Part shown: piece by piece, positions 1-64,000 of the stretch | How positions within the stretch are numbered: the first letter of the stretch is position 1 | Layout: each line of letters opens with the position of its first letter | Source of the DNA: a virus | Taxonomy: Duplodnaviria > Caudoviricetes | IMG/VR virus record: IMGVR_UViG_3300032334_001433 | Location: 128,001 to 192,000 of that record | DNA length: 64,000 nt | Strand: one strand, 5' to 3' | The notes under the pieces: generated by a model | Told to the model about the DNA's origin: nothing | Databases searched by the model: none | Seen by the model: the letters and a program-made list of their open reading frames with translations, nothing else | Translations under genes and position numbers: made by a program

Positions 1-2
1 AA

Positions 3-203
3 GACAAATTTTATTCTTTATCAACATATGCATATGATAAGTATTTTTTGGTTGTTTCGGATGATCTAGTTATTGAAGATGGAGAAATGGTAGTGACCAG
101 CGATACATCGAAAAAAGATCTTATGAAGGCTTTTATTAAGAATCGTAAATCTAAATTGATGAATCGGATACTTTTGAACAAATTTATTGAAGAAATCGCT
201 TGA
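3..203 (+). CDS. 3' end of a gene truncated by the window edge; probably the CobT/vWA-like partner of the CobS-like ATPase
   Basis: Open frame DKFYSLSTYAYDKYFLVV...NRILLNKFIEEIA* translated by hand; its position upstream of cobS matches the usual arrangement in T4-like phages. Confidence 0.5.
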   Translation, partial: DKFYSLSTYAYDKYFLVVSDDLVIEDGEMVVTSDTSKKDLMKAFIKNRKSKLMNRILLNKFIEEIA

Positions 204-228
204 CACGATCTTCAAAAGATGTTATAAT
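200..228 (+). promoter_or_regulatory. sigma70-type early promoter
   Basis: TTGACA-17 nt-TATAAT. Confidence 0.85.
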
Positions 229-262
229 TATTTTGTGAAATCCCCATCCCTAGGACTATATT

Positions 263-1459
263 ATGAAAACCGATATTGATAAAAAACAACTTATTACAGA
301 TCTAGTAACTAATTTTGGTAAGACGGCATCGCGAAAAGCTGTCATTGCTTATCTTGAACAAAAAGGAATTAAAACTCCTTTTTGGTTAATTAATGGTGCT
401 AAATACCGAGCAAGTCGCGGTGTATTAAATCTAGATGTATCAGATAACGATATCCCTAAAACTACTACAAATACGAATATTATGAAAGAAGAAATGCCCG
501 CATTGCATGCACAAGTTGTTCCCCTTCGGCAAAAGCGCTTGGTTACAGAAGTGGAAAATCTAGTACCTATTAAAGATGACAATTATGTTCCTTTCGGATT
601 TTTCCGAGATCTAGAATCCATCCTTAAATCTAAAGTGTTTTATCCTGTTTTCATTACTGGTCTAACTGGTAATGGTAAAACAACTATGGTTGAACAAGTT
701 TGTTCTAAACTAAAACGAGAGTGTGTCCGGGTTAATGTTTCTATTGAAACAGATGAGGATGATCTTGTTGGTGGATCTACATTGATTGACGGTAACGTAA
801 CTTTCCGTGAAGGTCCAGTTATTCTCGCAATGCGACGTGGAGCAGTTTTGCTAATTGACGAAATTGATCGTGGTAGTAATAAACTAATGTGTATTCAAGG
901 TATTCTTGAAGGCAAACCATATTTCAATAAAAAGAATGGCGACGTAATTTATCCCGCACCCGGTTTTACAGTTGTTGCCACAGCAAACACTAAAGGTCAA
1001 GGCTCTGATAGCGGCAAGTATATTGCAGCTCAAATTCTTGATGAGGCATTCCTTGAGCGTTTTCCTATTACTGTTGAACAAGAATATCCTAATGCTAAAA
1101 TTGAGCATAAGATTGTTATCAACAACATGAAAGAATTGGGATGCGAAGATGTCGAATTTGCAGACAAATTAGTTACTTGGGCAGAAGTTATTCGTAAGAC
1201 ATATCTTGAAGATGCGATTGATGAACTGATTTCTACTCGACGTCTTGTTCACATTGTAAAAGCATTCTCAATGTTTAAAGATCGTCAAAAGGCAATTGAG
1301 CTTTGTATCAATCGCTTTGATGGAGACACGAAGAATTCTTTTATGGATCTCTATAAGAAAATGGAAGCTCCTAAGGAAGAAGAAAAAGTATACGATCAAA
1401 AAATTGATACTCCAACTAGTTCGGCTCCAACCCCTCCCGATGATGAAATTCCATTCTAA
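263..1459 (+). CDS. cobS: CobS/MoxR-like AAA+ ATPase
   Basis: Walker A GLTGNGKT, Walker B LLIDEID, ATAN..G and LDEAFLERF motifs. Confidence 0.85.
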   Translation: MKTDIDKKQLITDLVTNFGKTASRKAVIAYLEQKGIKTPFWLINGAKYRASRGVLNLDVSDNDIPKTTTNTNIMKEEMPALHAQVVPLRQKRLVTEVENLVPIKDDNYVPFGFFRDLESILKSKVFYPVFITGLTGNGKTTMVEQVCSKLKRECVRVNVSIETDEDDLVGGSTLIDGNVTFREGPVILAMRRGAVLLIDEIDRGSNKLMCIQGILEGKPYFNKKNGDVIYPAPGFTVVATANTKGQGSDSGKYIAAQILDEAFLERFPITVEQEYPNAKIEHKIVINNMKELGCEDVEFADKLVTWAEVIRKTYLEDAIDELISTRRLVHIVKAFSMFKDRQKAIELCINRFDGDTKNSFMDLYKKMEAPKEEEKVYDQKIDTPTSSAPTPPDDEIPF

Positions 1460-1476
1460 GAATTTTTAATTTAACC

Positions 1477-1500
1477 AAAGGGCGCTTATGCGCCCTTTTA
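1477..1500 (+). terminator. Intrinsic terminator
   Basis: AAAGGGCGC-TTAT-GCGCCCTTT hairpin followed by a T run. Confidence 0.75.
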
Positions 1501-1513
1501 CCTATTTTAGACT

Positions 1514-1521
1514 TATAAATA
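1514..1521 (+). promoter_or_regulatory. T4-type late promoter upstream of the sugar cluster
   Basis: TATAAATA 35 nt upstream of gmd. Confidence 0.75.
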
Positions 1522-1555
1522 TTTAAGTCGTTATTAATTCATTATAAGGTTTGAA

Positions 1556-2566
1556 ATGAAAAAAGCATTGATTACAGGAATCACAGGACAAGATGGTTCC
1601 TATCTAGCAGAACTTCTATTGGAAAAAGGATACGAAGTTCATGGTATTATTAGACGTAGTTCTTCGATTAATACTTCTAGAATTGACCATATATTCAATC
1701 ATCCAAATTTAGAATTACATTATGGAGATGTAACTGATTCATTGTCATTAATGAATGTTCTAAAAAAACATTCTCCAGATGAAATCTATAATTTAGCTGC
1801 CCAAAGTCATGTTAAAGTTTCTTTTGAAACTCCTGAATACACAGGTATGGTTGATGCAATGGGTACGTTAAAAATATTGGAATCTGTAAGATTGCTTAAT
1901 CTAGATAAAAAGACAAAAATTTATCAAGCATCTACTTCTGAACTATTTGGATTGGTTCAAGAAATCCCACAAAAAGAAACAACCCCGTTCTATCCTAGGT
2001 CCCCATACGGCGTTGCAAAAATGTATGCTTATTGGATTGTAAAAAATTACAGAGAGTCGTATAATATGTTTGCTTGCTCGGGCATACTATTTAATCACGA
2101 ATCTCCTCGCCGAGGACATAATTTTGTAACTAAGAAAATTGTAAATGCTTTAAAGGCAATTAGTGAAGGTAAACAAGAGTGTTTGTATCTTGGCAATCTA
2201 AATGCTATGCGAGATTGGGGACATGCTAAAGATTATGTCAACGCAATGTGGATGATGTTGCAACAGGATACACCGGAAGATTATGTTATTGCAACTGGAG
2301 AACAATTCTCAGTAAGAGAATTTGTTGAACATTGTGCCCCATATTTTGGTTTAAAAATTCGTTGGGAAGGTGACGGAGTTAATGAAGTTGGCATTAATAA
2401 AGTATCTAAAAAAGTAATAATCCGAGTAGATAAAAAATATTTCCGACCAGCAGAAGTTGAAACATTATTAGGTGATGCATCGAAGGCAAGAATACAATTA
2501 GGATGGAAACCTACGCAATCATTTGATGATTTGGTTGAAGATATGTGTATGAATTTTGATGAATAA
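1556..2566 (+). CDS. gmd: GDP-mannose 4,6-dehydratase
   Basis: [46 protein letters not shown]. Confidence 0.97.
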
Positions 2567-2575
2567 GAAAGTTAT

Positions 2576-3445
2576 ATGAATAAAAAATTAAGTATAGGGT
2601 TTACTGATACCCATCCGCATCTAGCAACATTCTTTATGGACTTATTGTCTACACGGTATGATGTAGAAATTAACAATGATAATCCTGATTTTTTGTTATT
2701 TGGTGATAGAAATTTTGGTGAGAATAATTTAAAATATTCTAAAGATGTTGTTAAGATTTTCTATACAGGAGAAAATCAAAGACCAGAAGATTATGATTGT
2801 AACTATGCAATAAGTTTTGATCATAACTTTGAACCTTGGCATTATAGATTGCCTTTATATGTTGTCTATATGTGGGCATTAGAACATATACACAAAACAA
2901 AGTATGATTTTAACTATATCTTTAATCCCGAAATTAAAGAGAAAACCGACTTCTGTTCTTTTGTTGTAAGTAATCCTAATTGCCAAGAACGTAACAATTT
3001 CTTTAAAATGTTACACAAAGAAAAGCACGTTGATAGTGCAGGCAAACTATACAAAAATATAGATGTCAATTTGGAAGGCGAAGCTGCTAAAATTGAATTT
3101 TTATCTACACGAAAATTTAATATTTGTTTTGAACCATATTCTCATCCAGGATATGTTACCGAAAAAATACTACACGCATTCTATGCAGGAACAATTCCAA
3201 TATACTGGGGAAGTGAAACAATCAGTTCAGATTTTAATCCAAACGCATTTATTGATGTAAATGATTTTAGTAGTTATGAAGAAGCAATTAAATTTATTAT
3301 GTACTTGGATAGTAACGATGAGTTGTACAATATAATGCTTAATGCGCCAAAATTTAAAAACGGAATTCCTCCGTCATACATCATGCTTGATAATTTCTTA
3401 AATTGGTTTGATGCGGTAGTTTATAATAAAATTTTACAACGATGA
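2576..3445 (+). CDS. GT10 (alpha-1,3-fucosyltransferase-like) glycosyltransferase
   Basis: GT10 motif KFNICFEPYSHPGYVTEKILHAFYAGTIPIYWG. Confidence 0.85.
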   Translation: MNKKLSIGFTDTHPHLATFFMDLLSTRYDVEINNDNPDFLLFGDRNFGENNLKYSKDVVKIFYTGENQRPEDYDCNYAISFDHNFEPWHYRLPLYVVYMWALEHIHKTKYDFNYIFNPEIKEKTDFCSFVVSNPNCQERNNFFKMLHKEKHVDSAGKLYKNIDVNLEGEAAKIEFLSTRKFNICFEPYSHPGYVTEKILHAFYAGTIPIYWGSETISSDFNPNAFIDVNDFSSYEEAIKFIMYLDSNDELYNIMLNAPKFKNGIPPSYIMLDNFLNWFDAVVYNKILQR

Positions 3446-4155
3446 ATATACAGACATTTATTTTCAATTGGCGCGGACAATATGAAAAGACAAAAGAAAA
3501 GCAAAAGCAACTGAGTGCCATTGGGGTCGTGCCTGTCGTTATTAATAGTGACGACAATCACCGTGAGGACGATCCTAATTGGCACAACATTGGCGAGGAA
3601 AGTTATTTCACTGCACAGTTCTTAAAAGCATTGGAATTATTTACTGGCGATGTAATGTTTCACATACAAGCGGATGCATCATATAGTAATTGGGCAGAAA
3701 TTTATCAAGGAGCAAGAGATTGCTTTGATACTTACAATTGGGGAATTTATGCACCAAATGTGGATTATACATTTTATAATTCTGCAAGAACTGATCTTAC
3801 AAGTTTTGATTTAGATGAACCTAATTTAAAAATGGTTGCAAATACAGATTGTACTTGTTGGTTTATTCATAAAGATATTCTTGAAGATGCAAAAAATAGA
3901 AATATAAATTTTGCGCCATATAAAATGGGTTGGAGTTTTGATATAATTTTTACCGCAATTAGTTATATTAATAAACGACCAGTCATTCGAGATTATTCAT
4001 TTACTATTGACCATCCGCAAGGAACCAATTATAATAAAGATCAGGCCGAGATTGAGATGGTTCAACTATATCAATCACTTACACCCGATGTACAAGAAGC
4101 ATTTAGATATATTAAAGGCGATAAAGAAAAATTAGCGCAATACTATGCAAATTGA
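3442..4155 (+). CDS. Hypothetical protein, probable glycosyltransferase
   Basis: Cluster context; GT-A-like layout with IQAD. Confidence 0.5.
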   Translation: MNIQTFIFNWRGQYEKTKEKQKQLSAIGVVPVVINSDDNHREDDPNWHNIGEESYFTAQFLKALELFTGDVMFHIQADASYSNWAEIYQGARDCFDTYNWGIYAPNVDYTFYNSARTDLTSFDLDEPNLKMVANTDCTCWFIHKDILEDAKNRNINFAPYKMGWSFDIIFTAISYINKRPVIRDYSFTIDHPQGTNYNKDQAEIEMVQLYQSLTPDVQEAFRYIKGDKEKLAQYYAN

Positions 4156-5047
4156 TTATTATAAAATAAATGATCTATTAATAGAAAAACTGGACAACAA
4201 TGTTCCGTTTTCTTTGTTAAGAATAGACAATACTGCAGGGTATGTTCTTGATTGCATCTCTCGTGGAATTATTCCCGATAGACAACATTACAATGAATAT
4301 ACTTTAGTTGAAGGCGGTGTGCCTGACAATATGGATTACGTATTTAAAAAGTTATGGCCAGATACTTTAAGCGTAATGAAAGAGTGTGATATTTTAGGAT
4401 TTGTTGATGTGTCGGGGGATATTAAACGATCAAACTTTATAAAGCAATTTGAGGATAAGCCAACATTCTTTCATAAAGATACTGCAGTATTAGATCCCGG
4501 AGGATTATTAGGATATTATTCTGAGTATAATAAACTATCTGTACCTTGGACACAGCATCTAAAAGGTAAAAAAGTTCTTGTAGTATCAACGCACGCAGAA
4601 TCTATAAAATATCAATGGAATCACCTTGATAGGATTTGGGGCAAAGACAAAGAAAAAATTGTACCCTTTGAATTAGTAGATTGTATTAAAACACCATATC
4701 ATCCTCTTGCAGATGATAGACAAATTCCTGGCTGTGATACATTCCATAGCATAGTTGAGCATACAAAGAAATTAATTGATAGTTATGACTATGATGTTTT
4801 GCTAACAGGCGTAACAACTCAATCTCCGTTTTATGCTGAGCATGCTAAGCAACAAGGTAAAGTAGGAATACAGACAGGCGGAACAATACAATTATTTTTT
4901 GGTATTGTTGGATCACGTTGGCTAAAATCGCCTTCGTATAAAGAATGGATTCCTATGTTTAATGAATATTGGATATACCCATTGGATGAGGATAAAGCAC
5001 AAAGAGTGGTTCATCCTAACTTAGAAACTAATTACGCATATTGGTAA
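4145..5047 (+). CDS. Hypothetical protein, possible GT-D-fold glycosyltransferase
   Basis: Cluster context; C-terminal GIQTGGTIQLFFGIVGSRW motif. Confidence 0.45.
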   Translation: MQIDYYKINDLLIEKLDNNVPFSLLRIDNTAGYVLDCISRGIIPDRQHYNEYTLVEGGVPDNMDYVFKKLWPDTLSVMKECDILGFVDVSGDIKRSNFIKQFEDKPTFFHKDTAVLDPGGLLGYYSEYNKLSVPWTQHLKGKKVLVVSTHAESIKYQWNHLDRIWGKDKEKIVPFELVDCIKTPYHPLADDRQIPGCDTFHSIVEHTKKLIDSYDYDVLLTGVTTQSPFYAEHAKQQGKVGIQTGGTIQLFFGIVGSRWLKSPSYKEWIPMFNEYWIYPLDEDKAQRVVHPNLETNYAYW

Positions 5048-5050
5048 ATT

Positions 5051-6373
5051 ATGAATAAAGATGATATTTTAATTGGCATTGCAGAATTTGTCAGAAATAA
5101 ACGCAATGAAGAAATTTGGATTCCCGGTAAAGATTTTGTTAAGTATGCAGGTCCGTTTTTTGACGAACATGAAATACTTGCAGCAGTAAGTACCTTATTA
5201 AATGGTTGGCTTGTTATGGGCGACCAGTCTGTAAAATTTGAAAAAGAATTCCCAAAACAATTTGGAAAGAATCATGGAATTTTAACAAATTCTGGATCTA
5301 GTTCTAACTTGTTAATGATGTCTACTCTTACATCTAAGCGTGGATATAATTTGCCAAAGGGAACAAAGGTATTGATGCCTATTGCAGGATTTCCTACAAC
5401 ATTAAATCCCACCTTACAACTTGGATTTGAGCCTGTATTTTTAGACATTGAATTAGATACATTAAATCTTGATCTAACAAGAGCAGAAGAACTAATTAAA
5501 AAACATAATATCAGAGTAATTACATTTGCTCATGTATTAGGTAATCCACCTAATATGGATTGGGTGATGGAATTAGTTAAACGGTATGATATGATTCTTT
5601 TGGAAGATTGCTGCGATGCTTTAGGATCTACATATGACGGAAATCCATTAGGATCTTATGGTGAGATGGCATCTTGTTCATTCTATCCTGCCCACCACAT
5701 GACAATGGGCGAAGGTGGGTTTGTTGCCTGCAAGACATATGAAACAGAAGTCATTGCTAGATCATTTAGAGAATGGGGTCGCGGATGTTATTGTGTTGGA
5801 CCTGAAGCAAATAAATTAAAATGCGGTTCTTGTGGCATACGGTTTAAAGAATGGATTCCTGAGATGCCGGGAGAAATTTTTGACCACAAATATGTATACG
5901 ATGAAATCGGTTACAATTTAAAACCAATTGAATTGCAAGGTGCAATGGGGTTAGTTCAATTGGACAAGTTAGAAACAATACACGAGTTGCGAAAACGCAA
6001 TTATAATTTATTGTTTGATATCTATAGTAAGTATGAAGAATATTTCCACTTGCCAAGAGCCCAGGCAAAGAGCGATCCTAGTTGGTTTGCATTTCCGCTA
6101 ACAATTCGCAAGGGTGTTCCTTTTACTCGTAGCGATATTGTGGATTATCTTGAAGAACATCTAATTCAGACACGGCCGTATTTTGCTGGTAATATTATGC
6201 TTCAACCTGCATATAGTCATCTAATGAATCCTGCAGATGCAAGAGATAATTTTCCAATTGCTACAATGACAATGACTAATACTTATTTCCATGGAACAAG
6301 CCCAGTAATTACTCCTGAACAAATTTCATATATAGGTAAAGTAGTTGATGGTTTTATGAGTTTATTTGTATGA
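5051..6373 (+). CDS. rfbH: RfbH/DdhC-like PLP-dependent NDP-4-keto-6-deoxyglucose 3-dehydrase
   Basis: DegT/DnrJ fold; SFYPAHHMTMGEGG with His in place of the catalytic Lys; WGRGCYC; DHKYVY. Confidence 0.9.
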   Translation: MNKDDILIGIAEFVRNKRNEEIWIPGKDFVKYAGPFFDEHEILAAVSTLLNGWLVMGDQSVKFEKEFPKQFGKNHGILTNSGSSSNLLMMSTLTSKRGYNLPKGTKVLMPIAGFPTTLNPTLQLGFEPVFLDIELDTLNLDLTRAEELIKKHNIRVITFAHVLGNPPNMDWVMELVKRYDMILLEDCCDALGSTYDGNPLGSYGEMASCSFYPAHHMTMGEGGFVACKTYETEVIARSFREWGRGCYCVGPEANKLKCGSCGIRFKEWIPEMPGEIFDHKYVYDEIGYNLKPIELQGAMGLVQLDKLETIHELRKRNYNLLFDIYSKYEEYFHLPRAQAKSDPSWFAFPLTIRKGVPFTRSDIVDYLEEHLIQTRPYFAGNIMLQPAYSHLMNPADARDNFPIATMTMTNTYFHGTSPVITPEQISYIGKVVDGFMSLFV

Positions 6374-7539
6374 AAAATTTAAGCAAAGTCGCCTCAAATA
6401 TTGATGGACAGCCAATGTTCAAATATTTGGATAAGGCAAAAAAATTAGAAGCCGATGGAAAATCTATGATCCATATGGAAATAGGTGACCCTGATTTTAA
6501 CACTCCGGATAATATAATTAATGCCGCAATAAATTCATTACAGAATGGCGGCACACATTATTGCAGTAGTTTTGGATTGCCTGATTTTAGACAAACTATT
6601 GTAGATGCTACTAAACGAAGTAGAGGGTTTGCTCCTGATCTAGATCAAGTATTAGTTACACCTGGTGCAAATATAGGAATGTTCTATGCAATTTATTGTT
6701 TAGTTGATCCCGGATATGAAGTGATTGTTCCTGATCCTGGATTTGCAACATATTACAGCACAATTAAAATGTGTGGTGCAATTCCAGTAAGAGTTCCTTT
6801 AAAGGAAGAAAATAAATTTAGAATGAATCCGGAGGATGTTGCAAATGCAATTACAGATAAAACTAGATTAATTATTATAAACAGCCCGCACAACCCAACC
6901 GGTAGTGTAATGACTCCTGAAGAAATTAAAGCAATATATGACTTAGCAAAAGAAAAAGACATATATCTTTATAGCGATGAAATTTATAGTAGAATGAACT
7001 ATAGTACATTTAGTAGTCCAGGAATATACGATCATTGTAAAGAACACGTTATTGTGAGCAATGGTTTTAGTAAGGCATTTGCAATGACTGGATGGCGATT
7101 AGGTACTATGATTGGTCCCAGTGTTGTTATTGAAAGAATGGCTGCATTACTACAAACAACAAGTAGTTGCGTTAGCCCATTTATACAAGCAGCAGGAAAA
7201 GAAGCTATTGACGGCCCGCAAGATTCTGTTTATAATATGATGGAAGAATATAAATCAAGGCGAGATTTATTGGTGGATGGTCTAAATAAAATTCCAGGAT
7301 TTGATTGTTTGACTCCAGGTGGCGCATTTTACGTATTTCCAAATATTACAAAAACAGGATTAACTTCTGAAGAAGTATGCAACGCATTACTTGATGCAGG
7401 AGTAGTAACATTACCTGGAGATTGTTTTGGTGAATATGGTAAAGGATATCTACGTCTTTGTTATGCTACTAGTAAAAACGATATAAATGAAGCATTGAAA
7501 CGTATTAATGATTGGGCAACAAATCATGCGAGTTTGTGA
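6370..7539 (+). CDS. Class I/II PLP aminotransferase (aspartate aminotransferase-like)
   Basis: INSPHNPTG, SDEIY, GFSKAFAMTGWRLG. Confidence 0.9.
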   Translation: MKNLSKVASNIDGQPMFKYLDKAKKLEADGKSMIHMEIGDPDFNTPDNIINAAINSLQNGGTHYCSSFGLPDFRQTIVDATKRSRGFAPDLDQVLVTPGANIGMFYAIYCLVDPGYEVIVPDPGFATYYSTIKMCGAIPVRVPLKEENKFRMNPEDVANAITDKTRLIIINSPHNPTGSVMTPEEIKAIYDLAKEKDIYLYSDEIYSRMNYSTFSSPGIYDHCKEHVIVSNGFSKAFAMTGWRLGTMIGPSVVIERMAALLQTTSSCVSPFIQAAGKEAIDGPQDSVYNMMEEYKSRRDLLVDGLNKIPGFDCLTPGGAFYVFPNITKTGLTSEEVCNALLDAGVVTLPGDCFGEYGKGYLRLCYATSKNDINEALKRINDWATNHASL

Positions 7540-8536
7540 TTGGATAGCAGAATACTTATACAGTATAGGTGTATCTAGAATACATGGATTAATGGGTGGC
7601 GGAGCCAGCGGTCTTAATGATGGTTTTATTAAACATGGAAAAATAAGTTATATTTGTTATCATCATGAACAAGGGGCAGGCCATTCTGCAATAGGTGAAA
7701 GCAAATTTACAGGAAAACTATCTGTAGTAAATCCTACTACTGGATGTGCAGGAACAAATTGTGCAACTAGTGTTTTAAATGCTTGGCAAGACTCTGTTCC
7801 TGTATTATTCATAAGCGGCAATGTCCGTTTGGATACTTGTAGTTCTTGGATAAACCAGCAAAAGAATATTAATATTCGTAAGTATGGTATACAAGAACAT
7901 AATGTTATTGACACGTTTAAATCAATGACAAAAATTGCAACATTTATTACTAGCGTTGAAGATGTTGCTTATCGAATACAAGAAGCAATTCATATTGCTA
8001 CAAGTGGCAGGCCAGGCCCCGTATGGATAGATATTCCTAGTAATATTCAAACTGCAGAAATGCCGGAAAAATATACTAGTTATGTTCCATTAAGTTTAAA
8101 CAAACCAATGTCTGATTTTTCGGAAATTAAACAAAGAATTAATAATGCAGAAAGACCAGTTGTTCTTGCAGGATATGGAATAAGACAAAGTAATACTATA
8201 GAACAATTTGTCAATTTTATTGAGAAATATCAAGTGCCGTATGTAAGTACATATGGTGCAAGAGATTATACTGCAGATAGTCATCCTTTAAGTATTGGTG
8301 CAGTTGGAATTAAAGGTTCAAGAGCAGGAAATTTTGCAATGCAAAATGCTGATCTATTATTAATACTTGGAAGTAGTTTAAATAGCAGCGTTATAGGATA
8401 TGATCCAAAACAATTTAGTCCTATTAGTTATAAGATTGCAATAGATTTAGATATCAATGAATTGAAAAAAGATATTGTTCATATTGATTCTAAATATAAT
8501 GTTAATCTAGAAAAATTTTTTAGAGGTATGTTATGA
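7526..8536 (+). CDS. ThDP-dependent enzyme (acetolactate synthase/YerE-like), N-terminal and middle domains
   Basis: HHEQGAGH, TTGCAGTN, SGRPGPVWIDIP. Confidence 0.85.
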   Translation: MRVCDWIAEYLYSIGVSRIHGLMGGGASGLNDGFIKHGKISYICYHHEQGAGHSAIGESKFTGKLSVVNPTTGCAGTNCATSVLNAWQDSVPVLFISGNVRLDTCSSWINQQKNINIRKYGIQEHNVIDTFKSMTKIATFITSVEDVAYRIQEAIHIATSGRPGPVWIDIPSNIQTAEMPEKYTSYVPLSLNKPMSDFSEIKQRINNAERPVVLAGYGIRQSNTIEQFVNFIEKYQVPYVSTYGARDYTADSHPLSIGAVGIKGSRAGNFAMQNADLLLILGSSLNSSVIGYDPKQFSPISYKIAIDLDINELKKDIVHIDSKYNVNLEKFFRGML

Positions 8537-9273
8537 CACGGCAAGAATGGATTGAAAAATGTAATCATTGGAAAAACATTTGGCCGGTAATGCAACCAGA
8601 ATATGCTGCAAATAATAATGATTACGAATTAAATATTTACGCAGTATTAGATGCAATAAACAAATATAGTAAAGCATCTGATATTATTATGGGAGATGCT
8701 GGCAGTATTAGTTATGCTGGCCCAGTAGCATTAAATGCTAAGGAAGGGCAACGATTTATTTTTAGTCCAGCTCAAGCTGATATGGGGTGGGCAGTACCTG
8801 CTGCAATAGGTGTTGCTATGGCAAGCAAACAACAAGTTATTGCAATAACCGGCGATGGTAGTTTTATGAGCAATCTGCAGGAACTTGCTGTAATTAAACA
8901 GCATAACTTAAACATAAAAATTGTTGTACTAAATAATAACGGATATCTAAGTATTAAAAATACTCAATCTAAATATTTTGAAGGCAGGGTGTTTGGAACA
9001 AGTTCTGAAACTGGTTTATGGTTTCCATCTTTTAAAAATGTAGCAACTGCATTTGATATGCATTATCAAGATGTTAGATTAGAAACACAATTAAATGATT
9101 TAAATTATACTTTATCTCTTGTTGGCCCTGCTATTATAGATTGTAAGTGTTTAGAAGACCAAGAAATTTTGCCAGCGCAGGCATTAAAAAATGGAAAACA
9201 GGCTGGATTGCATGATATGCATCCATTCTTATCAGATGACGAACTTAAAAAAGAAATGATTGTTAATATATGA
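8533..9273 (+). CDS. ThDP-dependent enzyme, C-terminal ThDP-binding domain encoded as a separate gene
   Basis: GDGSF...VLNNNGYLSIKNTQ ThDP motif; ATGA overlap with the preceding gene. Confidence 0.85.
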   Translation: MTRQEWIEKCNHWKNIWPVMQPEYAANNNDYELNIYAVLDAINKYSKASDIIMGDAGSISYAGPVALNAKEGQRFIFSPAQADMGWAVPAAIGVAMASKQQVIAITGDGSFMSNLQELAVIKQHNLNIKIVVLNNNGYLSIKNTQSKYFEGRVFGTSSETGLWFPSFKNVATAFDMHYQDVRLETQLNDLNYTLSLVGPAIIDCKCLEDQEILPAQALKNGKQAGLHDMHPFLSDDELKKEMIVNI

Positions 9274-10049
9274 GAATTATAATTATCGGCGCTGGTGGAT
9301 TTATTGGATCCTATCTAACTAAAGAATTGACTTCTGAACATCAAGTTCTTCCTATCTATAAAGATCAGGTAGATTTATTTGACAATGAAACTGTAAAGAA
9401 TTTGTTAACTGCGGTTCAAGCAGATGTTGTTATAAATTGTTTAACATTTGGTGGAAAAGAAAATCTACAAAACAAAGATGCATACGATGTAGCAAGAAAT
9501 TTATCGTTGTTTTATAATTTTCATTCTAACTCAAATTTATTTAAAAATTATATTAATATCGCCTCTGGAATAGAAGGCACAGATGCAAATAATGCATACA
9601 CCTTTTCTAAAAAAGCAATTTATAGTTTTGTTAAAGAGGATCCAAAATATATTAATTTGAGATTGTTTGGATGTTTTGGAAACACAGAAAATGAAACTCG
9701 TTTACTAAAAAGATTTCTTGCATCTACCGAAACTTTTAAAATTATAGATGACCGAAAATTTGACTACATCTCAATACAAGATTTTTATAATATAATTAAA
9801 TTTACCTTATCAAATCTAGACACAATAACATCATTGTATAATACAATAGATTGCGTATATTCCGAAAAAATAAAGCTTAGTCAATTCTTAGATTATTTTT
9901 GTGATATAAATAATTTAGAGAAAAATTTTATTGTAGAATCAATCGGTAATAACGATTATACTGGAAATTCTACTGCTTTAGATAATTTAAAAAAGCACCA
10001 TGCTCTTCGTTTATATGGCTTAGCGCATGGATTGAAAGTATATGTATGA
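9270..10049 (+). CDS. NAD-dependent epimerase/dehydratase/reductase
   Basis: GAGGFIG Rossmann motif; YxxxK (YTFSK). Confidence 0.8.
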   Translation: MRIIIIGAGGFIGSYLTKELTSEHQVLPIYKDQVDLFDNETVKNLLTAVQADVVINCLTFGGKENLQNKDAYDVARNLSLFYNFHSNSNLFKNYINIASGIEGTDANNAYTFSKKAIYSFVKEDPKYINLRLFGCFGNTENETRLLKRFLASTETFKIIDDRKFDYISIQDFYNIIKFTLSNLDTITSLYNTIDCVYSEKIKLSQFLDYFCDINNLEKNFIVESIGNNDYTGNSTALDNLKKHHALRLYGLAHGLKVYV

Positions 10050-10996
10050 CAAAAATTGTTTATGTGACAGGTTGTTTAGGATTCATGGGTTACCATGTTA
10101 CTAAAAAATGTTTAGATGCTGGATATTATGTTTTTGGTATTGATAAAAAAACGTACGCAAGCAATTTACATTTTTTGCAACTGCTGTTAGATTATCCAAA
10201 ATTTAAATTTTTAAAATCAGATATCAATGATCTAGAAAAAATTTATGATTGCGACTATATCATTAACATGGCTGCAGAAACACACGTTGACAATAGTATT
10301 GTTAGTTCGGATGTTTTCCTTAGAAGCAATGTTAATGGAGTCCATAAATTACTTGAACTAATAAAAGCAATCCCAAAAGCAAGACGCCCCACATTACTTC
10401 ATTTTAGTACAGATGAAGTATATGGAGATATTGTAGATGGATTTCATACCGAAACAGATTTATTAAAACCAAGCAATCCATATTCTGCAACAAAGGCAGC
10501 TGCGGATATGTTAGTACTTGCTTGGGCCAGAACATATGAAGTTCCATATGTTATACTTAGACCTACTAATAATTATGGTATTGGTCAGTATGTAGAAAAA
10601 TTTATACCTAAAGCAATTAAGCATTTGACTCTAGGTAGAAAAATTATTATGCATGATGCTGGTATGCCAAGAAGAACTTGGCTCCATGTATCTGATACTG
10701 CATCTGCGGTTATTGCAATAATTGAATCTGAGACAAAAAACGAAATCTATAACATATCTGGAAACTATGAAGAACAAAATATAGTTATTGCCAAAAAAAT
10801 TATAGATAGATTTCACTTATGTACCGAAGAAGCCTATAGTGATTTTATGGATTTATCTGAAAAACGACAAGGCCAAGATGTTAGATATGCAATAGATGAT
10901 TCTAAATTAAAATCACTTGGATGGAATCCAAAGGCAAATTTTGATAATGAATTGGAAATTATGGTAGATTATTATAAAGAGAATTTTGTATGGTAA
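10046..10996 (+). CDS. rfbB: dTDP-glucose 4,6-dehydratase-like
   Basis: AAETHVDNSI, HFSTDEVYG, PSNPYSATKA, GQDVRYAID. Confidence 0.9.
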   Translation: MTKIVYVTGCLGFMGYHVTKKCLDAGYYVFGIDKKTYASNLHFLQLLLDYPKFKFLKSDINDLEKIYDCDYIINMAAETHVDNSIVSSDVFLRSNVNGVHKLLELIKAIPKARRPTLLHFSTDEVYGDIVDGFHTETDLLKPSNPYSATKAAADMLVLAWARTYEVPYVILRPTNNYGIGQYVEKFIPKAIKHLTLGRKIIMHDAGMPRRTWLHVSDTASAVIAIIESETKNEIYNISGNYEEQNIVIAKKIIDRFHLCTEEAYSDFMDLSEKRQGQDVRYAIDDSKLKSLGWNPKANFDNELEIMVDYYKENFVW

Positions 10997-11787
10997 TAAT
11001 AACTGGAGCAAATGGATTTATTGGACAAAATGCAATAGACTATTTTGTAAAAAGAAATTATAATGTCGTTGGTCTTGATATTGAGGATGGCCCAATATAT
11101 TCAAAAGACATAACAGGAGTTGTTCATTTAGGAGCAATCTCTAATACATTAGAAAAAGATTGGGGTAGGTTAACAAGATTAAATGTTGATAGTACCAATA
11201 ATTGGTTTGATTATTGTAACGAAAATAATATTCCCTTTATATTTGCAAGTTCTGCTGCAATTTATGGAAATGGAGACGGACCATTAAATCTTTATGCCAA
11301 AAGCAAACTCGATAGCGAAAAATATATTGATAATAGAGCAGTTGTTCTAAGATTCTTTAATGTATATGGACCGCACGAGGAGCATAAAGGCAGAATGGCT
11401 AGTACAATATATCATTGGTATAATCAAATTAAAGATACAGGTAAGGCAAAAATATTTGAGGAATCTGATTCAATTTATAGAGATTTTATCTATGTACAAG
11501 ATGTTATTAAAGTAATAGAATTCTTTTTAAATAACTATGTTCCCGGAACATATGATTTAGGATCAGGTACCCAAAATAATTTTGAGTATGTACTACAATG
11601 CCTATTAGAAAAAATGGGATTAGGTGAAAAGGAATATATAAAATTTCCTGAAGATATAGTTAATCAGTATCAAAAGAATACATCTTCTGATATGACAACA
11701 TTGGAAAAAATTGGATATAATTTATCAAGTATGACTACAATAAAGGAAGGCGTTTCCAATTATGTAGATTACTTGAAACAAGGATAA
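10990..11787 (+). CDS. hldD: ADP-L-glycero-D-manno-heptose 6-epimerase-like
   Basis: TGANGFIG, ASSAAIYG, PLNLYAKSK, RFFNVYGPHEEHKGRMAS. Confidence 0.85.
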   Translation: MVIITGANGFIGQNAIDYFVKRNYNVVGLDIEDGPIYSKDITGVVHLGAISNTLEKDWGRLTRLNVDSTNNWFDYCNENNIPFIFASSAAIYGNGDGPLNLYAKSKLDSEKYIDNRAVVLRFFNVYGPHEEHKGRMASTIYHWYNQIKDTGKAKIFEESDSIYRDFIYVQDVIKVIEFFLNNYVPGTYDLGSGTQNNFEYVLQCLLEKMGLGEKEYIKFPEDIVNQYQKNTSSDMTTLEKIGYNLSSMTTIKEGVSNYVDYLKQG

Positions 11788-11791
11788 AATA

Positions 11792-12580
11792 ATGGCAGGC
11801 GATAGATTATTACTACATACTCATACTGGTCTCGGCGATCATATAATTTGTAACGGAATGGTTCACGCATTTGCAGAAGTCTGTGATGTGGTATATGTTC
11901 CTTATAGAAAATTCTTTAGAGAATCTATGCAAACACTATATGAGGGATTTGGTAATATTGAATTATTAGAATTCCCCGATATTGATATTACGCGCAATAG
12001 GCATTTGCTAGAAGATTTTGCAAATAAAAATAATTGCAGTATGTTAAGTGCAGCAGATCCTGAAATACAATATACTAGATTATTGCGTAAACTTCCTAAT
12101 GGTCAACTTGATTATGCAAATCTTGCAATAAGTTCTGATAGACAAATGTATGAAATTGTAGAGGTTCCTTTTTCTGCAAGATATACTAAATGTAGAATTC
12201 CGCAAACTACTAAGAATTCTAAAAAGCTATTTGATTCCTTATATAAAGGAAATGACTATATGTTAGTCCATAGATACAGTAGTAACAAGCCTGACGGGTA
12301 TCCTGTAAATCTGAATGTTTCTGGCAATATAAATAATCTTGATATTATTGAAATTAAAGAAGGTGCTACCAATAATATATTTGATTATATGGATTTAATT
12401 TATAATGCTAAAGAAATTAATGTAGTTCATAGTAGCGTAGGATGTTTGGTTGATAGTGTTGTTGATAGAACCCCTGCTAGATTGTTCTTCCATAACATAA
12501 AAGCAAGCGTGGAGACCCAAGTTAATTGTAGATGGAACAATAATCGTTGGGGAGTTATAGGATATGAGGTAATGTATTGA
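11792..12580 (+). CDS. Hypothetical protein, putative GT-B glycosyltransferase
   Basis: GLGDHIICNGM motif; paralogue at 30203-31036. Confidence 0.55.
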   Translation: MAGDRLLLHTHTGLGDHIICNGMVHAFAEVCDVVYVPYRKFFRESMQTLYEGFGNIELLEFPDIDITRNRHLLEDFANKNNCSMLSAADPEIQYTRLLRKLPNGQLDYANLAISSDRQMYEIVEVPFSARYTKCRIPQTTKNSKKLFDSLYKGNDYMLVHRYSSNKPDGYPVNLNVSGNINNLDIIEIKEGATNNIFDYMDLIYNAKEINVVHSSVGCLVDSVVDRTPARLFFHNIKASVETQVNCRWNNNRWGVIGYEVMY

Positions 12581-12581
12581 T

Positions 12582-13523
12582 ATGAAAAGACATTTGATTA
12601 TAGGTGATTTGATCTTTGATAGGTTTATTTATGGTAATGCTACAAGAATCTCTGCAGAAGCACCGACGTTAGTACTGGATACAGAAGATGAAGTTGATAT
12701 GCTCGGCGGAGCATACAATGTTGCTGCACATATATGTTCATTGGGACATAATGTAAATTTCATTTCAGCTGTTGGTAATGATTATGATTCTGTGGTCTCC
12801 ACTTTTAAAGACAACTTTCATCTTAACAGTAACTGTTTTATTACAAAAGAAGCAGGCAGAAAAACTACTGTAAAAACTAGATTGATATCTAAGTATAAAA
12901 ATGCACATTTACTTAGATACGACAACGAATCTACGCATCCATTATTAGAAAATACTGAGAATGAAATTATAGAATATGTTAAGAATAACATATCTTTGTT
13001 CGATGATATACTATTGATTGACTATAAAAAAGGTGTTGTCACAAAGAAAGTTGCAGAATCTATTATAGAAATTGCAAATATGCACAACATCCCAGTATTG
13101 GTAGATACAAAAAGAGATGATCTAAGTATCTTTACTGCGGCAACAGTTATAAAACCAAATAAATACGAATTTGAAAAAATTAGATTGCGATATGCATCTG
13201 ATTTTTCAATGGAAGAGGCGTGTAGAATAATTTGTAATAAATTACGAATTCAGAAAATAGTTATTACTGCAGGCAATGATGGCATATACGCTTATGATAG
13301 CGTGCAGGGTTTAATACACTCAAAGGCAGAGGAAGTAAAGGTAAAAGAGTTAAGTGGCGCAGGAGATTCTGTACTAGCTGTTTTAAGTTTTTGCTTTTTA
13401 GAAGGACATTCTTTTGAGGAAAGTATTGGATATGCAAATAAATTAGCTGCAAAATTTGTATCTTCAGGTATACAATATAGAGCAAAATTGGATGATCTAA
13501 TAAAAGGAAATGAAACTATATGA
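12582..13523 (+). CDS. HldE/RfaE-type heptose-phosphate kinase domain (PfkB family)
   Basis: RISAEAP, GGAYNVA, DYKKG, SGAGDSV; no fused adenylyltransferase domain. Confidence 0.85.
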   Translation: MKRHLIIGDLIFDRFIYGNATRISAEAPTLVLDTEDEVDMLGGAYNVAAHICSLGHNVNFISAVGNDYDSVVSTFKDNFHLNSNCFITKEAGRKTTVKTRLISKYKNAHLLRYDNESTHPLLENTENEIIEYVKNNISLFDDILLIDYKKGVVTKKVAESIIEIANMHNIPVLVDTKRDDLSIFTAATVIKPNKYEFEKIRLRYASDFSMEEACRIICNKLRIQKIVITAGNDGIYAYDSVQGLIHSKAEEVKVKELSGAGDSVLAVLSFCFLEGHSFEESIGYANKLAAKFVSSGIQYRAKLDDLIKGNETI

Positions 13524-14551
13524 GCAATTTTTTAGCTGCGGTAATCCGCAAACATTTTGAACCTTTAAGTATTGAAGAATTTGAACATCAAGATCCTACC
13601 GAAGGGCAAGTTCTTGTTGAAATGATTTCTTCTGGTCTTTGCGGCGCTCAAATAAATGAGATAGACGCAGTTAAAGGGTGGGACAAATATATGCCACATT
13701 TTATGGGGCACGAAGGATTTGGTCAAGTAAAACAAATTGGCGACAAGGTTACTAAAGTAAAACCTGGAGACTATGTTGTACTACATTGGAGAAAAGGTAT
13801 TGGCTGTGATTGTTTTGGTGGGAAATATTTTTCCAAATTAGGAATTGTTGGTTCCGGCCCAGTAACAACTTTTGCAGAAAAAACAATCGTTGCAGAAAAC
13901 AGAGTAACTCCTGTAAACTACAAACCAGAATTGACGAATCTTTACCCATTAATGGGATGTGCATTTTCCACAGCATATGGCATTGTAAAGCACGATTTAA
14001 AAATAAAAGATGATGCAAATATTTTAATTACTGGAGCCGGTGGATTAGGATTAACTATTGCATTCTGGCTAAAAGTATTATATAATGTAAATGTTACATT
14101 AGTTGATCGCTACGAAGTTAAACGTCCGTTTGTAGAACAATTTGGTGCAAAGTATTTTTCCTATGAAACAGCACCAGCATTTTTTGCAGAATCTCCTTTA
14201 ATGGATTATTGTATTGACACTTCAGGAAATACAGATGTAATTTCTAAGGCATTTTCTCTTCTTGGCAAACAAGGCTCATTAGTATTAGTCGGGCAACCAA
14301 AGACAGGAGAAAAATTAACATTGGATAATGCGTTAAAAATATTTGATGGTATAAAAATATTTAGTTCAGATGGTGGTAATTTTGTTCCTGAGAATGATTT
14401 GGCCGATATTATTATGCACATCGACAATAATATTGAACTTGCAAATAAACTAGTAACCGATGTAATTGGTTTAGAAGATATAAATAATGGTTTTGCCAAA
14501 ATGAGAAACGGCGAGGCTGGAAGAATTGTTATTAATTTTAAGGAGCACTAA
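13520..14551 (+). CDS. Zn-dependent alcohol dehydrogenase
   Basis: GLCGAQ, GHEGFG, GAGGLG. Confidence 0.85.
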   Translation: MSNFLAAVIRKHFEPLSIEEFEHQDPTEGQVLVEMISSGLCGAQINEIDAVKGWDKYMPHFMGHEGFGQVKQIGDKVTKVKPGDYVVLHWRKGIGCDCFGGKYFSKLGIVGSGPVTTFAEKTIVAENRVTPVNYKPELTNLYPLMGCAFSTAYGIVKHDLKIKDDANILITGAGGLGLTIAFWLKVLYNVNVTLVDRYEVKRPFVEQFGAKYFSYETAPAFFAESPLMDYCIDTSGNTDVISKAFSLLGKQGSLVLVGQPKTGEKLTLDNALKIFDGIKIFSSDGGNFVPENDLADIIMHIDNNIELANKLVTDVIGLEDINNGFAKMRNGEAGRIVINFKEH

Positions 14552-15754
14552 ATGAAAAGAGATTGGACACCAGAAGAGCTAATTGCCTTTGAGGACAGGA
14601 TTGGCGAGCTATATTTAGATAATAAATTACCATTTTTATTCCATCTATCTGGTGGTAATGAAACACAACTAATTGATATCTTTAAAGATATTAAAGAAGG
14701 CGACTATGTTATTTCTAATCACAGAAGCCATTATCATGCATTGCTACATGGCATTCCACCAGAAGTAGTTGAAGATCGTATTCTAAATGGTCGTAGTATG
14801 TTTATTTACGACAAGGCTAGAAACTTCTTCTGTTCTGCAATTATTGGCGGAACTCCTGCAATTGCAGCAGGTCTTGCATGGGCATTGAAACGTAAAGGAT
14901 CTACACAAAAGGTATGGTGCTTTATTGGAGATGGAACAGAAGATAACGGCCACACTTATGAAGCAATTCGCTATGTAGATGGATGGGACTTGCCTTGCAA
15001 GTTTGTTATTGAGAACAACAACCGTTCAGTAGAAGCAACCAACGAACAACGTTGGGGCAAAGCTGCGGATTATGTTTGGAATTCCCCTTCTGTTATTAAA
15101 TACAAATATGAAATTACATATCCTCATGCTAGAAAACCCGGCATGATTGATTTGTCAAAAGCTGTTAAGAAAACAGATGATGAATATTTCCCGCCTTTAA
15201 AGGAAATCGAATATCCAGAATTTACAGTTGACGAATTAAAATATAAAGATGCTGCATTTAAGGCAATGACCGAATTGGGCAACGAAGGCGCAATCTTTAT
15301 TGGATATAATGTTAACAATGCTCCAGGCGGTAACGCAATGGGAACATTGAAAGGCGTATCCGATGAACAAAAATTAGAAACTCCTGTTGCAGAAAATCTA
15401 ATGGCTGGATTGGCAATTGGTATGGGATTTGAAGGATTTATTCCAGTTCTATATTTTGAACGTCATGACTTTATGTTAGTTGCAATGGATGCGATTGTTA
15501 ATCATATTGACAAGATTGAAAGAATTTCTCATGGAGAGTATACTGTTCCTGTAATTATCAGAGCAGTTACTGCAGATGGCGGTCCTTTCTATTCAGGAAT
15601 TACTCACTCGCAAGACTTTACCAATATGCTTAGAACCGCAGTAAGTTTCCCAGTATATGATCCTGTATCTGGTGCAGATTTAGAACTTGCATTTAAGAAA
15701 GCTAGATATAGTGGGCGTCCGGCAATTATTGTTGAAAGAAAATCTAGATATTAA
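14552..15754 (+). CDS. Fused E1-alpha-like and transketolase pyrimidine-binding-domain ThDP enzyme
   Basis: HLSGGNE, SNHRSHYH, GDG...ENN, followed by ETPVAENLMAGLAIG and RHDFMLVAMDAIVN. Confidence 0.8.
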   Translation: MKRDWTPEELIAFEDRIGELYLDNKLPFLFHLSGGNETQLIDIFKDIKEGDYVISNHRSHYHALLHGIPPEVVEDRILNGRSMFIYDKARNFFCSAIIGGTPAIAAGLAWALKRKGSTQKVWCFIGDGTEDNGHTYEAIRYVDGWDLPCKFVIENNNRSVEATNEQRWGKAADYVWNSPSVIKYKYEITYPHARKPGMIDLSKAVKKTDDEYFPPLKEIEYPEFTVDELKYKDAAFKAMTELGNEGAIFIGYNVNNAPGGNAMGTLKGVSDEQKLETPVAENLMAGLAIGMGFEGFIPVLYFERHDFMLVAMDAIVNHIDKIERISHGEYTVPVIIRAVTADGGPFYSGITHSQDFTNMLRTAVSFPVYDPVSGADLELAFKKARYSGRPAIIVERKSRY

Positions 15755-15755
15755 A

Positions 15756-16454
15756 ATGAGAAAGATTATATCTATATCTGTGTGGGGCGATTCGCCCCGC
15801 TACATTGTTGGTGCTCATCGACAATATGAATTGGCAAAAGAATTTTACCCTGATTGGGAATTTAGAATTTATACTGACGACAAACGAAAGTTTGAAAATC
15901 TAACTGATGCTAATATTATAGAAGTAACAGATGACAGTTATGGCATGTTCTGGAGATTTAAAGCTTTATTTGAATCAGATGATAATGTTGTAATTGTCCG
16001 AGATTCCGATAGCAGAATAACTATCAGAGAACAACGAGCAGTTAATGAATGGTTAAACTCTGATAAGAAATTCCATACATTTCAAGATCATGAAGCTCAT
16101 TACGAATTCCCTATCATAGGATGTGCTTTTGGATATAAAGGTAGATTTAATAATCCAATGTATAATCTAATGTATTATTATATGAAAAATTTTGCATATT
16201 ATCTAGGCGATCAAATATTCTTAAAAGAAGTTATATGGCCTATGGTTAGAGATAGTGCAATGATACATTCTATGAATGCAGGTTGGTTTGGAGAAACAAG
16301 AAAACAATTAGTTAATCCTTACGACTTTTGTGGCAATGGATATAATGAAGATGATATGCCATTATATCCACCAACACTTAAAGAATGTAATGGATATAAT
16401 CCAGAAAATACTCCTAAAGAATTTAAATTTAGTAATGGTATTCTTATAAATTAA
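15756..16454 (+). CDS. Hypothetical protein, putative glycosyltransferase
   Basis: KIISISVWG, MFWRF, VRDSDSR. Confidence 0.55.
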   Translation: MRKIISISVWGDSPRYIVGAHRQYELAKEFYPDWEFRIYTDDKRKFENLTDANIIEVTDDSYGMFWRFKALFESDDNVVIVRDSDSRITIREQRAVNEWLNSDKKFHTFQDHEAHYEFPIIGCAFGYKGRFNNPMYNLMYYYMKNFAYYLGDQIFLKEVIWPMVRDSAMIHSMNAGWFGETRKQLVNPYDFCGNGYNEDDMPLYPPTLKECNGYNPENTPKEFKFSNGILIN

Positions 16455-16465
16455 AGGCAAATTAT

Positions 16466-17113
16466 ATGGCACAATATTATGGCTCTTCTGAAGAAGATAA
16501 ATTCATTGAGGAATATTTTCCAAAAGGATACGTTGGTAAATGTATCGAGGTTGGCGGCAGTGATGGCATTACTCATTCAAACACATACTATTTTGAGAAA
16601 TCATTGGGATGGGATTGTTTAGTAATAGAGCCCCAACCAGGTCCTCGATTCTTTGATTCTTGTGAAGAAAAAAGAAAACAAGCATTAAATTGTGCAGTGT
16701 CTACTGAGAATACAAATGATGCAGAATTTACAATAGTATATTGTAACTATCAAAACCAAGGGCACCAACCTTGGGGCGGTATGAGTGGGTTGCAGGTAGA
16801 TCAAAAATTAGTTGAGGCACATAAAGAAATGGGACTTGATCCTCAGGAACTTAAAATTAATGTGCCTTCAAGACGTTTAGATTGGATTATTGAAAATTAT
16901 TTTGAGCATCCTGTTATTGACTTTATTACTATTGATACCGAAGGAACAGAACTAGATGTTTTGAAATCTTTTGATACTACAAAATATAAAACCAAACTAT
17001 TAGTTATCGAAAACAATTGGAAGAATGCTGAAATTGAAGATTATTTATCTCAATTTGGTTGGACTAAAGATAAAGTTATTGAGCAGAATGAATTCTATGT
17101 GAGAGACGTATGA
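16466..17113 (+). CDS. FkbM-family methyltransferase
   Basis: IEVGGSDG...SNT, IDTEGTELDVL. Confidence 0.85.
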   Translation: MAQYYGSSEEDKFIEEYFPKGYVGKCIEVGGSDGITHSNTYYFEKSLGWDCLVIEPQPGPRFFDSCEEKRKQALNCAVSTENTNDAEFTIVYCNYQNQGHQPWGGMSGLQVDQKLVEAHKEMGLDPQELKINVPSRRLDWIIENYFEHPVIDFITIDTEGTELDVLKSFDTTKYKTKLLVIENNWKNAEIEDYLSQFGWTKDKVIEQNEFYVRDV

Positions 17114-17835
17114 CAGACGTTACTATTGTTACGGCAACAACTGGTTCTAAATATTTAAGAAAGAATATAGAATCAGTTGCAAAACAAACCTATAAAAACA
17201 TACAACATCTAGTTGTTGTAGATGGTGAACACAGATCATTTGATGCAACAAAACAAATATTAAATTTTAACCATCCAAATCTTGATTATATGGTATTACC
17301 ATATGCAACGGGACTTGAACAATATAATGGCCATAGAATTTATGGCGCAAGTACATATCTTGCTAAAGGCGACTATATCTGCTACTTGGATGAGGATAAT
17401 TGGTTAGAACCAGATCACATTGAAAATCTAATGAATGCAATTGGAGATAAACAATGGGCATACTCATTAAGAAAGATTGTGGATTCGGATGGCAAATTTA
17501 TTTGCAACGATGACTGTGAAAGTCTAGGAGACTATAAATCAGTTATAAACGATTACTTTGTCGATGTTAATTGTTTCTTTTTTGCTAAACCATTGGCATT
17601 ACAATTGTCTCCTATTTGGTATAGACGCGCAAGACATCCCGACGATCAACCTGAAGTTGATCGAGCATTGACATATACACTAAAAGACAATACAATTGAG
17701 GCTGCAGCAACCGGTAAGTATACTGTTAACTATAGAGCAGGAAACAGATCAGATTCGGTGCAAGCGGAGTTCTTTCTGAGAGGAAATGAACATATGAATA
17801 AATTATATAATGGAAATTTACCATGGCGGAAATAA
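17110..17835 (+). CDS. GT2-family glycosyltransferase
   Basis: SVAKQTY, VVDG, YLDEDNW DxD motif. Confidence 0.85.
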   Translation: MTDVTIVTATTGSKYLRKNIESVAKQTYKNIQHLVVVDGEHRSFDATKQILNFNHPNLDYMVLPYATGLEQYNGHRIYGASTYLAKGDYICYLDEDNWLEPDHIENLMNAIGDKQWAYSLRKIVDSDGKFICNDDCESLGDYKSVINDYFVDVNCFFFAKPLALQLSPIWYRRARHPDDQPEVDRALTYTLKDNTIEAAATGKYTVNYRAGNRSDSVQAEFFLRGNEHMNKLYNGNLPWRK

Positions 17836-18131
17836 ATTATAAGTACAACGAAGGCGAGCTTATTCAGGAATTTAAAGACTATATTGATAAAACATATGGT
17901 CAACACTATTCAATGAATAAATTTCAAGCAACGGAATTTATTATTGATAATGGACATGGCGTTGGATTCACCGCAGGGAACGTCATGAAATATGTCCAAA
18001 GGTACGGAAAAAAAGCAGGAAGGAATAGACAAGACCTTCTAAAGGTGTTACACTACGCATTGATGCTTTTATATGTACATGATATCGAAGTCAACGATAC
18101 AGATAAAACTATTGACCACCACCCTGTTTGA
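17823..18131 (+). CDS. DUF3310/SaV-like protein
   Basis: HY...GNVMKYVQRYGKKAG...DLLKVLHY. Confidence 0.75.
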   Translation: MAEINYKYNEGELIQEFKDYIDKTYGQHYSMNKFQATEFIIDNGHGVGFTAGNVMKYVQRYGKKAGRNRQDLLKVLHYALMLLYVHDIEVNDTDKTIDHHPV

Positions 18132-18150
18132 AAATTGAAAAGGAAATATT

Positions 18151-18807
18151 ATGCAAATTAGTAATGAAACAATCCAACTATTAAAGAATTTCGCTGCGAT
18201 CAACAGTAACATTTTGATTCGTAAAGGAAAGACTTTGTCCACAATCAGTACAGCAAAAAACATTTTTGCTAAAGCAACTGTGGCTGAAGACTTTCCTGTT
18301 GAAGTTCCTGTCTATGATCTAAACTCTTTGTTGGCTTTGCTAACATTGATGGAAAATCAAGATGTTGAATTCGGTGAAAAGTCTTTGACCATTTCTAAGA
18401 ACAATGGCAAGTTTGAATACTTCTATTCTAACGCAAGCGTTATTGTTTCGGCTCCAGATAAATCTATTGAAATTGATTCTCACTTCAAGTTCAGCTTGAC
18501 CGCAGAAGATATTAATATGATTATTAAAGCAGCAAATATTACAGCTGCTCCAACAATCTCAGTAACATCTAAGGATGGCAATGTTGTCCTTACTGTAGGG
18601 GATAAGAAAAATGATACAGCAAATACGTATAAACGTACAATTGGTTCAAGCAAAGATGCATTTGAATGCCATATGTCTGTAGATAATTTTAAAGTAATTC
18701 CTGATGCTTATGAAATTACAATCTCTAAAAAGAAATTGTTTCACTTTAAACACGCTACAAAATCTGTAGAATATTTTATTGCAATGGAACCGGATTCTGT
18801 AGTATGA
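18151..18807 (+). CDS. gp45: DNA polymerase sliding clamp
   Basis: LKNFAAINSNILI, YDLNSLL, YFIAME; precedes gp44 and gp62. Confidence 0.9.
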   Translation: MQISNETIQLLKNFAAINSNILIRKGKTLSTISTAKNIFAKATVAEDFPVEVPVYDLNSLLALLTLMENQDVEFGEKSLTISKNNGKFEYFYSNASVIVSAPDKSIEIDSHFKFSLTAEDINMIIKAANITAAPTISVTSKDGNVVLTVGDKKNDTANTYKRTIGSSKDAFECHMSVDNFKVIPDAYEITISKKKLFHFKHATKSVEYFIAMEPDSVV

Positions 18808-18998
18808 AAATCTTCCATACATCAAATGAAGAATATATCGCAGTTCTAGAAACAGAAGCAGAAACTTTGCGTAGGTATTATTTTGACCGTTTGAAAGAAG
18901 GGACGGGTCATTATAATACAGCAATTTCTGTTTTGGAAGAAAGAATTGCAGCATTGAAAAAAGAATTAGAAGATACAATTATTGTTTCTAATAATTAA
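18804..18998 (+). CDS. Hypothetical protein
   Basis: Operonic 64-aa ORF. Confidence 0.6.
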   Translation: MKIFHTSNEEYIAVLETEAETLRRYYFDRLKEGTGHYNTAISVLEERIAALKKELEDTIIVSNN

Positions 18999-19045
18999 TT
19001 TGTGCCTTACAAAATTTAATTAGTATTAGAAGGTGAAAATATATC

Positions 19046-19987
19046 ATGGAAAGAAAAGACGGAGAATTTCTCTGGGTTGAGGCGTACCGACCAAGAACAT
19101 TAGAAGATTGTATTCTTCCTGCAGATCAAAAGAAGGTCTTTCAGGAAATGCTCTCCAAAGGAGAGATTCAAAATATGCTATTGTGCGGCGGTGCTGGTAT
19201 GGGTAAGACTACTATTGCCCGAGCATTATGTGAAGAGTTACAAACTGATTATATCATCATTAACGGTTCAGAAGAATCTGGTATTGATGTTCTAAGAACA
19301 AAGATTAAACAGTTTGCATCTACTGTATCATTTAGCGGTAAAGCAAAAGTAGTTATTCTAGATGAAGCGGATTATTTGAATCCAAATTCTACACAACCGG
19401 CACTTCGTGCTTTTATGGAAGAATTCTCATCGAATTGCAGGTTCATCTTTACTTGTAATTTTAAGAATCGTATTATTCCTCCGCTTCATTCTAGAACAAC
19501 TGTTATAGAATTTAAATTACCTAAGAGCGAAAAGCCTAAGATTGCTGGCGCATTCTTTAAACGAGTATGCGAAATTCTTAAGCATGAGAATGTTGACTTC
19601 GATCAAAAGGTTGCAGCAAAAGTAATTGAAAAGCATTTCCCTGATTATCGTCGTATTCTAAATGAAATGCAGCGTTATAGTTCTTCAGGTAAAATTGACG
19701 AAGGCATTCTTGTTAATATGGGCGAAGCCAATATGCAGGAATTGGTTTCTTCTCTTAAAGATAAAGACTGGAAGAAAATGCGTACATGGGTTGTTAATAA
19801 CATTGACAATGATCCGCAAACTCTATTTAGAAAATTCTATGATACATTCTGTGATAGTGTAGTACAGGTTCCGCAATTAATTTTATTGCTTGCCGACTAC
19901 CAATATAAGTCTGCATTTTGTGCAGATCAAGAAATTAATTTGGTTGCATGCTTAACTGAGATTATGGCTTCTGTTGAATTTAAATAA
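19046..19987 (+). CDS. gp44: Clamp loader large subunit
   Basis: LWVEAYRP, GMGKTT, LDEADYL, SRT. Confidence 0.95.
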   Translation: MERKDGEFLWVEAYRPRTLEDCILPADQKKVFQEMLSKGEIQNMLLCGGAGMGKTTIARALCEELQTDYIIINGSEESGIDVLRTKIKQFASTVSFSGKAKVVILDEADYLNPNSTQPALRAFMEEFSSNCRFIFTCNFKNRIIPPLHSRTTVIEFKLPKSEKPKIAGAFFKRVCEILKHENVDFDQKVAAKVIEKHFPDYRRILNEMQRYSSSGKIDEGILVNMGEANMQELVSSLKDKDWKKMRTWVVNNIDNDPQTLFRKFYDTFCDSVVQVPQLILLLADYQYKSAFCADQEINLVACLTEIMASVEFK

Positions 19988-19998
19988 CAGTAAATGCT

Positions 19999-20445
19999 AT
20001 GAGTTTAGATTTTTTAGGTAAGCCAAAAGAAGAAATAACAGTAACGCCCTATAAGGCGCCAGCAATATCGCCTTTCGATTTTATTAATGCTATTCATTAT
20101 TCTAAGGATAATTTAATAGTTGACGATTGGTCTGAGAAACAATATAACCCTTTTATAATTAATAAAGGACTTTCATACGGTCACGACACAGTAATTCCTG
20201 CAAATGAGATGAATTCTCGTCCACACCTCGATAAAAAGCTACAAAATTCGTTTTTAATAAATATAATTAGGCCTAAAAAAAGATTCAATAAATGGATTAA
20301 GGCTGAGAAAATTGAAGCGATCGAGGTGATTAAGGAATACTATGGATATAGCACAGATAAAGCACGCCAAGTACTCCCACTTTTCGATAAAAATAAATTA
20401 GATTATTTAAGAATAAAACTAATAAAAGGTGGTAGGAATGGCTGA
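19999..20445 (+). CDS. gp62: Clamp loader small subunit
   Basis: YNPFIINKGLS, EYYGYS; synteny. Confidence 0.9.
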   Translation: MSLDFLGKPKEEITVTPYKAPAISPFDFINAIHYSKDNLIVDDWSEKQYNPFIINKGLSYGHDTVIPANEMNSRPHLDKKLQNSFLINIIRPKKRFNKWIKAEKIEAIEVIKEYYGYSTDKARQVLPLFDKNKLDYLRIKLIKGGRNG

Positions 20446-20866
20446 AGATATTTTTCACATTGATTTTCCTGGTTATAATCCATTAGAAGTAACCTTGACA
20501 CAACCGGACGACTTTTTGAAAGTCCGAGAAACACTAACACGCATAGGTGTAGCATCACGAAAAGATAAGGTGCTATATCAATCTTGTCATATTCTGCACA
20601 AGCAGGGTAGATATTTTATTGTACACTTTAAAGAATTGTTTGCGTTAGATGGCAAATCTGCAGATTTAACGGATAATGATCTAGAACGACGAAACACTAT
20701 TGCTAAATTGCTAATAGATTGGGGTTTAGTAAAAGTCGTAAAACCAGAATTGTTTCAAGAGCTTGCTCCATTGTCGCAGATTAAAGTAATTGCGTTTAAA
20801 GATAAACATGATTGGTCTTTGCAAACAAAATATAATATTGGTAAGAAAAAGCAAACAACAGACTAA
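20438..20866 (+). CDS. regA: Translational repressor RegA
   Basis: DDFLKVRETLTRIGVASRK, LYQSCHILHKQGRYFIVHFKELF. Confidence 0.97.
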   Translation: MAEDIFHIDFPGYNPLEVTLTQPDDFLKVRETLTRIGVASRKDKVLYQSCHILHKQGRYFIVHFKELFALDGKSADLTDNDLERRNTIAKLLIDWGLVKVVKPELFQELAPLSQIKVIAFKDKHDWSLQTKYNIGKKKQTTD

Positions 20867-20873
20867 TAATCTG

Positions 20874-20881
20874 TATAAATA
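20874..20881 (+). promoter_or_regulatory. T4-type late promoter
   Basis: TATAAATA. Confidence 0.75.
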
Positions 20882-20885
20882 ATTT

Positions 20886-21126
20886 TATCCCCGGGATGGG
20901 ATGGCAGGGGGTGCGACCTACGCCATAAGTTAAAACGCACACTAATAACACGGCGGATGCCCTGGCGTATCCGTTCTTCAATCCCACCTTAGGGCTGTTT
21001 GATGCTACGGTATAAGGCGTCCGAGAAATTTCACTGCCACTCGTTAGTTGGCCCTGTATAAAGTAAGCAGGAATAACCGCTATGCCTTCGGGGTAGCAAT
21101 TTTAACTCGCTTTTAAGGAGAAAACT
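20886..21126 (+). promoter_or_regulatory. Long structured 5' leader of hsp20 ending in a ROSE-like thermometer hairpin
   Basis: GC-rich non-coding stretch with several stems; CTCGCT pairs with SD AAGGAG leaving a bulged G. Confidence 0.6.
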
Positions 21127-21636
21127 ATGACACATCTGTCAGTATTCGGTCCTGGCTTTAAGGACTTTGATAAATTTTTTGTTGGTTTTGATAATCAATT
21201 TACTCGCATGGCTAAGATGCATGATGATCTAACGAAAAACATTCCAAGCTATCCTCCATACAACATTAAGAAAACAGACGAAAACAAGTATGTTATTGAA
21301 ATGGCTGTCGCTGGATTTTCCAAGCAGGAAATTGAAATTGAATTTGTAGACGACAAGCTCGTTATCAAAGGCAATGCAGCAGAGGATAACGACGCACTAG
21401 AGTGGTTGTACAAAGGAATCGCTTCACGTAATTTCACAAGAACATTTGCTCTTAACGATCAAATTGAAATTAAAGATGCTGCTCTTATTAATGGTATGCT
21501 AAAGATTGCTCTTGAGCGTATTATTCCTGAGCACAAGAAGCCAAAGAAAATTGATGTGAAGGATGATGCTGAAGTTGCAGCAAAACCTGCAAAAAAATCT
21601 AGTAAGCCTCAGTATCTTACAGAAGATGATTTGTGA
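21127..21636 (+). CDS. hsp20: Small heat-shock protein (Hsp20/IbpA family)
   Basis: YPPYNI, IEMAVAGF, LYKGIASRNFTRTF, NGMLKI. Confidence 0.95.
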   Translation: MTHLSVFGPGFKDFDKFFVGFDNQFTRMAKMHDDLTKNIPSYPPYNIKKTDENKYVIEMAVAGFSKQEIEIEFVDDKLVIKGNAAEDNDALEWLYKGIASRNFTRTFALNDQIEIKDAALINGMLKIALERIIPEHKKPKKIDVKDDAEVAAKPAKKSSKPQYLTEDDL

Positions 21637-21644
21637 GATATAGA

Positions 21645-21779
21645 ATGCAAAAAATTTGGAAACAAATCGTCAAATCACTGACACCTAAAAAAGACGTAGA
21701 AATATATTTGGCAAAAGCAACAGATCATTTTGATCTAGAGCGCAGAATTGTATTTCTAAATCGCAAAGGTATTCTATAA
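21645..21779 (+). CDS. Small DUF3563-like protein (not in the ORF track)
   Basis: MQKIWKQIVKSLTPKKDVEIYLAKATDHFDLERRIVFLNRKGIL; YLAxAxDxxDLERR motif. Confidence 0.6.
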   Translation: MQKIWKQIVKSLTPKKDVEIYLAKATDHFDLERRIVFLNRKGIL

Positions 21780-21885
21780 TATTCTTTTGTGAAAAATAAC
21801 TTTTGTACTTTAGGTGCAGTTAAACTAGGTGTTGGCATGTAAAGGTCAGCACCCTAGTTGATCAAATACTTATAATTTGCTTGAA

Positions 21886-21893
21886 TATAAATA
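21886..21893 (+). promoter_or_regulatory. T4-type late promoter
   Basis: TATAAATA. Confidence 0.6.
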
Positions 21894-21957
21894 CTAATGA
21901 CATTATAATTAAGATGTTTTATAATGAGATTGAAGCTTTTGAATTTATGGAAACAAT

Positions 21958-22296
21958 ATGATTAAAATTTTAAAAACAATTACCGGCGAAGAATTGGTCG
22001 GCGACGTTACTAGATTGCAGAGTACGTTAACTATAAATAAACCTTTTATGGTAACAATGGCCAGAGATCCTGCAAACCCGGGCGGCGATATGCAGTTGGC
22101 ATTATTTCCCTATGTTCCGTATGTAAAAGATCATACATTGTTATTGGATGAAAAAAGTGTAGTGTGGATGACTGACCTAGTTGATTCTATGGTTAAAGAC
22201 TATAATAATGCACTTGAATCATTAAAGATTACTGAAGTTGTTCCTGAAAAGAAAGAACAATTTACAACCTTTGCGAATATAACAAAGACTATATGA
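21958..22296 (+). CDS. Hypothetical conserved T4-like phage protein
   Basis: MIKILKTITGEELVG start. Confidence 0.7.
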   Translation: MIKILKTITGEELVGDVTRLQSTLTINKPFMVTMARDPANPGGDMQLALFPYVPYVKDHTLLLDEKSVVWMTDLVDSMVKDYNNALESLKITEVVPEKKEQFTTFANITKTI

Positions 22297-22583
22297 AAAA
22301 ACAATTGAACGGGCCTGTTGTTTTTATAGACCCAGTAACAGGAAAAGCATTATGTGACTCTGTTCAATGTAAGAATAAATTCAAAGACATTAAATATAAT
22401 GTAAAAGAAACAAATTATAAATGGGTCGGCGGACCTGTTATACATAAACAATACTATGCAATATGTAATGAATGTGGTAGATCTCATTCTACAAGTAAAG
22501 CAAAAGCTTTAACTGGGCAAAGCTTTAGACGTGGAACCGAAAACGCAGGAAAAGATCCTGAAATTAATGAAAGTGAATTATGA
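22293..22583 (+). CDS. Hypothetical protein, possible Zn finger
   Basis: CxxxxC and CxxC. Confidence 0.6.
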   Translation: MKKQLNGPVVFIDPVTGKALCDSVQCKNKFKDIKYNVKETNYKWVGGPVIHKQYYAICNECGRSHSTSKAKALTGQSFRRGTENAGKDPEINESEL

Positions 22584-22699
22584 GCAAAAAAATTGAAAGC
22601 GTTAAAAAGCGCACCCGACAAGGCGGACGAGTAAAAACATCGTCTATGAATAAGACACAAAAAGTGTCACATAAAAAATATCGAGGCCAAGGCCGTTAA
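22580..22699 (+). CDS. Small basic protein (not in the ORF track)
   Basis: MSKKIESVKKRTRQGGRVKTSSMNKTQKVSHKKYRGQGR; ends in the KKYRGQG motif seen in T4-like phages. Confidence 0.6.
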   Translation: MSKKIESVKKRTRQGGRVKTSSMNKTQKVSHKKYRGQGR

Positions 22700-22708
22700 T
22701 AAATATAT

Positions 22709-22783
22709 TGCGGGTTGGCGCAGTAGTAGCGCGCTGGACTCATAATCCAGAGGTCGGTGGTGCGAATCCATCACCCGCATCCA
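22709..22783 (+). tRNA. tRNA with CAT anticodon (Met; identity uncertain)
   Basis: TGCGGGT/ACCCGCA acceptor stem, CTGGA-CTCATAA-TCCAG, CCA end; T-loop TGCGAAT. Confidence 0.85.
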
Positions 22784-22789
22784 TCATCT

Positions 22790-23047
22790 ATGTTAGAATA
22801 CATAACAACCTTTTTTGCGATGTTTATCGTTGATATATTTTACGCATATTATATCAAAGCGATTCAAGACGAAGAAGCATTAAAGGCAGGTCTTTGGGCA
22901 GGCACAGTATATGCAATCGCAAGTGTCTCCGTAATTAACTTTACTATAAATCATTGGCTAATTATTCCCGCTGCATTAGGAGCAGCATTAGGAACATATT
23001 TTGGAATAAGATTGCGTCAAGATGACGGGCCAGATGAACCTATGTAA
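22790..23047 (+). CDS. Small multi-TM membrane protein
   Basis: Hydrophobic; the real start is probably ATG 22790 after the tRNA. Confidence 0.7.
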   Translation: MLEYITTFFAMFIVDIFYAYYIKAIQDEEALKAGLWAGTVYAIASVSVINFTINHWLIIPAALGAALGTYFGIRLRQDDGPDEPM

Positions 23048-23057
23048 TTGGATTAAA

Positions 23058-23765
23058 GTGAAATTTATATTATGTTTACTTGCTCTTATATCGAGCAATG
23101 TTTTTGCTATGGACATTACTGCTACAAGTTGGTTAGTAGCAGACGGCGAAGGTAAAGTACTTCAAAGCGAAAATGTCAATGCTTCTAGATCAATTGCAAG
23201 CATAACAAAACTTATGACTGTAATGGTAGTACTAGATAAGAAACTACCATTAGACGCAAAGATAAATCAATACACCCGAAAAGAACTAATTCAACTAGCA
23301 ATGGTTAAATCGGATAATAAGGCCGCAATTGCTTTATGTGATAGTTATCCTGGCGGAAAATTAATGTGCGTCAGGGCAATGAATCAAAAAGCATTTGATT
23401 TGAAGATGTTTGATACAAAATATGTAGAAGCATCTGGGCTTGATATAATGAATATTAGTACTGCACTTGATCTTATTAAATTGGTTCAAGCTGCAAAAGA
23501 TTATCCCGCAATTGTGGAAGCCAGCAATACTTCTAGAATTTCAATAAAGTTAAAAAAGAAATGGTTATTCTTTAATAACACAAATCCTATAATTGGCAAA
23601 AGATATAATTTTATTGTTAGTAAAACAGGATATATAAAAGCATCCGGTGGCTGCATTGTTATGATGTTAGATACAGATGTTGGCCGCCGGATTGTAGTTG
23701 TTCTTGGAAGTAAAAATACTCACACAAGAATACCAGAAGCAGAGTTTATTGCAACTCACGAATAG
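23058..23765 (+). CDS. Peptidase S11 (D-Ala-D-Ala carboxypeptidase/PBP7-like) with signal peptide
   Basis: SxxK (ASITK), SxN (SDN), KTG motifs; start codon uncertain. Confidence 0.9.
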   Translation: MKFILCLLALISSNVFAMDITATSWLVADGEGKVLQSENVNASRSIASITKLMTVMVVLDKKLPLDAKINQYTRKELIQLAMVKSDNKAAIALCDSYPGGKLMCVRAMNQKAFDLKMFDTKYVEASGLDIMNISTALDLIKLVQAAKDYPAIVEASNTSRISIKLKKKWLFFNNTNPIIGKRYNFIVSKTGYIKASGGCIVMMLDTDVGRRIVVVLGSKNTHTRIPEAEFIATHE

Positions 23766-24476
23766 TTAATTCCAATATTTGTTATGGTTTAAACTATCCC
23801 AATATGATTTGTTATTGCGATTCATAAAACTTTTCATTAGGTATTTGCCCATACCAAAATATCCCATCTTTTTAAACCTACGACTATCTTGTCCGCAGTA
23901 ATGTTTTATAATCCTAAACTTTTTAGGACTATAATTTTTTGATAAGAAATAGTCTTCGGCTGTTAATAAGTTTTCGGGAAATCCGCCATATTCATCAAAT
24001 TTATCTTTGCGCGTTAGCATAAATGCTCCAACGGCGAATGGTGAGAAATATTTTAATGCGTTATTAATAGTATTAAAAATAGCAAATCCAAGTGTTGCTC
24101 TTAAGTCTTTGTCATAGCATTTGATATTCAAACCAACTAAATCTAAATTATTTGATTCAAGTTTATCGACCGCATCACGTATTACATCATACTTAAAGAA
24201 ACGAACATCGGCGTCAATGAATAGTATGCAGGGTGTAGTGACAAGTCTAGCACCGTTGTTCTTGGCAACACTAACAGGCCCACCATCAATAATTTCAACA
24301 TTCAATTCAAAACTATTATTACGTATTACTTGCCTGGTGTTGTCAGTAGAACAATCCGCAATTATAATTTTAGTATCACCGATGTTCTGTGACCGCAACG
24401 AATCTAATAAATGATGAATATAATTTTCTTCATTTTTACAAGGCACAACTATAGTAATTTTATCACTTAGTTTCAT
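23766..24476 (-). CDS. GT2 glycosyltransferase
   Basis: VVPCKNEE, FIDAD. Confidence 0.85.
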   Translation of the reverse strand: MKLSDKITIVVPCKNEENYIHHLLDSLRSQNIGDTKIIIADCSTDNTRQVIRNNSFELNVEIIDGGPVSVAKNNGARLVTTPCILFIDADVRFFKYDVIRDAVDKLESNNLDLVGLNIKCYDKDLRATLGFAIFNTINNALKYFSPFAVGAFMLTRKDKFDEYGGFPENLLTAEDYFLSKNYSPKKFRIIKHYCGQDSRRFKKMGYFGMGKYLMKSFMNRNNKSYWDSLNHNKYWN

Positions 24477-25230
24477 TGTCTTTCTCCTTAGTCCAAGTAA
24501 CTATTTCCCATCTACCGTCCCAATGTTCAACTAAAGCGGTACATGACTCAACCCAGTCTCCGTCATTCATATAGATGACGCCTTCTATTTCTTTTATTTC
24601 AGCATGGTGTATATGACCACAGATGACACCATCATACCCACGTTTTTTACAATAATTCGCTAAGTTTTTCTCAAAATGAAATATAAAGTCTACTGCTTTC
24701 TTTACTCTTGCTTTGAGATATTTACTAAGACTAAAGTACCCAAAACCAAAGCGATGACGTAACCAATTGTATTTGCTATTAACCGATAAAATGAAATCAT
24801 ATGCTTTATCTCCTAAAAAACTTAACCAGGGCGCTAATCTGGTTATACCGTCAAACATATCTCCATGTACTACAAGATAGTGTTTACCGTCTGCGCCTAT
24901 ATGTTCTATTTGATTATGTATTTCAACAAGTCCAAAACTAAACCCGTATGGTATCATCGGGCGCAAGAATTCGTCATGATTTCCTGCAATATACACGACA
25001 CGAGTGCCACGTTTAGCATGACCGAGAACACGACGGACCACATTAGTGTGGCTTTGTTTCCATCTCCATTTGTTTTGTTGGATTCGCCAGGCATCGATTA
25101 TATCTCCTATTAAGTATAATGTGTTACAAGAATTATTTTTAAGAAAATTATTTAGCTTTTCTGCCTTACAATCATTTGTACCTAAATGTACATCGCTTAT
25201 AAAAATACTACGATATTTTTGTTCTGACAT
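24463..25230 (-). CDS. UDP-2,3-diacylglucosamine hydrolase-like metallophosphoesterase
   Basis: SDVHLG, GDIID, GNHD, HGD, CGHIH, GDWVES. Confidence 0.85.
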   Translation of the reverse strand: MSEQKYRSIFISDVHLGTNDCKAEKLNNFLKNNSCNTLYLIGDIIDAWRIQQNKWRWKQSHTNVVRRVLGHAKRGTRVVYIAGNHDEFLRPMIPYGFSFGLVEIHNQIEHIGADGKHYLVVHGDMFDGITRLAPWLSFLGDKAYDFILSVNSKYNWLRHRFGFGYFSLSKYLKARVKKAVDFIFHFEKNLANYCKKRGYDGVICGHIHHAEIKEIEGVIYMNDGDWVESCTALVEHWDGRWEIVTWTKEKDNETK

Positions 25231-25259
25231 ATCTAATCTTTTATTTTAATAAATATTTG

Positions 25260-25373
25260 ATGCATTTTAATATAATAATTACTTTCAACGATTTATTGTT
25301 CCTACTTGGATGCCTGCCATTAGTTATGATATTTTGGGAAATGTTTAAAGACTGGAAAAAAGATAAACATTAG
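25260..25373 (+). CDS. Possible small membrane peptide (not in the ORF track)
   Basis: MHFNIIITFNDLLFLLGCLPLVMIFWEMFKDWKKDKH following a TAATAAATA late-like box. Confidence 0.35.
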   Translation: MHFNIIITFNDLLFLLGCLPLVMIFWEMFKDWKKDKH

Positions 25374-25981
25374 TCTCCAGCTGCTGCCTTGGCTAATTCT
25401 TTTTTCTGTTCTTGTTCTCTCAACCATTGATTTTGTCTACGAATTTGCAATGCCTTGGCTTGTTTAGCTTCAAGTTCTTTTTGTTCTTCGGCCATACTAT
25501 AAAACTGAACACCCAACATAACAAAAGCAGAAATAACAATTCCGAATCCTATAGTATACATTGTTATCATCATATACTTAGCCATCTTTTCTTTATGTGC
25601 TTGTTTGGCTTTTGCTACTGCTTCTTCACCTTCACGTTTTTCTTTTAATAATCTAGTGCGTTCGGCAATCATCTCTTCCCAAATTTGTGGCTTACCCAAT
25701 TGCCAATAAATCATGTCTTTTAATGCTCTTTCATCTTCGCGCAACTTATTGCTATGCATAGCAAACTCAAGTGCTTGGCGCCCAAGTTGAGCATCAGTTT
25801 TGCCCATAGCACCATGTTTAGCTTTGATGCTAGCTAAATGAACTTGATCCGCAGCCTCAAAGAAATGCCCCACTTGTCCGATAATACTATTGATATCTTT
25901 ACCCATAGCAATGGCCTGCTTAATTCCACCAATTGCGGATTGAGCGGCACTAAATGCAAGACTTATTGTAATTGGATCCAT
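25370..25981 (-). CDS. Hypothetical membrane-anchored coiled-coil protein
   Basis: ORF with one TM segment. Confidence 0.75.
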   Translation of the reverse strand: MDPITISLAFSAAQSAIGGIKQAIAMGKDINSIIGQVGHFFEAADQVHLASIKAKHGAMGKTDAQLGRQALEFAMHSNKLREDERALKDMIYWQLGKPQIWEEMIAERTRLLKEKREGEEAVAKAKQAHKEKMAKYMMITMYTIGFGIVISAFVMLGVQFYSMAEEQKELEAKQAKALQIRRQNQWLREQEQKKELAKAAAGD

Positions 25982-26205
25982 TACTTTTCTTTCTTATCAG
26001 TCCAGTATGGAACAAAAGTCCAGCGGCAAATTTTACCGTTTTCCACAAATTCATTAACACCATAATTCTTTTTGTTTTCCTCACACACCTTTTCTAGCTT
26101 TTGCCAGTGTTTGTAATTTTTTGGAGGAGAGATTAATTGGTCGGAACTAGATGCAGTTAATAAAAATGTTATCAGTAAAATTGCCGAGAACTTTATAAGT
26201 TTCAT
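25981..26205 (-). CDS. Hypothetical secreted protein
   Basis: Signal-like N-terminus; operonic. Confidence 0.6.
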   Translation of the reverse strand: MKLIKFSAILLITFLLTASSSDQLISPPKNYKHWQKLEKVCEENKKNYGVNEFVENGKICRWTFVPYWTDKKEK

Positions 26206-26206
26206 A

Positions 26207-26743
26207 CTACATCCATAGCCAATAGCCTTGCGACATTAAGATTAATCCTAATCCGCCAACTACCCAACTAGCTCTATACATATTGTTATTGACAGCTAAT
26301 ATAGCAGCCGATAATAATACAATTGCAAGTTGGAATAACATACCTGAGAATGTTAGCCAAGGTGCGTGCAATCTTGCTTCTTCACGAGCAGCATCCTGTG
26401 CCTGTGCTTTGGCCAGTAATTCTTTCTTGCCTTCGCCTTTTTCTGGTTCACTTTCGTAACGAGCAATTTTGGCTTCTAATTTTTCAATACGAGCTTTATC
26501 TTTTGCTTGTTTAGCGTCTTCTAATTGTCCCTCAGCAATAGCTTGTTTTATACTTTTGGATTGATAAAATCCATATGTGTTGCTGGCCTTTAGTAAGTTA
26601 GTTTGTGCTATGCCGCTAAAATTATTAGCAAGGTAAGTATTGCCTGCTAAAAATAATGCCATAAAGACAATAACTAATCCAGATTTATCTTTAATTTGCG
26701 CCTCACGCTCGCTGCGTGATAAAGGTTTCTTTTCATCTGCCAT
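26207..26743 (-). CDS. DUF4337-like membrane protein
   Basis: FYQSKSIKQ, LFQLAIVLLSAAIL. Confidence 0.7.
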   Translation of the reverse strand: MADEKKPLSRSEREAQIKDKSGLVIVFMALFLAGNTYLANNFSGIAQTNLLKASNTYGFYQSKSIKQAIAEGQLEDAKQAKDKARIEKLEAKIARYESEPEKGEGKKELLAKAQAQDAAREEARLHAPWLTFSGMLFQLAIVLLSAAILAVNNNMYRASWVVGGLGLILMSQGYWLWM

Positions 26744-26820
26744 TCTATCCTCCTTTATGTTTTAATTTTACAAAAAGGTCAAAAGCACATTGCATGCTTG
26801 GATATAGTCATAGATATCTA

Positions 26821-26849
26821 TAGACAAATTACTAAATTTGCTATATAAT
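26821..26849 (+). promoter_or_regulatory. sigma70-type promoter for DNA polymerase
   Basis: TAGACA-17-TATAAT. Confidence 0.7.
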
Positions 26850-26857
26850 GATACAAT

Positions 26858-26865
26858 TATTTATA
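26858..26865 (-). promoter_or_regulatory. Late promoter driving the minus-strand operon
   Basis: TATTTATA on + equals TATAAATA on -. Confidence 0.65.
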
Positions 26866-26882
26866 CCCTTAGGATTTACTGA

Positions 26883-29375
26883 ATGAAGTTTTACACTAGT
26901 GTCAATCAATATGGTAACAAGATTCTTGTTCGCGGAATCAACAATGGCAAATCTGTGCAGGACAAGATCGAATTTAAACCTAGTTTATTCTTAAAATCCA
27001 AAACTCCTACCAAATATAAGTCATTATTTGGCGAAAATCTAGATGAAATTGTTTTTGAAAGTATTAACGAAGCAAAAGATTACGTTAAACGATACAGCGA
27101 TGTAGACAATTTTGAGGTTTTTGGCAATACGAACTATGCCTATCAGTACATCACAAAAACATTCCCCGACGAAGTAGATTTTGACATTTCTCAGTTAAAA
27201 ATATGGTCTCTTGATATTGAGACTTCTGCAGAACTTGGATTCCCTGATGTTAGGAATCCGATGGAAGAAGTTCTGTTAATTACTACTCAAGATTATAACA
27301 CTAAAGAAATCGTTACATTTGGTACGAAAAACTTTAAAGTTACGAAACCAAACCACAAGTATGTGCAATGTAGTAATGAGCAAGATCTCCTGAAGAGATT
27401 TATTTGGTCTATGGTTGACGATGGATATCCTCATATCATTACAGGTTGGAATATTGACTTCTTCGACATTCCTTATTTGTGCAGTCGAATTTCCAAAATA
27501 CTTGGAGATGAATTCCTTCGACAATTGTCTCCTTGGAATGTAGTGAATTCAAAAGAATTTACTCGAATGAATAAGACAGAATTGACATACGATATTCTTG
27601 GCGTAGCTGCATTGGACTATCTTGATCTGTATAAGAAGTTTACTTATGGTGCCCAAGAATCATATAAACTAGATCACATTGCTAAGGTAGAACTTGGTAA
27701 AGAAAAATTGTCATACGAGGAATATTCTTCATTCCGAGATTTCTATAAAAATGATTGGCAAAAGTTCGTAGAATACAACGTAGTTGATACGGAACTAATT
27801 GACCAATTGGAAAATAAGATGCGACTTATTGAGTTGATCTTAACAATGGCATATGATGCAAAGTGTAATTATGTAGATGTATTCTCGGCAGTTAGAACAT
27901 GGGATTGTATTCTTTGGAATCATCTTTATAAGAAGAACATCATTGTTCATCAGCGTGAGGGTAAGCCTGCTCGACAAATTGTAGGAGCGTATGTCCAAGA
28001 ACCGAAGCCCGGACAATATGATTGGGTTGTATCTTTTGATGCGACAAGTCTGTATCCAAGTATTATTATGCAGTATAATCTATCTCCCGAGACGCAGGTT
28101 ATTCAAGCAACAAAGGATACAACTGTTGATAAGTTAATGAAAAAGGAATACAATCTGCAGGATCTAAAAGACAACAATTATTGTATGTCTGCAAATGGTT
28201 ATTCTTATACAAGAGAAAAGCAAGGATTGTTTCCTGAGATTGTGCAGAAATTGTTTGATGATCGTCAGCGTTATAAAAAATTGATGTTGGCTTCGCAAGC
28301 AAAGTATGAAGAAACAAAGGATAAGTCTTATCAGAATGAGATTTCCAAGTATAACAATTTTCAGATGGCTCGTAAGATTCAATTGAATTCTTTGTTCGGG
28401 GCATGGGGTAATGAATTTTTTAGATTCTATGATTCTAATATTGCGGAAGGTATTACACTTACAGGTCAGTATATTATTCAGACAGTCGGTGCAGCTTTGA
28501 ATGAATACTTAAATAAAGTCTGTGGAACAAAAGACTTTATGTATTCTTTTTATTCAGACACAGATGCTTGTTATATTACATTGGATCCATTAGTACAAAA
28601 GTATTATAAAGATCAACCGAAAGAAAAGATTGTAGAAATCTTGGATAAGATTTGTAATGAGAAAATTGAAAAAGCAATTAATAAAGCATGCGATGGTTTG
28701 GCTGATTATACCAATGCGTTTGATACAAAGATTTACTTTAAACGAGAAGTTATTGCAGACCGTGGCATTTGGGTTGCTAAGAAACGATATGCTTTGAATG
28801 TTTATAACAATGAAGGCGTTCAATATAAAGAGCCGAAATTGAAAGTCATGGGATTGGAGATTGTTAGATCGTCTACTCCTGAGCCTATTCGTGAGGCACT
28901 TCGAGATGCCGTTAAATTGGCATTGACTGGAACGGAACAACAGATTCAAGATTATATCCGAGAATTTGAATATAAGTATAGAAAAATGTCTCCAGAACTA
29001 ATTGCTTTCCCTAGAGGCGTTAACGGAGTCGATAAATATACAGATAGGAGTTCAATTTATAGGCAAGGAACTCCTATGCACGTCCGAGGCGCATTGTTGT
29101 ATAATTTCTATTTAAAGGAAAAACAACTAACCGGTAAGTATGAACTTATAAATGAAGGCGACAAAATTAAATTCATTTACTTAAAAGAACCAAATTTGAT
29201 TAAAGAAAATTGTATTGCGTTTATTAATCAGATGCCCGACGAGTTTAATTTGAAACAATACGTAGATTATGATACGATGTTTGAGAAATCATTTCTTGAA
29301 CCATTAACAACAATTTTAAATGGTGTGGGGTGGACTGCGAAACCACAGGCAACATTAGAGGGATTATTCTCATGA
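26883..29375 (+). CDS. gp43: Family B DNA polymerase
   Basis: DIET exonuclease motif, SFDATSLYPS, KIQLNSLFG, YSDTDA. Confidence 0.97.
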   Translation: MKFYTSVNQYGNKILVRGINNGKSVQDKIEFKPSLFLKSKTPTKYKSLFGENLDEIVFESINEAKDYVKRYSDVDNFEVFGNTNYAYQYITKTFPDEVDFDISQLKIWSLDIETSAELGFPDVRNPMEEVLLITTQDYNTKEIVTFGTKNFKVTKPNHKYVQCSNEQDLLKRFIWSMVDDGYPHIITGWNIDFFDIPYLCSRISKILGDEFLRQLSPWNVVNSKEFTRMNKTELTYDILGVAALDYLDLYKKFTYGAQESYKLDHIAKVELGKEKLSYEEYSSFRDFYKNDWQKFVEYNVVDTELIDQLENKMRLIELILTMAYDAKCNYVDVFSAVRTWDCILWNHLYKKNIIVHQREGKPARQIVGAYVQEPKPGQYDWVVSFDATSLYPSIIMQYNLSPETQVIQATKDTTVDKLMKKEYNLQDLKDNNYCMSANGYSYTREKQGLFPEIVQKLFDDRQRYKKLMLASQAKYEETKDKSYQNEISKYNNFQMARKIQLNSLFGAWGNEFFRFYDSNIAEGITLTGQYIIQTVGAALNEYLNKVCGTKDFMYSFYSDTDACYITLDPLVQKYYKDQPKEKIVEILDKICNEKIEKAINKACDGLADYTNAFDTKIYFKREVIADRGIWVAKKRYALNVYNNEGVQYKEPKLKVMGLEIVRSSTPEPIREALRDAVKLALTGTEQQIQDYIREFEYKYRKMSPELIAFPRGVNGVDKYTDRSSIYRQGTPMHVRGALLYNFYLKEKQLTGKYELINEGDKIKFIYLKEPNLIKENCIAFINQMPDEFNLKQYVDYDTMFEKSFLEPLTTILNGVGWTAKPQATLEGLFS

Positions 29376-30187
29376 AAAAGATTATATTTACATTACTAGC
29401 ATTATTAAGTTTACATTCATATGGTTGGGATCAACGTCAACCATTGCCGGTACAAGCATGTCAAGTTCATGCACCATATGGATTCCCTGTCACACAAGGA
29501 GTTCAACCTATTTGTCGACAAGGTTATCTTGTAGGGTATGATGCCACCGCAAAACTTCCGAAATTTGTGACCTATGAATTGCTTCCGCAAAATGCACTGG
29601 GATGCTGGCCAAGAACAAATGCCTTTGTAGCAGATGCGTCTATTCAAAACGGACCCAGGGTAGATGATTATGTTGGAACTGGATATGATAAAGGTCATAT
29701 GAGTCCTGATGGAGATTTAAGTTGGGATCAGCAAGTTGAATATGAATCATTCTTGATGACAAACATGGCACCTCAAGCAGGAAGTTTAAATAGAGGGATT
29801 TGGAAACTATTAGAAACATCTGTTCGCGGATGGGCAGTTCAACGTAATCAAAGTTACACAATTTATGTCGGCGGCATTTATAATGCACAGGATAAAAAGA
29901 TTGGTAGTGGTGTAGTTGTTCCTCATGGTTTTTATAAAATTGTAATTAACAATCAAACAAATGAAGTTGCTGGATGGGGGTTTCCTCACGTTCCTCCATA
30001 TCCTAATTTAGGAAATGATTTGACAAAGTTTCGCATGCCAATTGCAGACATTGAAAATGCTTCAAATGTAGATTTTAAACTACCTCCTAATCACAAAGAA
30101 CTTGCTCCTGGCACAGAATGGCCTGTAGACTTTGGTGCATTGACTAAAGCAAAACGTGCAAAGTGCGGAGCAAACGCAACAGAATAA
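29372..30187 (+). CDS. DNA/RNA non-specific endonuclease (NucA family) with signal peptide
   Basis: YDKGHM, MTNMAPQ, LNRGIW. Confidence 0.9.
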   Translation: MKKIIFTLLALLSLHSYGWDQRQPLPVQACQVHAPYGFPVTQGVQPICRQGYLVGYDATAKLPKFVTYELLPQNALGCWPRTNAFVADASIQNGPRVDDYVGTGYDKGHMSPDGDLSWDQQVEYESFLMTNMAPQAGSLNRGIWKLLETSVRGWAVQRNQSYTIYVGGIYNAQDKKIGSGVVVPHGFYKIVINNQTNEVAGWGFPHVPPYPNLGNDLTKFRMPIADIENASNVDFKLPPNHKELAPGTEWPVDFGALTKAKRAKCGANATE

Positions 30188-30202
30188 GCTTGCAATTTTA
30201 TT

Positions 30203-31036
30203 ATGACTATCCGTGAAAATCAAAAAATTGGTATGTTATATACCATGCAAGGACTCGGCGACCATATCATGTTCAATGGTATGGCTCGTCGTTTATTAAT
30301 AGAACATTCATTAACAACAATCTATGTTGTATCATGGAGACATTATTCTCACATTGTAGAATTTATGTATAGGGATGATCCGAGAATAAAAGTATTGTTA
30401 ATTGATTCTGGTAATGAACATAACGGTATGATAGAACATATAAAAGCAATTATACCAGATTGCATATATCTACTTGGGCATGAAATACAAAGAGGTGTTC
30501 CTGGTAAATCTTTTGATGAATTTCTACATTCCGAAACACATCAGTATCAGGCTTCTTGGTCAGAACTATCTACAAAATCTATCTACGGAAATCAAGCATA
30601 TTATGATTTTATGGAAATAGATTGGAAACATCGTTTTATGAGTTTCTACTATGAACGAGATATGAGAGCAGAAGAAGAACTCTTCAATATGGTTAACCCA
30701 AATCATGAGGAGTATATTTTTATACACCATGATCCTACAAGAGGATTAACTATGGATGCCAATAAGTTATTGGACATTGTAGGAAAGAACATTAAAATTA
30801 TTTCTGCACCAACAGCACAAAATTCTAATATGAACATCCTACATTTTGGTATGATATTACAGAATGCAAAACAGTTTCATACAATGTCATCATCGTTTGC
30901 TTGTTTGGTTGAAGGACTCGATATGGATTATGTTGATTTGTATATGCACCAATATATTAGAAATGCCGGAAGGTTTATTCGAGATGGAAAAACTTGTCCA
31001 AGCGAAACAAGAAAGTCGTGGACGGTGATCTTTTAA
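30203..31036 (+). CDS. Hypothetical protein, putative GT-B glycosyltransferase (paralogue of 11792-12580)
   Basis: GLGDHIMFNGM. Confidence 0.55.
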   Translation: MTIRENQKIGMLYTMQGLGDHIMFNGMARRLLIEHSLTTIYVVSWRHYSHIVEFMYRDDPRIKVLLIDSGNEHNGMIEHIKAIIPDCIYLLGHEIQRGVPGKSFDEFLHSETHQYQASWSELSTKSIYGNQAYYDFMEIDWKHRFMSFYYERDMRAEEELFNMVNPNHEEYIFIHHDPTRGLTMDANKLLDIVGKNIKIISAPTAQNSNMNILHFGMILQNAKQFHTMSSSFACLVEGLDMDYVDLYMHQYIRNAGRFIRDGKTCPSETRKSWTVIF

Positions 31037-31047
31037 TTTAAAAAGCA

Positions 31048-31076
31048 TAGACAACTATGCACAAATACTATATAAT
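31048..31076 (+). promoter_or_regulatory. sigma70-type promoter for uvsX
   Basis: TAGACA-17-TATAAT. Confidence 0.7.
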
Positions 31077-31102
31077 ATTATTTTATTACTTAAGGAATAG
31101 AT

Positions 31103-32182
31103 ATGTCATTACTAGAACGGTTGAAGAAAAATTCAACAATTAAAGAATCAGAAATTCTAAACAAATCCAAATTCTTCGCAAAGAAGGATATGATTCAAAC
31201 ATCTGTGCCTATGATGAATGTTGCATTGTCTGGAAGTCTTGAAGGAGGATTTACTCCTGGACTAACAGTATTTGCAGGCCCATCTAAGCATTTTAAAACT
31301 GCATTCTCATTACTGCTTACTAAAGCATATATTGATAAGTATCCAGAAGCAGTTGTTTTATTTTATGATTCGGAGTTTGGTTCCCCTCAAGCATACTTTG
31401 ATAACTTTGGAATTGATACTACTCGAATCCTACATACTCCGATTACAGATATTGAACAATTGAAGTTTGATATTATGACTCAGATTAATAACATTAATCG
31501 AGGTGAGCAAGTAATCATTATTATTGACTCTGTAGGAAATCTTGCTTCCAAGAAAGAAGTTGACGATGCACTAGAAGGTAAATCTGTTGCAGATATGACC
31601 CGTGCGAAACAGATGAAATCTTTGTTTAGAATGGTTACTCCTCACTTGACAATTAAAGATATTCCTATGGTTGTTGTTAATCATACTTATTCTGAAATTG
31701 GATTGTATCCTAAACAGATTGTATCTGGCGGAACAGGATTGTATTATTCTGCAGATAATATCTTTATTATTGGGCGCCAACAAGAAAAAGAAGGTAGCGA
31801 TGTTATTGGATATAACTTTGTTATGAACGTAGAGAAATCTAGGTTTGTTCGTGAGAAATCTAAGATTCCAATTGAAGTTACATTTGAAGGCGGAATTAGT
31901 AAATGGTCTGGTCTATTGGATGTGGCATTAGAGGGCGGGTATGTTGTTAAGCCATCTAATGGTTGGTATTCTAAAGTAGATAAAGAAACAGGTGAAATTG
32001 ATGCTAAGAAATATCGCCTTAAAGATACATATACTAAAGAATTCTGGATGCCAATTTTAACAACTAAATCTTTTAAAGAATATATTGAAAGCAATTATCG
32101 TATTGCAGGAAGTGATATGTTAGGTAAGAGTTTTGATGAAACAGACATCGAAGAGGAATTTGAAAATGCCAGTGAAGTATAG
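31103..32182 (+). CDS. uvsX: UvsX RecA-like recombinase
   Basis: AGPSKHFKT, YDSEFG, KSVADMTRAK, VSGGTG. Confidence 0.95.
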   Translation: MSLLERLKKNSTIKESEILNKSKFFAKKDMIQTSVPMMNVALSGSLEGGFTPGLTVFAGPSKHFKTAFSLLLTKAYIDKYPEAVVLFYDSEFGSPQAYFDNFGIDTTRILHTPITDIEQLKFDIMTQINNINRGEQVIIIIDSVGNLASKKEVDDALEGKSVADMTRAKQMKSLFRMVTPHLTIKDIPMVVVNHTYSEIGLYPKQIVSGGTGLYYSADNIFIIGRQQEKEGSDVIGYNFVMNVEKSRFVREKSKIPIEVTFEGGISKWSGLLDVALEGGYVVKPSNGWYSKVDKETGEIDAKKYRLKDTYTKEFWMPILTTKSFKEYIESNYRIAGSDMLGKSFDETDIEEEFENASEV

Positions 32183-32456
32183 TCCGTGGGCTTTAAAAAA
32201 TGAAGATAAAGATTTATGGGGCGTCAAACTTTTGGAAGGTGAGTTTGCCGGAACAATCGTCAGTATTGCTTCCATCGCGTTGGAAGATAATAGTGACGGA
32301 CAACTTGCCGTAGATTTTACTATAATTGAAAAGCCGCCTCATAAAGATGAGAACGATATGAAATCCGAAAAATTCAATACTGCGTTTTCCGGCATTTTAA
32401 ACAATATGATAGAACAGGCAATGCATGACTACGAAAATCGAGACAGTAATTCTTGA
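32166..32456 (+). CDS. gp40-like head vertex assembly chaperone
   Basis: Sits between uvsX and gp41 as in T4; size about 96 aa. Confidence 0.5.
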   Translation: MPVKYSPWALKNEDKDLWGVKLLEGEFAGTIVSIASIALEDNSDGQLAVDFTIIEKPPHKDENDMKSEKFNTAFSGILNNMIEQAMHDYENRDSNS

Positions 32457-33837
32457 GAATTTAATAAGTGATGACGATTATATGAGAAAGGTAATCCCGT
32501 TTCTAAAGCGGGATTATTTTATAGACAATAACGAAAAAATAATTTATGATCGAATAAAAGATTTTATTGACCATTATAATTCACTACCAAACAAAGATGC
32601 ATTGGTAATTGCAGTACAAAACGATAAAAGCCTTACCGAAGATCAGTACAAAGAAATTGTTGACATTGTTAATTTATTTGAAAAAACAGAACACAATCGA
32701 GATTGGTTGTATAAGGAAACAGAAAAGTTCTGTAAAGATAAAGCAATCTATAATGCTATTCTAAGTTCAATTGCAATTATTGATGGGCGGGATAAAGGTA
32801 AATCTGAGGATGGTATTCCTCAATTGTTGCAAGAAGCACTTGGTGTTTGCTTTGACAATAATGTTGGTCATGACTATATTCAGAATGCAGAAAGTCGATA
32901 TGAATTCTATCATCGTGTAGAATCTCGTGTACCTTTTGATTTAGATTATTTTAACAAAATTACTAACGGCGGTATGCCTAATAAGACATTGAATGTTTGT
33001 CTTGCAGGTACTGGTGTTGGTAAATCGTTGTTTATGTGTCACGTTGCTGCATCTGTTTTAAGTCAGAATAAAAATGTTTTGTACATTACTTTAGAAATGG
33101 CAGAAGAAAGAATTGCAGAACGTATTGATGCAAATCTAATGAATATTACTATGGATCAACTTAAAGATTTGCCTAAGTCTTTATTTGATAGTAGGATTGA
33201 AAAGATTCGTAACAAGACAGAAGGCAATCTGATTATTAAAGAGTATCCAACGGCAGGTGCCCATACAGGACACTTTAAGGCATTGTTAAATGAATTGCAG
33301 TTGAAGCGACAGTTTAAACCTGATATCATTATTATTGATTACTTAAATATTTGTGCAAGTTCTAGATTCAAGTCTGGTTCAAATATTAATTCATATACTT
33401 TAATTAAGTCTATTGCCGAAGAACTTCGTGGATTGGCAGTAGAAGAAAATGTACCTATTCTAAGTGCAACGCAGACGACACGAGGCGGATATGGTAACAC
33501 AGATGTTGAATTGACAGATACTTCTGAATCGTTTGGTTTGCCTGCGACAGTTGATTTTATGTTTGCTTTAATTTCTACAGAAGAGCTAGAGCAATTGAAT
33601 CAACTAATGGTCAAGCAATTAAAGAATAGATATAATGATCCTACATCAAATAAAAGATTTATGATTGGGATTGATAGAGCAAAGATGAAACTATATGATC
33701 TAGAGCCATCAGCACAAAAAGGATTGACTGATGCTAATTTGGATATTGATAGGGTTGACAACTCAGCAAAAAGCAATTATAATTTAGGAGATGTGTTCAA
33801 CAGGACACGTAGAGATTTTTCGGCAATTAAAATTTAA
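32425..33837 (+). CDS. gp41: Replicative DNA helicase
   Basis: LAGTGVGKS, TLEMAEE, IIDYLNI, SATQTTR, SESFGLP. Confidence 0.95.
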   Translation: MTTKIETVILENLISDDDYMRKVIPFLKRDYFIDNNEKIIYDRIKDFIDHYNSLPNKDALVIAVQNDKSLTEDQYKEIVDIVNLFEKTEHNRDWLYKETEKFCKDKAIYNAILSSIAIIDGRDKGKSEDGIPQLLQEALGVCFDNNVGHDYIQNAESRYEFYHRVESRVPFDLDYFNKITNGGMPNKTLNVCLAGTGVGKSLFMCHVAASVLSQNKNVLYITLEMAEERIAERIDANLMNITMDQLKDLPKSLFDSRIEKIRNKTEGNLIIKEYPTAGAHTGHFKALLNELQLKRQFKPDIIIIDYLNICASSRFKSGSNINSYTLIKSIAEELRGLAVEENVPILSATQTTRGGYGNTDVELTDTSESFGLPATVDFMFALISTEELEQLNQLMVKQLKNRYNDPTSNKRFMIGIDRAKMKLYDLEPSAQKGLTDANLDIDRVDNSAKSNYNLGDVFNRTRRDFSAIKI

Positions 33838-33846
33838 GGAAATAAA

Positions 33847-34041
33847 ATGAACGCACATAACGATATTAAAACAAACTTGGCAGCATACGAAGCCGAAAAT
33901 GAAAAGTTTGAAAAAGGAAACAATGCAGCAGGTACACGTGCTCGCAAAGCTTTACAAGAACTAGGCAAAGCAATTAAAGCTCGTCGAACAGAAATTACTG
34001 AAGTTCGTACAGCTCGCGCGGAAGCAAAAACTAAGGCATAA
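33847..34041 (+). CDS. Histone H1-like Hc1-family protein
   Basis: KFEKGNNAAGTRARKALQEL. Confidence 0.75.
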   Translation: MNAHNDIKTNLAAYEAENEKFEKGNNAAGTRARKALQELGKAIKARRTEITEVRTARAEAKTKA

Positions 34042-34043
34042 CT

Positions 34044-34220
34044 ATGGCAACTCGCAAACCAAAAAATACGACTATTGAAACCTGGCCCAAGATTGTTAAA
34101 GGCACCCATCTAACGGTTACAAAGCATGAAGATGGTCGTGTTGAATTGGTTTGGGATGATGAACAACTTACTAAAGAAGTACTTGCAGCAATTGCTAGCG
34201 TAACTAAAAATAAGGCATAA
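34044..34220 (+). CDS. Hypothetical 58-aa protein (not in the ORF track)
   Basis: MATRKPKNTTIETWPKIVKGTHLTV...; fills the operon gap exactly. Confidence 0.65.
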   Translation: MATRKPKNTTIETWPKIVKGTHLTVTKHEDGRVELVWDDEQLTKEVLAAIASVTKNKA

Positions 34221-34224
34221 TTAT

Positions 34225-34659
34225 ATGGCAACCTGGTCAATTACTAATCAGTATAAAAAAAGTGCAATTGAAAAACAATATTGGTACAAAGATGGTAAAG
34301 AAATTATCCGCATTGAAGGATATCGCTGGGGCGTTTGGACTTGCGATAGCGATGAAAAGCCTGAAATTGATCTAGCTAATGAAGATGAATATCGTATTGG
34401 CAGCGACGACTATGAATGGGAAATGGAAGAGATGCTTGATGGCTGTTGGGCAGATTGGGTATTTCCTGAAGATATGGATGACGACGAACAAGAAGATATT
34501 GAAGATGCTTGGAATGAAGACTTCTTTGAAGGGCTAGAAGAATTGGGTTGGTCTCTCGATGAAACCGAATATATTATTGAAGGCCCTATTGCATTAACTA
34601 ATACAGATACAAACGAAAAATTCTTTGGTGAAGAGCCTAATAATTTTGGAGAAGATTGA
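34225..34659 (+). CDS. Hypothetical acidic protein
   Basis: ORF, D/E/W-rich. Confidence 0.75.
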   Translation: MATWSITNQYKKSAIEKQYWYKDGKEIIRIEGYRWGVWTCDSDEKPEIDLANEDEYRIGSDDYEWEMEEMLDGCWADWVFPEDMDDDEQEDIEDAWNEDFFEGLEELGWSLDETEYIIEGPIALTNTDTNEKFFGEEPNNFGED

Positions 34660-35480
34660 TGACAAATTATTGGTCAAATAGCCATTTTGCAGATTGGATT
34701 CGAGGTACCAATAAATTAAAAATGGGTACTTCTGAAGAATGGGATACTTGGATTAAGCAATCAAAAGCATCTTATCCAATTCGTTATTGGATTGCCGAAG
34801 AAGGTCTTGATTCACTACAAAAATTTATCTATCTGCCTGTTAATACAATCTATAATATTAAATACTACATTAATAATCGTTTCGTTACTCGTAGTCATGC
34901 TCTTACTGCGCATCCGCGGGATATTAAACCTGGTCAATGGCAAGATTTAGGGTATCGTTTTTTACCTTGTCTCTTTAACGAATTAGTTAATTTTGTTGAA
35001 ATAGAACAAGCGTGGCATTATATTGCATGGGATGAGGAAGCTCGTAAAAAATACAAAGCACCTTTTTGGTCTTGGGGTTGGTGGCGGTGGCGTACATGGC
35101 GTAGTCGTGATGCAGGCCTAGCATACCTTGATTGGGCATCTAGTCAGGTAATGGATGAAGGTTGGGGTGTTGAAAAAGATTCTCCCAATTATGGCAAGCC
35201 AACCAATCAAGCAGAAACCGCAAAAGAAATAAAAGCATTATATTTGTGGTGGACTACTGTTTATCGCTATAGATTAGATCCATTAGAAGCAAGCGGGTGG
35301 TCTGCATATTGCGATAAAATACGAAATGAAACTGGTAGTCTTTTTGGCTCAATTGAAAAAGAAGATGAAGAAGGTTCGCGCATATTAAAATTATATGATG
35401 AGATTGAAAAATCTTACGAAAAAGAAGATGAAGAAATGTTAATTCGTCTAATTAAAGTTAGAAATTCTCTTTGGACCTAA
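34659..35480 (+). CDS. Hypothetical Trp-rich phage protein
   Basis: ORF. Confidence 0.75.
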   Translation: MTNYWSNSHFADWIRGTNKLKMGTSEEWDTWIKQSKASYPIRYWIAEEGLDSLQKFIYLPVNTIYNIKYYINNRFVTRSHALTAHPRDIKPGQWQDLGYRFLPCLFNELVNFVEIEQAWHYIAWDEEARKKYKAPFWSWGWWRWRTWRSRDAGLAYLDWASSQVMDEGWGVEKDSPNYGKPTNQAETAKEIKALYLWWTTVYRYRLDPLEASGWSAYCDKIRNETGSLFGSIEKEDEEGSRILKLYDEIEKSYEKEDEEMLIRLIKVRNSLWT

Positions 35481-35489
35481 CCCAACCAT

Positions 35490-35497
35490 TATAAATA
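35490..35497 (+). promoter_or_regulatory. T4-type late promoter
   Basis: TATAAATA then SD GGAGG. Confidence 0.65.
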
Positions 35498-35513
35498 AAA
35501 TGGGAGGGCAAAA

Positions 35514-35999
35514 ATGTACGTCACCGTCAGAAACGCGAAAGATAAAACTCTCGTAAAACTACTTAAATTGGCGGCGCATTCCTATGCAGGAAATTTGCTC
35601 TCACCTCAAATGTCAAAAAATATTACTGTTAAAATTACAGTAAAAGACGACATAGATGCTGGGGGATATTGTAATTATGAATTTAGTGATACAGGAAATC
35701 CTCGAGAATTTACAATTGATATACTTCGTACTAAAAGAACAATTCTTATGTTTAAAATTCTCGCACATGAAATGGTGCATCTAAAACAAATAGCCAAAGG
35801 AGAAATGAAGGATAGACTTAGTAAAAGTAAGTATATTACATCATGGTTTGGTGTGAAATATGATGACGATGTTTCTTATTGGGATCAACCTTGGGAAATA
35901 GAAGCATATGGTTTAGAGAATGGTCTTGTTGCAAAATTTATAATAGAACATGATCAATTTAAAAATTTAAAACAAAGGCAAGCTGATTGGTTTTTGTGA
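35514..35999 (+). CDS. HExxH metallopeptidase-like protein
   Basis: LAHEMVHLKQ, PWEIEA. Confidence 0.75.
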   Translation: MYVTVRNAKDKTLVKLLKLAAHSYAGNLLSPQMSKNITVKITVKDDIDAGGYCNYEFSDTGNPREFTIDILRTKRTILMFKILAHEMVHLKQIAKGEMKDRLSKSKYITSWFGVKYDDDVSYWDQPWEIEAYGLENGLVAKFIIEHDQFKNLKQRQADWFL

Positions 36000-36026
36000 T
36001 ACGAAAATAACTATAAGGAGCGAAAT

Positions 36027-36179
36027 ATGAATTATACATTTACGCTATATGATATGATACAAATAGCCCTACTGCTTGCAGCATGCTATTCATGCTTTAA
36101 ATGGGGCCACAACAAAGGAGTCGAAGATACTTTGGACTATTTAGAATCAGAAGGAGTAATCGAGAAGGAAAATGCTTAA
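36027..36179 (+). CDS. Small membrane protein (not in the ORF track)
   Basis: SD AAGGAG; MNYTFTLYDMIQIALLLAACYSCFKWGHNKGVEDTLDYLESEGVIEKENA. Confidence 0.65.
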   Translation: MNYTFTLYDMIQIALLLAACYSCFKWGHNKGVEDTLDYLESEGVIEKENA

Positions 36180-36221
36180 AAATTAAGCAAAAAACGACCC
36201 TGTTGTTAAAAAACAACACCT

Positions 36222-36253
36222 AGAACCCGAGCATTTGACTCGGGTTCTTTTTT
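36222..36253 (+). terminator. Intrinsic terminator overlapping a sigma70 promoter
   Basis: AGAACCCGAG-CATTTGA-CTCGGGTTCT then a T run. Confidence 0.8.
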
Positions 36254-36263
36254 CTGTTATAAT
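36235..36263 (+). promoter_or_regulatory. sigma70-type promoter
   Basis: TTGACT-17-TATAAT. Confidence 0.75.
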
Positions 36264-36659
36264 ATGGTTATGAAATTAGAAATAGGTCAAACCGTAGAGC
36301 TGCACGCTAGATTCAAGTCCAATCTACTTAATGTAGAATACGACGATGTAGTGTTCAAGGGTAAAGTTGTTAGCAATCCTAAGTGGTTGGATAACGATTA
36401 CGTTTCTGTATATACAGGAACAAAAGAATACCCTACTTCTTATATCCATAAGAGGTTCATTGTTGGTTTTGAGTTTTCCAAACAGCGCTCTGATACACGA
36501 GTGTTCAAGGTAAAGGCCAAACTAAAAGGTTCGGTCTATAACGTAATTTCTGGAAATGGCAAGGTCTCATGTGATTGCGTGGGGTTCCAGTTCCGTAGAG
36601 ATTGCAAGCACGTCAAAAAGATTAAGGAATTTTTGCTTTTGGACACAAAAAGTGCTTGA
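36264..36659 (+). CDS. SWIM Zn-finger protein
   Basis: SCDCVGFQFRRDCKHV; start may be ATG 36270. Confidence 0.75.
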   Translation: MVMKLEIGQTVELHARFKSNLLNVEYDDVVFKGKVVSNPKWLDNDYVSVYTGTKEYPTSYIHKRFIVGFEFSKQRSDTRVFKVKAKLKGSVYNVISGNGKVSCDCVGFQFRRDCKHVKKIKEFLLLDTKSA

Positions 36660-36684
36660 CAAGCCGCCCGAAAGGGTATATAAT
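36656..36684 (+). promoter_or_regulatory. sigma70-type promoter
   Basis: TTGACA-17-TATAAT. Confidence 0.85.
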
Positions 36685-36732
36685 ATGAAATGTGAAGTCG
36701 TTAATTTATTAATTTTTTGAAAGGTCTATATT

Positions 36733-37134
36733 ATGAGTACATTCACAGTTGCAGGTGTTTCCACCCATGCCGAGCAAGGCACCAAGGTTCGTTTTGCCAA
36801 TGATCTGGCATCTCGTGTTAAGCTGTTGTCCAAAGGCGGACACGCTCCCCTTGAACTCGTCGAGTTGCCTAAGCCGATGACTAAAGCAGAAGCTTGCCAG
36901 TATCTTCTAGATGCAGGTGGAGTTTTTGAACAATGGACTTCTGTTATTACAGAGACCATGGGCAAGAAACAAGGTGCTAAGATTAGCACGCCGAAAGTAG
37001 TTAAGGCAAAAGCAGTTAAAGCAACAACGGCTAAGGCTCCTGTTGTTAAAGCAAAGCCAGTTAAAGTTGTGAAAGCTAAGGAAGAAGATTTCGATATTGA
37101 AGAAATCAAAGAACTTGCAGACGCAACTTTTTAA
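36733..37134 (+). CDS. Hypothetical protein with a K/A/V/P-rich histone-like tail
   Basis: KVVKAKAVKATTAKAPVVKAKPVKVVKAK. Confidence 0.75.
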   Translation: MSTFTVAGVSTHAEQGTKVRFANDLASRVKLLSKGGHAPLELVELPKPMTKAEACQYLLDAGGVFEQWTSVITETMGKKQGAKISTPKVVKAKAVKATTAKAPVVKAKPVKVVKAKEEDFDIEEIKELADATF

Positions 37135-37175
37135 AAATAAAGTTTAAAAAGTACCGATAGATTGATGTTCTAGAC

Positions 37176-37183
37176 TATAAATA
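37176..37183 (+). promoter_or_regulatory. T4-type late promoter upstream of the leader peptide and tRNA array
   Basis: TATAAATA. Confidence 0.75.
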
Positions 37184-37204
37184 ATTTATAGCAAGGAAAA
37201 AGTA

Positions 37205-37300
37205 ATGTTAAGTAAACTAATAGCCCACGGAAAAGACATTTATGGCACACAGCCAGAATGCTTTGCGCGTCCAAATTCATGGAGAGTGCATCGAGGGTAA
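37205..37300 (+). CDS. 31-aa putative attenuator leader peptide
   Basis: SD AAGGA at 37193-37197; MLSKLIAHGKDIYGTQPECFARPNSWRVHRG*, containing all 20 amino acids. Confidence 0.7.
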   Translation: MLSKLIAHGKDIYGTQPECFARPNSWRVHRG

Positions 37301-37327
37301 GTTTACAGAACATTTCTGAAATCTAAC

Positions 37328-37367
37328 AAACCCTCGGTACCCGCAAAGTCCGAGGGTTTTTTATTTT
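37328..37367 (+). terminator. Intrinsic terminator (attenuator 3:4 stem)
   Basis: AAACCCTCGG...CCGAGGGTTT plus TTTTTTATTTT. Confidence 0.85.
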
Positions 37368-37405
37368 AAGTATCCTAGCAAAGCAAAGGGTCTTTAAAAT
37401 AAGAG

Positions 37406-37434
37406 TTGACAAGGTGTCAAGAGTGTGCTATAAT
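37406..37434 (+). promoter_or_regulatory. sigma70-type promoter of the tRNA array
   Basis: TTGACA-17-TATAAT. Confidence 0.85.
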
Positions 37435-37446
37435 AGACACATAAAC

Positions 37447-37489
37447 AGCAACAGAATGATAGAGTTAGTTGCTTAGTTCTTTTAAAATT
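37447..37489 (+). promoter_or_regulatory. boxB-like hairpin and boxA-like element
   Basis: AGCAAC/GTTGCT stem then GTTCTTTAAAATTT (rrn boxA is TGCTCTTTAACA). Confidence 0.5.
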
Positions 37490-37507
37490 TGTATACCATT
37501 TTTAAGT

Positions 37508-37581
37508 GTTCGGTTAGCTCAATAGTAGAGCATACGACTGATAATCGTAAGACAGAGGAGCGTTACCTCTACCGAATACCA
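37508..37581 (+). tRNA. tRNA-Ile(GAT)
   Basis: Cloverleaf, CCA; atypical T-loop AGCGTTA. Confidence 0.85.
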
Positions 37582-37586
37582 TATGT

Positions 37587-37662
37587 GTCCTGTTCATCTA
37601 GCGGCCTAGGATAGTACCCTTTCACGGTATTCACACGGGTTCAAATCCCGTACAGGACTCCA
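37587..37662 (+). tRNA. tRNA-Glu(TTC)
   Basis: Cloverleaf, CCA. Confidence 0.9.
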
Positions 37663-37890
37663 TATTAAAATGTATTAGGTTACCAACCCAGTAGGTGATC
37701 TAGGAGAGGATTAATCTGTGGCCGCACAGACTCTGCCTAGACACATGAAAGATAGAGATCGACTTTGAATTGATCTTGGCGTCGCGCTGGAGTAAGTTGG
37801 ATGGTAATGTGAATGACGACCAGTCGCATGACGAATGCGTGGTTAGTCCCAGTGGGATTGTTGTCGGACATCCTAGTACATTTTAATATG
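37661..37890 (+). ncRNA. Unassigned ~230-nt structured RNA inside the tRNA array
   Basis: 19-bp closing inverted repeat and several internal hairpins; no ORF. Confidence 0.6.
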
Positions 37891-37897
37891 GATATAT

Positions 37898-37973
37898 GTG
37901 CGCGTGACCCGAACGGTTAGGGAGCGGATTGCAAATCCGTATCATGCAGGTTCGACTCCTGTCGCGCACTCCA
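37898..37973 (+). tRNA. tRNA-Cys(GCA)
   Basis: Cloverleaf, U73, CCA. Confidence 0.9.
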
Positions 37974-38043
37974 AGTGATGATTTAGATGTTAAACTGAAT
38001 GCGCTAGCAAACGTCCAATCAGGTGCGAAGCCTGTCCTAATTT

Positions 38044-38119
38044 GGTCTTAAAGTGTTCATGGACGCACGACGGCTTGTCACGCCGTAAGAGCGGGGATCG
38101 TTACCCCCTAAGACCGCCA
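38044..38119 (+). tRNA. tRNA-Asp(GTC)
   Basis: Cloverleaf, G73, CCA; atypical T-loop ATCGTTA. Confidence 0.85.
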
Positions 38120-38130
38120 AATTTTATTAT

Positions 38131-38207
38131 GCCCTGGTGACGGAATTGGTATACGTACTGGTCTTAGAAACCAGGTTCTGGGAGTTCAAGTCTCCCCTAG
38201 GGCACCA
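38131..38207 (+). tRNA. tRNA-Leu(TAG) with a short variable loop
   Basis: Cloverleaf, A73, CCA; 5-nt variable region. Confidence 0.85.
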
Positions 38208-38258
38208 AATACTCGCTTTGACTTATGGCGTATAATAGGCTAAGTAATAAGTCACCTT

Positions 38259-38334
38259 GGGGGATTAGCTCATTTGGTAGAGCATCTGCTTTGCAAGCAG
38301 GGGGCGATCAGTTCGAATCTGATATTCTCCACCA
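38259..38334 (+). tRNA. tRNA-Ala(TGC)
   Basis: Cloverleaf, G3:U70, CCA. Confidence 0.92.
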
Positions 38335-38344
38335 GAATTTTTTT

Positions 38345-38420
38345 GCCGGTTTAGCTCATTTGGTAGAGCAGGCGCCTTGTAAGCGTCAGGTGGTCAGTTC
38401 GAAACCGACAACCGGCACCA
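38345..38420 (+). tRNA. tRNA-Thr(TGT)
   Basis: Cloverleaf, CCA. Confidence 0.92.
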
Positions 38421-38426
38421 GTATTT

Positions 38427-38500
38427 GCGGGGTTCATTTAATGGTAGGATTTCAGCCTTCCAAGCTGATAGCGCGAGTTCGATTCTCGCACCCCGCTCCA
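38427..38500 (+). tRNA. tRNA-Gly(TCC)
   Basis: Cloverleaf, CCA. Confidence 0.92.
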
Positions 38501-38506
38501 ATTTTT

Positions 38507-38584
38507 CCGTGTGTAGCGCAGTCTGGTTAGCGCATCTGCTTTGGGAGCAGAGGGTCGGGAGTTCGAATCTCTCTACACGGACCA
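38507..38584 (+). tRNA. tRNA-Pro(TGG)
   Basis: Cloverleaf, CCA. Confidence 0.92.
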
Positions 38585-38590
38585 TTTTAT

Positions 38591-38665
38591 TCCTCGATAG
38601 CTCAGAGGTAGAGCAGCAGACTGTTAATCTGTTGGTCCGTGGTTCGACCCCACGTCGAGGAGCCA
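38591..38665 (+). tRNA. tRNA-Asn(GTT)
   Basis: Cloverleaf, CCA. Confidence 0.92.
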
Positions 38666-38671
38666 GTTTTA

Positions 38672-38758
38672 GGATGCGTGTGCCGAATGGTGAAGGCAGC
38701 TGACTGTAAATCAGTGACATAAGAAACGTTGGTGGTTCGAGTCCATCCGCATCCACCA
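38672..38758 (+). tRNA. tRNA-Tyr(GTA)
   Basis: Cloverleaf with long variable arm, CCA. Confidence 0.92.
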
Positions 38759-38762
38759 AAAC

Positions 38763-38837
38763 GCCTTGTTAGCTCAGCGGTAGAGCAGCGCCCTTACAAG
38801 GCGACGGTCGGCAGTTCAATCCTGTCACAAGGTACCA
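38763..38837 (+). tRNA. tRNA-Val(TAC)
   Basis: Cloverleaf, CCA. Confidence 0.92.
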
Positions 38838-38858
38838 TTTTTATTTTAAGGAAATTTT

Positions 38859-39128
38859 ATGAACTATATCCCATTGCAGAACAAAGTTCTGGTCATTGAG
38901 AATGAAAAGAAAAAAGTTACAGATAGCGGAATCTATTTAGGTGAAGCTAATGGAGACAGCAATACTCGAGCAGGTACAGTTCTTGCTATTGGGCCGGATG
39001 TTAAAGAAGTAAAGGTTGGAGATATTGTTTATCCTATGTGGACAAAATCAAAAGTAGTTAAAGACGGAGACTTGTATATTGGAATTATATCTGAAGAAGA
39101 TATTCTTGCAGTTGTAGAAGCTGAATAA
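38859..39128 (+). CDS. groES: GroES/Cpn10 co-chaperonin embedded in the tRNA array
   Basis: PLQNKVLV, SGIYL, GTVLAIGP, VKVGD, SEEDILAVV. Confidence 0.92.
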   Translation: MNYIPLQNKVLVIENEKKKVTDSGIYLGEANGDSNTRAGTVLAIGPDVKEVKVGDIVYPMWTKSKVVKDGDLYIGIISEEDILAVVEAE

Positions 39129-39135
39129 GATTTTT

Positions 39136-39210
39136 CTGCCGATAGTTCAACGGATAGAACAGTAGCCTTCTAAGCTATTAATAGAGGTTCGATTCCTCTT
39201 CGGCGGACCA
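39136..39210 (+). tRNA. tRNA-Arg(TCT)
   Basis: Cloverleaf, CCA. Confidence 0.92.
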
Positions 39211-39217
39211 TTTTTGT

Positions 39218-39291
39218 TGGGGGTTAGTGTAGCGGTAACACTACAGACTTTGACTCTGTCATCACTGGTTCGATCCCAGTACCCTCTGCCA
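39218..39291 (+). tRNA. tRNA-Gln(TTG)
   Basis: Cloverleaf, CCA. Confidence 0.92.
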
Positions 39292-39345
39292 AATTTTTTA
39301 AAAAGGAGATCTGTCATGAATAGTGACAAGAGTGATAAGATATAC

Positions 39346-39421
39346 GGGACGTTAGCTCAGTTGGTAGAGCAGTAGACTTTTAATCTATTGGCCATTGGTT
39401 CGAATCCAATACGTCCTACCA
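39346..39421 (+). tRNA. tRNA-Lys(TTT)
   Basis: Cloverleaf, CCA. Confidence 0.92.
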
Positions 39422-39436
39422 TAAAACTTTTTAGGT

Positions 39437-39509
39437 GTGGCCTTAGTGTTAGCGGTTAGCACCTCGGATTGTGATTCCGATAGGATGGATTCGAATTCCA
39501 TAGGCCACC
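39437..39509 (+). tRNA. tRNA-His(GTG) without encoded G-1 or complete CCA
   Basis: GTGGCCT/AGGCCAC acceptor stem, C73; flanked by an inverted repeat. Confidence 0.85.
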
Positions 39510-39526
39510 CCTAAAAAGTTTTTATT

Positions 39527-39602
39527 GCCGCGGTAGCTCATCAGGTAGAGCAGCAGACTGAAAATCTGTGTGTGGATGGTTCGAGTCCATCTCGTGGCAC
39601 CA
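39527..39602 (+). tRNA. tRNA-Phe(GAA)
   Basis: Cloverleaf, CCA. Confidence 0.92.
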
Positions 39603-39616
39603 ATTTAGAAAAATAT

Positions 39617-39693
39617 GTCTCGGTAGCTCAATTAGGCAGAGCAGTGGCCTCCAAAGCCAAAGGTTGTAAGTTCGATTCTTACCCGGGATGCCA
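39617..39693 (+). tRNA. tRNA-Trp(CCA)
   Basis: Cloverleaf, G73, CCA. Confidence 0.9.
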
Positions 39694-39702
39694 AAGAATA
39701 AC

Positions 39703-39790
39703 GGAAGATTGGCAGAGTGGCCGATTGCATCAGTCTTGAAAACTGAAGGCTCGAAAGGGTCCGTGAGTTCGAATCTCACATCTTCCTCCA
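39703..39790 (+). tRNA. tRNA-Ser(TGA)
   Basis: Long variable arm, CCA. Confidence 0.92.
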
Positions 39791-39795
39791 AATAA

Positions 39796-39885
39796 GGAGA
39801 GCGGGCAGGATGGTAATGCAGCAGATTGCTAATCTGTAGACTATAGTAATATGGTCACAGGGTTCGACTCCCTGGCTCTCCACCA
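39796..39885 (+). tRNA. tRNA-Ser(GCT)
   Basis: Long variable arm, CCA. Confidence 0.9.
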
Positions 39886-39930
39886 ATTAAGGACAGATGC
39901 AAGCACTAGCTTGTTGAGTCCACCAATTTA

Positions 39931-40007
39931 CGGCCCTTAATTCAACTGGATAGAAAGCAAGTCTTCGAAACTTGAGGTTGGGAGTTCGAATCTCTCAGGG
40001 CCGGCCA
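39931..40007 (+). tRNA. tRNA-Arg(TCG)
   Basis: Cloverleaf, CCA. Confidence 0.9.
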
Positions 40008-40014
40008 TATATAT

Positions 40015-40090
40015 GGTAACGTAGCATAGTGGCTAATGCACCACCTTCATACGGTGTTTATCGTCGGTTCGAGTCCGACCGTTACTACCA
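40015..40090 (+). tRNA. tRNA-Met(CAT)
   Basis: Cloverleaf, CCA. Confidence 0.88.
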
Positions 40091-40096
40091 AATAAT

Positions 40097-40170
40097 GCGG
40101 GTATGATGTAATGGTAGCTTATGACCTTGCCAAGGTTAATGTGAGAGTTCGATTCTCTCTACCCGCTCCA
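40097..40170 (+). tRNA. tRNA-Gly(GCC)
   Basis: Cloverleaf, U73, CCA. Confidence 0.9.
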
Positions 40171-40191
40171 TGTTTTTAAATGAGGTGAATT

Positions 40192-40674
40192 ATGAGAAAG
40201 ATAAATATTGCTGAAGTAAAAGCTTTTATTGAAGCTCAAAGTCTAGAAACCAAAATTTACATTGGTGCGGATTCTGAAAGATATAAACGCGACGGTAAAT
40301 GGTATGCAGATTATACTCTCGCAATTGTAGTTCACATCGATGGACGACATGGTTGTAAGATTTTTGGTGAAGTACAAACTGAGATTGACTATGATTCTAA
40401 GGCTCAAAGGCCTTCGATGCGTCTAATGACAGAAGTGCACAAAGTTGCAGATTTGTATCACTTGATAGAAGATTGCATTGGAGAACGGGAAGTTGAAATC
40501 CATTTGGATATTAACCCTGATCTAAGGCATAACAGTTCTATAGTGATTCAACAAGCAGTTGGTTATATCAAAGGTACTTGTAATGTTGTACCAATGGTTA
40601 AGCCAAACGCATTTGCGGCTTCTTATTGTGCAGACCGTTTGAAGGAAATTTTAGCATATCAACAAGCAGCATAA
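40192..40674 (+). CDS. RNase H-like YkuK (DUF458) family protein
   Basis: KIYIGADS, RLMTEV, EIHLDIN, KPNAFAASYCAD. Confidence 0.8.
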   Translation: MRKINIAEVKAFIEAQSLETKIYIGADSERYKRDGKWYADYTLAIVVHIDGRHGCKIFGEVQTEIDYDSKAQRPSMRLMTEVHKVADLYHLIEDCIGEREVEIHLDINPDLRHNSSIVIQQAVGYIKGTCNVVPMVKPNAFAASYCADRLKEILAYQQAA

Positions 40675-40685
40675 TTGGGGGCACT

Positions 40686-41285
40686 ATGAATATCAGCGAA
40701 GAAGACGCATGGCTTAATTGCGAATTAAATGATCTTTGGTTATTTGATAAATTAATTTTATCTCGCAAATTGGGATACGTCTGCGGACCTGCAGGTGTAC
40801 CTGTTCCGAAACCTGGTAATTACATAGTGCGTCCGGTTACTAATATAATTGGTATGGGTAAAGGTGCTTCTTTTAAATACATCGAGCACGATACTACAGA
40901 TTTGCCTGCAGGTTCTTTCTGGTGCGAAATATTTGAAGGTCGGCACATTAGTGTTGATTACATTTATGGCGCGCCAGTACTTGCAGTTGAGGGATTTAGA
41001 AATCCCGGCGATCCTTTATGGAAATTCTCAAAGTGGCAGAAGTGTGCCGATACCCTTTATATGCCTATAGAACTTTCCGTACTACGTAAGTTTGATTATG
41101 CTAATATAGAGTTCATAGGTAAAAAAGTCATCGAAGTACATCTAAGAGGAAATCCAGATTTTGTCCATGGCAACGCTGTGGCAATTCCTGTTTGGAACGA
41201 TGACGATGTTGACCAACCAGTATCCGACGAATTAAGATATATAGATGCCCCCGACTATATGAGGAAAGGCTTCTTAATAGATTAA
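40686..41285 (+). CDS. Hypothetical conserved phage protein (possibly ATP-grasp-like)
   Basis: YIVRP..N..G.G, NIEFIG...IEVHLR. Confidence 0.6.
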   Translation: MNISEEDAWLNCELNDLWLFDKLILSRKLGYVCGPAGVPVPKPGNYIVRPVTNIIGMGKGASFKYIEHDTTDLPAGSFWCEIFEGRHISVDYIYGAPVLAVEGFRNPGDPLWKFSKWQKCADTLYMPIELSVLRKFDYANIEFIGKKVIEVHLRGNPDFVHGNAVAIPVWNDDDVDQPVSDELRYIDAPDYMRKGFLID

Positions 41286-41324
41286 ATATATTTTCAGTAG
41301 ATGAAAAAATTTGTTGGTTTTTTG

Positions 41325-41332
41325 TATAAATA
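41325..41332 (+). promoter_or_regulatory. T4-type late promoter
   Basis: TATAAATA. Confidence 0.6.
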
Positions 41333-41370
41333 AATGTATAATGTAAAATCTATTTTTCAGGTGCAAAATT

Positions 41371-41802
41371 ATGCTATATAAGCCGACAGAGTTGTCTGAT
41401 CCAATATTGAATCTAATTAAGGACGATCCTGTCCGCCCTGAGATACCTGTAGAATTTAGAATCTCTGAAAACAGAGAAGTGCTTGTTTTATTAAAAGACA
41501 ATAAACCTCAAGCAGTAGTATGCGTTGCATATATGGATGACATTCCAAGTTCATGCATTGAATTACTAAAACCATCCTCAGAACCATCTACAGTAATCTT
41601 CTATACAATTTGGAGTTACATTCCTGGCGCTGGACGTGATTTGATTTTCAAAGCAAGAGACGAAATAATCAGCACAAAACCACACATCAAACGATTTGTT
41701 ACGTTGAGTCCAACGACAGAAATGGCTCGTAGATTCCACCTCAAGAACGGGGCAAAGGAATTTCGGAAGAATTTGGACACAATTAATTACGAATATGCTT
41801 GA
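41371..41802 (+). CDS. Hypothetical protein, GNAT-like
   Basis: FYTIWSY.PGAGR, TLSP.TEMARRFHLKNGA. Confidence 0.6.
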   Translation: MLYKPTELSDPILNLIKDDPVRPEIPVEFRISENREVLVLLKDNKPQAVVCVAYMDDIPSSCIELLKPSSEPSTVIFYTIWSYIPGAGRDLIFKARDEIISTKPHIKRFVTLSPTTEMARRFHLKNGAKEFRKNLDTINYEYA

Positions 41803-41827
41803 CAGATAGTCAAAAAGATGTTATAAT
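41799..41827 (+). promoter_or_regulatory. sigma70-type promoter
   Basis: TTGACA-17-TATAAT. Confidence 0.85.
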
Positions 41828-41846
41828 ATGTTTTTAAGGTGATAGT

Positions 41847-42122
41847 ATGAACGAACAAACAATGGAAACACTTCGAATTCTACAAGAAGAATGCGCTGAA
41901 GTAATCCAAGCAATCAGTAAAGTATTTCGGTTTGGTCTAGAAGCGACACATCCAGATACGCCAAATCAAACAAATCTTTATCGTCTACAGGAAGAACTTG
42001 GAGATCTATTGGCAATGATTGAATTGCTAGATAAACAAGGTGTAGTTGATAGTAATATTTTATTGCAGTGCAAATTAGACAAATTCATTAAGTTGAAAAA
42101 ATGGTCTAATATTGACACTTAA
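41847..42122 (+). CDS. MazG-like NTP pyrophosphohydrolase
   Basis: LQEECAEVIQ...EELGDLL. Confidence 0.8.
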   Translation: MNEQTMETLRILQEECAEVIQAISKVFRFGLEATHPDTPNQTNLYRLQEELGDLLAMIELLDKQGVVDSNILLQCKLDKFIKLKKWSNIDT

Positions 42123-42129
42123 ATTATTT

Positions 42130-42212
42130 GCCCGAGTGGTGGAATGGTAGACACAGGAGACTTAAAATCTCCCGCCTAGTGCGTGCTGGTTCGAGTCCGG
42201 TCTCGGGTACCA
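42130..42212 (+). tRNA. tRNA-Leu(TAA)
   Basis: Class II cloverleaf, CCA. Confidence 0.92.
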
Positions 42213-42233
42213 ATTTTTATTATAGGAGTTAGT

Positions 42234-42683
42234 ATGTCAGTTACAATTAAAAACTTAGAAAGTGCTTTGGCGGGCGAAAGCCAAGCACACGTTAAGTATC
42301 GGTATTTCGCAAAGATTGCCCGAGCAGAGGGATACGAAGAAATCGCCAAACACTTTGAGCATACAGCAGACCAAGAATTGCTACACGCTTGGGGTCACTT
42401 GGAATTGTTGATCGGTAAACCGTCAACTAAAGAATGTTTGGAAAAAGCCATTGAAGGCGAAACATACGAATTCACAGTGATGTATCCAGAGTTTAAGACT
42501 CAGGCAATACTTGAAGGTGCAACACCTGCTGTTTATATTGCAGAAGAACAGATTCAAGAATCTAAAGAACACGCTGAACAATTCAAAGAAGTATTAGCAA
42601 AAGCACAGAAACGATTTGCAGCATTGACTAACGTTGAGAAACGTCATGCCGCAGCATATCAACAAAAATTGGAGGCACTATAA
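42234..42683 (+). CDS. Rubrerythrin
   Basis: NLESALAGESQA, QELLHAW, EGETYEFTVMYPEF, ESKEHA, EKRHA. Confidence 0.9.
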   Translation: MSVTIKNLESALAGESQAHVKYRYFAKIARAEGYEEIAKHFEHTADQELLHAWGHLELLIGKPSTKECLEKAIEGETYEFTVMYPEFKTQAILEGATPAVYIAEEQIQESKEHAEQFKEVLAKAQKRFAALTNVEKRHAAAYQQKLEAL

Positions 42684-42817
42684 TGGAACACGTTTGTGTA
42701 GTGTGTGGCCATGTCCACGATGAAACTGTAGAAGGTAAATGGGAACAGCTTCCCGACGATCATGTCTGCCCTGAGTGCGGATGTGGTAAAGAAGACTACG
42801 AAAACGTAGCCAATTAA
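42683..42817 (+). CDS. Rubredoxin (not in the ORF track)
   Basis: MEHVCVVCGHVHDE...WEQLPDDHVCPECGCGKEDY. Confidence 0.9.
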   Translation: MEHVCVVCGHVHDETVEGKWEQLPDDHVCPECGCGKEDYENVAN

Positions 42818-42823
42818 AATTTT

Positions 42824-42898
42824 GCCTAGGTAGCTTAATGGTAAAGCAGGCGACTCATAATCGCTTGAGTGGGAGTTCAATTCTCTCTCTAGGCACCA
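42824..42898 (+). tRNA. tRNA-Ile2(CAT, lysidine type)
   Basis: GGCGACTCATAATCGC anticodon arm typical of bacterial Ile2; CCA. Confidence 0.8.
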
Positions 42899-42913
42899 AC
42901 AACAAAGGAAAAT

Positions 42914-43129
42914 ATGACAGCACGATATACGTCAGAAGAAGCAACCAATATGATTGGTAATAGATACAATTTAGTTCTTATTGCATCTATTCGAGCAAGA
43001 GAACTTAAACGTGGACATAAGCCAAAGATTATATCTGAAGATGGCGCAATTGTAACTGCTCTAAATGAGATTGAGCAAGGTCATATTGGTATAGAATATT
43101 TACAAAAGGTCAAAAAGCCTGGTAAATAA
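42914..43129 (+). CDS. rpoZ: RNA polymerase omega subunit homologue
   Basis: IGNRYNLVLIASIRAREL...TALNEIEQG. Confidence 0.8.
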   Translation: MTARYTSEEATNMIGNRYNLVLIASIRARELKRGHKPKIISEDGAIVTALNEIEQGHIGIEYLQKVKKPGK

Positions 43130-43132
43130 TGC

Positions 43133-43161
43133 TTGACAGAAATTCATTTTTCTGTTATAAT
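43133..43161 (+). promoter_or_regulatory. sigma70-type promoter
   Basis: TTGACA-17-TATAAT. Confidence 0.85.
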
Positions 43162-43237
43162 AGCAAGATACAGTAACGAATCAACCGCCGTTACTGTAAA
43201 ATTTTTGAAGCGGTTATTTTGTTTAATGGAGATATAT

Positions 43238-43480
43238 ATGCTTAAATCGCGTATTTTGAATGTACTTAAGTCTGGGCGTCAATTCACCCCAGCACAATTG
43301 GCTGGTTTGACACAAAGCAAAGAGGATAGCGTACGTCCTCGTATTAGCGAACTTCGCGCCGAAGGTTATGCTGTTTATACTAACACCACAAAGAACGGTA
43401 AGCAAGCATACCGTCTTGGCACACCTTCACGTGCAATGGTAGCAGCAGCTTACGCAGCACAAGGCAACGCAGCATTCTAA
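43238..43480 (+). CDS. Winged-helix HTH DNA-binding protein
   Basis: SVRPRISELRAEGY; SD GGAG supports ATG 43238. Confidence 0.75.
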   Translation: MLKSRILNVLKSGRQFTPAQLAGLTQSKEDSVRPRISELRAEGYAVYTNTTKNGKQAYRLGTPSRAMVAAAYAAQGNAAF

Positions 43481-43564
43481 ATTAATTTAGAACGAACACT
43501 TCTGCCCGTTTTTTATAGACAAAGTGTTTCCGTAAGGCGTAAGCGGAATTTTTAGGATTATATT

Positions 43565-43858
43565 ATGGCTTTATATCTAGTTGAAACCGTTACAATGTTC
43601 CGTCACTATTACGTAGTTGACGCTAAAGAAGCTGACCACGCTGGCGACACAGTTGCTATGCAAGAAGCTGAAGAATTTGACCAACAATATCTTGGTGAAA
43701 CGATTGTTTCTACACGAGAAATTACTAAGAAAGAATTTTTTCAGATGGCAGATACCGCTACCAACGGTCATCTGGGCGAAAACAATATCTGCAAAGTAGA
43801 TTATGCTTCGCAAGAACGTCCAAATTATTCTTCAAACGTAGAAGGCATTGGTATCTAA
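43565..43858 (+). CDS. Hypothetical protein
   Basis: ORF with SD. Confidence 0.7.
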
Positions 43859-43859
43859 T

Positions 43860-44426
43860 ATGGTATACAATTTTGAAGATGCAGCGCTTCGCAAACAAGC
43901 AAAGCGTTTGCATCTAATCCGTCGCATTGATGCACGTCCATTGACTGCAGAAGAAACTGAGATGGTTAATTCCTTTGGTAAGTGGGATTATCAAAAGAAG
44001 AAAAAAGAATTAACCCCAGAGCAAAAAGAAAAGTTGCGAATTAAAACTCGCGCTGCAAATAGAGCAAAGAAAGCTTCCCCTGAAAAATTTGGTGTAACCG
44101 AATATACTGCTCTTAAGAATCGAGTTGCTGCTCATGAAAAGAAAGGTCGTAAGATGTTATTCAATCTTACTCCCGAGTATATTCAAAGTAAATTCAACGC
44201 ATGCGAAGGTAAATGTGCTATTACTAAAATTCCATTCAAGATGGAATTGGGAACAAAGGGAAACCGAAACCCTTTTCGACCTAGTGTAGATCGTATCAAT
44301 TCAAAGAAAGGATACGTCAAAGGCAATATACAGATTATTCTAGCTGTTGTCAATACCATGAAAATGGACTACACAGACGATGTTTTACACCCAGTAATAG
44401 AAGCCTGGTATAAAAATATCAAATAA
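43860..44426 (+). CDS. HNH/His-Me-finger-like endonuclease
   Basis: CAITKIPF...[18 protein letters not shown]...N. Confidence 0.65.
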
Positions 44427-44432
44427 TCCTAC

Positions 44433-44460
44433 AAACCGGCGAGCAATTCGCCGGTTTTCT
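44433..44460 (+). terminator. Intrinsic terminator
   Basis: AAACCGGCGA-GCAA-TTCGCCGGTTTT. Confidence 0.75.
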
Positions 44461-44484
44461 ACGTGTTTCGTAAATTTGATTTAA

Positions 44485-44492
44485 TATAAATA
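44485..44492 (+). promoter_or_regulatory. T4-type late promoter
   Basis: TATAAATA. Confidence 0.75.
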
Positions 44493-44525
44493 ATATTAGT
44501 ATCAATTCATTTAAATGGAAGAAAC

Positions 44526-45620
44526 ATGAAACAATTCAAAGAACTTAGAGAATCCGCTGCAATCGTCGCAAAAACATTAGCAGAAGAATTAGAAATTCTC
44601 GAGGAAGCCGCAGGGTCTACTGCAGCACATATGGGCCCAGCATTTGAAACGAGTTTCATGCAACACGCCCATCCAAATAAAGAACATCCTCCAAAATTTT
44701 CCAATGAGGAAAATATGTCTCCCGCGGAAGCACATACACATCATCACGGAAATCTAACACCGGAACATAGTGCACATATTCATGCCGGTGCAGAACAAAC
44801 TTATGCTGCAGTTCACAAACACTTAGAACAGCATCATGGCATAGGTAAAAATGAAACATTGCACGCAACTTGGACATCTAGACCAGGGCAACTATCAAAA
44901 GTATCGGGGCATGCTGGAGATAAAAATAATCCAGGCGACGCGTTATTAAGTACATCAAAAGGTAAGCATTTTGCTATTAGTTTGAAGGTAGGCGAAAAGC
45001 CTGGTTTAAGATCTCCTGGTCTTAAAGACTTAAACAAAATGGCAAAGATTCCCGAGCATCACGCCGCAGAATCTCAGCGTAATATTGATACACATAAAGA
45101 ACATCTAGTTGCAATGACAAACAGAGGTTCTGGTAAAAGCAAATTAATTACTGGATCGAATCAAAACGAACGCAATACTCAATTTAGGGCTTTAGAAAAA
45201 AGTCCTCAGCATGCGGATAGAGTTGCAAAAGTTAAAAAAGCTAGCTCGGATTTTAGATCTGGTTTAGCATCTCATTATGCAACACACTTTAATAATCTAA
45301 GCCATGAAGATAAAGCTCATGCAGTTAAGAGATTAATGAATGCAGAAGAGACTCCAACGCCGGTAATCAAAGCACATTATGATACTAAGAAGAACAAGGT
45401 AAATATTTCAAGTCCGCACGAAGAATTTAATACAATGCATTCTAAAGTAAAGCATTATAACTTCTCAAGTAAGGGAACATATATGCACGTTCATGCTGAG
45501 GATCAAAGTGGTAAACAACATCATATTGCTAAGATCTCTTTTAAAGATAAAAGTTCTCCGATGACAAATATTGTCGGTGCAGTATCACATGGTAAAGATT
45601 ATGAAAAGTTGGCAAAATGA
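44526..45620 (+). CDS. His-rich putative internal head protein with a PD-(D/E)xK-like motif
   Basis: MKQFKELRE N-terminus; PGD...AISLK. Confidence 0.55.
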   Translation: MKQFKELRESAAIVAKTLAEELEILEEAAGSTAAHMGPAFETSFMQHAHPNKEHPPKFSNEENMSPAEAHTHHHGNLTPEHSAHIHAGAEQTYAAVHKHLEQHHGIGKNETLHATWTSRPGQLSKVSGHAGDKNNPGDALLSTSKGKHFAISLKVGEKPGLRSPGLKDLNKMAKIPEHHAAESQRNIDTHKEHLVAMTNRGSGKSKLITGSNQNERNTQFRALEKSPQHADRVAKVKKASSDFRSGLASHYATHFNNLSHEDKAHAVKRLMNAEETPTPVIKAHYDTKKNKVNISSPHEEFNTMHSKVKHYNFSSKGTYMHVHAEDQSGKQHHIAKISFKDKSSPMTNIVGAVSHGKDYEKLAK

Positions 45621-46813
45621 TTTCCTTTTCATCATTCCTAAATGAATCTGCAAATGAGGAAAAATTAACTCATTTAGAACACGCAGAAGACCATCCTATT
45701 AATGCAGGTGAAGAAGGTTTTAAACATTCATTCAACACTATGCATGAAACGCACAGAGCGTTACAAGGCAAGAAATCATCTGTATCTTTGTCAACAAAAT
45801 ATGATGGTTCTCCTTCAGTTGTTTTTGGACATCATCCAGAATCAGGTAGATTCTTTGTTGCATCTAAATCTGCATTCAATAAAAATCCAAAATTAAATTA
45901 TACTGAATCGGACATACAAAAGCATCACGGCCATGCACCTGGGCTTGTGCATAAGTTAACCGCAGCATTGCATCATTTGCCAAAAGTTACTCCAAACCGA
46001 GGAGTGTTTCAGGGCGACATAATGCATTCAGGTGTAAAGAGTAAATCAAATCCACATGGAGATGTAGAATCTTCTGCAGGATCAGTACACTTTAAGCCAA
46101 ACACTATAACTTATTCTGCAAAGAATAATACGCCAGAAGCAGCAAAAGCAAAAGAATCTAAAATAGGTGTTGCTGTTCATACTGCATATCATGGTAATAG
46201 TATGGAACATATGAAAGCACATTATAATGCAGATGTTTCGCATTTTAATAAGCATCCAGATGTCCATGTAATTGATACTTCATTCAAACATTCTTCAGCA
46301 CAATATACTCCTGAAGCACAGAAAGCTTTTGAAGGACATATGAAGAAGGCAGTTGAGGCACACAATAAATTAAAAGATTATAGTCACCTTGAAGGCCAGC
46401 ATGAAGCACATAAAGAGCATTTAAAAACCTATATTAATTCTACAGTTAGAGAAGGTAGTACTCCTACAGTTGCAGGATATAGAGCCCACTTAAAAGGTAG
46501 ATTGCAGAAAGAAGTTGATAAGGTTAAAACACCTAAAGCAAAAGAAGCAAAGACTGCAACTTTAAACGCAGCAATGGCACATATAGATAAGCATGAGCCT
46601 GCATTTAAATCTACATTAGAAGTTCATAAACATTTACAAAATGCAAAGAATGTCTTGGTACATACACTTGCAGGATCACATTATGATTACCATCATTCTA
46701 TTAACGGCAAAGCAACTAAACCTGAAGGACACGTTGCAGTAATAAACAACCGCCCAACAAAATTAGTAGATAGATCAGACTTTAGCAGAGAAAATTTTTC
46801 GAGGCAATCATGA
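45617..46813 (+). CDS. His-rich conserved T4-like protein with a KxDG nucleotidyltransferase-like motif
   Basis: MISFSSFLNE; THLEHAED; TKYDGSP; FQGD. Confidence 0.55.
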   Translation: MISFSSFLNESANEEKLTHLEHAEDHPINAGEEGFKHSFNTMHETHRALQGKKSSVSLSTKYDGSPSVVFGHHPESGRFFVASKSAFNKNPKLNYTESDIQKHHGHAPGLVHKLTAALHHLPKVTPNRGVFQGDIMHSGVKSKSNPHGDVESSAGSVHFKPNTITYSAKNNTPEAAKAKESKIGVAVHTAYHGNSMEHMKAHYNADVSHFNKHPDVHVIDTSFKHSSAQYTPEAQKAFEGHMKKAVEAHNKLKDYSHLEGQHEAHKEHLKTYINSTVREGSTPTVAGYRAHLKGRLQKEVDKVKTPKAKEAKTATLNAAMAHIDKHEPAFKSTLEVHKHLQNAKNVLVHTLAGSHYDYHHSINGKATKPEGHVAVINNRPTKLVDRSDFSRENFSRQS

Positions 46814-47247
46814 AAAACTTTAAAGAATTCATAGACGAACAAGAAGTTTGGGATGAGCCAAATCCTAAGAAGTCACACGGACATATGACACCTGCACAAA
46901 AGGCAAATGCTAAAGCAAGAGCAAAGGCTGCTGGTAGACCATATCCTAATTTAGTAGACAATATGGCTGCGATGAAAGAGGACTGGCAAGATACAAAATA
47001 CAAAAATCCTGAAGGCGGCTTAACTAAATCTGGAGTAATGGCATACAGAAGAGAACATCCTGGTAGCCATTTACAAACAGCAGTGACTACTAAACCGTCT
47101 AAATTAAAACCCGGAAGTAAAGCAGCAAATAGACGTAAATCATTTTGTGCTCGTATGAGTGGTATGAAAGACAAATTAACTTCTGCTGAAACAGCGCATG
47201 ATCCAAAGTCAAGAATCAATCTTGCTTTGAAGAAGTGGAATTGTTAA
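46810..47247 (+). CDS. Basic putative internal head protein
   Basis: MKNFKEFIDE; NPEGGLTKSG, RRKSFCARMSG...SRINLALKKWNC. Confidence 0.65.
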   Translation: MKNFKEFIDEQEVWDEPNPKKSHGHMTPAQKANAKARAKAAGRPYPNLVDNMAAMKEDWQDTKYKNPEGGLTKSGVMAYRREHPGSHLQTAVTTKPSKLKPGSKAANRRKSFCARMSGMKDKLTSAETAHDPKSRINLALKKWNC

Positions 47248-47302
47248 GACTCTTATTACCCAGGCTCATAGCGAATAATAACATCATGTCAATAGTTTGT
47301 CA

Positions 47303-48169
47303 ATGAAGAATATAAAAGAAAAGGAACTTTTGGTTAACTTTGCCCGATCAATGGGCCAGGCAGCAGATCCTGGTTTGGTTGAGGAAGTTGAACGAATTAA
47401 AAGCATAAAAGCTAGTGTCCGAAAGTCCGCAACTGAAAATATCTTCAAAGATTTAAGTGAAGCATTTAAACAAGCTAAATTGGTTCCTGTTAGTGAACCA
47501 GAAATAATTAAAGAAACAGTAGCAATAGAATATCCTAAACCTCCGAGTTTAGATGATCTAATGTTATTGCTAAATGAGAAGACGGAGACTGTAAATGAGT
47601 TGGTTCAGCCACAAGCCCCCGAAATACCCATCGCAGCAGCCTCCCCCTCCGCCCCCGAAGAAGTCGCCGAGGAAGAAACCAAAGCCGAAGAACCCGCAAT
47701 CGTAGAGAAAACACTTGCTGATAGAACATCAGATTTTATTAGTAAATCTAAAGATAGCTACCAGCAACCCGATCCATTAATTGTTGCATCTGATATGGAT
47801 GCTGTTACTAAGAAGTTAAGATTCTTAGAACAATGGATTAGTAAAATATCAATGGCAGGTCCTGGAGGCGGAGCAGGTGATTCTGTTTCGTTAACTAACT
47901 ATACAACACTTGTAACAGATCCTACTTATGTAGTAAGAAGAAAAGATTATTACATAGGTGTTAATTATGCAGGTGCAGTTAGAATCACTATGCCTACATT
48001 CGATGTAGTAGCTGGCAGGAAATTAATTATTAAAGATGAATCTGGGCATTGTTCTTCAAATCCAATTACAGTGGATGGAACAGTTGATAATGATGCAGGC
48101 GGATTTATTCTCCAAATGGATAATGGTGCAATACAAATGATTTATAGAAATGGTTGGAGAATAATATGA
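47303..48169 (+). CDS. Hypothetical late protein
   Basis: ORF; C-terminal GPGGG and DYYIGVN...KLIIKDESG module. Confidence 0.7.
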   Translation: MKNIKEKELLVNFARSMGQAADPGLVEEVERIKSIKASVRKSATENIFKDLSEAFKQAKLVPVSEPEIIKETVAIEYPKPPSLDDLMLLLNEKTETVNELVQPQAPEIPIAAASPSAPEEVAEEETKAEEPAIVEKTLADRTSDFISKSKDSYQQPDPLIVASDMDAVTKKLRFLEQWISKISMAGPGGGAGDSVSLTNYTTLVTDPTYVVRRKDYYIGVNYAGAVRITMPTFDVVAGRKLIIKDESGHCSSNPITVDGTVDNDAGGFILQMDNGAIQMIYRNGWRII

Positions 48170-49050
48170 CATATCTTTTTAATAGTAATACAAATGCAAC
48201 CATCTCCAATGAAATTGAGATTAAGAATGATGTTGGTAATTCAATACCTGTTATTGCAACAGTAAAGAACGGAAACGCTGTAGTATCATTATTCAATCCT
48301 TTACCAGTCACACTTGGTAGCGGCAACATACAAATATTTGGAAATACTAATATAATTGATACTGTTACTGTTTCATCAACTCCTCAAAATCCAGTCCATG
48401 TACACTTGACGGAAATAGGTACTGCAAATTTGATGACAATGGATTATATGCGAGTAGCAGGTAATGTTTATTTAAACAATAATTCATCCGTAGTATCCAT
48501 ATCAAATCCATTGCCAGTTACCATATCAAATATAGTTACTGTAATTGCAGAAGAAGCCGATGGAAATCTATTTTCCATTAATAATCATTTAATCAATACA
48601 AATCGTGGATGGACGATGGATGATACTATGCGTCCAGTTATAAGTTTTCGCGTATCAAATGTTAGATCAATATCTGAATTGACTAAAATTATAGAATATG
48701 AAATTGGTAATAATAATGCAAATCAAAGCACTATTATCTATGAATGGTATGAGGGAGAAATTAATTTATCGGGTGCAGCTGTTTCTGCATGGACTTCTGT
48801 TGGAAATAAAACTCAGTATAGAATTTATCAAGACAAATATAGTAGTAATCAAGGTAATACTTTTACACCAAACAGTTCAATTTTGAGACATTCTGGTATT
48901 ATTATTGGAAAAAATACTTCTGGAGACGAAGGACCGGCAACAATGTATGGAGGGTCAACACCTAATATGTTGACTCTTTGTATGCGTAGAGTTGATAATT
49001 CTACAAAACTTGATGTTTGGTTTGCATTTACTTTTAAAGAATTAATTTAA
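48166..49050 (+). CDS. Hypothetical virion structural protein
   Basis: N/T/V-rich; NPLPVT repeated. Confidence 0.6.
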   Translation: MTYLFNSNTNATISNEIEIKNDVGNSIPVIATVKNGNAVVSLFNPLPVTLGSGNIQIFGNTNIIDTVTVSSTPQNPVHVHLTEIGTANLMTMDYMRVAGNVYLNNNSSVVSISNPLPVTISNIVTVIAEEADGNLFSINNHLINTNRGWTMDDTMRPVISFRVSNVRSISELTKIIEYEIGNNNANQSTIIYEWYEGEINLSGAAVSAWTSVGNKTQYRIYQDKYSSNQGNTFTPNSSILRHSGIIIGKNTSGDEGPATMYGGSTPNMLTLCMRRVDNSTKLDVWFAFTFKELI

Positions 49051-49066
49051 CCAAACATTCTTATCT

Positions 49067-49074
49067 TATAAATA
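49067..49074 (+). promoter_or_regulatory. T4-type late promoter
   Basis: TATAAATA. Confidence 0.75.
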
Positions 49075-49105
49075 AACAGTATCAACTATATTCTAATGGA
49101 AAACA

Positions 49106-51013
49106 ATGGACTTTAAAGAATTCATCACAGAAGCGCCAGAAAGAACGGCCGCTTTTGCCTTTGGGAGATTCAATCCTCCCACCGTAGGGCACGAAAAACT
49201 AATAAACAAAGTTAAAGATACCGCTAAGGAACATGGCGCAACTGCGCACATCGTCACATCGCATTCTGAAGGTTCTTCAAAAGATCCGTTACCTCAGAAA
49301 GCTAAAATTGGATATCTTAAAAAAGTATCGGGCAAAGGCCTTAAGGTTTCTGGTTCGTCTAAAGAAGCACCTAGTGTACTAGATGCAGCAACAAATCTAC
49401 ATAAACAAGGTTACAAACATTTGGTTATGGTAGCTGGTTCTGATCGTGTAGATGAGTATCACAAACTATTACACAAATATAATAATGTACCAAGTAAACA
49501 CGGGCATTATAACTTTAAATCAATTAAAGTAGTTTCTGCAGGACAAAGAGATCCTGATGCAGAAGGTGTAGAAGGTATGTCTGGCACAAAAATGCGAGCA
49601 CATGCTAGAGCAGGTAATATGGACAAGTTTAAATCTGGTCTACCTGCAGCCCTGCATCCGCACGCTGAAGAAATTGCAAATCATATTAGATCAGTAAAAG
49701 AAGATTTTGAGAATCCGTATCGTCATGATTGGGGTACTCCTGAAGGAACTCTGTATATGCAGAAGATGACTCCTGGCGAAGATAAAAAGATGTGTCCATC
49801 CGGGTCAGTTTGGAGCACAACTAAATCAAAATGCGTTCCAATTAGAGAAGCATACCATGCATCTGAAATATTCAATATTGGTACAGTTGTAGAATCTAAA
49901 ACAGGTGATCTTGGAGAAATTGTTTATCGCGGTTCTTCTTATGTTACATTAGTATTAGAATCTGGAAATACTAAAAAATATTGGATTAATGATATACGCG
50001 AAAGCAATAAAGTATTGAAGATTAAAGAATTTGTTAGAAAATATGATGTTGTAGAGACTAAAGATTTAAGAAGAATTCCTGCTTTATTAATGTCTAAAGA
50101 ACAATTAGTTGAGAGAAATAATCAATCTATGGAAGTTGAGTATAATGGATATCATACTAAAAACCTTCATATGTGCGAAGGTGCATCTAAACAATTAAAA
50201 GATTTAATTGCAACATCTACGGCGAATTCAAAATACATATTACAAGCAATTCAAGCAACAGATAGTTATCTTGGCATAGAAAAAGAAGCAACTAAAACAG
50301 GATTTGCCGATGATAAGATGGTTCACGATTTTAATATGTACATGGCAATTGCCCATGATACCTTAAATATGCTTGGATACGGAGATGAGACATTGCTGTA
50401 TATGAAAAAACACGTAGCAGAAATTGGCAAATTAAGCCTACACAAGGATGGTACTATGGCAAACGAAACAGGATCAACTGTTCCTGTATTTGGACAGGGA
50501 GATGTTGCGGAAGGCGTAAATGCTGCAAACTTTAGAATGGTTTCTAGAGCAGGCCCTGATGGTAAAGAAAAATGGGTTAAACAAAGAAATACCCCAATTA
50601 TTAGAGACAAAAAGGTAGACCAAATGAACGATACAGATAAAGACGGAATTCCTAACGGTTCAGAAGGACAATTGCCGTCTACAAAGAAAGCACTTTCTTC
50701 ACTAAGAAGATCGCTAGGAATCCCGGTTAAAGAAACCTATGTCCCAGATCCTCCAACAGCAACAAGAGATATTAATGCCTCTCCTAACAAAGAAGTTTAT
50801 CATGGTATAGATATGCCAATTGCGGACCAGGGTTACCCGGATAAACCATTGGGATTGGCTTCATTCAAATCTTATTTGTCTACTCCACAAACAAAGAAAA
50901 TTGAAGCAGATAAGAGCAAGGAAATGCAAGCAGTTCATAGAGACAAGGCAGAACTTGGCACATCTAGTACTGCATATAAACAAATGATTAAAGCTCACTC
51001 TCAGGATAATTAA
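49106..51013 (+). CDS. Cytidylyltransferase-like (HIGH-motif) nucleotidyltransferase with a long C-terminal extension
   Basis: FGRFNPPTVGHEKL, VAGSDR, MSGTKMR; N-terminus MDFKEFITE. Confidence 0.75.
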   Translation: MDFKEFITEAPERTAAFAFGRFNPPTVGHEKLINKVKDTAKEHGATAHIVTSHSEGSSKDPLPQKAKIGYLKKVSGKGLKVSGSSKEAPSVLDAATNLHKQGYKHLVMVAGSDRVDEYHKLLHKYNNVPSKHGHYNFKSIKVVSAGQRDPDAEGVEGMSGTKMRAHARAGNMDKFKSGLPAALHPHAEEIANHIRSVKEDFENPYRHDWGTPEGTLYMQKMTPGEDKKMCPSGSVWSTTKSKCVPIREAYHASEIFNIGTVVESKTGDLGEIVYRGSSYVTLVLESGNTKKYWINDIRESNKVLKIKEFVRKYDVVETKDLRRIPALLMSKEQLVERNNQSMEVEYNGYHTKNLHMCEGASKQLKDLIATSTANSKYILQAIQATDSYLGIEKEATKTGFADDKMVHDFNMYMAIAHDTLNMLGYGDETLLYMKKHVAEIGKLSLHKDGTMANETGSTVPVFGQGDVAEGVNAANFRMVSRAGPDGKEKWVKQRNTPIIRDKKVDQMNDTDKDGIPNGSEGQLPSTKKALSSLRRSLGIPVKETYVPDPPTATRDINASPNKEVYHGIDMPIADQGYPDKPLGLASFKSYLSTPQTKKIEADKSKEMQAVHRDKAELGTSSTAYKQMIKAHSQDN

Positions 51014-51014
51014 A

Positions 51015-51452
51015 ATGAATGAAGAATTGGTCCAATCTCTCAATAAGGTATTAGGCAATACCTTTGTAATGTATTATAAGACACATAGTTATCATTGGAA
51101 TATTACCGGTGCAGATTTCTATGAGTATCATACATTCTTGCAAAGCATATACGAAGAAGTATATGAAGCAATAGATACAACTGCAGAACATATTCGAGCA
51201 TTGGATGCGTTTGCTCCTACATCGTTAATGAAATTGAAGAATTTTGCATCTGTTCCTGAAGATGATACGGTTGTTCCTCCAATGCAAATGATAGCAAATT
51301 TAATAACTGCAAATGATATTGTTATCTTATCATTAATGCAAGGTTATAAGATTGCAGAAGCTGCCGGAGAAATTGGTGTATCTAATTTTCTACAGGATAG
51401 AGTTATAGCACATCAGAAACACGCTTGGATGCTTAAATCTACATTAAAATGA
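51015..51452 (+). CDS. dps: Dps DNA-binding ferritin-like protein
   Basis: YYKTHSYHWNITG, HTFLQSIYEE, DTTAEHIRAL, HQKHAWML. Confidence 0.92.
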   Translation: MNEELVQSLNKVLGNTFVMYYKTHSYHWNITGADFYEYHTFLQSIYEEVYEAIDTTAEHIRALDAFAPTSLMKLKNFASVPEDDTVVPPMQMIANLITANDIVILSLMQGYKIAEAAGEIGVSNFLQDRVIAHQKHAWMLKSTLK

Positions 51453-51904
51453 TTTCTTTTATTGAATTCATAGACGAAGAACTTTCCGAAAGGGAAATGG
51501 ACGAAATAGCAGACCGTTTAAAATGGGAAGATATTGCCGACCTATATTCGCCAGATGAATTCATAATAGAAGAATTGGAAGAGTCGTTAACAGCTTCTTC
51601 TAGATTAAGAAAAGGCCAGCGCTTTAAGTCTAGAAAAACAGCTGTTGGTCAAGCTAGAAAGATGAAGTTAAAAAGAGCTTCTTCATTAGAAATATTAAAA
51701 AGAAGAGCAAATGCGGCAGCTCATAGAGTTTTACAGAAAAGAATATTGAGAAGTAGAAATAAAAAACAATTATCTGCTCAACAAAAAGATGCATTGGAAA
51801 AACAAGTCAAGACAATGATGGCATCGCAAGGAAATTTGGCTCAGAAATTATTACCAAAAATAAGAGCTTTAGAACGATCTAGATTGTCTGTTAAGAAAAA
51901 GTAA
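51449..51904 (+). CDS. Putative internal head/core protein (acidic N-terminus, basic C-terminus)
   Basis: MISFIEFIDE; LEESLT then an R/K-rich region. Confidence 0.6.
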   Translation: MISFIEFIDEELSEREMDEIADRLKWEDIADLYSPDEFIIEELEESLTASSRLRKGQRFKSRKTAVGQARKMKLKRASSLEILKRRANAAAHRVLQKRILRSRNKKQLSAQQKDALEKQVKTMMASQGNLAQKLLPKIRALERSRLSVKKK

Positions 51905-51954
51905 CAGATTAATTTTAATAAATAATAAAAGAACAATTAATAAAGGAATCCAAA

Positions 51955-53391
51955 ATGCAAAGAATCTCAAACGATTTATTTGAAGCAATCAGAGCTGTCA
52001 CACACCCTGTTTTAACTGAAGCAAAACTTGACCCAGTTGGTAAAGAAGATGCAGATGTTGACAACGATGGTAAAGTAGGTAAGTCGGACGACTATTTAAA
52101 GAATCGTCGCAAGGCAATTTCCGCTTCTATTAAAAAAGAAGAAGTTGAACAACAAAACGAAGCTAAATCAGAGTCCAAAAAAGATTTCCAGGCGCGTCAA
52201 GAAAGATTAGCTGCAGCTGCTGCTCAAACTGCAAAAGATCCAGCACGTTTAAAAAGAATGATGAATATTCCTGGATACTCAGCGGCAATGGATTTAGCTA
52301 AAAAAACAACTACAAAAGAAGAAGTTGAACAAGCCGACGAAGCTGCTGCCTTTGATCCAATGAAACATATTACTGATCCGCAAAAGAAAAAAGAACTTGC
52401 ACCGTATGCTAAACTTGTAAAGCGTAGTAGCTATGCTGATCGTGCAGCAATGCTTAAGGCCGGCGGAGTTAAAGAAGAAGTTGAAGAATTAGATGAAGGT
52501 AAAATGGATCATATGTCGTTGTCGAGTTTATGGCATCAGCATGCTAGACATAATTATTCATCGGATCAAGGCTATGGGCATGGTGAAGGTAGCATGAAGA
52601 ATGGTGCTCATGCCGCCACAGCAATTGAAAATCATGTTCGTAAGCATTATGGAAATAAAGTTGCTGATGATATGGTATCACATTCAGATATGGCAACTGC
52701 TGATGCTGAATATGCCGGTCCAGCAGAATCCAAGAAAATTCAGAAAGAAGCTGGTCAATTAAGAGCGAAGCATAAGATTGAAGGTAGTCTTCACGGACAC
52801 CATGCAATGCCCGTTGCCGAAAATACTCTTTCAGCAAAAGCTGGTCGTATGGGTGCAGACTTAGGCAAGCCAGGTAAAAATTTCTCAAAGATCTCTAAAG
52901 CAGCGGCAAAAAGATATGGTAGCGAGGCAGCTGGAGAACGTGTTGCTGGAGCAGTTCTAGCAAAAATGAGAAAAGAAGAAGCTGATCTAGAAGAAAGTGT
53001 AGCAGAAACAATTGTTAAGCATAATGACTTTACAATTGAAATTACTGATAATCCTACATTCGGAGATTTCCTAAGAGCAGTTCAATCTATTGTTAGAACA
53101 GACGAAGAAGCGGCCCAGGCAGAACTTATTTCAATTGCTGAGCAAGCATATAAAGAAAATAATGATGATATTATTATTGAATCCTTCACAAGAATGGAAA
53201 TTCAAGATAAGATCAATGCACATCGTAAAGCAGGCAATACTGTAAGCGATGATAAATATAGTACAAAAAGCGGACAACCTTATGCTGAATATGTCGTAAC
53301 TGATGGTGACGGTGGCCGTAAGAAATACATACACCATGGTTCGGTACGTCGTTTGGAATCACTTCCACCGGCTAAAAAAGCTAAAGAATAA
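51955..53391 (+). CDS. Putative internal head protein with repeated protease-site-like segments
   Basis: KEEVE three times, LTEAK, LEESVAE; LDPVGKEDADVDNDG. Confidence 0.6.
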   Translation: MQRISNDLFEAIRAVTHPVLTEAKLDPVGKEDADVDNDGKVGKSDDYLKNRRKAISASIKKEEVEQQNEAKSESKKDFQARQERLAAAAAQTAKDPARLKRMMNIPGYSAAMDLAKKTTTKEEVEQADEAAAFDPMKHITDPQKKKELAPYAKLVKRSSYADRAAMLKAGGVKEEVEELDEGKMDHMSLSSLWHQHARHNYSSDQGYGHGEGSMKNGAHAATAIENHVRKHYGNKVADDMVSHSDMATADAEYAGPAESKKIQKEAGQLRAKHKIEGSLHGHHAMPVAENTLSAKAGRMGADLGKPGKNFSKISKAAAKRYGSEAAGERVAGAVLAKMRKEEADLEESVAETIVKHNDFTIEITDNPTFGDFLRAVQSIVRTDEEAAQAELISIAEQAYKENNDDIIIESFTRMEIQDKINAHRKAGNTVSDDKYSTKSGQPYAEYVVTDGDGGRKKYIHHGSVRRLESLPPAKKAKE

Positions 53392-53434
53392 TTTGCATAA
53401 TTGCAATTATTAACAAACAAACAGGAGACTAAAA

Positions 53435-53980
53435 ATGTCAGCATGGGGAAAATTAGATAGATTAGAATTTGTTAGTGGTACATCATTTACTGCTAACTTA
53501 GGCAGCAATACCGTTGTGCTTTCAGCACCATATTTTACAGCAGCAAACGTAGATCCAGGCGATTCGTTAGTTCTTGGTAATGTAAATTACCGAGTAGGAT
53601 ACGTAGTTTCTTCAAATACGGTATACTTGGAAACAGGATATGAAAAAGCGAATACTGTAGGTAATGTGCAAATTGCAGTTCAACAATCTCCAAAATGGTT
53701 AAATACTAAAGGTTGGGGAAATACTGCAGGCCGTTATGCTAATACAGTTAGCAAGCGCACTGTATATGGTTTTGACCGTGTAGAAGCAAACGTCGCAGGC
53801 AACAAAGCAAATGGCTTCCTAAGTCCAGGTTGGGTTGAGTATCACACATATACTACAACACAAGGTAGCTTACGTCGCAAAGTTAATACATTGGTTGCAA
53901 TGTCTAAGAACTTTAATGCAAATGCTACCGGCACACTACAGACAGATGCTAACGATGATTCTATAATGTCTGAATCCTAA
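53435..53980 (+). CDS. Virion structural protein
   Basis: MSAWGK start; SPGWVEY, TLVAM. Confidence 0.6.
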   Translation: MSAWGKLDRLEFVSGTSFTANLGSNTVVLSAPYFTAANVDPGDSLVLGNVNYRVGYVVSSNTVYLETGYEKANTVGNVQIAVQQSPKWLNTKGWGNTAGRYANTVSKRTVYGFDRVEANVAGNKANGFLSPGWVEYHTYTTTQGSLRRKVNTLVAMSKNFNANATGTLQTDANDDSIMSES

Positions 53981-54030
53981 AACACTTCTTGATTATGAGC
54001 ACATTCAATTAGTAACCTTTTGGTGGTTTA

Positions 54031-57000
54031 ATGGCAGATTTAAAGATATCGCAGCTTGTCCAAGCTAATGTAGTAAATAAAGATGACCTAATATATCTTA
54101 TTCAGGATGGTCAAAGCGAAAATGTATCGGCAGGTACACTATTCGCTTCGATCACCGATCCTACATTATCTGGGAACATAATTCTTGGCGGCCCCGCTCA
54201 ATCTCTGTATACGTCGGGTACTATTAGTACAGCAACTACTAGAACCGATTTATATGGAGGAGTTTCCGCTGATGCAAATGCCGTTGCAAACGGCTCGGTA
54301 TTACCTACCTCATTATTCTTTTATACTGAAGGAAAATCTGCTACTGGACGCGGCATATCTTTTGCAAACGGTTCGCCGTTTACAAAGACGTTATATGTTA
54401 GAGCCCAAAATAATAAAATATATTTGGGCGCTGCTCAAGGGTCTACTTTTTCTTATCCTCCAGATGATTGGGTAGGCCCTACGGGGCTTAGACCTTTTCC
54501 TACAGGGTTAACCTTTACAAAGGGCGCAACCTATATATTTGATGTTAGTGATTCTACAAATGCTGGCAATGTAATTGGATTGTCAACATCAATTGATGGT
54601 ACTAATACTTTAGGAAGTAGATATACTGCAAATATTGTTGTAAATGGTACTCCTGGTAGTCCTGGTGCAAATATTGTTTTCACGGTTCCAAATGTTGGTG
54701 AAGATGCGGGCGGTAAAAAATATTTAGATCTTCCGCAAGGTGTTGATGGCCAATTAAAAGTTATTAACTTAGTATCTACTCAAGGTGGTAGATATACAAT
54801 ATCTAGCAATATTAGAAATAATCTTGCTATCGAATTATCAAAGACCGGAGATTCTGCATTCCTGATGTACTCAGGAAATGCTTGGTTATTAATTGGTTCA
54901 AATCCTGGATTAATAACTACATTCTCTGGCACTTCTGACGATATCGCAGAAGGACAAAAATTATATTTTACGAATGCAAGAGCCAGAGCAGCTATTAGCG
55001 CCGGCGATGCAAGTATAACTTACGATCCTATTACAGGAACAATTAGGGCAAATGTTTCTGGTGCTAGTGCAGTAAGTCTTGCAAATGCAGATTTAAATCT
55101 TGGTAATCTTACATTATCAGGACAATTCCGCGGCAATTTAAATGTCACGGGCTATGTAAAAGCAAACGGATTAACAATACAAGGTATTGATGTAACAAAC
55201 ACCGTACTTGCTGCAAATATTGTATCGCAAGTATCTACATCAAATGTATTCACTACAAATACTGCAACAATATATGGCAATATATTAGTTGGCGGCAATC
55301 TAAGTGTAAATAATACTATTCTTGCAAATGGCATTGTTATTGCAGGCAATGCAAGTGCATTAAATATCTTAACAACAAGCATCACTGCAAATGTTTGGAA
55401 TAATTTATACACCGCAAACGTAATTGAATCTGCAAGTAATTTATATTACACCAATGCTAGAGTTTATGCAAATGTATCTCCACTATTAGTAACTAAAGCC
55501 AATGTATCGGATTTAACTACTGCAAACGTAATTGAATCTGCAAGCAATCTTTACTATACTAATGCTCGTGTTTACGCTAACGTATTTCCATTATTATCAA
55601 ATAAGGCAAATGTTGCAGATTTAACAACAGCAAATGTAAGAGAATCTGCAAGCAATCTATATTACACAAATGCAAGAGTTTATGCTAATGTATTACCATT
55701 ATTAGCAACCAAAGCAAATATATCGGATTTAACAACCGCAAATGTTAACGAGTTTGGGTCAAACTTATACTATACTAATGCTAGAGTTTATGCTAATGTA
55801 TCTCCATTACTAGCAACTAAAGCAAATGTATCAGATTTAACTACTGCAAATGTTAATGAGTATGGAGCAAACTTATATTTCAGTAATGCTAGAGTTTACG
55901 CTAACGTATCTCCATTACTAGCATTAAAGGCAAATGTTGTTGATTTAACAACTGCCAATGTTGTTGAATATGGGGCAAACTTATATTTCAGTAATGCAAG
56001 AGTATTTGCAAATTTATCTCAGGCAAGCATAAATGCTTTAGCCGATGTTGATACCTCAACTGTTGCACCAACATTAGGCCAAGGATTAATTTGGAATGGT
56101 ACAATTTGGGCACCTGCTGCAATAACCGTTTCTGGTACAGAAGCATCAAATATTGCTAATGTAGTATTATCAATTGGTAATTTTACAACTGCAAATATTA
56201 GAGAGGCTTCAAGCAATCTTTATTATACTAATGCCCGTGTCTACGCTAACGTATCTCCATTATTAGTATTGAAGGCAAATGTTTCCGATCTAACGACAGC
56301 AAATGTTAACGAGTTTGGTTCTAATTTATATTTTACAAATGCTAGAGTAATTTCTGCAGTTGCAAACTCTACAATAAGTAATTTAACTGTTCTTGGAAAT
56401 ATAGTTTCCAGCGGAAATGTTTCTGCAAGTTATTTTATAGGTAATGGTTATCTATTAACTGGAATTGTAGCAAATATAAATTCTGTAAATGGTAATTTAA
56501 CTGTTTCAGGAAATGTAATTGCAAATACATTAATTATTGGATCTACATCTGGCGGTAGTTTAACAGGTGCCAATTTAGTACAAACAAATTATATTTCTGC
56601 TAATATATGGCAAGGAATATACACAGCCAATGTACTTGAATCTACAAGCAATTTATATTTTACTAATGCTCGTGTCTACGCTAATGTATCTCCATTACTA
56701 GCATTGAAGGCAAATGTTGTTGATTTAACAACTGCTAATGTAATTGAATCGGCAAGTAATCTATATTACACAAATGCAAGAGTTTATGCAAATGTGGCTC
56801 CTTTGTTAGTAGGAAAAGCTAATGTAGTAGATTTAACAACTGCTAATGTAATTGAAATAGGATCTAATTTATATCTAACTAATTCTAGAGTTAGATTGGC
56901 ATTGTCTGGTGGAACAGGTGTTATTTATAGTAACATTACAGGTATTATATCAATTGGACAAAATGTTGCTACAAACGCAAACGTAACATTCGGACAATTA

Positions 57001-60000
57001 AATGTTACAGGGCCAGTTAATTTTTACGGCAATGTAACAACGCACGCATCAAATAATCTGTCCATATCGGACAATATGATTTATTTGAATTCAGGTTCGG
57101 AAGCATCTAATCCTGACCTAGGATTTGCCGGCAATTATAATGATGGATCATATCATCATACTGGTTTCTTCCGCGACGCAAGAAATAATGGTACATGGAA
57201 AGTATTTGAAAACTATTCTCCAGAACCAGATGCTAATATCTACATTGATACTTCGCACCCCTCATTTAGATTAGCAAATCTTGCAGCAAATTATTTGTTT
57301 GGTAATCTAATTGGTACAATTAGTTCTTTAGATAACTTTACCACAAGTAATCTAAGAGAAGGTGCAAACTTATATTATACAAATGCTAGAATAGAAAGTT
57401 ATTTCTCTAATATTACAACTAGCTTATTGCCAATTGTTGGCAATGCACTTGATATTGGATCTAGTGATAGACCATTTAGAGATTTATGGTTATATGGTAA
57501 CTCAATTAAATTCTCTAATTCTGGCTCTATAAGTTCAACGGGCAACACCTTCGTAATGACGGATTCTAGTAATACCATCATTATGAGTGCGAATGCCAAC
57601 GCATTAGTAATTACTTCTCCATCAGGTAAAATTGACGGAAGCTTAATTTCTTCATCTGGATTATCAAGCGCAAATATTCCTGAAGGCGGAGCAAACTTAT
57701 ATTATTCTAATACAAGAGTTTTAGCAAATATAATTCCGCTATTAAATTTGAAAGCAAACGTAACAGATTTAACGACTGCAAATATTGTTGAAGTTGGAAA
57801 TAATTTATATTTCTCTAATGTTAAAGCCGTTAATGCTATTACTCAAACTGCTTTGAGTAATTTAACGATATCTGGAAATATAGCATCGCCGACTGGTAAT
57901 CTAGTTATAGATACAATTACAACAAATAGAATTGTTGCTAATACTTGGTCGGGTATAACTACTGCAAAGGTTCCTGAAGCAGTTGATAATCTGTATTTTA
58001 CTAATACAAGAGCTCAATTGGCATTACAGCCAACAATTGCAGAATTAAGAGCATCAATAACTGCTCCTGTTGCAAATGTAATTTATGTTGCTAAGAACGG
58101 AAACGATAATAATACAGGCAATACCGCAAGTAATGCTTTGGCAAATATCCATATCGCATTGGCAAGAGCAACAGAATGGACTACTGTTTTTGTTAAGAGC
58201 GGAGACTATACCTTATACAACCAACCAGTAACAATTGGTCGTCGTGTTGGTTTAGTGGGTGACAATTTAAGAACAACTACAATTAGGCCATCTCAGCCAG
58301 CAGTTGATATGTTCTATGTTAACAATGCTTGCTACGTAACAGGATTTACATTCAGAGACCATATTGCTCCTTCGGCAGTATTCTCATACAATCCGGATGG
58401 ATCTGCAGGTACAATTGTTACCAGCCCATATATTCAAAATTCCAGCTCAATTACAACTACCGGTACAGGTATGCGTGTAGATGGCAGATATGTTTCTGGT
58501 CTACGTTCAATGGTTTGTGATTCTTATACACAAACTAATGAAGGTGGTATTGGTATCCATATGTTGTATAGAGGCTACACTCAGTTAGTTTCTGTGTTTA
58601 CAATTTGTTGCCATATTGCTATCAAATGTGAAACGGGCGGCTTCTGTTCCATAACAAACTCTAACGCATCGTTTGGTACATACGCATTGTATGCTGACGG
58701 CGTTAGCGAGGCATTATATTATGGTAAATTAAGAGATGACACATTGGGTCAAGAATTTGTATTTACAAATCTATCACAAAGACCAAATTATGGAGACTCT
58801 GTTTTATTTGCAACATACAATCAAGATAAATGTGCAAGAGACTCTGGTTTAATTGTAGATTCATTGGCATTTGATTTGGCGTACGGCGGCAATACTCAAG
58901 CAACCTTTGCAGGTCTACAATATTGGGCACAGACAGAATCGGCAATTCCAAATCAATCAGTTGAAACATTGGCGGCAATTAATTATGCTAAAGATTTAGC
59001 ATTAAACGTAATAGCAAATGTTAGAGTATCTTATACATATCAAGGATCTAATGTTCAACAGTATGCATCTGCACCAACATTAATTGCAGATCCCACATCG
59101 AATGTTAAGGTTGCTTCGGAGTTTGATATTATAACAGGTATTATTACCAATGGTACAGTTGGCGTAACAGATTTAATAATTCCTAATTCATATCCTGCAA
59201 ATACTAATGCATATGTAAATCATGCATCGAATTTATTATATAGAAATAATACATTCATTGCATCAGAAGTTGTAGCATTTGTAAATTCTACATATCCAGG
59301 ATTTACATATAATGCAAATACTTGCGCTAGAGATGTTGGATTTATTTTAGATACAATTAGATTTGATTTATTGCACGGCGGTAATAAGCAAGCAGTCCAA
59401 GCAGGTACTTACTACTACAATTATAACGCATCGACTACACAAATTAATGACCAGGTTGTACAAACAGGTGCAGCATATAATTATATTGGTCAAATTATAA
59501 CCAATGTTATAACAAAGAAAAAGAATGCGGCGTATAATCAAGATAAATGCGAAAGAGATACTGGTCTAATTGTTGACTCGGTGTTAATGGATCTTGCGTA
59601 TGGAAGCAATTCGCAATCCATATTTGCTGGTCTGCAATATTGGTCACAGACAGATTCTGCAATACCTACACAGTCCGATGAAACCGTTGCAGCAATAAAT
59701 TATGCTAAAACTTTAGCAGTTAATATCGCAAGTGATACTGTAATTTCTTCTCCTTATCAAGGAACAGTTACTCAAGTTAGAGGAACTGCAGGAACTGCTG
59801 CAGGCAAAGTTACAGATGAATTTAATTTAATTGTTGACATAATTAATAACGGAACAGTTGGTGTAACAGATAGAATTGTACCAAATTCATTCCCAGCAAA
59901 TACAAATGTTGGATTAAATAATTCTGCAAATCTAATTTATTTAAACAAATCATTTATTCAAGCAGAAGTAATTGCATATGTTAACACTACATATCCAGGA

Positions 60001-62190
60001 TTCTTTGCAAATGCAAATAACTTTATAGATGTTGCAAATGCAGAAACAAAATGCTCTCGCGATGTAGGGTATATTATTGATAGCGTTCGCTTTGATTTGC
60101 TACACGACGGCAATAGACAAGCAATACAATCGGGTACTTATTATTATAATTATAGTGCAAATGTAACCCAAATTAACGATCAAATCGTTAAGACGGGCAA
60201 AGCATACGATTACATTGCTCAAGTTGCAAATAAAGTAGTACAAAATAAAAAGAATGCAGCATACAATCAAGAAAAATGCGAAAGAGATACAGGACTAATT
60301 GTAGATTCAATTGCGTTGGATTTGGCATATTCTGGAAATAGCCAATCCACATTTGCCGGGTTACAATATTGGGCACAAACTGAATCTGCAATTAAGAATC
60401 AGTCTACACAAACAATTGCAGCAATTAACTATGCTAAGATACTGGCATCCAATATTGTTCAAAATATTACGATAACTTCTCCATATCAAGGATCGGTTAC
60501 ACAAGTAACAGGGTCAGCAGCTAGTCCTGTAGAAGCAAATATATACAGTGCTAGATTTGATTTGTTAACAAGTATTATTACTAATGGAACCGTAGGTGTT
60601 ACAGATTCTATTATTCCAAATCAATATCCAAGAACTTCTAATACTACAGTTACAAATGGCGCAAATCTAGTTATTGCTAATAAATCGTTTATTCAAGCAG
60701 AAGTGATTGCATATGTTAATGCTACATATCCAGGATTCTTTGCGAACACAAATAATTTTGTTGATGGGGCAAATGCACAAACAAAATGCTCTCGCGATGT
60801 AGGTTACATATTAGATAGTATTACCTTTGATTTGATACATGGCGGCAATAAACAAACTATTCAATCTGGTGTATATTATTATAATTTCAATTCAAATGTT
60901 ACTCAAATTAACGATCAAATCGTTAAAACAGGACAAGCATACACGTTTATTAGTGGACTAATTGATAAGATTATTTTAGGTAATGTTATCACTTTCACAT
61001 ATCAAACGGCAGTGCCACAAAATACTACAGCAGCACCGGCAGCAACATTGTCAGAAGTAACAACGGAAAGAAACTTAGTTGGAATAATTAATAACATTAT
61101 TACTAACGGTCCAAATGTTATTTACGCTAGAACTCCTATTAGTTTAACTGCAAGCACAGATGCAAATGTAGTTAATGCTACAAAATTAATAATTGCTAAT
61201 AGAGATTTTATTAAGGCAGAAACAATTGCGTATGTAAACGAAACAATGTTTGATCCTCCATATCAAATAGATGTACTTCAGGATACAACTACATATACTT
61301 CAGCAACAACTGCAGAAGCAAATGTTATTGCACAAAAAATTAGTTTAATTAAGAATATTATTACTAACGGTCCAAATGTAGCACCGGCAAAAACACCAAT
61401 TGTATATGCTCCTGTTACAAATGCTAATTTATCAAATGCGGCAAAAATCTTATTAATAAATAGAGATTACATTAAGGCAGAAACAATTGCGTATGTAAAT
61501 GCTAATTTGTTTGACCCTCCATATCAAACACGCTACAAACAAAATACTAGTGCGGCGCCTGCATCGGATTATGCGACGGCTAATTTAGTATTACAAAATA
61601 TTGGTTTAGTTACAAATATTATTTCTCAAGGTCCGTCAGTTGCTCCTGCAAGAAGACCAATTGGATTAACTGCAAATACATCACCAAATGTTATTAACGC
61701 CACAAAATTGATTCTTGCTAATAGAGATTATATTACGGCAGAAGTAATTGGATTTGTAAATAAAAATTGGTCAAATATTAGTAATGGTACAGGCACATAT
61801 TATACAGTTAAAAATGCAACAAACCTAGTAGGAAATACTAGTACGGTCACATTATTGGAAACAATCCAAGTAGCGATACCGGCAAATACTAGCGTATCTT
61901 TCCATCAAGGAAGTTATATTTCATCAAGCGGACATACTTTTGAATATGTTGGCTCGGGTGATACTATTGCAACTGCATTGCCATATTTAGGCGGAATTCC
62001 TAAACAAGAAAATGAAATTACTGAATTGCGTGGCGGTAAAGTATTCTTTACAAGTACGGATCAAAGAGGTGATTTTAGAATTGGTACAGGACTTGTTATA
62101 AATAGAGTTGACGGAACAATTTCTGGTCGAACATTCAACAAAGCATTGTTCGCAGTTATGACACCATATATGCTAGCAATCGAAGGGTAA
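54031..62190 (+). CDS. 2719-aa tail fibre/baseplate-associated structural protein
   Basis: MADLKISQL start; two repeat families; HTFEYVGSG...FFTSTDQRGDFRIG C-terminus as in T4-like virion proteins. Confidence 0.8.
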   Translation: MADLKISQLVQANVVNKDDLIYLIQDGQSENVSAGTLFASITDPTLSGNIILGGPAQSLYTSGTISTATTRTDLYGGVSADANAVANGSVLPTSLFFYTEGKSATGRGISFANGSPFTKTLYVRAQNNKIYLGAAQGSTFSYPPDDWVGPTGLRPFPTGLTFTKGATYIFDVSDSTNAGNVIGLSTSIDGTNTLGSRYTANIVVNGTPGSPGANIVFTVPNVGEDAGGKKYLDLPQGVDGQLKVINLVSTQGGRYTISSNIRNNLAIELSKTGDSAFLMYSGNAWLLIGSNPGLITTFSGTSDDIAEGQKLYFTNARARAAISAGDASITYDPITGTIRANVSGASAVSLANADLNLGNLTLSGQFRGNLNVTGYVKANGLTIQGIDVTNTVLAANIVSQVSTSNVFTTNTATIYGNILVGGNLSVNNTILANGIVIAGNASALNILTTSITANVWNNLYTANVIESASNLYYTNARVYANVSPLLVTKANVSDLTTANVIESASNLYYTNARVYANVFPLLSNKANVADLTTANVRESASNLYYTNARVYANVLPLLATKANISDLTTANVNEFGSNLYYTNARVYANVSPLLATKANVSDLTTANVNEYGANLYFSNARVYANVSPLLALKANVVDLTTANVVEYGANLYFSNARVFANLSQASINALADVDTSTVAPTLGQGLIWNGTIWAPAAITVSGTEASNIANVVLSIGNFTTANIREASSNLYYTNARVYANVSPLLVLKANVSDLTTANVNEFGSNLYFTNARVISAVANSTISNLTVLGNIVSSGNVSASYFIGNGYLLTGIVANINSVNGNLTVSGNVIANTLIIGSTSGGSLTGANLVQTNYISANIWQGIYTANVLESTSNLYFTNARVYANVSPLLALKANVVDLTTANVIESASNLYYTNARVYANVAPLLVGKANVVDLTTANVIEIGSNLYLTNSRVRLALSGGTGVIYSNITGIISIGQNVATNANVTFGQLNVTGPVNFYGNVTTHASNNLSISDNMIYLNSGSEASNPDLGFAGNYNDGSYHHTGFFRDARNNGTWKVFENYSPEPDANIYIDTSHPSFRLANLAANYLFGNLIGTISSLDNFTTSNLREGANLYYTNARIESYFSNITTSLLPIVGNALDIGSSDRPFRDLWLYGNSIKFSNSGSISSTGNTFVMTDSSNTIIMSANANALVITSPSGKIDGSLISSSGLSSANIPEGGANLYYSNTRVLANIIPLLNLKANVTDLTTANIVEVGNNLYFSNVKAVNAITQTALSNLTISGNIASPTGNLVIDTITTNRIVANTWSGITTAKVPEAVDNLYFTNTRAQLALQPTIAELRASITAPVANVIYVAKNGNDNNTGNTASNALANIHIALARATEWTTVFVKSGDYTLYNQPVTIGRRVGLVGDNLRTTTIRPSQPAVDMFYVNNACYVTGFTFRDHIAPSAVFSYNPDGSAGTIVTSPYIQNSSSITTTGTGMRVDGRYVSGLRSMVCDSYTQTNEGGIGIHMLYRGYTQLVSVFTICCHIAIKCETGGFCSITNSNASFGTYALYADGVSEALYYGKLRDDTLGQEFVFTNLSQRPNYGDSVLFATYNQDKCARDSGLIVDSLAFDLAYGGNTQATFAGLQYWAQTESAIPNQSVETLAAINYAKDLALNVIANVRVSYTYQGSNVQQYASAPTLIADPTSNVKVASEFDIITGIITNGTVGVTDLIIPNSYPANTNAYVNHASNLLYRNNTFIASEVVAFVNSTYPGFTYNANTCARDVGFILDTIRFDLLHGGNKQAVQAGTYYYNYNASTTQINDQVVQTGAAYNYIGQIITNVITKKKNAAYNQDKCERDTGLIVDSVLMDLAYGSNSQSIFAGLQYWSQTDSAIPTQSDETVAAINYAKTLAVNIASDTVISSPYQGTVTQVRGTAGTAAGKVTDEFNLIVDIINNGTVGVTDRIVPNSFPANTNVGLNNSANLIYLNKSFIQAEVIAYVNTTYPGFFANANNFIDVANAETKCSRDVGYIIDSVRFDLLHDGNRQAIQSGTYYYNYSANVTQINDQIVKTGKAYDYIAQVANKVVQNKKNAAYNQEKCERDTGLIVDSIALDLAYSGNSQSTFAGLQYWAQTESAIKNQSTQTIAAINYAKILASNIVQNITITSPYQGSVTQVTGSAASPVEANIYSARFDLLTSIITNGTVGVTDSIIPNQYPRTSNTTVTNGANLVIANKSFIQAEVIAYVNATYPGFFANTNNFVDGANAQTKCSRDVGYILDSITFDLIHGGNKQTIQSGVYYYNFNSNVTQINDQIVKTGQAYTFISGLIDKIILGNVITFTYQTAVPQNTTAAPAATLSEVTTERNLVGIINNIITNGPNVIYARTPISLTASTDANVVNATKLIIANRDFIKAETIAYVNETMFDPPYQIDVLQDTTTYTSATTAEANVIAQKISLIKNIITNGPNVAPAKTPIVYAPVTNANLSNAAKILLINRDYIKAETIAYVNANLFDPPYQTRYKQNTSAAPASDYATANLVLQNIGLVTNIISQGPSVAPARRPIGLTANTSPNVINATKLILANRDYITAEVIGFVNKNWSNISNGTGTYYTVKNATNLVGNTSTVTLLETIQVAIPANTSVSFHQGSYISSSGHTFEYVGSGDTIATALPYLGGIPKQENEITELRGGKVFFTSTDQRGDFRIGTGLVINRVDGTISGRTFNKALFAVMTPYMLAIEG
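55405..58010 (+). repeat. 36-aa (108-nt) repeat, about 15 copies in several tandem blocks
   Basis: TTANVxExxSNLYYTNARVYANVSPLLxxKANVxDL. Confidence 0.85.
58812..60990 (+). repeat. Three ~240-aa tandem repeats
   Basis: YNQDKCxRDxGLIVDS...FAGLQYWAQT recurring near 58812, 59529 and 60259. Confidence 0.85.
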
Positions 62191-62194
62191 AAAA

Positions 62195-62530
62195 ATGGCA
62201 ACCGCATTAAATGTATTTAGAACAATAACTGCTAATATTAAAACATCTTCTAATGTAATTTATACAGCACCTGCATTAAAAACTTGTATTGTGTTATCAA
62301 TGCAAGCAACAAATGTTACTGGAAATACAGTAAGTACTACATTCTATCATAGTACTGCATCAAATGTATTGGTTGAATTAACAAAAGATTTTGAAATTCC
62401 TACGAAAGATACTGCTAGTATTACTACAGGAAAATTAGTTTTAGAAACAGGACAAAAAGTGGTTGGAACTTGTAGCGTAAATGACGGTTTAAAATTAGTT
62501 ATGAGTATTTTAGAAACAGCAAATGACTAA
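62195..62530 (+). CDS. Small virion structural protein
   Basis: MATALNVFRT, GKLVLETG, MSILETAND. Confidence 0.7.
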   Translation: MATALNVFRTITANIKTSSNVIYTAPALKTCIVLSMQATNVTGNTVSTTFYHSTASNVLVELTKDFEIPTKDTASITTGKLVLETGQKVVGTCSVNDGLKLVMSILETAND

Positions 62531-64000
62531 ACTTTTATCGGGTAGAGTAAAAAAGGTCAAAAGCGCGAACGTTCGTGCAAGTAGATACGACTTCATTGGT
62601 CTAAGTGAGACAGAGCCAGACTTAGGCTTGCCTTCGGCCAATGGTTATATTTTAGTTGCAAATACTGACGGTACTCGATCTTGGCAAGAACCTGCACACG
62701 TCGTAGATGTTGCAAATATATCAGTATCGTTAAATAATTTTACAACTGCAAACCTCAGAGAAGGTTCAAATCTTTATTATACTAATACAAGAGTATACGC
62801 AAACTTATCCCAAGCAAGTATTAATGCTTTAGTAGATGTTGATACTGCAACCAATGCGCCAACTGAAGGCCAGGGCCTAATTTGGAAAACTAATATTTGG
62901 GTCCCTGCAACAATTTCTGTTTCTAGTACAGAAATTTCCAATATTGCAAATGTAGTACTTGGCGTTGTGGCCGCATCAACCACATCTGGATACGCAAATT
63001 CATCTGGTTTTTCTAATGTATCTGGTTTTGCCAATGTATCGGGATACGCAAATACAACAGGATTTGCCAATGTAGCTTCCATTGCTAATACAGCAACAAA
63101 TGCCAATGTATCTGGATATGCTAATGTATCGGGATTTGCTAATATAGCTGCCATTGCTAATGTATCGGGATTTGCTAATGTATCGGGATTTGCTAATGTA
63201 TCTGGGTATGCAAATGTAGCAAATCTAGCAAACTATGCTAATGTTGCCGGATTTGCGAATTCTACTAATTATACAAATGTTGCCAACTATGCAACATATG
63301 CATTAATATCTACGTTAACAAATTTTGCTAATTCTGCAATTTTTGCTAACAATGCCGGATATGCTAATGTATCAGGATTTGCAAACACATCATTAGTCTC
63401 AAATAATAGTTATTACACGTTATTGGCAGAAGTTGCTTATATATCAAATTCCTCAAATATAGCACTTAGATCCAATTTTGCAAATACTACAGGTTTTGCT
63501 AATACATCAACATTTGCTAACACAACAAGTTTTGCTAATACATCAACATTTGCTAACACAACAAGTTTTGCCAATGTAGCAACATTTGCAAACACGGCAA
63601 CATTTGCTAACACAACAAATTTTGCCAATGTGGCAGCAGTTGCAAACACGGCAACATTCGCTAATACGACGTATTTTGCTAATGTAGCAGCAGTTTCAAA
63701 CACAGCAACATTCGCTAATACGACAAATTTTGCCAATGTGGCAGCAGTTGCAAACACATCAATATTTGCCAATGTAGCAACATTTGCCAATACAACGGGA
63801 TTCGCTAATACAACAAGTTTTGCTAATTTGGCTGCTGTTGCCAATGTAGCAACATTTGCTAACACTGCAGATTCGGCAAACTTTTCAGGTTTAGCAAGTA
63901 TAGCAAATATAGCAATATCTGCTAATTTTGCAACTAATTCCGGTTCCGCAAACACATCTGGGTTTGCTAATATATCAGGTTCAGCCAATGTAGCAACCTT
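62523..64000 (+). CDS. Truncated structural/fibre protein with a hexapeptide repeat (missing from the ORF track because no stop falls inside the window)
   Basis: MTKLLSGRVKK...GLSETEPDLGLP; open frame to the window end. Confidence 0.85.
   Translation, partial: MTKLLSGRVKKVKSANVRASRYDFIGLSETEPDLGLPSANGYILVANTDGTRSWQEPAHVVDVANISVSLNNFTTANLREGSNLYYTNTRVYANLSQASINALVDVDTATNAPTEGQGLIWKTNIWVPATISVSSTEISNIANVVLGVVAASTTSGYANSSGFSNVSGFANVSGYANTTGFANVASIANTATNANVSGYANVSGFANIAAIANVSGFANVSGFANVSGYANVANLANYANVAGFANSTNYTNVANYATYALISTLTNFANSAIFANNAGYANVSGFANTSLVSNNSYYTLLAEVAYISNSSNIALRSNFANTTGFANTSTFANTTSFANTSTFANTTSFANVATFANTATFANTTNFANVAAVANTATFANTTYFANVAAVSNTATFANTTNFANVAAVANTSIFANVATFANTTGFANTTSFANLAAVANVATFANTADSANFSGLASIANIAISANFATNSGSANTSGFANISGSANVAT
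62990..64000 (+). repeat. 18-nt/6-aa tandem repeat (F/Y/V/I)AN(V/T)xx
   Basis: GFANVS-GYANVS, FANTST-FANTTS-FANVAT units. Confidence 0.9.

Follow-up and report, generated by a model that had tools for sequence, protein, structure and literature searches.

In the enterobacterial trpL, hisL, leuL, pheL and pheST attenuators a short translated leader precedes an intrinsic terminator. The end of the leader contains a segment that can pair with the 5' arm of this terminator, the position of the ribosome selects the hairpin that forms, and the supply of charged tRNA is the signal. Here we describe a leader region of a 202-kb T4-like freshwater (lake) phage which appears to share these properties. 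It differs from the enterobacterial attenuators in its putative target, since it would control phage tRNA genes from a T4-type late promoter, and in its codons. The leader is not enriched in the codons of one sensed amino acid; no run of a single codon was found, and instead every amino acid is present, each about once or twice. Because the leader holds every amino acid in place of a codon run, the element would be a variant and not a classical leader-peptide attenuator.

The ilvGMEDA (Ile/Leu/Val) and thr (Thr/Ile) leaders also sense more than one amino acid by mixed codons. However, these leaders respond to two or three related amino acids by repeated codons, whereas the phage leader covers 20, mostly by single codons. 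With the pyrBI attenuator the phage element would share an output set by the distance between the leading ribosome and the RNA polymerase, i.e. a kinetic sensor of translation relative to transcription. In pyrBI the ORF of the leader reads through the terminator, a ribosome close to the polymerase blocks termination and UTP-dependent pausing is the signal. In contrast, the phage stop codon lies 21–31 nt before the hairpin, and a timely ribosome would favour termination.

The arrest leaders TnaC, SecM and ErmCL are likewise short and, as in the phage leader, some residues are conserved, including Trp and C-terminal residues next to the stop codon. They act via a specific nascent-chain sequence, whereas the phage leader conserves composition; its last residues change while the nucleotides stay, and no recognisable arrest motif was found in it. 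T-box riboswitches share the association with genes of the translation apparatus, tRNA charging as the signal and the choice between terminator and antiterminator. However, a T-box RNA binds one uncharged tRNA directly and needs no ORF, and the phage leader had no T-box match in Rfam.

More than 50 years have passed since phage tRNA genes became known. To our knowledge, little has been reported on the control of their expression, and no published precedent for a leader peptide containing all 20 amino acids (here referred to as a pangram) was found in the literature. Earlier reports describe phage tRNA genes as a counter-defence to tRNA-cleaving immunity (PMC10264068, PMC11464382, PMC11555353), which is a reason for a phage to replace depleted tRNAs. 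Attenuators, leaders, terminators and promoters are not mentioned in PMC10264068, and the titles and abstracts of PMC11464382 and PMC11555353 do not mention the regulation of phage tRNA genes. Relative to this work, the control element is the new part.

Organization of the leader region

The following features were located in the window, i.e. the whole stretch of 64,000 nucleotides that was analyzed:

37176..37183, + strand: T4-type late promoter TATAAATA; exact motif match, start site predicted
37193..37197, + strand: Shine-Dalgarno sequence AAGGA, 7 nt 5' of the ATG, read from the sequence
37205..37300, + strand: leader ORF of 31 sense codons and TAA with all 20 amino acids; based on sequence, homologues and null models
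37292..37298, + strand: region 2, CGAGGGT, the last two codons and the first base of the stop codon; putative 5' strand of the antiterminator
37306..37318, + strand: small hairpin CAGAA/TTCTG within the antiterminator loop, part of the local minimum-energy fold
37327..37367, + strand: intrinsic terminator with 5' arm 37330–37337 and 3' arm 37350–37357, followed by a T-tract
37406..37434, + strand: predicted sigma70 promoter that would serve the tRNA array separately from the leader; 12/12 promoter positions, extended TG
37508..40170, + strand: array of 23 tRNA genes (ARAGORN)

Each position was rechecked, and the late promoter, the Shine-Dalgarno sequence, the ORF, the terminator and the array were all found where the initial annotation had placed them. 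Its description of the peptide was confirmed as well: the 31 codons, 29 of them distinct, encode all 20 amino acids, with Met supplied by the start codon only. Region 2 is identical in sequence to the terminator 3' arm (37351–37357) and can pair with ACCCTCG at 37330–37336, as had been noted.

T4-type late promoters are located ~6 nt upstream of the start site, have no -35 element and serve late (structural) genes. The motif TATAAATA was present in 28 copies on the + strand and 7 copies on the - strand of this genome, where it precedes the genes for the baseplate tube cap, baseplate wedge, sheath, scaffold and tube. Both the motif and its position before structural genes point to a late promoter at 37176–37183. 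In metatranscriptomes 151-nt contigs from two RNA-library runs covered 37216–37365 and 37369–37509 at low depth; these are read-length pieces from a related strain, possibly carried-over DNA, and are silent on transcript ends, strand and regulation. Initiation at TATAAATA, translation of the leader and control of read-through are inferred from the sequence.

A separate sigma70 promoter 3' of the terminator had been raised as a caveat. This promoter is indeed present as a perfect TTGACA-17-TATAAT with extended TG. Located directly downstream, it can express the array without the leader, which counts against an attenuator.

Conservation in related phages

The same cassette was found in about 120 metagenomic loci representing 17 lineages. 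It consists, in this order, of TATAAATA, a Shine-Dalgarno sequence or a leaderless ATG, an ORF, a spacer, the terminator, one or two sigma70 promoters (in every lineage) and the tRNA array. The motif TATAAATA was exact in 13 of 14 lineages and located 5–25 nt from the start codon. Most lineages carried AGGA or GGAG before the ATG. In lineages B, C and K 5–6 nt separate TATAAATA from the ATG, a spacing that implies a leaderless transcript. The spacer between ORF and terminator was conserved in length (21–31 nt) but not in sequence.

In all 17 lineages the ORF was flanked by the T4-type late promoter and the terminator, and a near-complete tRNA array followed directly. The array began 170–340 nt past the ORF in every relative with enough downstream DNA, and the association of leader and array persisted where the upstream gene differed. 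Relatives with small, partial tRNA sets lacked the leader, which is in favour of an attenuator. Loss of the short ORF in relatives had been named as evidence against an attenuator; instead, its position and length (29–38 codons) were kept in all 17 lineages, each with translation start signals in the 5' leader.

A cultured-phage collection searched by megablast, blastn and tblastn with the leader region, the upstream protein and the leader of a relative gave no match. No comparable element was found in the T4-like phages Aeromonas phage 65.2 and Synechococcus phage S-H9-2, and a search of IMG/VR for relatives of Xanthomonas phage X1 found none. A cultured member of the clade was not found; Xanthomonas phages X1 and BUDD, which are in culture, contain a cassette that is possibly analogous.

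Amino acid composition of the leader peptide

In one genome alone the pangram is moderately unusual. Under the amino acid composition of the phage the probability of all 20 amino acids in 31 residues was 1.3e-4, and 2 of the 1226 small ORFs of this genome reached 20/20. The weight of evidence comes from the relatives. Perfect pangrams were present in 11 of the 17 lineage representatives, the remaining lineages had 18–19 of the 20 amino acids, and the mean number of distinct residues was 19.6.

Three null models were compared with these values. Based on the pooled composition of the family 16.0 distinct residues are expected, with a probability of 20/20 between 0.0004 and 0.012 per lineage. Permutation of alignment columns gave 17.6 ± 0.26 distinct residues, and none of 20,000 permutations reached the observed value. 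Conditioned on the nearest neighbour, all 14 of the 14 lineages exceeded the expectation (Fisher combination ~2e-5). On the basis of these three nulls, chance and simple inheritance are rejected. Amino acid diversity, for which a comparison with controls had been proposed, was thus far above every control in the relatives. Additionally, D, V, H, K and T occupied different positions in different lineages while the full set stayed. The comparison indicates that the complete amino acid set is under selection.

The high number of distinct codons holds for the window, but the excess of codon diversity given the peptide was weak across the lineages (Fisher 0.018, with lineages that are not independent). 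An internal Met codon was found in only 5 of the first 16 lineages; therefore, elongator tRNA-Met would usually not be tested by the leader.

Terminator and alternative pairing

TTTTTTATTTT comes after the terminator hairpin (37327–37358), whose predicted energy was -16.1 kcal/mol. All 14 lineages tested had such a hairpin (-11 to -19 kcal/mol) and a T-tract, so that an intrinsic terminator separates the leader from the putatively regulated genes. In the RNAalifold analysis of the 14 lineages the terminator was the sole consensus structure, with compensatory changes in two pairs.

Of the partners for the terminator 5' arm in the window, region 2 gave the best duplex (-13.6 kcal/mol, P=0.003 compared to shuffled sequences). 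The best complement of this arm covered the last codons and the stop codon in 12–13 of 14 lineages. Relative to the stop codon it was located at -9 to +1 in most lineages, at -18 to -10 in lineage I and at +1 to +8 in lineage L. Some lineages encode region 2 as CGA GGG TAA, others as (N)NC GAG GGT TAA; lineages with a CCTCG terminator carried GAGGTT. Since the CGAGGGT-type motif is kept at the leader end in two reading frames, selection at the RNA level is indicated.

Among the 17 terminator-like hairpins of the genome this is the only one with an upstream competitor stronger than -10 kcal/mol. The local antiterminator fold was calculated at -21.3 kcal/mol compared to -16.1 kcal/mol for the terminator. 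The initial annotation had proposed an extended antiterminator stem including CAGAA/TTCTG; these bases form the small hairpin within this minimum-energy fold. An antiterminator pairing with the terminator 5' arm that a ribosome could mask was found in most lineages. Conservation of the 2:3 (antiterminator) and 3:4 (terminator) stems was only in part as expected: compensatory pairs were found for 3:4 and the position of the 2:3 partner was kept, but lineage D lacked 2:3.

Compared to the enterobacterial attenuators, a conserved 1:2 (pause or anti-antiterminator) hairpin was not found in the phage leader, and partners inside the ORF were no better than shuffled sequences (P 0.19–0.68). The best candidate partner for a 1:2 pairing, often a Pro CCC codon near codon 6, was rejected as a conserved element on the same energy comparison.

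In a folding model with a masking ribosome the terminator formed with a probability of ~1 both in the absence of a ribosome and when the A site was within the last ~7 codons. Stalls in parts of the earlier ORF lowered this probability towards 0 in lineages A, C, F and N, and partly in lineages E, I and J. At equilibrium the terminator was favoured in all masked states in lineages B, D, K and L, and largely so in G, H and M. The model thus yields the predicted switch in the window and in several relatives. About half of the lineages show no equilibrium switch, which counts against an attenuator.

Proposed mechanism and alternative explanations

Our interpretation is that the element is probably a pan-amino-acid, ribosome-mediated transcription attenuator. 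This reading, put forward in the initial annotation, is supported on comparative and thermodynamic grounds. The following scheme presumes that the promoter is active and that the ORF is translated; it likewise presumes the direction in which the switch works and the physiological trigger. Late in infection the RNA polymerase would start at TATAAATA and transcribe the 31-codon leader with a ribosome trailing close behind. When decoding is fast, the ribosome at the stop codon would cover CGAGGGU (region 2), the terminator would fold and the transcript would stop short of the tRNA genes. A ribosome delayed at almost any earlier codon, or a failure to initiate, would leave region 2 free, and the terminator 5' arm would be captured by it immediately upon synthesis. 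The antiterminated polymerase would then pass the sigma70 promoter region into the array, resulting in additional phage tRNA on demand late in infection.

Given that the design is kept in at least 17 lineages, the phage probably makes extra tRNAs when ribosomes slow down at almost any codon. Whether the element acts as an 'omnivalent' attenuator, in which the speed of one pioneering ribosome sets transcription and a shortage of almost any charged tRNA switches on late transcription of the full tRNA set, we judge to be evenly balanced.

If this holds true, phage tRNA arrays would be regulated on demand and not constitutively, and leader-peptide attenuation would reach from amino acid operons to tRNA genes. 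The element would be a general sensor of translation capacity, built from the parts of the trp attenuator with the opposite coding logic (maximal diversity, not repetition), and triggered by a charged-tRNA shortage due to starvation or to host tRNA-cleaving defences. Selection could then act on the amino acid inventory of a peptide instead of its sequence, a signature that is searchable elsewhere. With a size of only ~190 nt the self-contained element might also find use as a compact synthetic sensor for limiting tRNAs or amino acids.

The ORF might instead sense translation with an output other than the 2:3 antiterminator switch, such as stability or processing of the late transcript, a terminated leader RNA of ~170 nt acting in trans, or coupling of ribosome and RNA polymerase. 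This would accommodate lineage D, in which the pangram is kept even though no convincing region 2 or antiterminator segment was found, and the lineages without an equilibrium switch. It would also fit the position of some unique residues. Residues that occur only once were ~2-fold depleted in the last five codons (11 observed, 23.4 expected), which favours the switch model; a unique V, D or G is nevertheless located there in several lineages, including Val-28 of the window leader, where the switch model cannot sense stalls. However, no other conserved structure is present, and an output of this kind gives no reason for the location of region 2 on the stop codon in 12–13 of 14 lineages and in two frames. 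We consider it unlikely.

Still less likely is a small late trans-acting protein, in which case the terminator would merely end the transcript, the adjacency of the array would be synteny and the pangram a side effect. The ORF does have its own predicted promoter, translation signals and terminator. The peptide core C..SYGRQPE.FAR.NSW is partly conserved and recognisable over the lineages, which a pure composition sensor does not require. However, the evolution of the leader ORF is not that of an ordinary protein. Its mean pairwise identity was only 43%, and no conserved block of 7–10 columns was present in the alignment. In a comparison with the neighbouring gene the amino acid identity was 0.40 for the leader and 0.66 for the neighbour. 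The three codon positions were about equally conserved (0.55/0.59/0.50, compared to 0.73/0.79/0.47 in the neighbouring gene), i.e. with almost no excess at positions 1 and 2. Synonymous codons were unusually conserved: at shared residues the codon was identical in 72% of pairs in the leader and in 53% in the neighbour. Furthermore, residues relocate in a compensating fashion that keeps 20/20, the C-terminal residues R-G change to E-G while the nucleotides are unchanged, and the ORF stays with the array irrespective of the upstream gene. A profile search with six leader peptides found no Pfam or PHROGs family at E<=1.

The high nucleotide conservation of the 3' half and a single-sequence fold of z=-4.9 would be compatible with a late non-coding RNA whose 3' end is set by the terminator and in which the open frame is incidental. 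This is improbable, since RNAalifold found no conserved structure inside the ORF or elsewhere upstream of the terminator in the 14 lineages. The best Rfam matches reached 15–22 bits (thresholds 39–88, E values 0.5–9), with His_leader at 15–16 bits compared to its threshold of 49, and none was found at a permissive threshold. The frame is open over 29–38 codons in 17 lineages, with length differences of whole codons in the codon alignment, and the start codon is preceded by a Shine-Dalgarno sequence or coincides with the predicted +1. Moreover, translation is the only route by which 20 amino acids could come under selection. A chance ORF in front of a terminator that merely insulates the array from late transcription is very improbable. 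In its favour, a 31-residue pangram is only a ~1-in-1000 event among small ORFs in one genome; the three nulls, the conservation across 17 lineages and the conserved position of region 2 argue against it.

Leader codons and the tRNA array

ARAGORN identified 23 tRNA genes in the array and three elsewhere in the window. Together with Leu-taa at 42130 and the CAT tRNAs, the array provides for all 20 amino acids. With strict wobble rules, the 31 leader codons use all 24 phage-encoded anticodon species. The initial annotation had proposed that repeated amino acids switch codons in a way that mirrors the phage isoacceptors. This stands for the window (P=0.002 given the peptide), but most relatives were not significant (P 0.03–0.54), and matching was significant nowhere when U34 may read four-codon boxes.

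The suggested co-variation of the leader with the tRNA set of each phage was not borne out, as amino acids missing from the leader were not matched by missing tRNAs. The leaders of lineages K, N and L lacked D, V or S/V, yet the corresponding tRNAs were present. Lineage C had neither Phe in the leader nor a normal tRNA-Phe, while lineage B, also without that tRNA, kept Phe.

A further ORF at 37770–37886 encodes 38 residues with 19 amino acid types. It starts with TTG inside a strongly structured spacer RNA and was regarded as incidental.

Genetic composition of the leader cassette

The window (bases 128001-192000) is part of a complete IMG/VR phage genome of 202,665 bp with direct terminal repeats and a GC content of 36.6%. 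Metagenomes from 12 studies contained the phage, the habitats being lakes, rivers and other fresh waters. Genome-wide, the + strand carries 28 copies of TATAAATA and the - strand 7; the intergenic copies were located upstream of genes with PHROGs matches to baseplate tube cap, baseplate wedge, tail sheath, head scaffold and tail tube. This location ahead of structural genes marks the phage as a T4-like myovirus, of which TATAAATA is credibly the predicted late promoter.

The initial annotation described a late promoter, a Shine-Dalgarno sequence, a short ORF containing all 20 amino acids in 29 different codons, a CGAGGGT copy able to pair with a terminator arm, the terminator itself and an array of 23 tRNA genes. 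All of these were recovered base for base at the same coordinates:

37176-37183, + strand, late promoter TATAAATA (exact sequence)
37193-37197, + strand, Shine-Dalgarno AAGGA (exact sequence)
37205-37300, + strand, leader ORF of 31 codons, 20 of 20 amino acids, 29 distinct codons
37292-37298, + strand, CGAGGGT (region 2), identical to the terminator 3' arm (37351-37357) and complement of the 5' arm ACCCTCG (37330-37336)
37406-37434, + strand, perfect sigma70 promoter
37508-40170, + strand, 23 tRNA genes (ARAGORN)

The start codon is the sole source of Met in the leader ORF. The terminator hairpin (-16.1 kcal/mol) is followed by TTTTTTATTTT; it was absent from the output of a simple terminator scan as its loop exceeds 8 nt. 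The whole genome carries 26 tRNA genes according to ARAGORN.

Within the array, the spacer between tRNA-Glu and tRNA-Cys (37663-37897, 235 nt) has a higher GC content and a strong predicted structure (-76.7 kcal/mol, z=-4.3) in which the two ends pair. It had no match in an Rfam search, is far shorter in some relatives (40-148 nt) and may be a small stable RNA freed by array processing. Upstream of the cassette, a conserved protein of 133 residues with a tail rich in Lys, Ala and Val is encoded at 36733-37134, with its own consensus sigma70 promoter (36656-36684) and no match in Pfam.

Conservation of the cassette among relatives

Relatives were collected via the 133-residue protein, which is widespread in the phage clade (77 loci), and via the terminator sequence pattern (58 loci in viral contigs and 120 in metagenome contigs, 23 of the latter with a leader). 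In addition, 1.84 billion proteins were searched exhaustively with a profile, and a further profile was built from the first hits. The pooled set comprised about 120 loci with about 45 distinct peptides in 17 lineages. Mean pairwise identity of the peptides was 43% (range 22-78%) among representatives of the 14 lineages found first.

One cassette was common to all collected relatives. TATAAATA was exact in 13 of the first 14 lineages, the variants being TATATAATA and CATAAATA. Translation starts either after a Shine-Dalgarno sequence or at an ATG 5-6 nt after the promoter, the position where a T4 late transcript would start. The latter arrangement was seen in lineages B, C and K (L009:3450-3470, L045:4300-4320, L073:4250-4270) and implies a predicted leaderless mRNA there; in lineages J, M and N the leader would gain six codons if translation began at an in-frame ATG with that spacing. 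The short ORF, whose conservation before tRNA arrays had been suggested as a test, is kept across the 17 lineages at 29-38 codons, followed by an AT-rich spacer of 21-31 nt, the terminator, one or two consensus sigma70 promoters and a GTTCTTTAAAA-type motif. In the window this motif, GTTCTTTAAAA(T/A)TT, lies at 37476-37489 between the sigma70 promoter and the first tRNA, and it takes the equivalent place in all lineages. The array usually begins with tRNA-Ile(GAT) and starts 170-340 nt past the ORF in each locus whose sequence extends far enough downstream.

The gene upstream of the cassette differs, with an extra gene of about 900 nt inserted in several lineages and a UDP-glucose dehydrogenase in locus L146. 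The leader therefore travels with the array and not with its upstream neighbour. Seven loci with distant relatives of the 133-residue protein (L016, L022, L043, L049, L061, L068, L069) lacked the TATAAATA-ORF-terminator cassette downstream and had small, partial tRNA sets, e.g. Leu/Arg/Ser/Ile/Trp, so the leader is confined to near-complete arrays.

Two lineage F variants, P0005 (64 residues) and P0010 (45 residues), have a leader frame that stays open beyond its normal stop, extending in P0005 across the terminator. They may be natural stop-codon mutants, in which the switch would be inverted or lost, or else assembly errors.

Amino acid inventory of the leader peptide

From the phage amino acid composition, the probability of 20 different residues is 1.3e-4 for a peptide of 31 residues and 6.4e-4 for 35. 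Among 31-residue windows of the real proteins of this genome 16 of 55,658 reach 20 amino acids, as do two of its 1226 small ORFs. These odds are only moderate, and one genome alone is therefore weak evidence. The only other such small ORF (42 residues, at about 66143 of the whole genome and outside the window) may be due to chance.

Across the 17 lineage representatives, 20 amino acids were found in 11, 19 in five and 18 in one (mean 19.6). This diversity, initially proposed from the single leader, was above all three nulls applied. Alignment-free draws from the pooled family composition, which is already flattened, gave a mean of 16.0 distinct residues, with P(20/20) of 0.0004-0.012 per lineage. 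Shuffling of residues inside alignment columns, by which positional conservation is kept, gave 17.6 +/- 0.26 distinct residues and 0.66 expected perfect pangrams; in 20,000 permutations neither the observed 19.57 residues nor 9 perfect pangrams in 14 was ever reached. Under the most conservative null, in which residues shared with the nearest neighbour were fixed and differing positions redrawn from the family column contents, 14 of 14 lineages lay above the null mean (P 0.005-0.50); the Fisher combination of about 2e-5 is indicative only, as the lineages are non-independent. The excess arises because the alignment columns that hold D, V, H, K and T vary between lineages while the inventory of each peptide is still completed. 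Three lineages that were identified independently of the first set had 20, 19 and 20 amino acids. We are highly confident that the leader is a real, conserved feature under selection for a complete amino acid inventory.

Correspondence with the tRNA repertoire

The choice of codons for repeated residues had been suggested to mirror the phage isoacceptors. In the window this holds under strict wobble: the 31 codons use 24 of 24 phage-encoded anticodon species (P=0.002, conditional on the peptide). It did not extend to seven related phages with long arrays, where the matching was mostly non-significant (P 0.03-0.54), and the signal is lost once U34 may decode entire four-codon boxes. Given the peptide, any additional diversity of codons was weak, and amino acids missing from leaders showed no correspondence to missing tRNAs across lineages.

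Lineages B and C carry a 79-nt tRNA (L116:7987-8065, L088:6720-6798) in place of the tRNA-Phe(GAA) of other phages. ARAGORN calls it Tyr(GTA), although its variable arm is short and its anticodon loop unusual. Phe is missing from the leader of lineage C and retained in that of lineage B.

Antiterminator pairing and the proposed switch

For each lineage the whole ORF and spacer were scanned, alignment-free, for the segment pairing best with the terminator 5' arm. The pairing proposed for CGAGGGT extended to most lineages: counted from the first base of the stop codon, the best partner lay at -9..+1 in 11 of them. It was found at -18..-10 in lineage I, whose ORF is three codons longer, and at +1..+8 in lineage L; lineage D had no convincing partner in this search. 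Energies ranged from -7.5 to -14.8 kcal/mol, with P<=0.05 against shuffles in eight lineages. Region 2 is read as CGA GGG TAA in the window and lineage Q and as NNC GAG GGT TAA in lineages C, E, K and O. The motif is thus kept in two reading frames, the last residues changing from R-G to E-G with the RNA unchanged. Covarying stems were seen in part: lineages with CCTCGG/CCGAGG terminator arms have GAGGTT or CGGGGTT at the ORF end, and the ORF end of the one lineage with CCCCCGG arms showed no co-variation. Of 17 terminator-like hairpins in the genome, the leader terminator alone faces upstream competition stronger than -10 kcal/mol (-13.3, against -8.1 for the next in rank).

The local antiterminator fold of the window (-21.3 kcal/mol) is more stable than the terminator. 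When the ribosome was imitated by masking the RNA up to 12 nt beyond the A site at equilibrium, the terminator probability was about 1 without a ribosome, as it was with the A site within the final ~7 codons. Stalls in parts of the ORF before these codons brought it down towards 0 in lineages A, C, F and N, with a partial drop in E, I and J; in B, D, K and L it remained high at all positions, and largely so in G, H and M. The postulated stall-dependent switch is hence reproduced by this model in some lineages only, and equilibrium folding is a limited test because attenuators work kinetically. The model's prediction for residues used only once was partly borne out: these are depleted in the last five codons (11 observed, 23.4 expected), with exceptions including Val-28 of the window. 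In the simplest two-state version, failed initiation would also cause read-through, which would explain the usual absence of an internal Met codon.

On balance we lean towards a ribosome-mediated attenuator through which slow or absent decoding would let late transcription run on into the tRNA array. It is proposed to work like the trp, his and pheST attenuators, but differs from them in controlling a new class of genes, phage tRNA genes, and in lacking two classical features, a run of regulatory codons and the 1:2 hairpin, of which no conserved form was found across lineages. A translation sensor with a different output seems unlikely.

Evolution of the leader at the codon level

The leader was compared with the neighbouring gene over the same 11 lineages.

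Identities of the leader and the neighbouring gene
Measure; neighbouring gene; leader
Amino acid identity; 0.66; 0.40
Identity at codon positions 1/2/3; 0.73/0.79/0.47; 0.55/0.59/0.50
Identical codon where the residue is shared; 53%; 72%

The leader is not an ordinary protein gene. It had no match in Rfam, Pfam or PHROG. Its frame is open in all lineages, the translation signals are kept, and length differences are whole codons in the codon alignment. A micro-protein acting in trans is unlikely, and we consider it a slightly poorer candidate than a sensor with another output. A late non-coding RNA is improbable, since the frame stays open, a complete inventory can be selected only through translation, and RNAalifold finds the terminator as sole conserved structure. 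The combination of predicted translation, a fast-evolving peptide and constrained nucleotides and composition fits a regulatory leader better than either.

Wider distribution

Full-text literature searches yielded no description of a leader peptide or attenuator that controls phage tRNA genes, nor of a leader under selection for a full amino acid set; regulation of phage tRNAs is not treated in a key paper on these tRNAs and anticodon nucleases (PMC10264068). Nothing like the cassette was found in Aeromonas phage 65.2 and Synechococcus phage S-H9-2. The Xanthomonas phages X1 (L150:8340-8870, OQ427096) and BUDD (L151:1501-2031, ON758385) carry an unannotated cassette of the same outline before a 34-tRNA array. 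Here CATAAATA is followed 7 nt later by the ATG of a 39-codon ORF, and then come an intrinsic terminator, promoters, a boxA-like motif and the tRNA genes. The ORF has 19 of 20 amino acid types in X1 and 18 in BUDD, and a 6-nt CTGGGT near its end is a copy of the terminator 3' arm. This is a possible independent analogue, two sequences being a lead and not evidence. Both phages are cultured and offer a route to experiments.

Follow-up and report, generated by a model that had tools for sequence, protein, structure and literature searches.

The window analysed here is a stretch of 64,000 nucleotides (bases 128001-192000) from the complete IMG/VR genome of an uncultured T4-like lake phage, which is 202,665 bp long and has direct terminal repeats. 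The gp41-type helicase of this phage is 60-66% identical to its homologues in T4-like cyanophages (Kyanoviridae), and psbA is absent from the genome. A sigma-70-type promoter heads a run of 23 tRNA genes (Table 1), and no terminator-like site was found between this promoter and position 40400. The genes for tRNA-Glu and tRNA-Cys in this run are separated by an intergenic gap of 235 nt, which holds the element studied here: positions 37659-37892 are the gene for a structured noncoding RNA of about 230 nt, a member of a family that we call family A. The RNA lies on the same strand as the tRNAs, in the order Ile-Glu-A-Cys, and is single-copy in the phage's own genome (107.9 bits, E 1e-26, with R1, a covariance model of the 136-position core). 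The initial annotation of this DNA had placed an RNA of about 230 nt inside the tRNA array; its transcription together with the tRNAs is supported by the promoter and the terminator-free stretch up to 40400. Its statements that the element contains no ORF and is neither a tRNA nor a tmRNA also stand: only chance ORFs of at most 44 aa overlap it, and ARAGORN and Rfam call nothing in 37663-37897.

Other features of the array are recorded here in their own right. A 21-nt inverted repeat (39423-39443 and 39502-39522) brackets tRNA-His and adds about 11 bp of leader-trailer pairing to its acceptor stem, a feature possibly relevant to the special G-1 processing of this tRNA. The tRNA-Asp(GUC) at 38044-38119 is called by ARAGORN but falls below the Rfam tRNA gathering score; its T loop is GAUCGUUAC, as opposed to the usual GUUCRANYC, and the same form occurs in a related locus (L093). 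Between tRNA-Val and tRNA-Arg lies a GroES-like co-chaperonin ORF (phrog_3188, E 6e-15; 38859-39128), and this position within the array is kept in relatives. Just 3' of the array, at 40192-40674, is a PF04308 RNaseH_like (DUF458) gene. Relatives of its protein were confirmed at 425 IMG/VR stretches, and most of the 80 loci examined adjoin tRNA genes; the protein is a candidate tRNA-operon-linked nuclease.

Table 1. Family A RNA of the window and its flanking operon features.
Feature	Position	Strand	Remarks
sigma-70-type promoter of tRNA operon	37406..37434	+	TTGACA-17-TATAAT, 12/12
tRNA-Glu(UUC)	37587..37662	+	CCA encoded at 37660-37662
P1 stalk, 5' arm	37659..37679	+	outer end is tRNA-Glu discriminator and CCA
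136-position core	37678-37811	+	
5' strands of P2a, P2b and P3	37680..37692	+	UUA, CCAAC, CCAGU
P4 long hairpin	37695..37744	+	
P4a	37695-37704/37736-37744		
P4b	37705-37708/37731-37734		
P4c	37715-37720/37725-37730		
P4 tetraloop	37721-37724	+	GCCG
J4/5 junction	37745..37750	+	AUGAAA
P5 hairpin	37751..37783	+	
P5a	37751-37753/37781-37783		GAU/GUC
P5b	37755-37762/37770-37777		
3' strands of P3, P2b, P2a and GUAAUGUG	37786..37811	+	
P3, 3' partner	37786-37790	+	
P2b, 3' partner	37796-37800	+	
P2a, 3' partner	37805-37807	+	
GUAAUGUG	37804-37811	+	near-invariant
3' domain	37815..37865	+	second three-way junction
P6	37815-37820/37860-37865		
P7 hairpin	37821-37842		
P7 pentaloop	37830-37834	+	GACGA
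P8 hairpin	37846-37858		
P1 stalk, 3' arm	37872..37892	+	
tRNA-Cys(GCA)	37898..37973	+	next operon gene

Fold of the window copy

The window copy folds with a minimum free energy of -79.8 kcal/mol (z = -4.74), and none of 200 dinucleotide shuffles folds as well. Since the reverse strand folds about equally well, stability alone does not give the strand. The closing stem, first described as 19 bp, is real and slightly longer: the two arms of P1, 37659-37679 and 37872-37892, form 21 bp with one U-G pair. The outermost bases of the 5' arm are thus the discriminator and CCA of tRNA-Glu (37659-37662). The interior stems that had been drawn from the letters are also present and keep their pairing in homologues through compensatory changes; these are CTAGG/CCTAG around TCTGTG-GCCG-CACAGA, AGATC/GATCT, and GACGAC/GTTGTC with CGCAT-GACGA-ATGCG and GTCCC-AGT-GGGAT. 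One stem had to be redrawn: TTACCA/TGGTAA can form in the window copy, but the family supports a register of TTA/TAA plus CCAAC/GTTGG. With GCCG on P4 and a short P8, whose loop is AGU, the window copy belongs to a minority subtype.

Members of the family

The closest relative, L002 (86.6% identity), has the element too, and P1, P4 and P8 keep their pairing there by compensatory changes. A distant copy in another spacer, Cys|Asp, of other relatives was found by nhmmer. Using three blocks common to the first copies (CCAGTAGGT, GAAAGA and CGCTGGA) as a motif scan, we recovered 68 stretches from IMG/VR, including 1 coding false positive, and at least 120 from JGI/ENA metagenomes, some of them marine and one a TARA scaffold. 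The same scan of 185,579 prokaryote genomes (596 Gb) gave 44 matches, about the number estimated for chance, and the core model rejected all 44. The model confirmed 65 of 66 viral loci and, among the matches listed, 80 of 114 metagenome loci. After removal of duplicates, there are at least 96 distinct members among the matches listed, from uncultured aquatic phage contigs and metagenomes; family A belongs to uncultured aquatic T4-like (Kyanoviridae-related) phages. In one metagenome contig (L245), two copies lie about 180 nt apart, at 428-565 and 748-878.

An Rfam search, which the initial annotation had named as a check, matched no family to the RNA: with the 4227 models of Rfam 15, run at the gathering score and at E <= 10, the flanking tRNAs were the only hits in 37560-38000. 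They likewise hit only tRNAs in a typical member (L133), which also carries module B (see below), and in the spacers of L004 and L005. Neither the window copy nor a consensus-like copy had a blastn match among 50,697 GenBank phage records, and the core model found no member in T4 or in the four cultured Kyanoviridae nearest by gp41, while the positive control on the phage's own genome responded. Family A has escaped description because no cultured phage carries it. We found no description of it in the full-text literature, although a 2023 catalogue of about 8,500 candidate RNAs from IMG/VR (PMC10690425) may overlap with it. Of the 79 loci taken from related tRNA arrays, family A is carried only by the window and by four other loci; this patchiness indicates that the RNA is dispensable.

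Covariation, strand and conserved parts

RNAalifold predicted 48 pairs on 43 full-length members, 30 of them with compensatory changes; for P1, 10 of the 12 pairs predicted on A2 show such changes. In the core, scored on a hand-drawn structure, 94.8% of the cells are paired in the MAFFT alignment and 95.8% in the model-fitted one, and this pairing falls to 26-39% when the partners are slid by 1-3 columns. Both sides change in 20 of 35 core pairs (MAFFT) or 21 of 35 (model-fitted), and none of 500 shuffles reached the observed core values. P5b and the 3' domain were aligned by subtype only. The covariation that had been suggested as a check of the RNA is, on both counts, strong.

P1 is AU-rich and 17-24 bp long (median 22) in the family, and where a tRNA precedes family A, it starts at the CCA of that tRNA. 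Over 91 members its pairs are 1721 Watson-Crick, 170 G-U and 10 A-C; this 17:1 ratio of G-U to A-C identifies the tRNA strand as the functional one. Covariation of the tRNA discriminator with the base after UGG is weak because the pair is mostly A-U and the base is nearly always U. Inside the stalk, P2a is UUA/UAA in the family, 4 of the 5 pairs of P2b covary, P3 (CCAGU/GCUGG) is invariant in all members, and 16-17 of the 19 pairs of P4 covary. The first three-way junction contains J3/4, an invariant AG, and J4/5, which reads AYGAAA or AAGAAA with the GAAA invariant. The P4 arm has an asymmetric internal loop. Of 59 distinct cores, 48 cap this arm with a GACG tetraloop and 11 with GCCG, and the pair that closes the loop covaries. 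The length of P5b is variable, and in most members this helix ends in a GNRA loop. In the 3' domain P6 and P7 covary, and the P7 pentaloop is GACGG in 64, GACGA in 18 and GACGU in 1 of 83. Most members also have a hairpin with a T-loop-like GUUCAAAA loop, which the window copy lacks.

Family A has a conserved, covarying two-domain fold with two three-way junctions, and we regard it as almost certainly a real functional RNA family. The invariant unpaired bases (the AG of J3/4, the GAAA and GUAAUGUG), together with the GNRA-capped P5b, point to a tertiary fold. Mutual information recovered the known helices only, with no inter-domain pseudoknot or loop-loop contact; since the GACG loops are invariant, covariation cannot test their contacts.

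Genomic setting

Among the matches listed, 49 of 96 members directly follow tRNA-Glu(UUC), 18 directly precede it and 19 precede tRNA-Asp, so that 86 of the 96 abut one of these two tRNAs. The other arrangements include Glu-A-B-Tyr, Gln-A-Glu, Ile-A-Glu, promoter-A-Asp and promoter-A-Glu. In all of them, family A stands at the head of the tRNA operon, and since the arrangements differ while this position does not, the link with Glu and Asp may be positional and not functional. The same core is kept whether the flanking tRNA is Glu, Gln, Ile or none. Copies of the L004 type have a TTGACA-17-TATAAT promoter of their own, and so has L156, with no tRNA within 1.6 kb; in L093 the order is promoter, A, then Asp-Glu-Tyr. 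Where no tRNA precedes the RNA, a 14-bp hairpin was seen upstream of it (L093:4322-4357; also L095, L111, L097 and L101). The 3' arm of this hairpin (ACUAUA) shares bases with the 5' arm of P1, so that the two structures are in competition for them; the hairpin could be a switch, or a stalk without cargo that has an arm in common with P1.

Stalks without family A and with other cargos

In relatives that lack family A, the corresponding site is occupied by a hairpin of 13-18 bp, which starts from the CCA of tRNA-Glu and shows compensatory changes; the one in L021 resembles the window stalk with the interior cleanly missing. Equivalent stalks also hold other cargos, namely module B and, in L035, a 75-nt insert. 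The stalk has the RNase III-type length of about two turns in the window and at the family median. The initial annotation had the RNA released by processing of the flanking tRNAs. This would be incomplete alone: the conserved stalk of about 20 bp would itself seem to be a processing element, since it persists as an empty hairpin in relatives without the family A RNA. RNase III, the CCA-adding enzyme and RtcB are not encoded by the phage, so that host enzymes must do the processing.

Two further elements were seen in these arrays. Module B is a second structured RNA family of about 150 nt with its own AU-rich stalk of about 19 bp (L133:7031-7180; L002:3757-3909; L004:350-500). It carries UAUCARGGUAUCGU as a motif, together with a GACG-capped hairpin that covaries, and occurs as about 40 distinct copies in 69 loci, often directly 3' of family A (Glu-A-B-Tyr). 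Module C is a third conserved RNA-like element, located in Cys|Asp spacers (L005:337-597; L023:2916-3180; L051:2363-2617) with the motif GGACAGRGUAAC.RCUCA; some of its 18 distinct copies stand behind their own sigma-70 promoter. Neither module has an Rfam match.

Comparison with known RNAs

The nearest analogues by position are rnaC and rnaD of T4 (species 1, 139 nt, and species 2, 119 nt, in the annotation of NC_000866). Like family A, they are noncoding and structured, lie on the tRNA strand of a T4-type tRNA cluster and have no known role. T4 rnaC also folds far better than its shuffles (z -4.6) and has a canonical T arm (GGUUCGAAUCC), while rnaD folds weakly. Family A is larger than both, with its two three-way junctions and a stalk of about 20 bp. 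Neither the T4 tRNA region (L158) nor the complete T4 genome gave a match to the core model, so that rnaC and rnaD are analogues by position only; the suggestion of a stable RNA analogous to the T4 species thus holds for location and fails for homology.

In rRNA operons, each mature RNA is flanked by sequences that pair with one another over about 20 bp, forming the RNase III processing stalk. P1 is like these stalks, and like those of T7 and lambda transcripts, in being a flanking helix of about 20 bp; rRNA-operon stalks likewise share their transcript with tRNAs, the E. coli rrnB transcript carrying 16S, tRNA-Glu, 23S and 5S. Unlike them, P1 takes in the CCA of the preceding tRNA and encloses a cargo of about 190 nt, with no rRNA. 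We also considered mimicry of the 23S GTPase centre (H42-44), which was suggested by the shared words GCCAG...GAAAG...UCAC.CUGG, and rejected it. Run on E. coli rrnB with filters off, the core model gave no match at 23S nt 1051-1108 (locus 3692-3749), its best matches lay elsewhere at E >= 0.08, and it found no similarity of family A to rrnB.

Phage copies of Y RNAs occur near tRNAs. In YrlA (Y RNA-like, RF02553), the 5' and 3' ends form a long stem, as in family A, and the T-loop-like hairpin of most family A members resembles that of Y RNA-like RNAs, although its loop is not conserved as UUC. A Y RNA identity was nevertheless rejected. The element has no RF02553 match at E <= 10, the Ro60/TROVE domain (PF05731) is absent from the 202,665-bp genome in a search whose controls responded, and the window copy has no YrlA-like T arm, the AGU of P8 not being a T loop.

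The large structured RNAs GOLLD, ROOL and raiA of phages and metagenomes (bioRxiv 10.1101/2024.12.08.627333) are multi-junction folds often found beside phage tRNA genes. Like family A, they are complex, were discovered by comparative analysis and have no known function. Family A matches none of them in Rfam, at 230 nt is much smaller than GOLLD and ROOL (about 600-800 nt), and gives no sign of multimer-forming contacts in its mutual information. Taken together, family A is a new family among the stable structured RNAs of phage tRNA clusters.

Discussion

We propose a scheme to which we give about an even chance: family A is a stable RNA that would be cut from the tRNA precursor at its stalk and act in trans, probably by binding a partner. 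The operon transcript would be cut at the AU-rich stalk of about 20 bp, most likely by the host's double-strand-specific RNase III, and RNase P at tRNA-Cys and 3' trimming at tRNA-Glu would complete the release. The freed RNA would be compact and two-domained, its ends clamped by what remains of the stalk, and could then act in trans. The stalk appears to be a processing and stabilising device because it survives without cargo, encloses different cargos and has the length of an RNase III substrate; excision of a stable RNA through it is on the whole probable, with RNase III, by analogy with rRNA operons, a candidate for the cleavage. The cargo, in turn, would be the part that functions in trans, since it persists beside other flanking tRNAs or beside none, and conservation falls mainly on unpaired bases of its junctions and loops.

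As for the partner, a GACG/GCCG-type loop is carried on two hairpins, held by the two rigid three-way junctions, and many relatives have a third such loop on the neighbouring module B. This repetition of one loop type is compatible with a protein that recognises it, and hence with a decoy or sponge, one of the roles suggested in the initial annotation. Family A may then bind such a protein, and the bound factor might belong to tRNA or translation metabolism or to host defence. We put forward the protein decoy or sponge only tentatively: a ligand pocket or a catalytic core would account for the invariant junctions no less well than a protein site. To our knowledge, few new structured RNA classes of more than 200 nt combine a multi-junction fold with invariant unpaired bases, and those we know of have usually proved to be ribozymes, riboswitch-like sensors or RNP cores.

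An alternative is a ligand-binding or catalytic function. The 5' domain is built like a riboswitch or ribozyme: it has a closing helix, two hairpin arms and invariant junction nucleotides, and one arm carries a GNRA loop while the other has an asymmetric internal loop. The junction would be the pocket or active site, and the RNA might be either a ribozyme or an aptamer that, as a free sponge, takes up a small molecule such as a host signalling nucleotide. Its transcription from strong early-type promoters and the lack of an expression platform or terminator 3' of the RNA would agree with this. However, no riboswitch or ribozyme family of Rfam 15 matches at E <= 10, a candidate ligand or cleavage site is wanting, and the junction lies about 20 bp from the tRNA ends, so that the RNA is no self-cleaver trimming the tRNAs; we regard this explanation as unlikely. 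We judge about equally unlikely that the element acts only in cis, stalk and cargo folding the precursor into units and directing the 3' maturation of tRNA-Glu and the 5' maturation of the next tRNA, with the excised piece as waste. The pairing of the upstream tRNA's NCCA into P1, the stalk-only hairpins kept at the same site in relatives and the predominance of members abutting tRNA-Glu or tRNA-Asp would all agree with this. Yet a bare hairpin is evidently enough in those relatives, so the 190-nt interior is unneeded for processing, and within it the junction bases are invariant, one arm is capped by a GNRA loop and two loops are conserved. Moreover, the L156 copy has its own promoter and no tRNA nearby, and the core does not change with the flanking tRNAs.

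The nearly constant neighbourhood of tRNA-Glu or tRNA-Asp could also mean that the RNA binds these tRNAs through their anticodon regions, holding or shielding them: GAAAG of J4/5 is complementary to CUUUC of tRNA-Glu (32-36), and the GACGR loop to YUGUC of tRNA-Asp. This complementarity exists in the sequences, but position 32 of both tRNAs is C or U while the motifs of the RNA are fixed, and the fifth loop base does not track position 32 of tRNA-Asp. Such anticodon pairing was rejected for want of covariation; matches of 3-5 bp are expected by chance, and a shared gene order at the array head can explain the adjacency. We consider this role very improbable. Finally, the 21-nt terminal inverted repeats, and the presence or absence of the element among close relatives with clean borders at the repeat, could suggest a DNA-level element, either a MITE-like insertion or a cruciform signal. 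We think this scarcely credible, and it is already largely refuted: the element is single-copy in the 202,665-bp genome, there is no target-site duplication at its borders, its outer arms are not conserved but vary from locus to locus with covariation, its interior helices covary too, and the excess of G-U over A-C pairs fits only an RNA of the tRNA strand.

Family A has about 100 distinct members, covaries clearly and occurs in a defined genomic setting, which makes it ready for biochemistry. It is possible, though we would not presume it, that the tRNA operons of aquatic T4-like phages launch at least three RNA families (A, B and C), each delivered within an excision stalk of about 20 bp, of which family A would be a new trans-acting class: a protein decoy, ligand sponge or ribozyme that manipulates host translation or tRNA-directed defence. 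The findings bear on the 50-year-old question of why stable RNAs other than tRNAs are retained in the tRNA clusters of T4-type phages, and they suggest that the stalk is a general cassette through which tRNA operons express RNAs.
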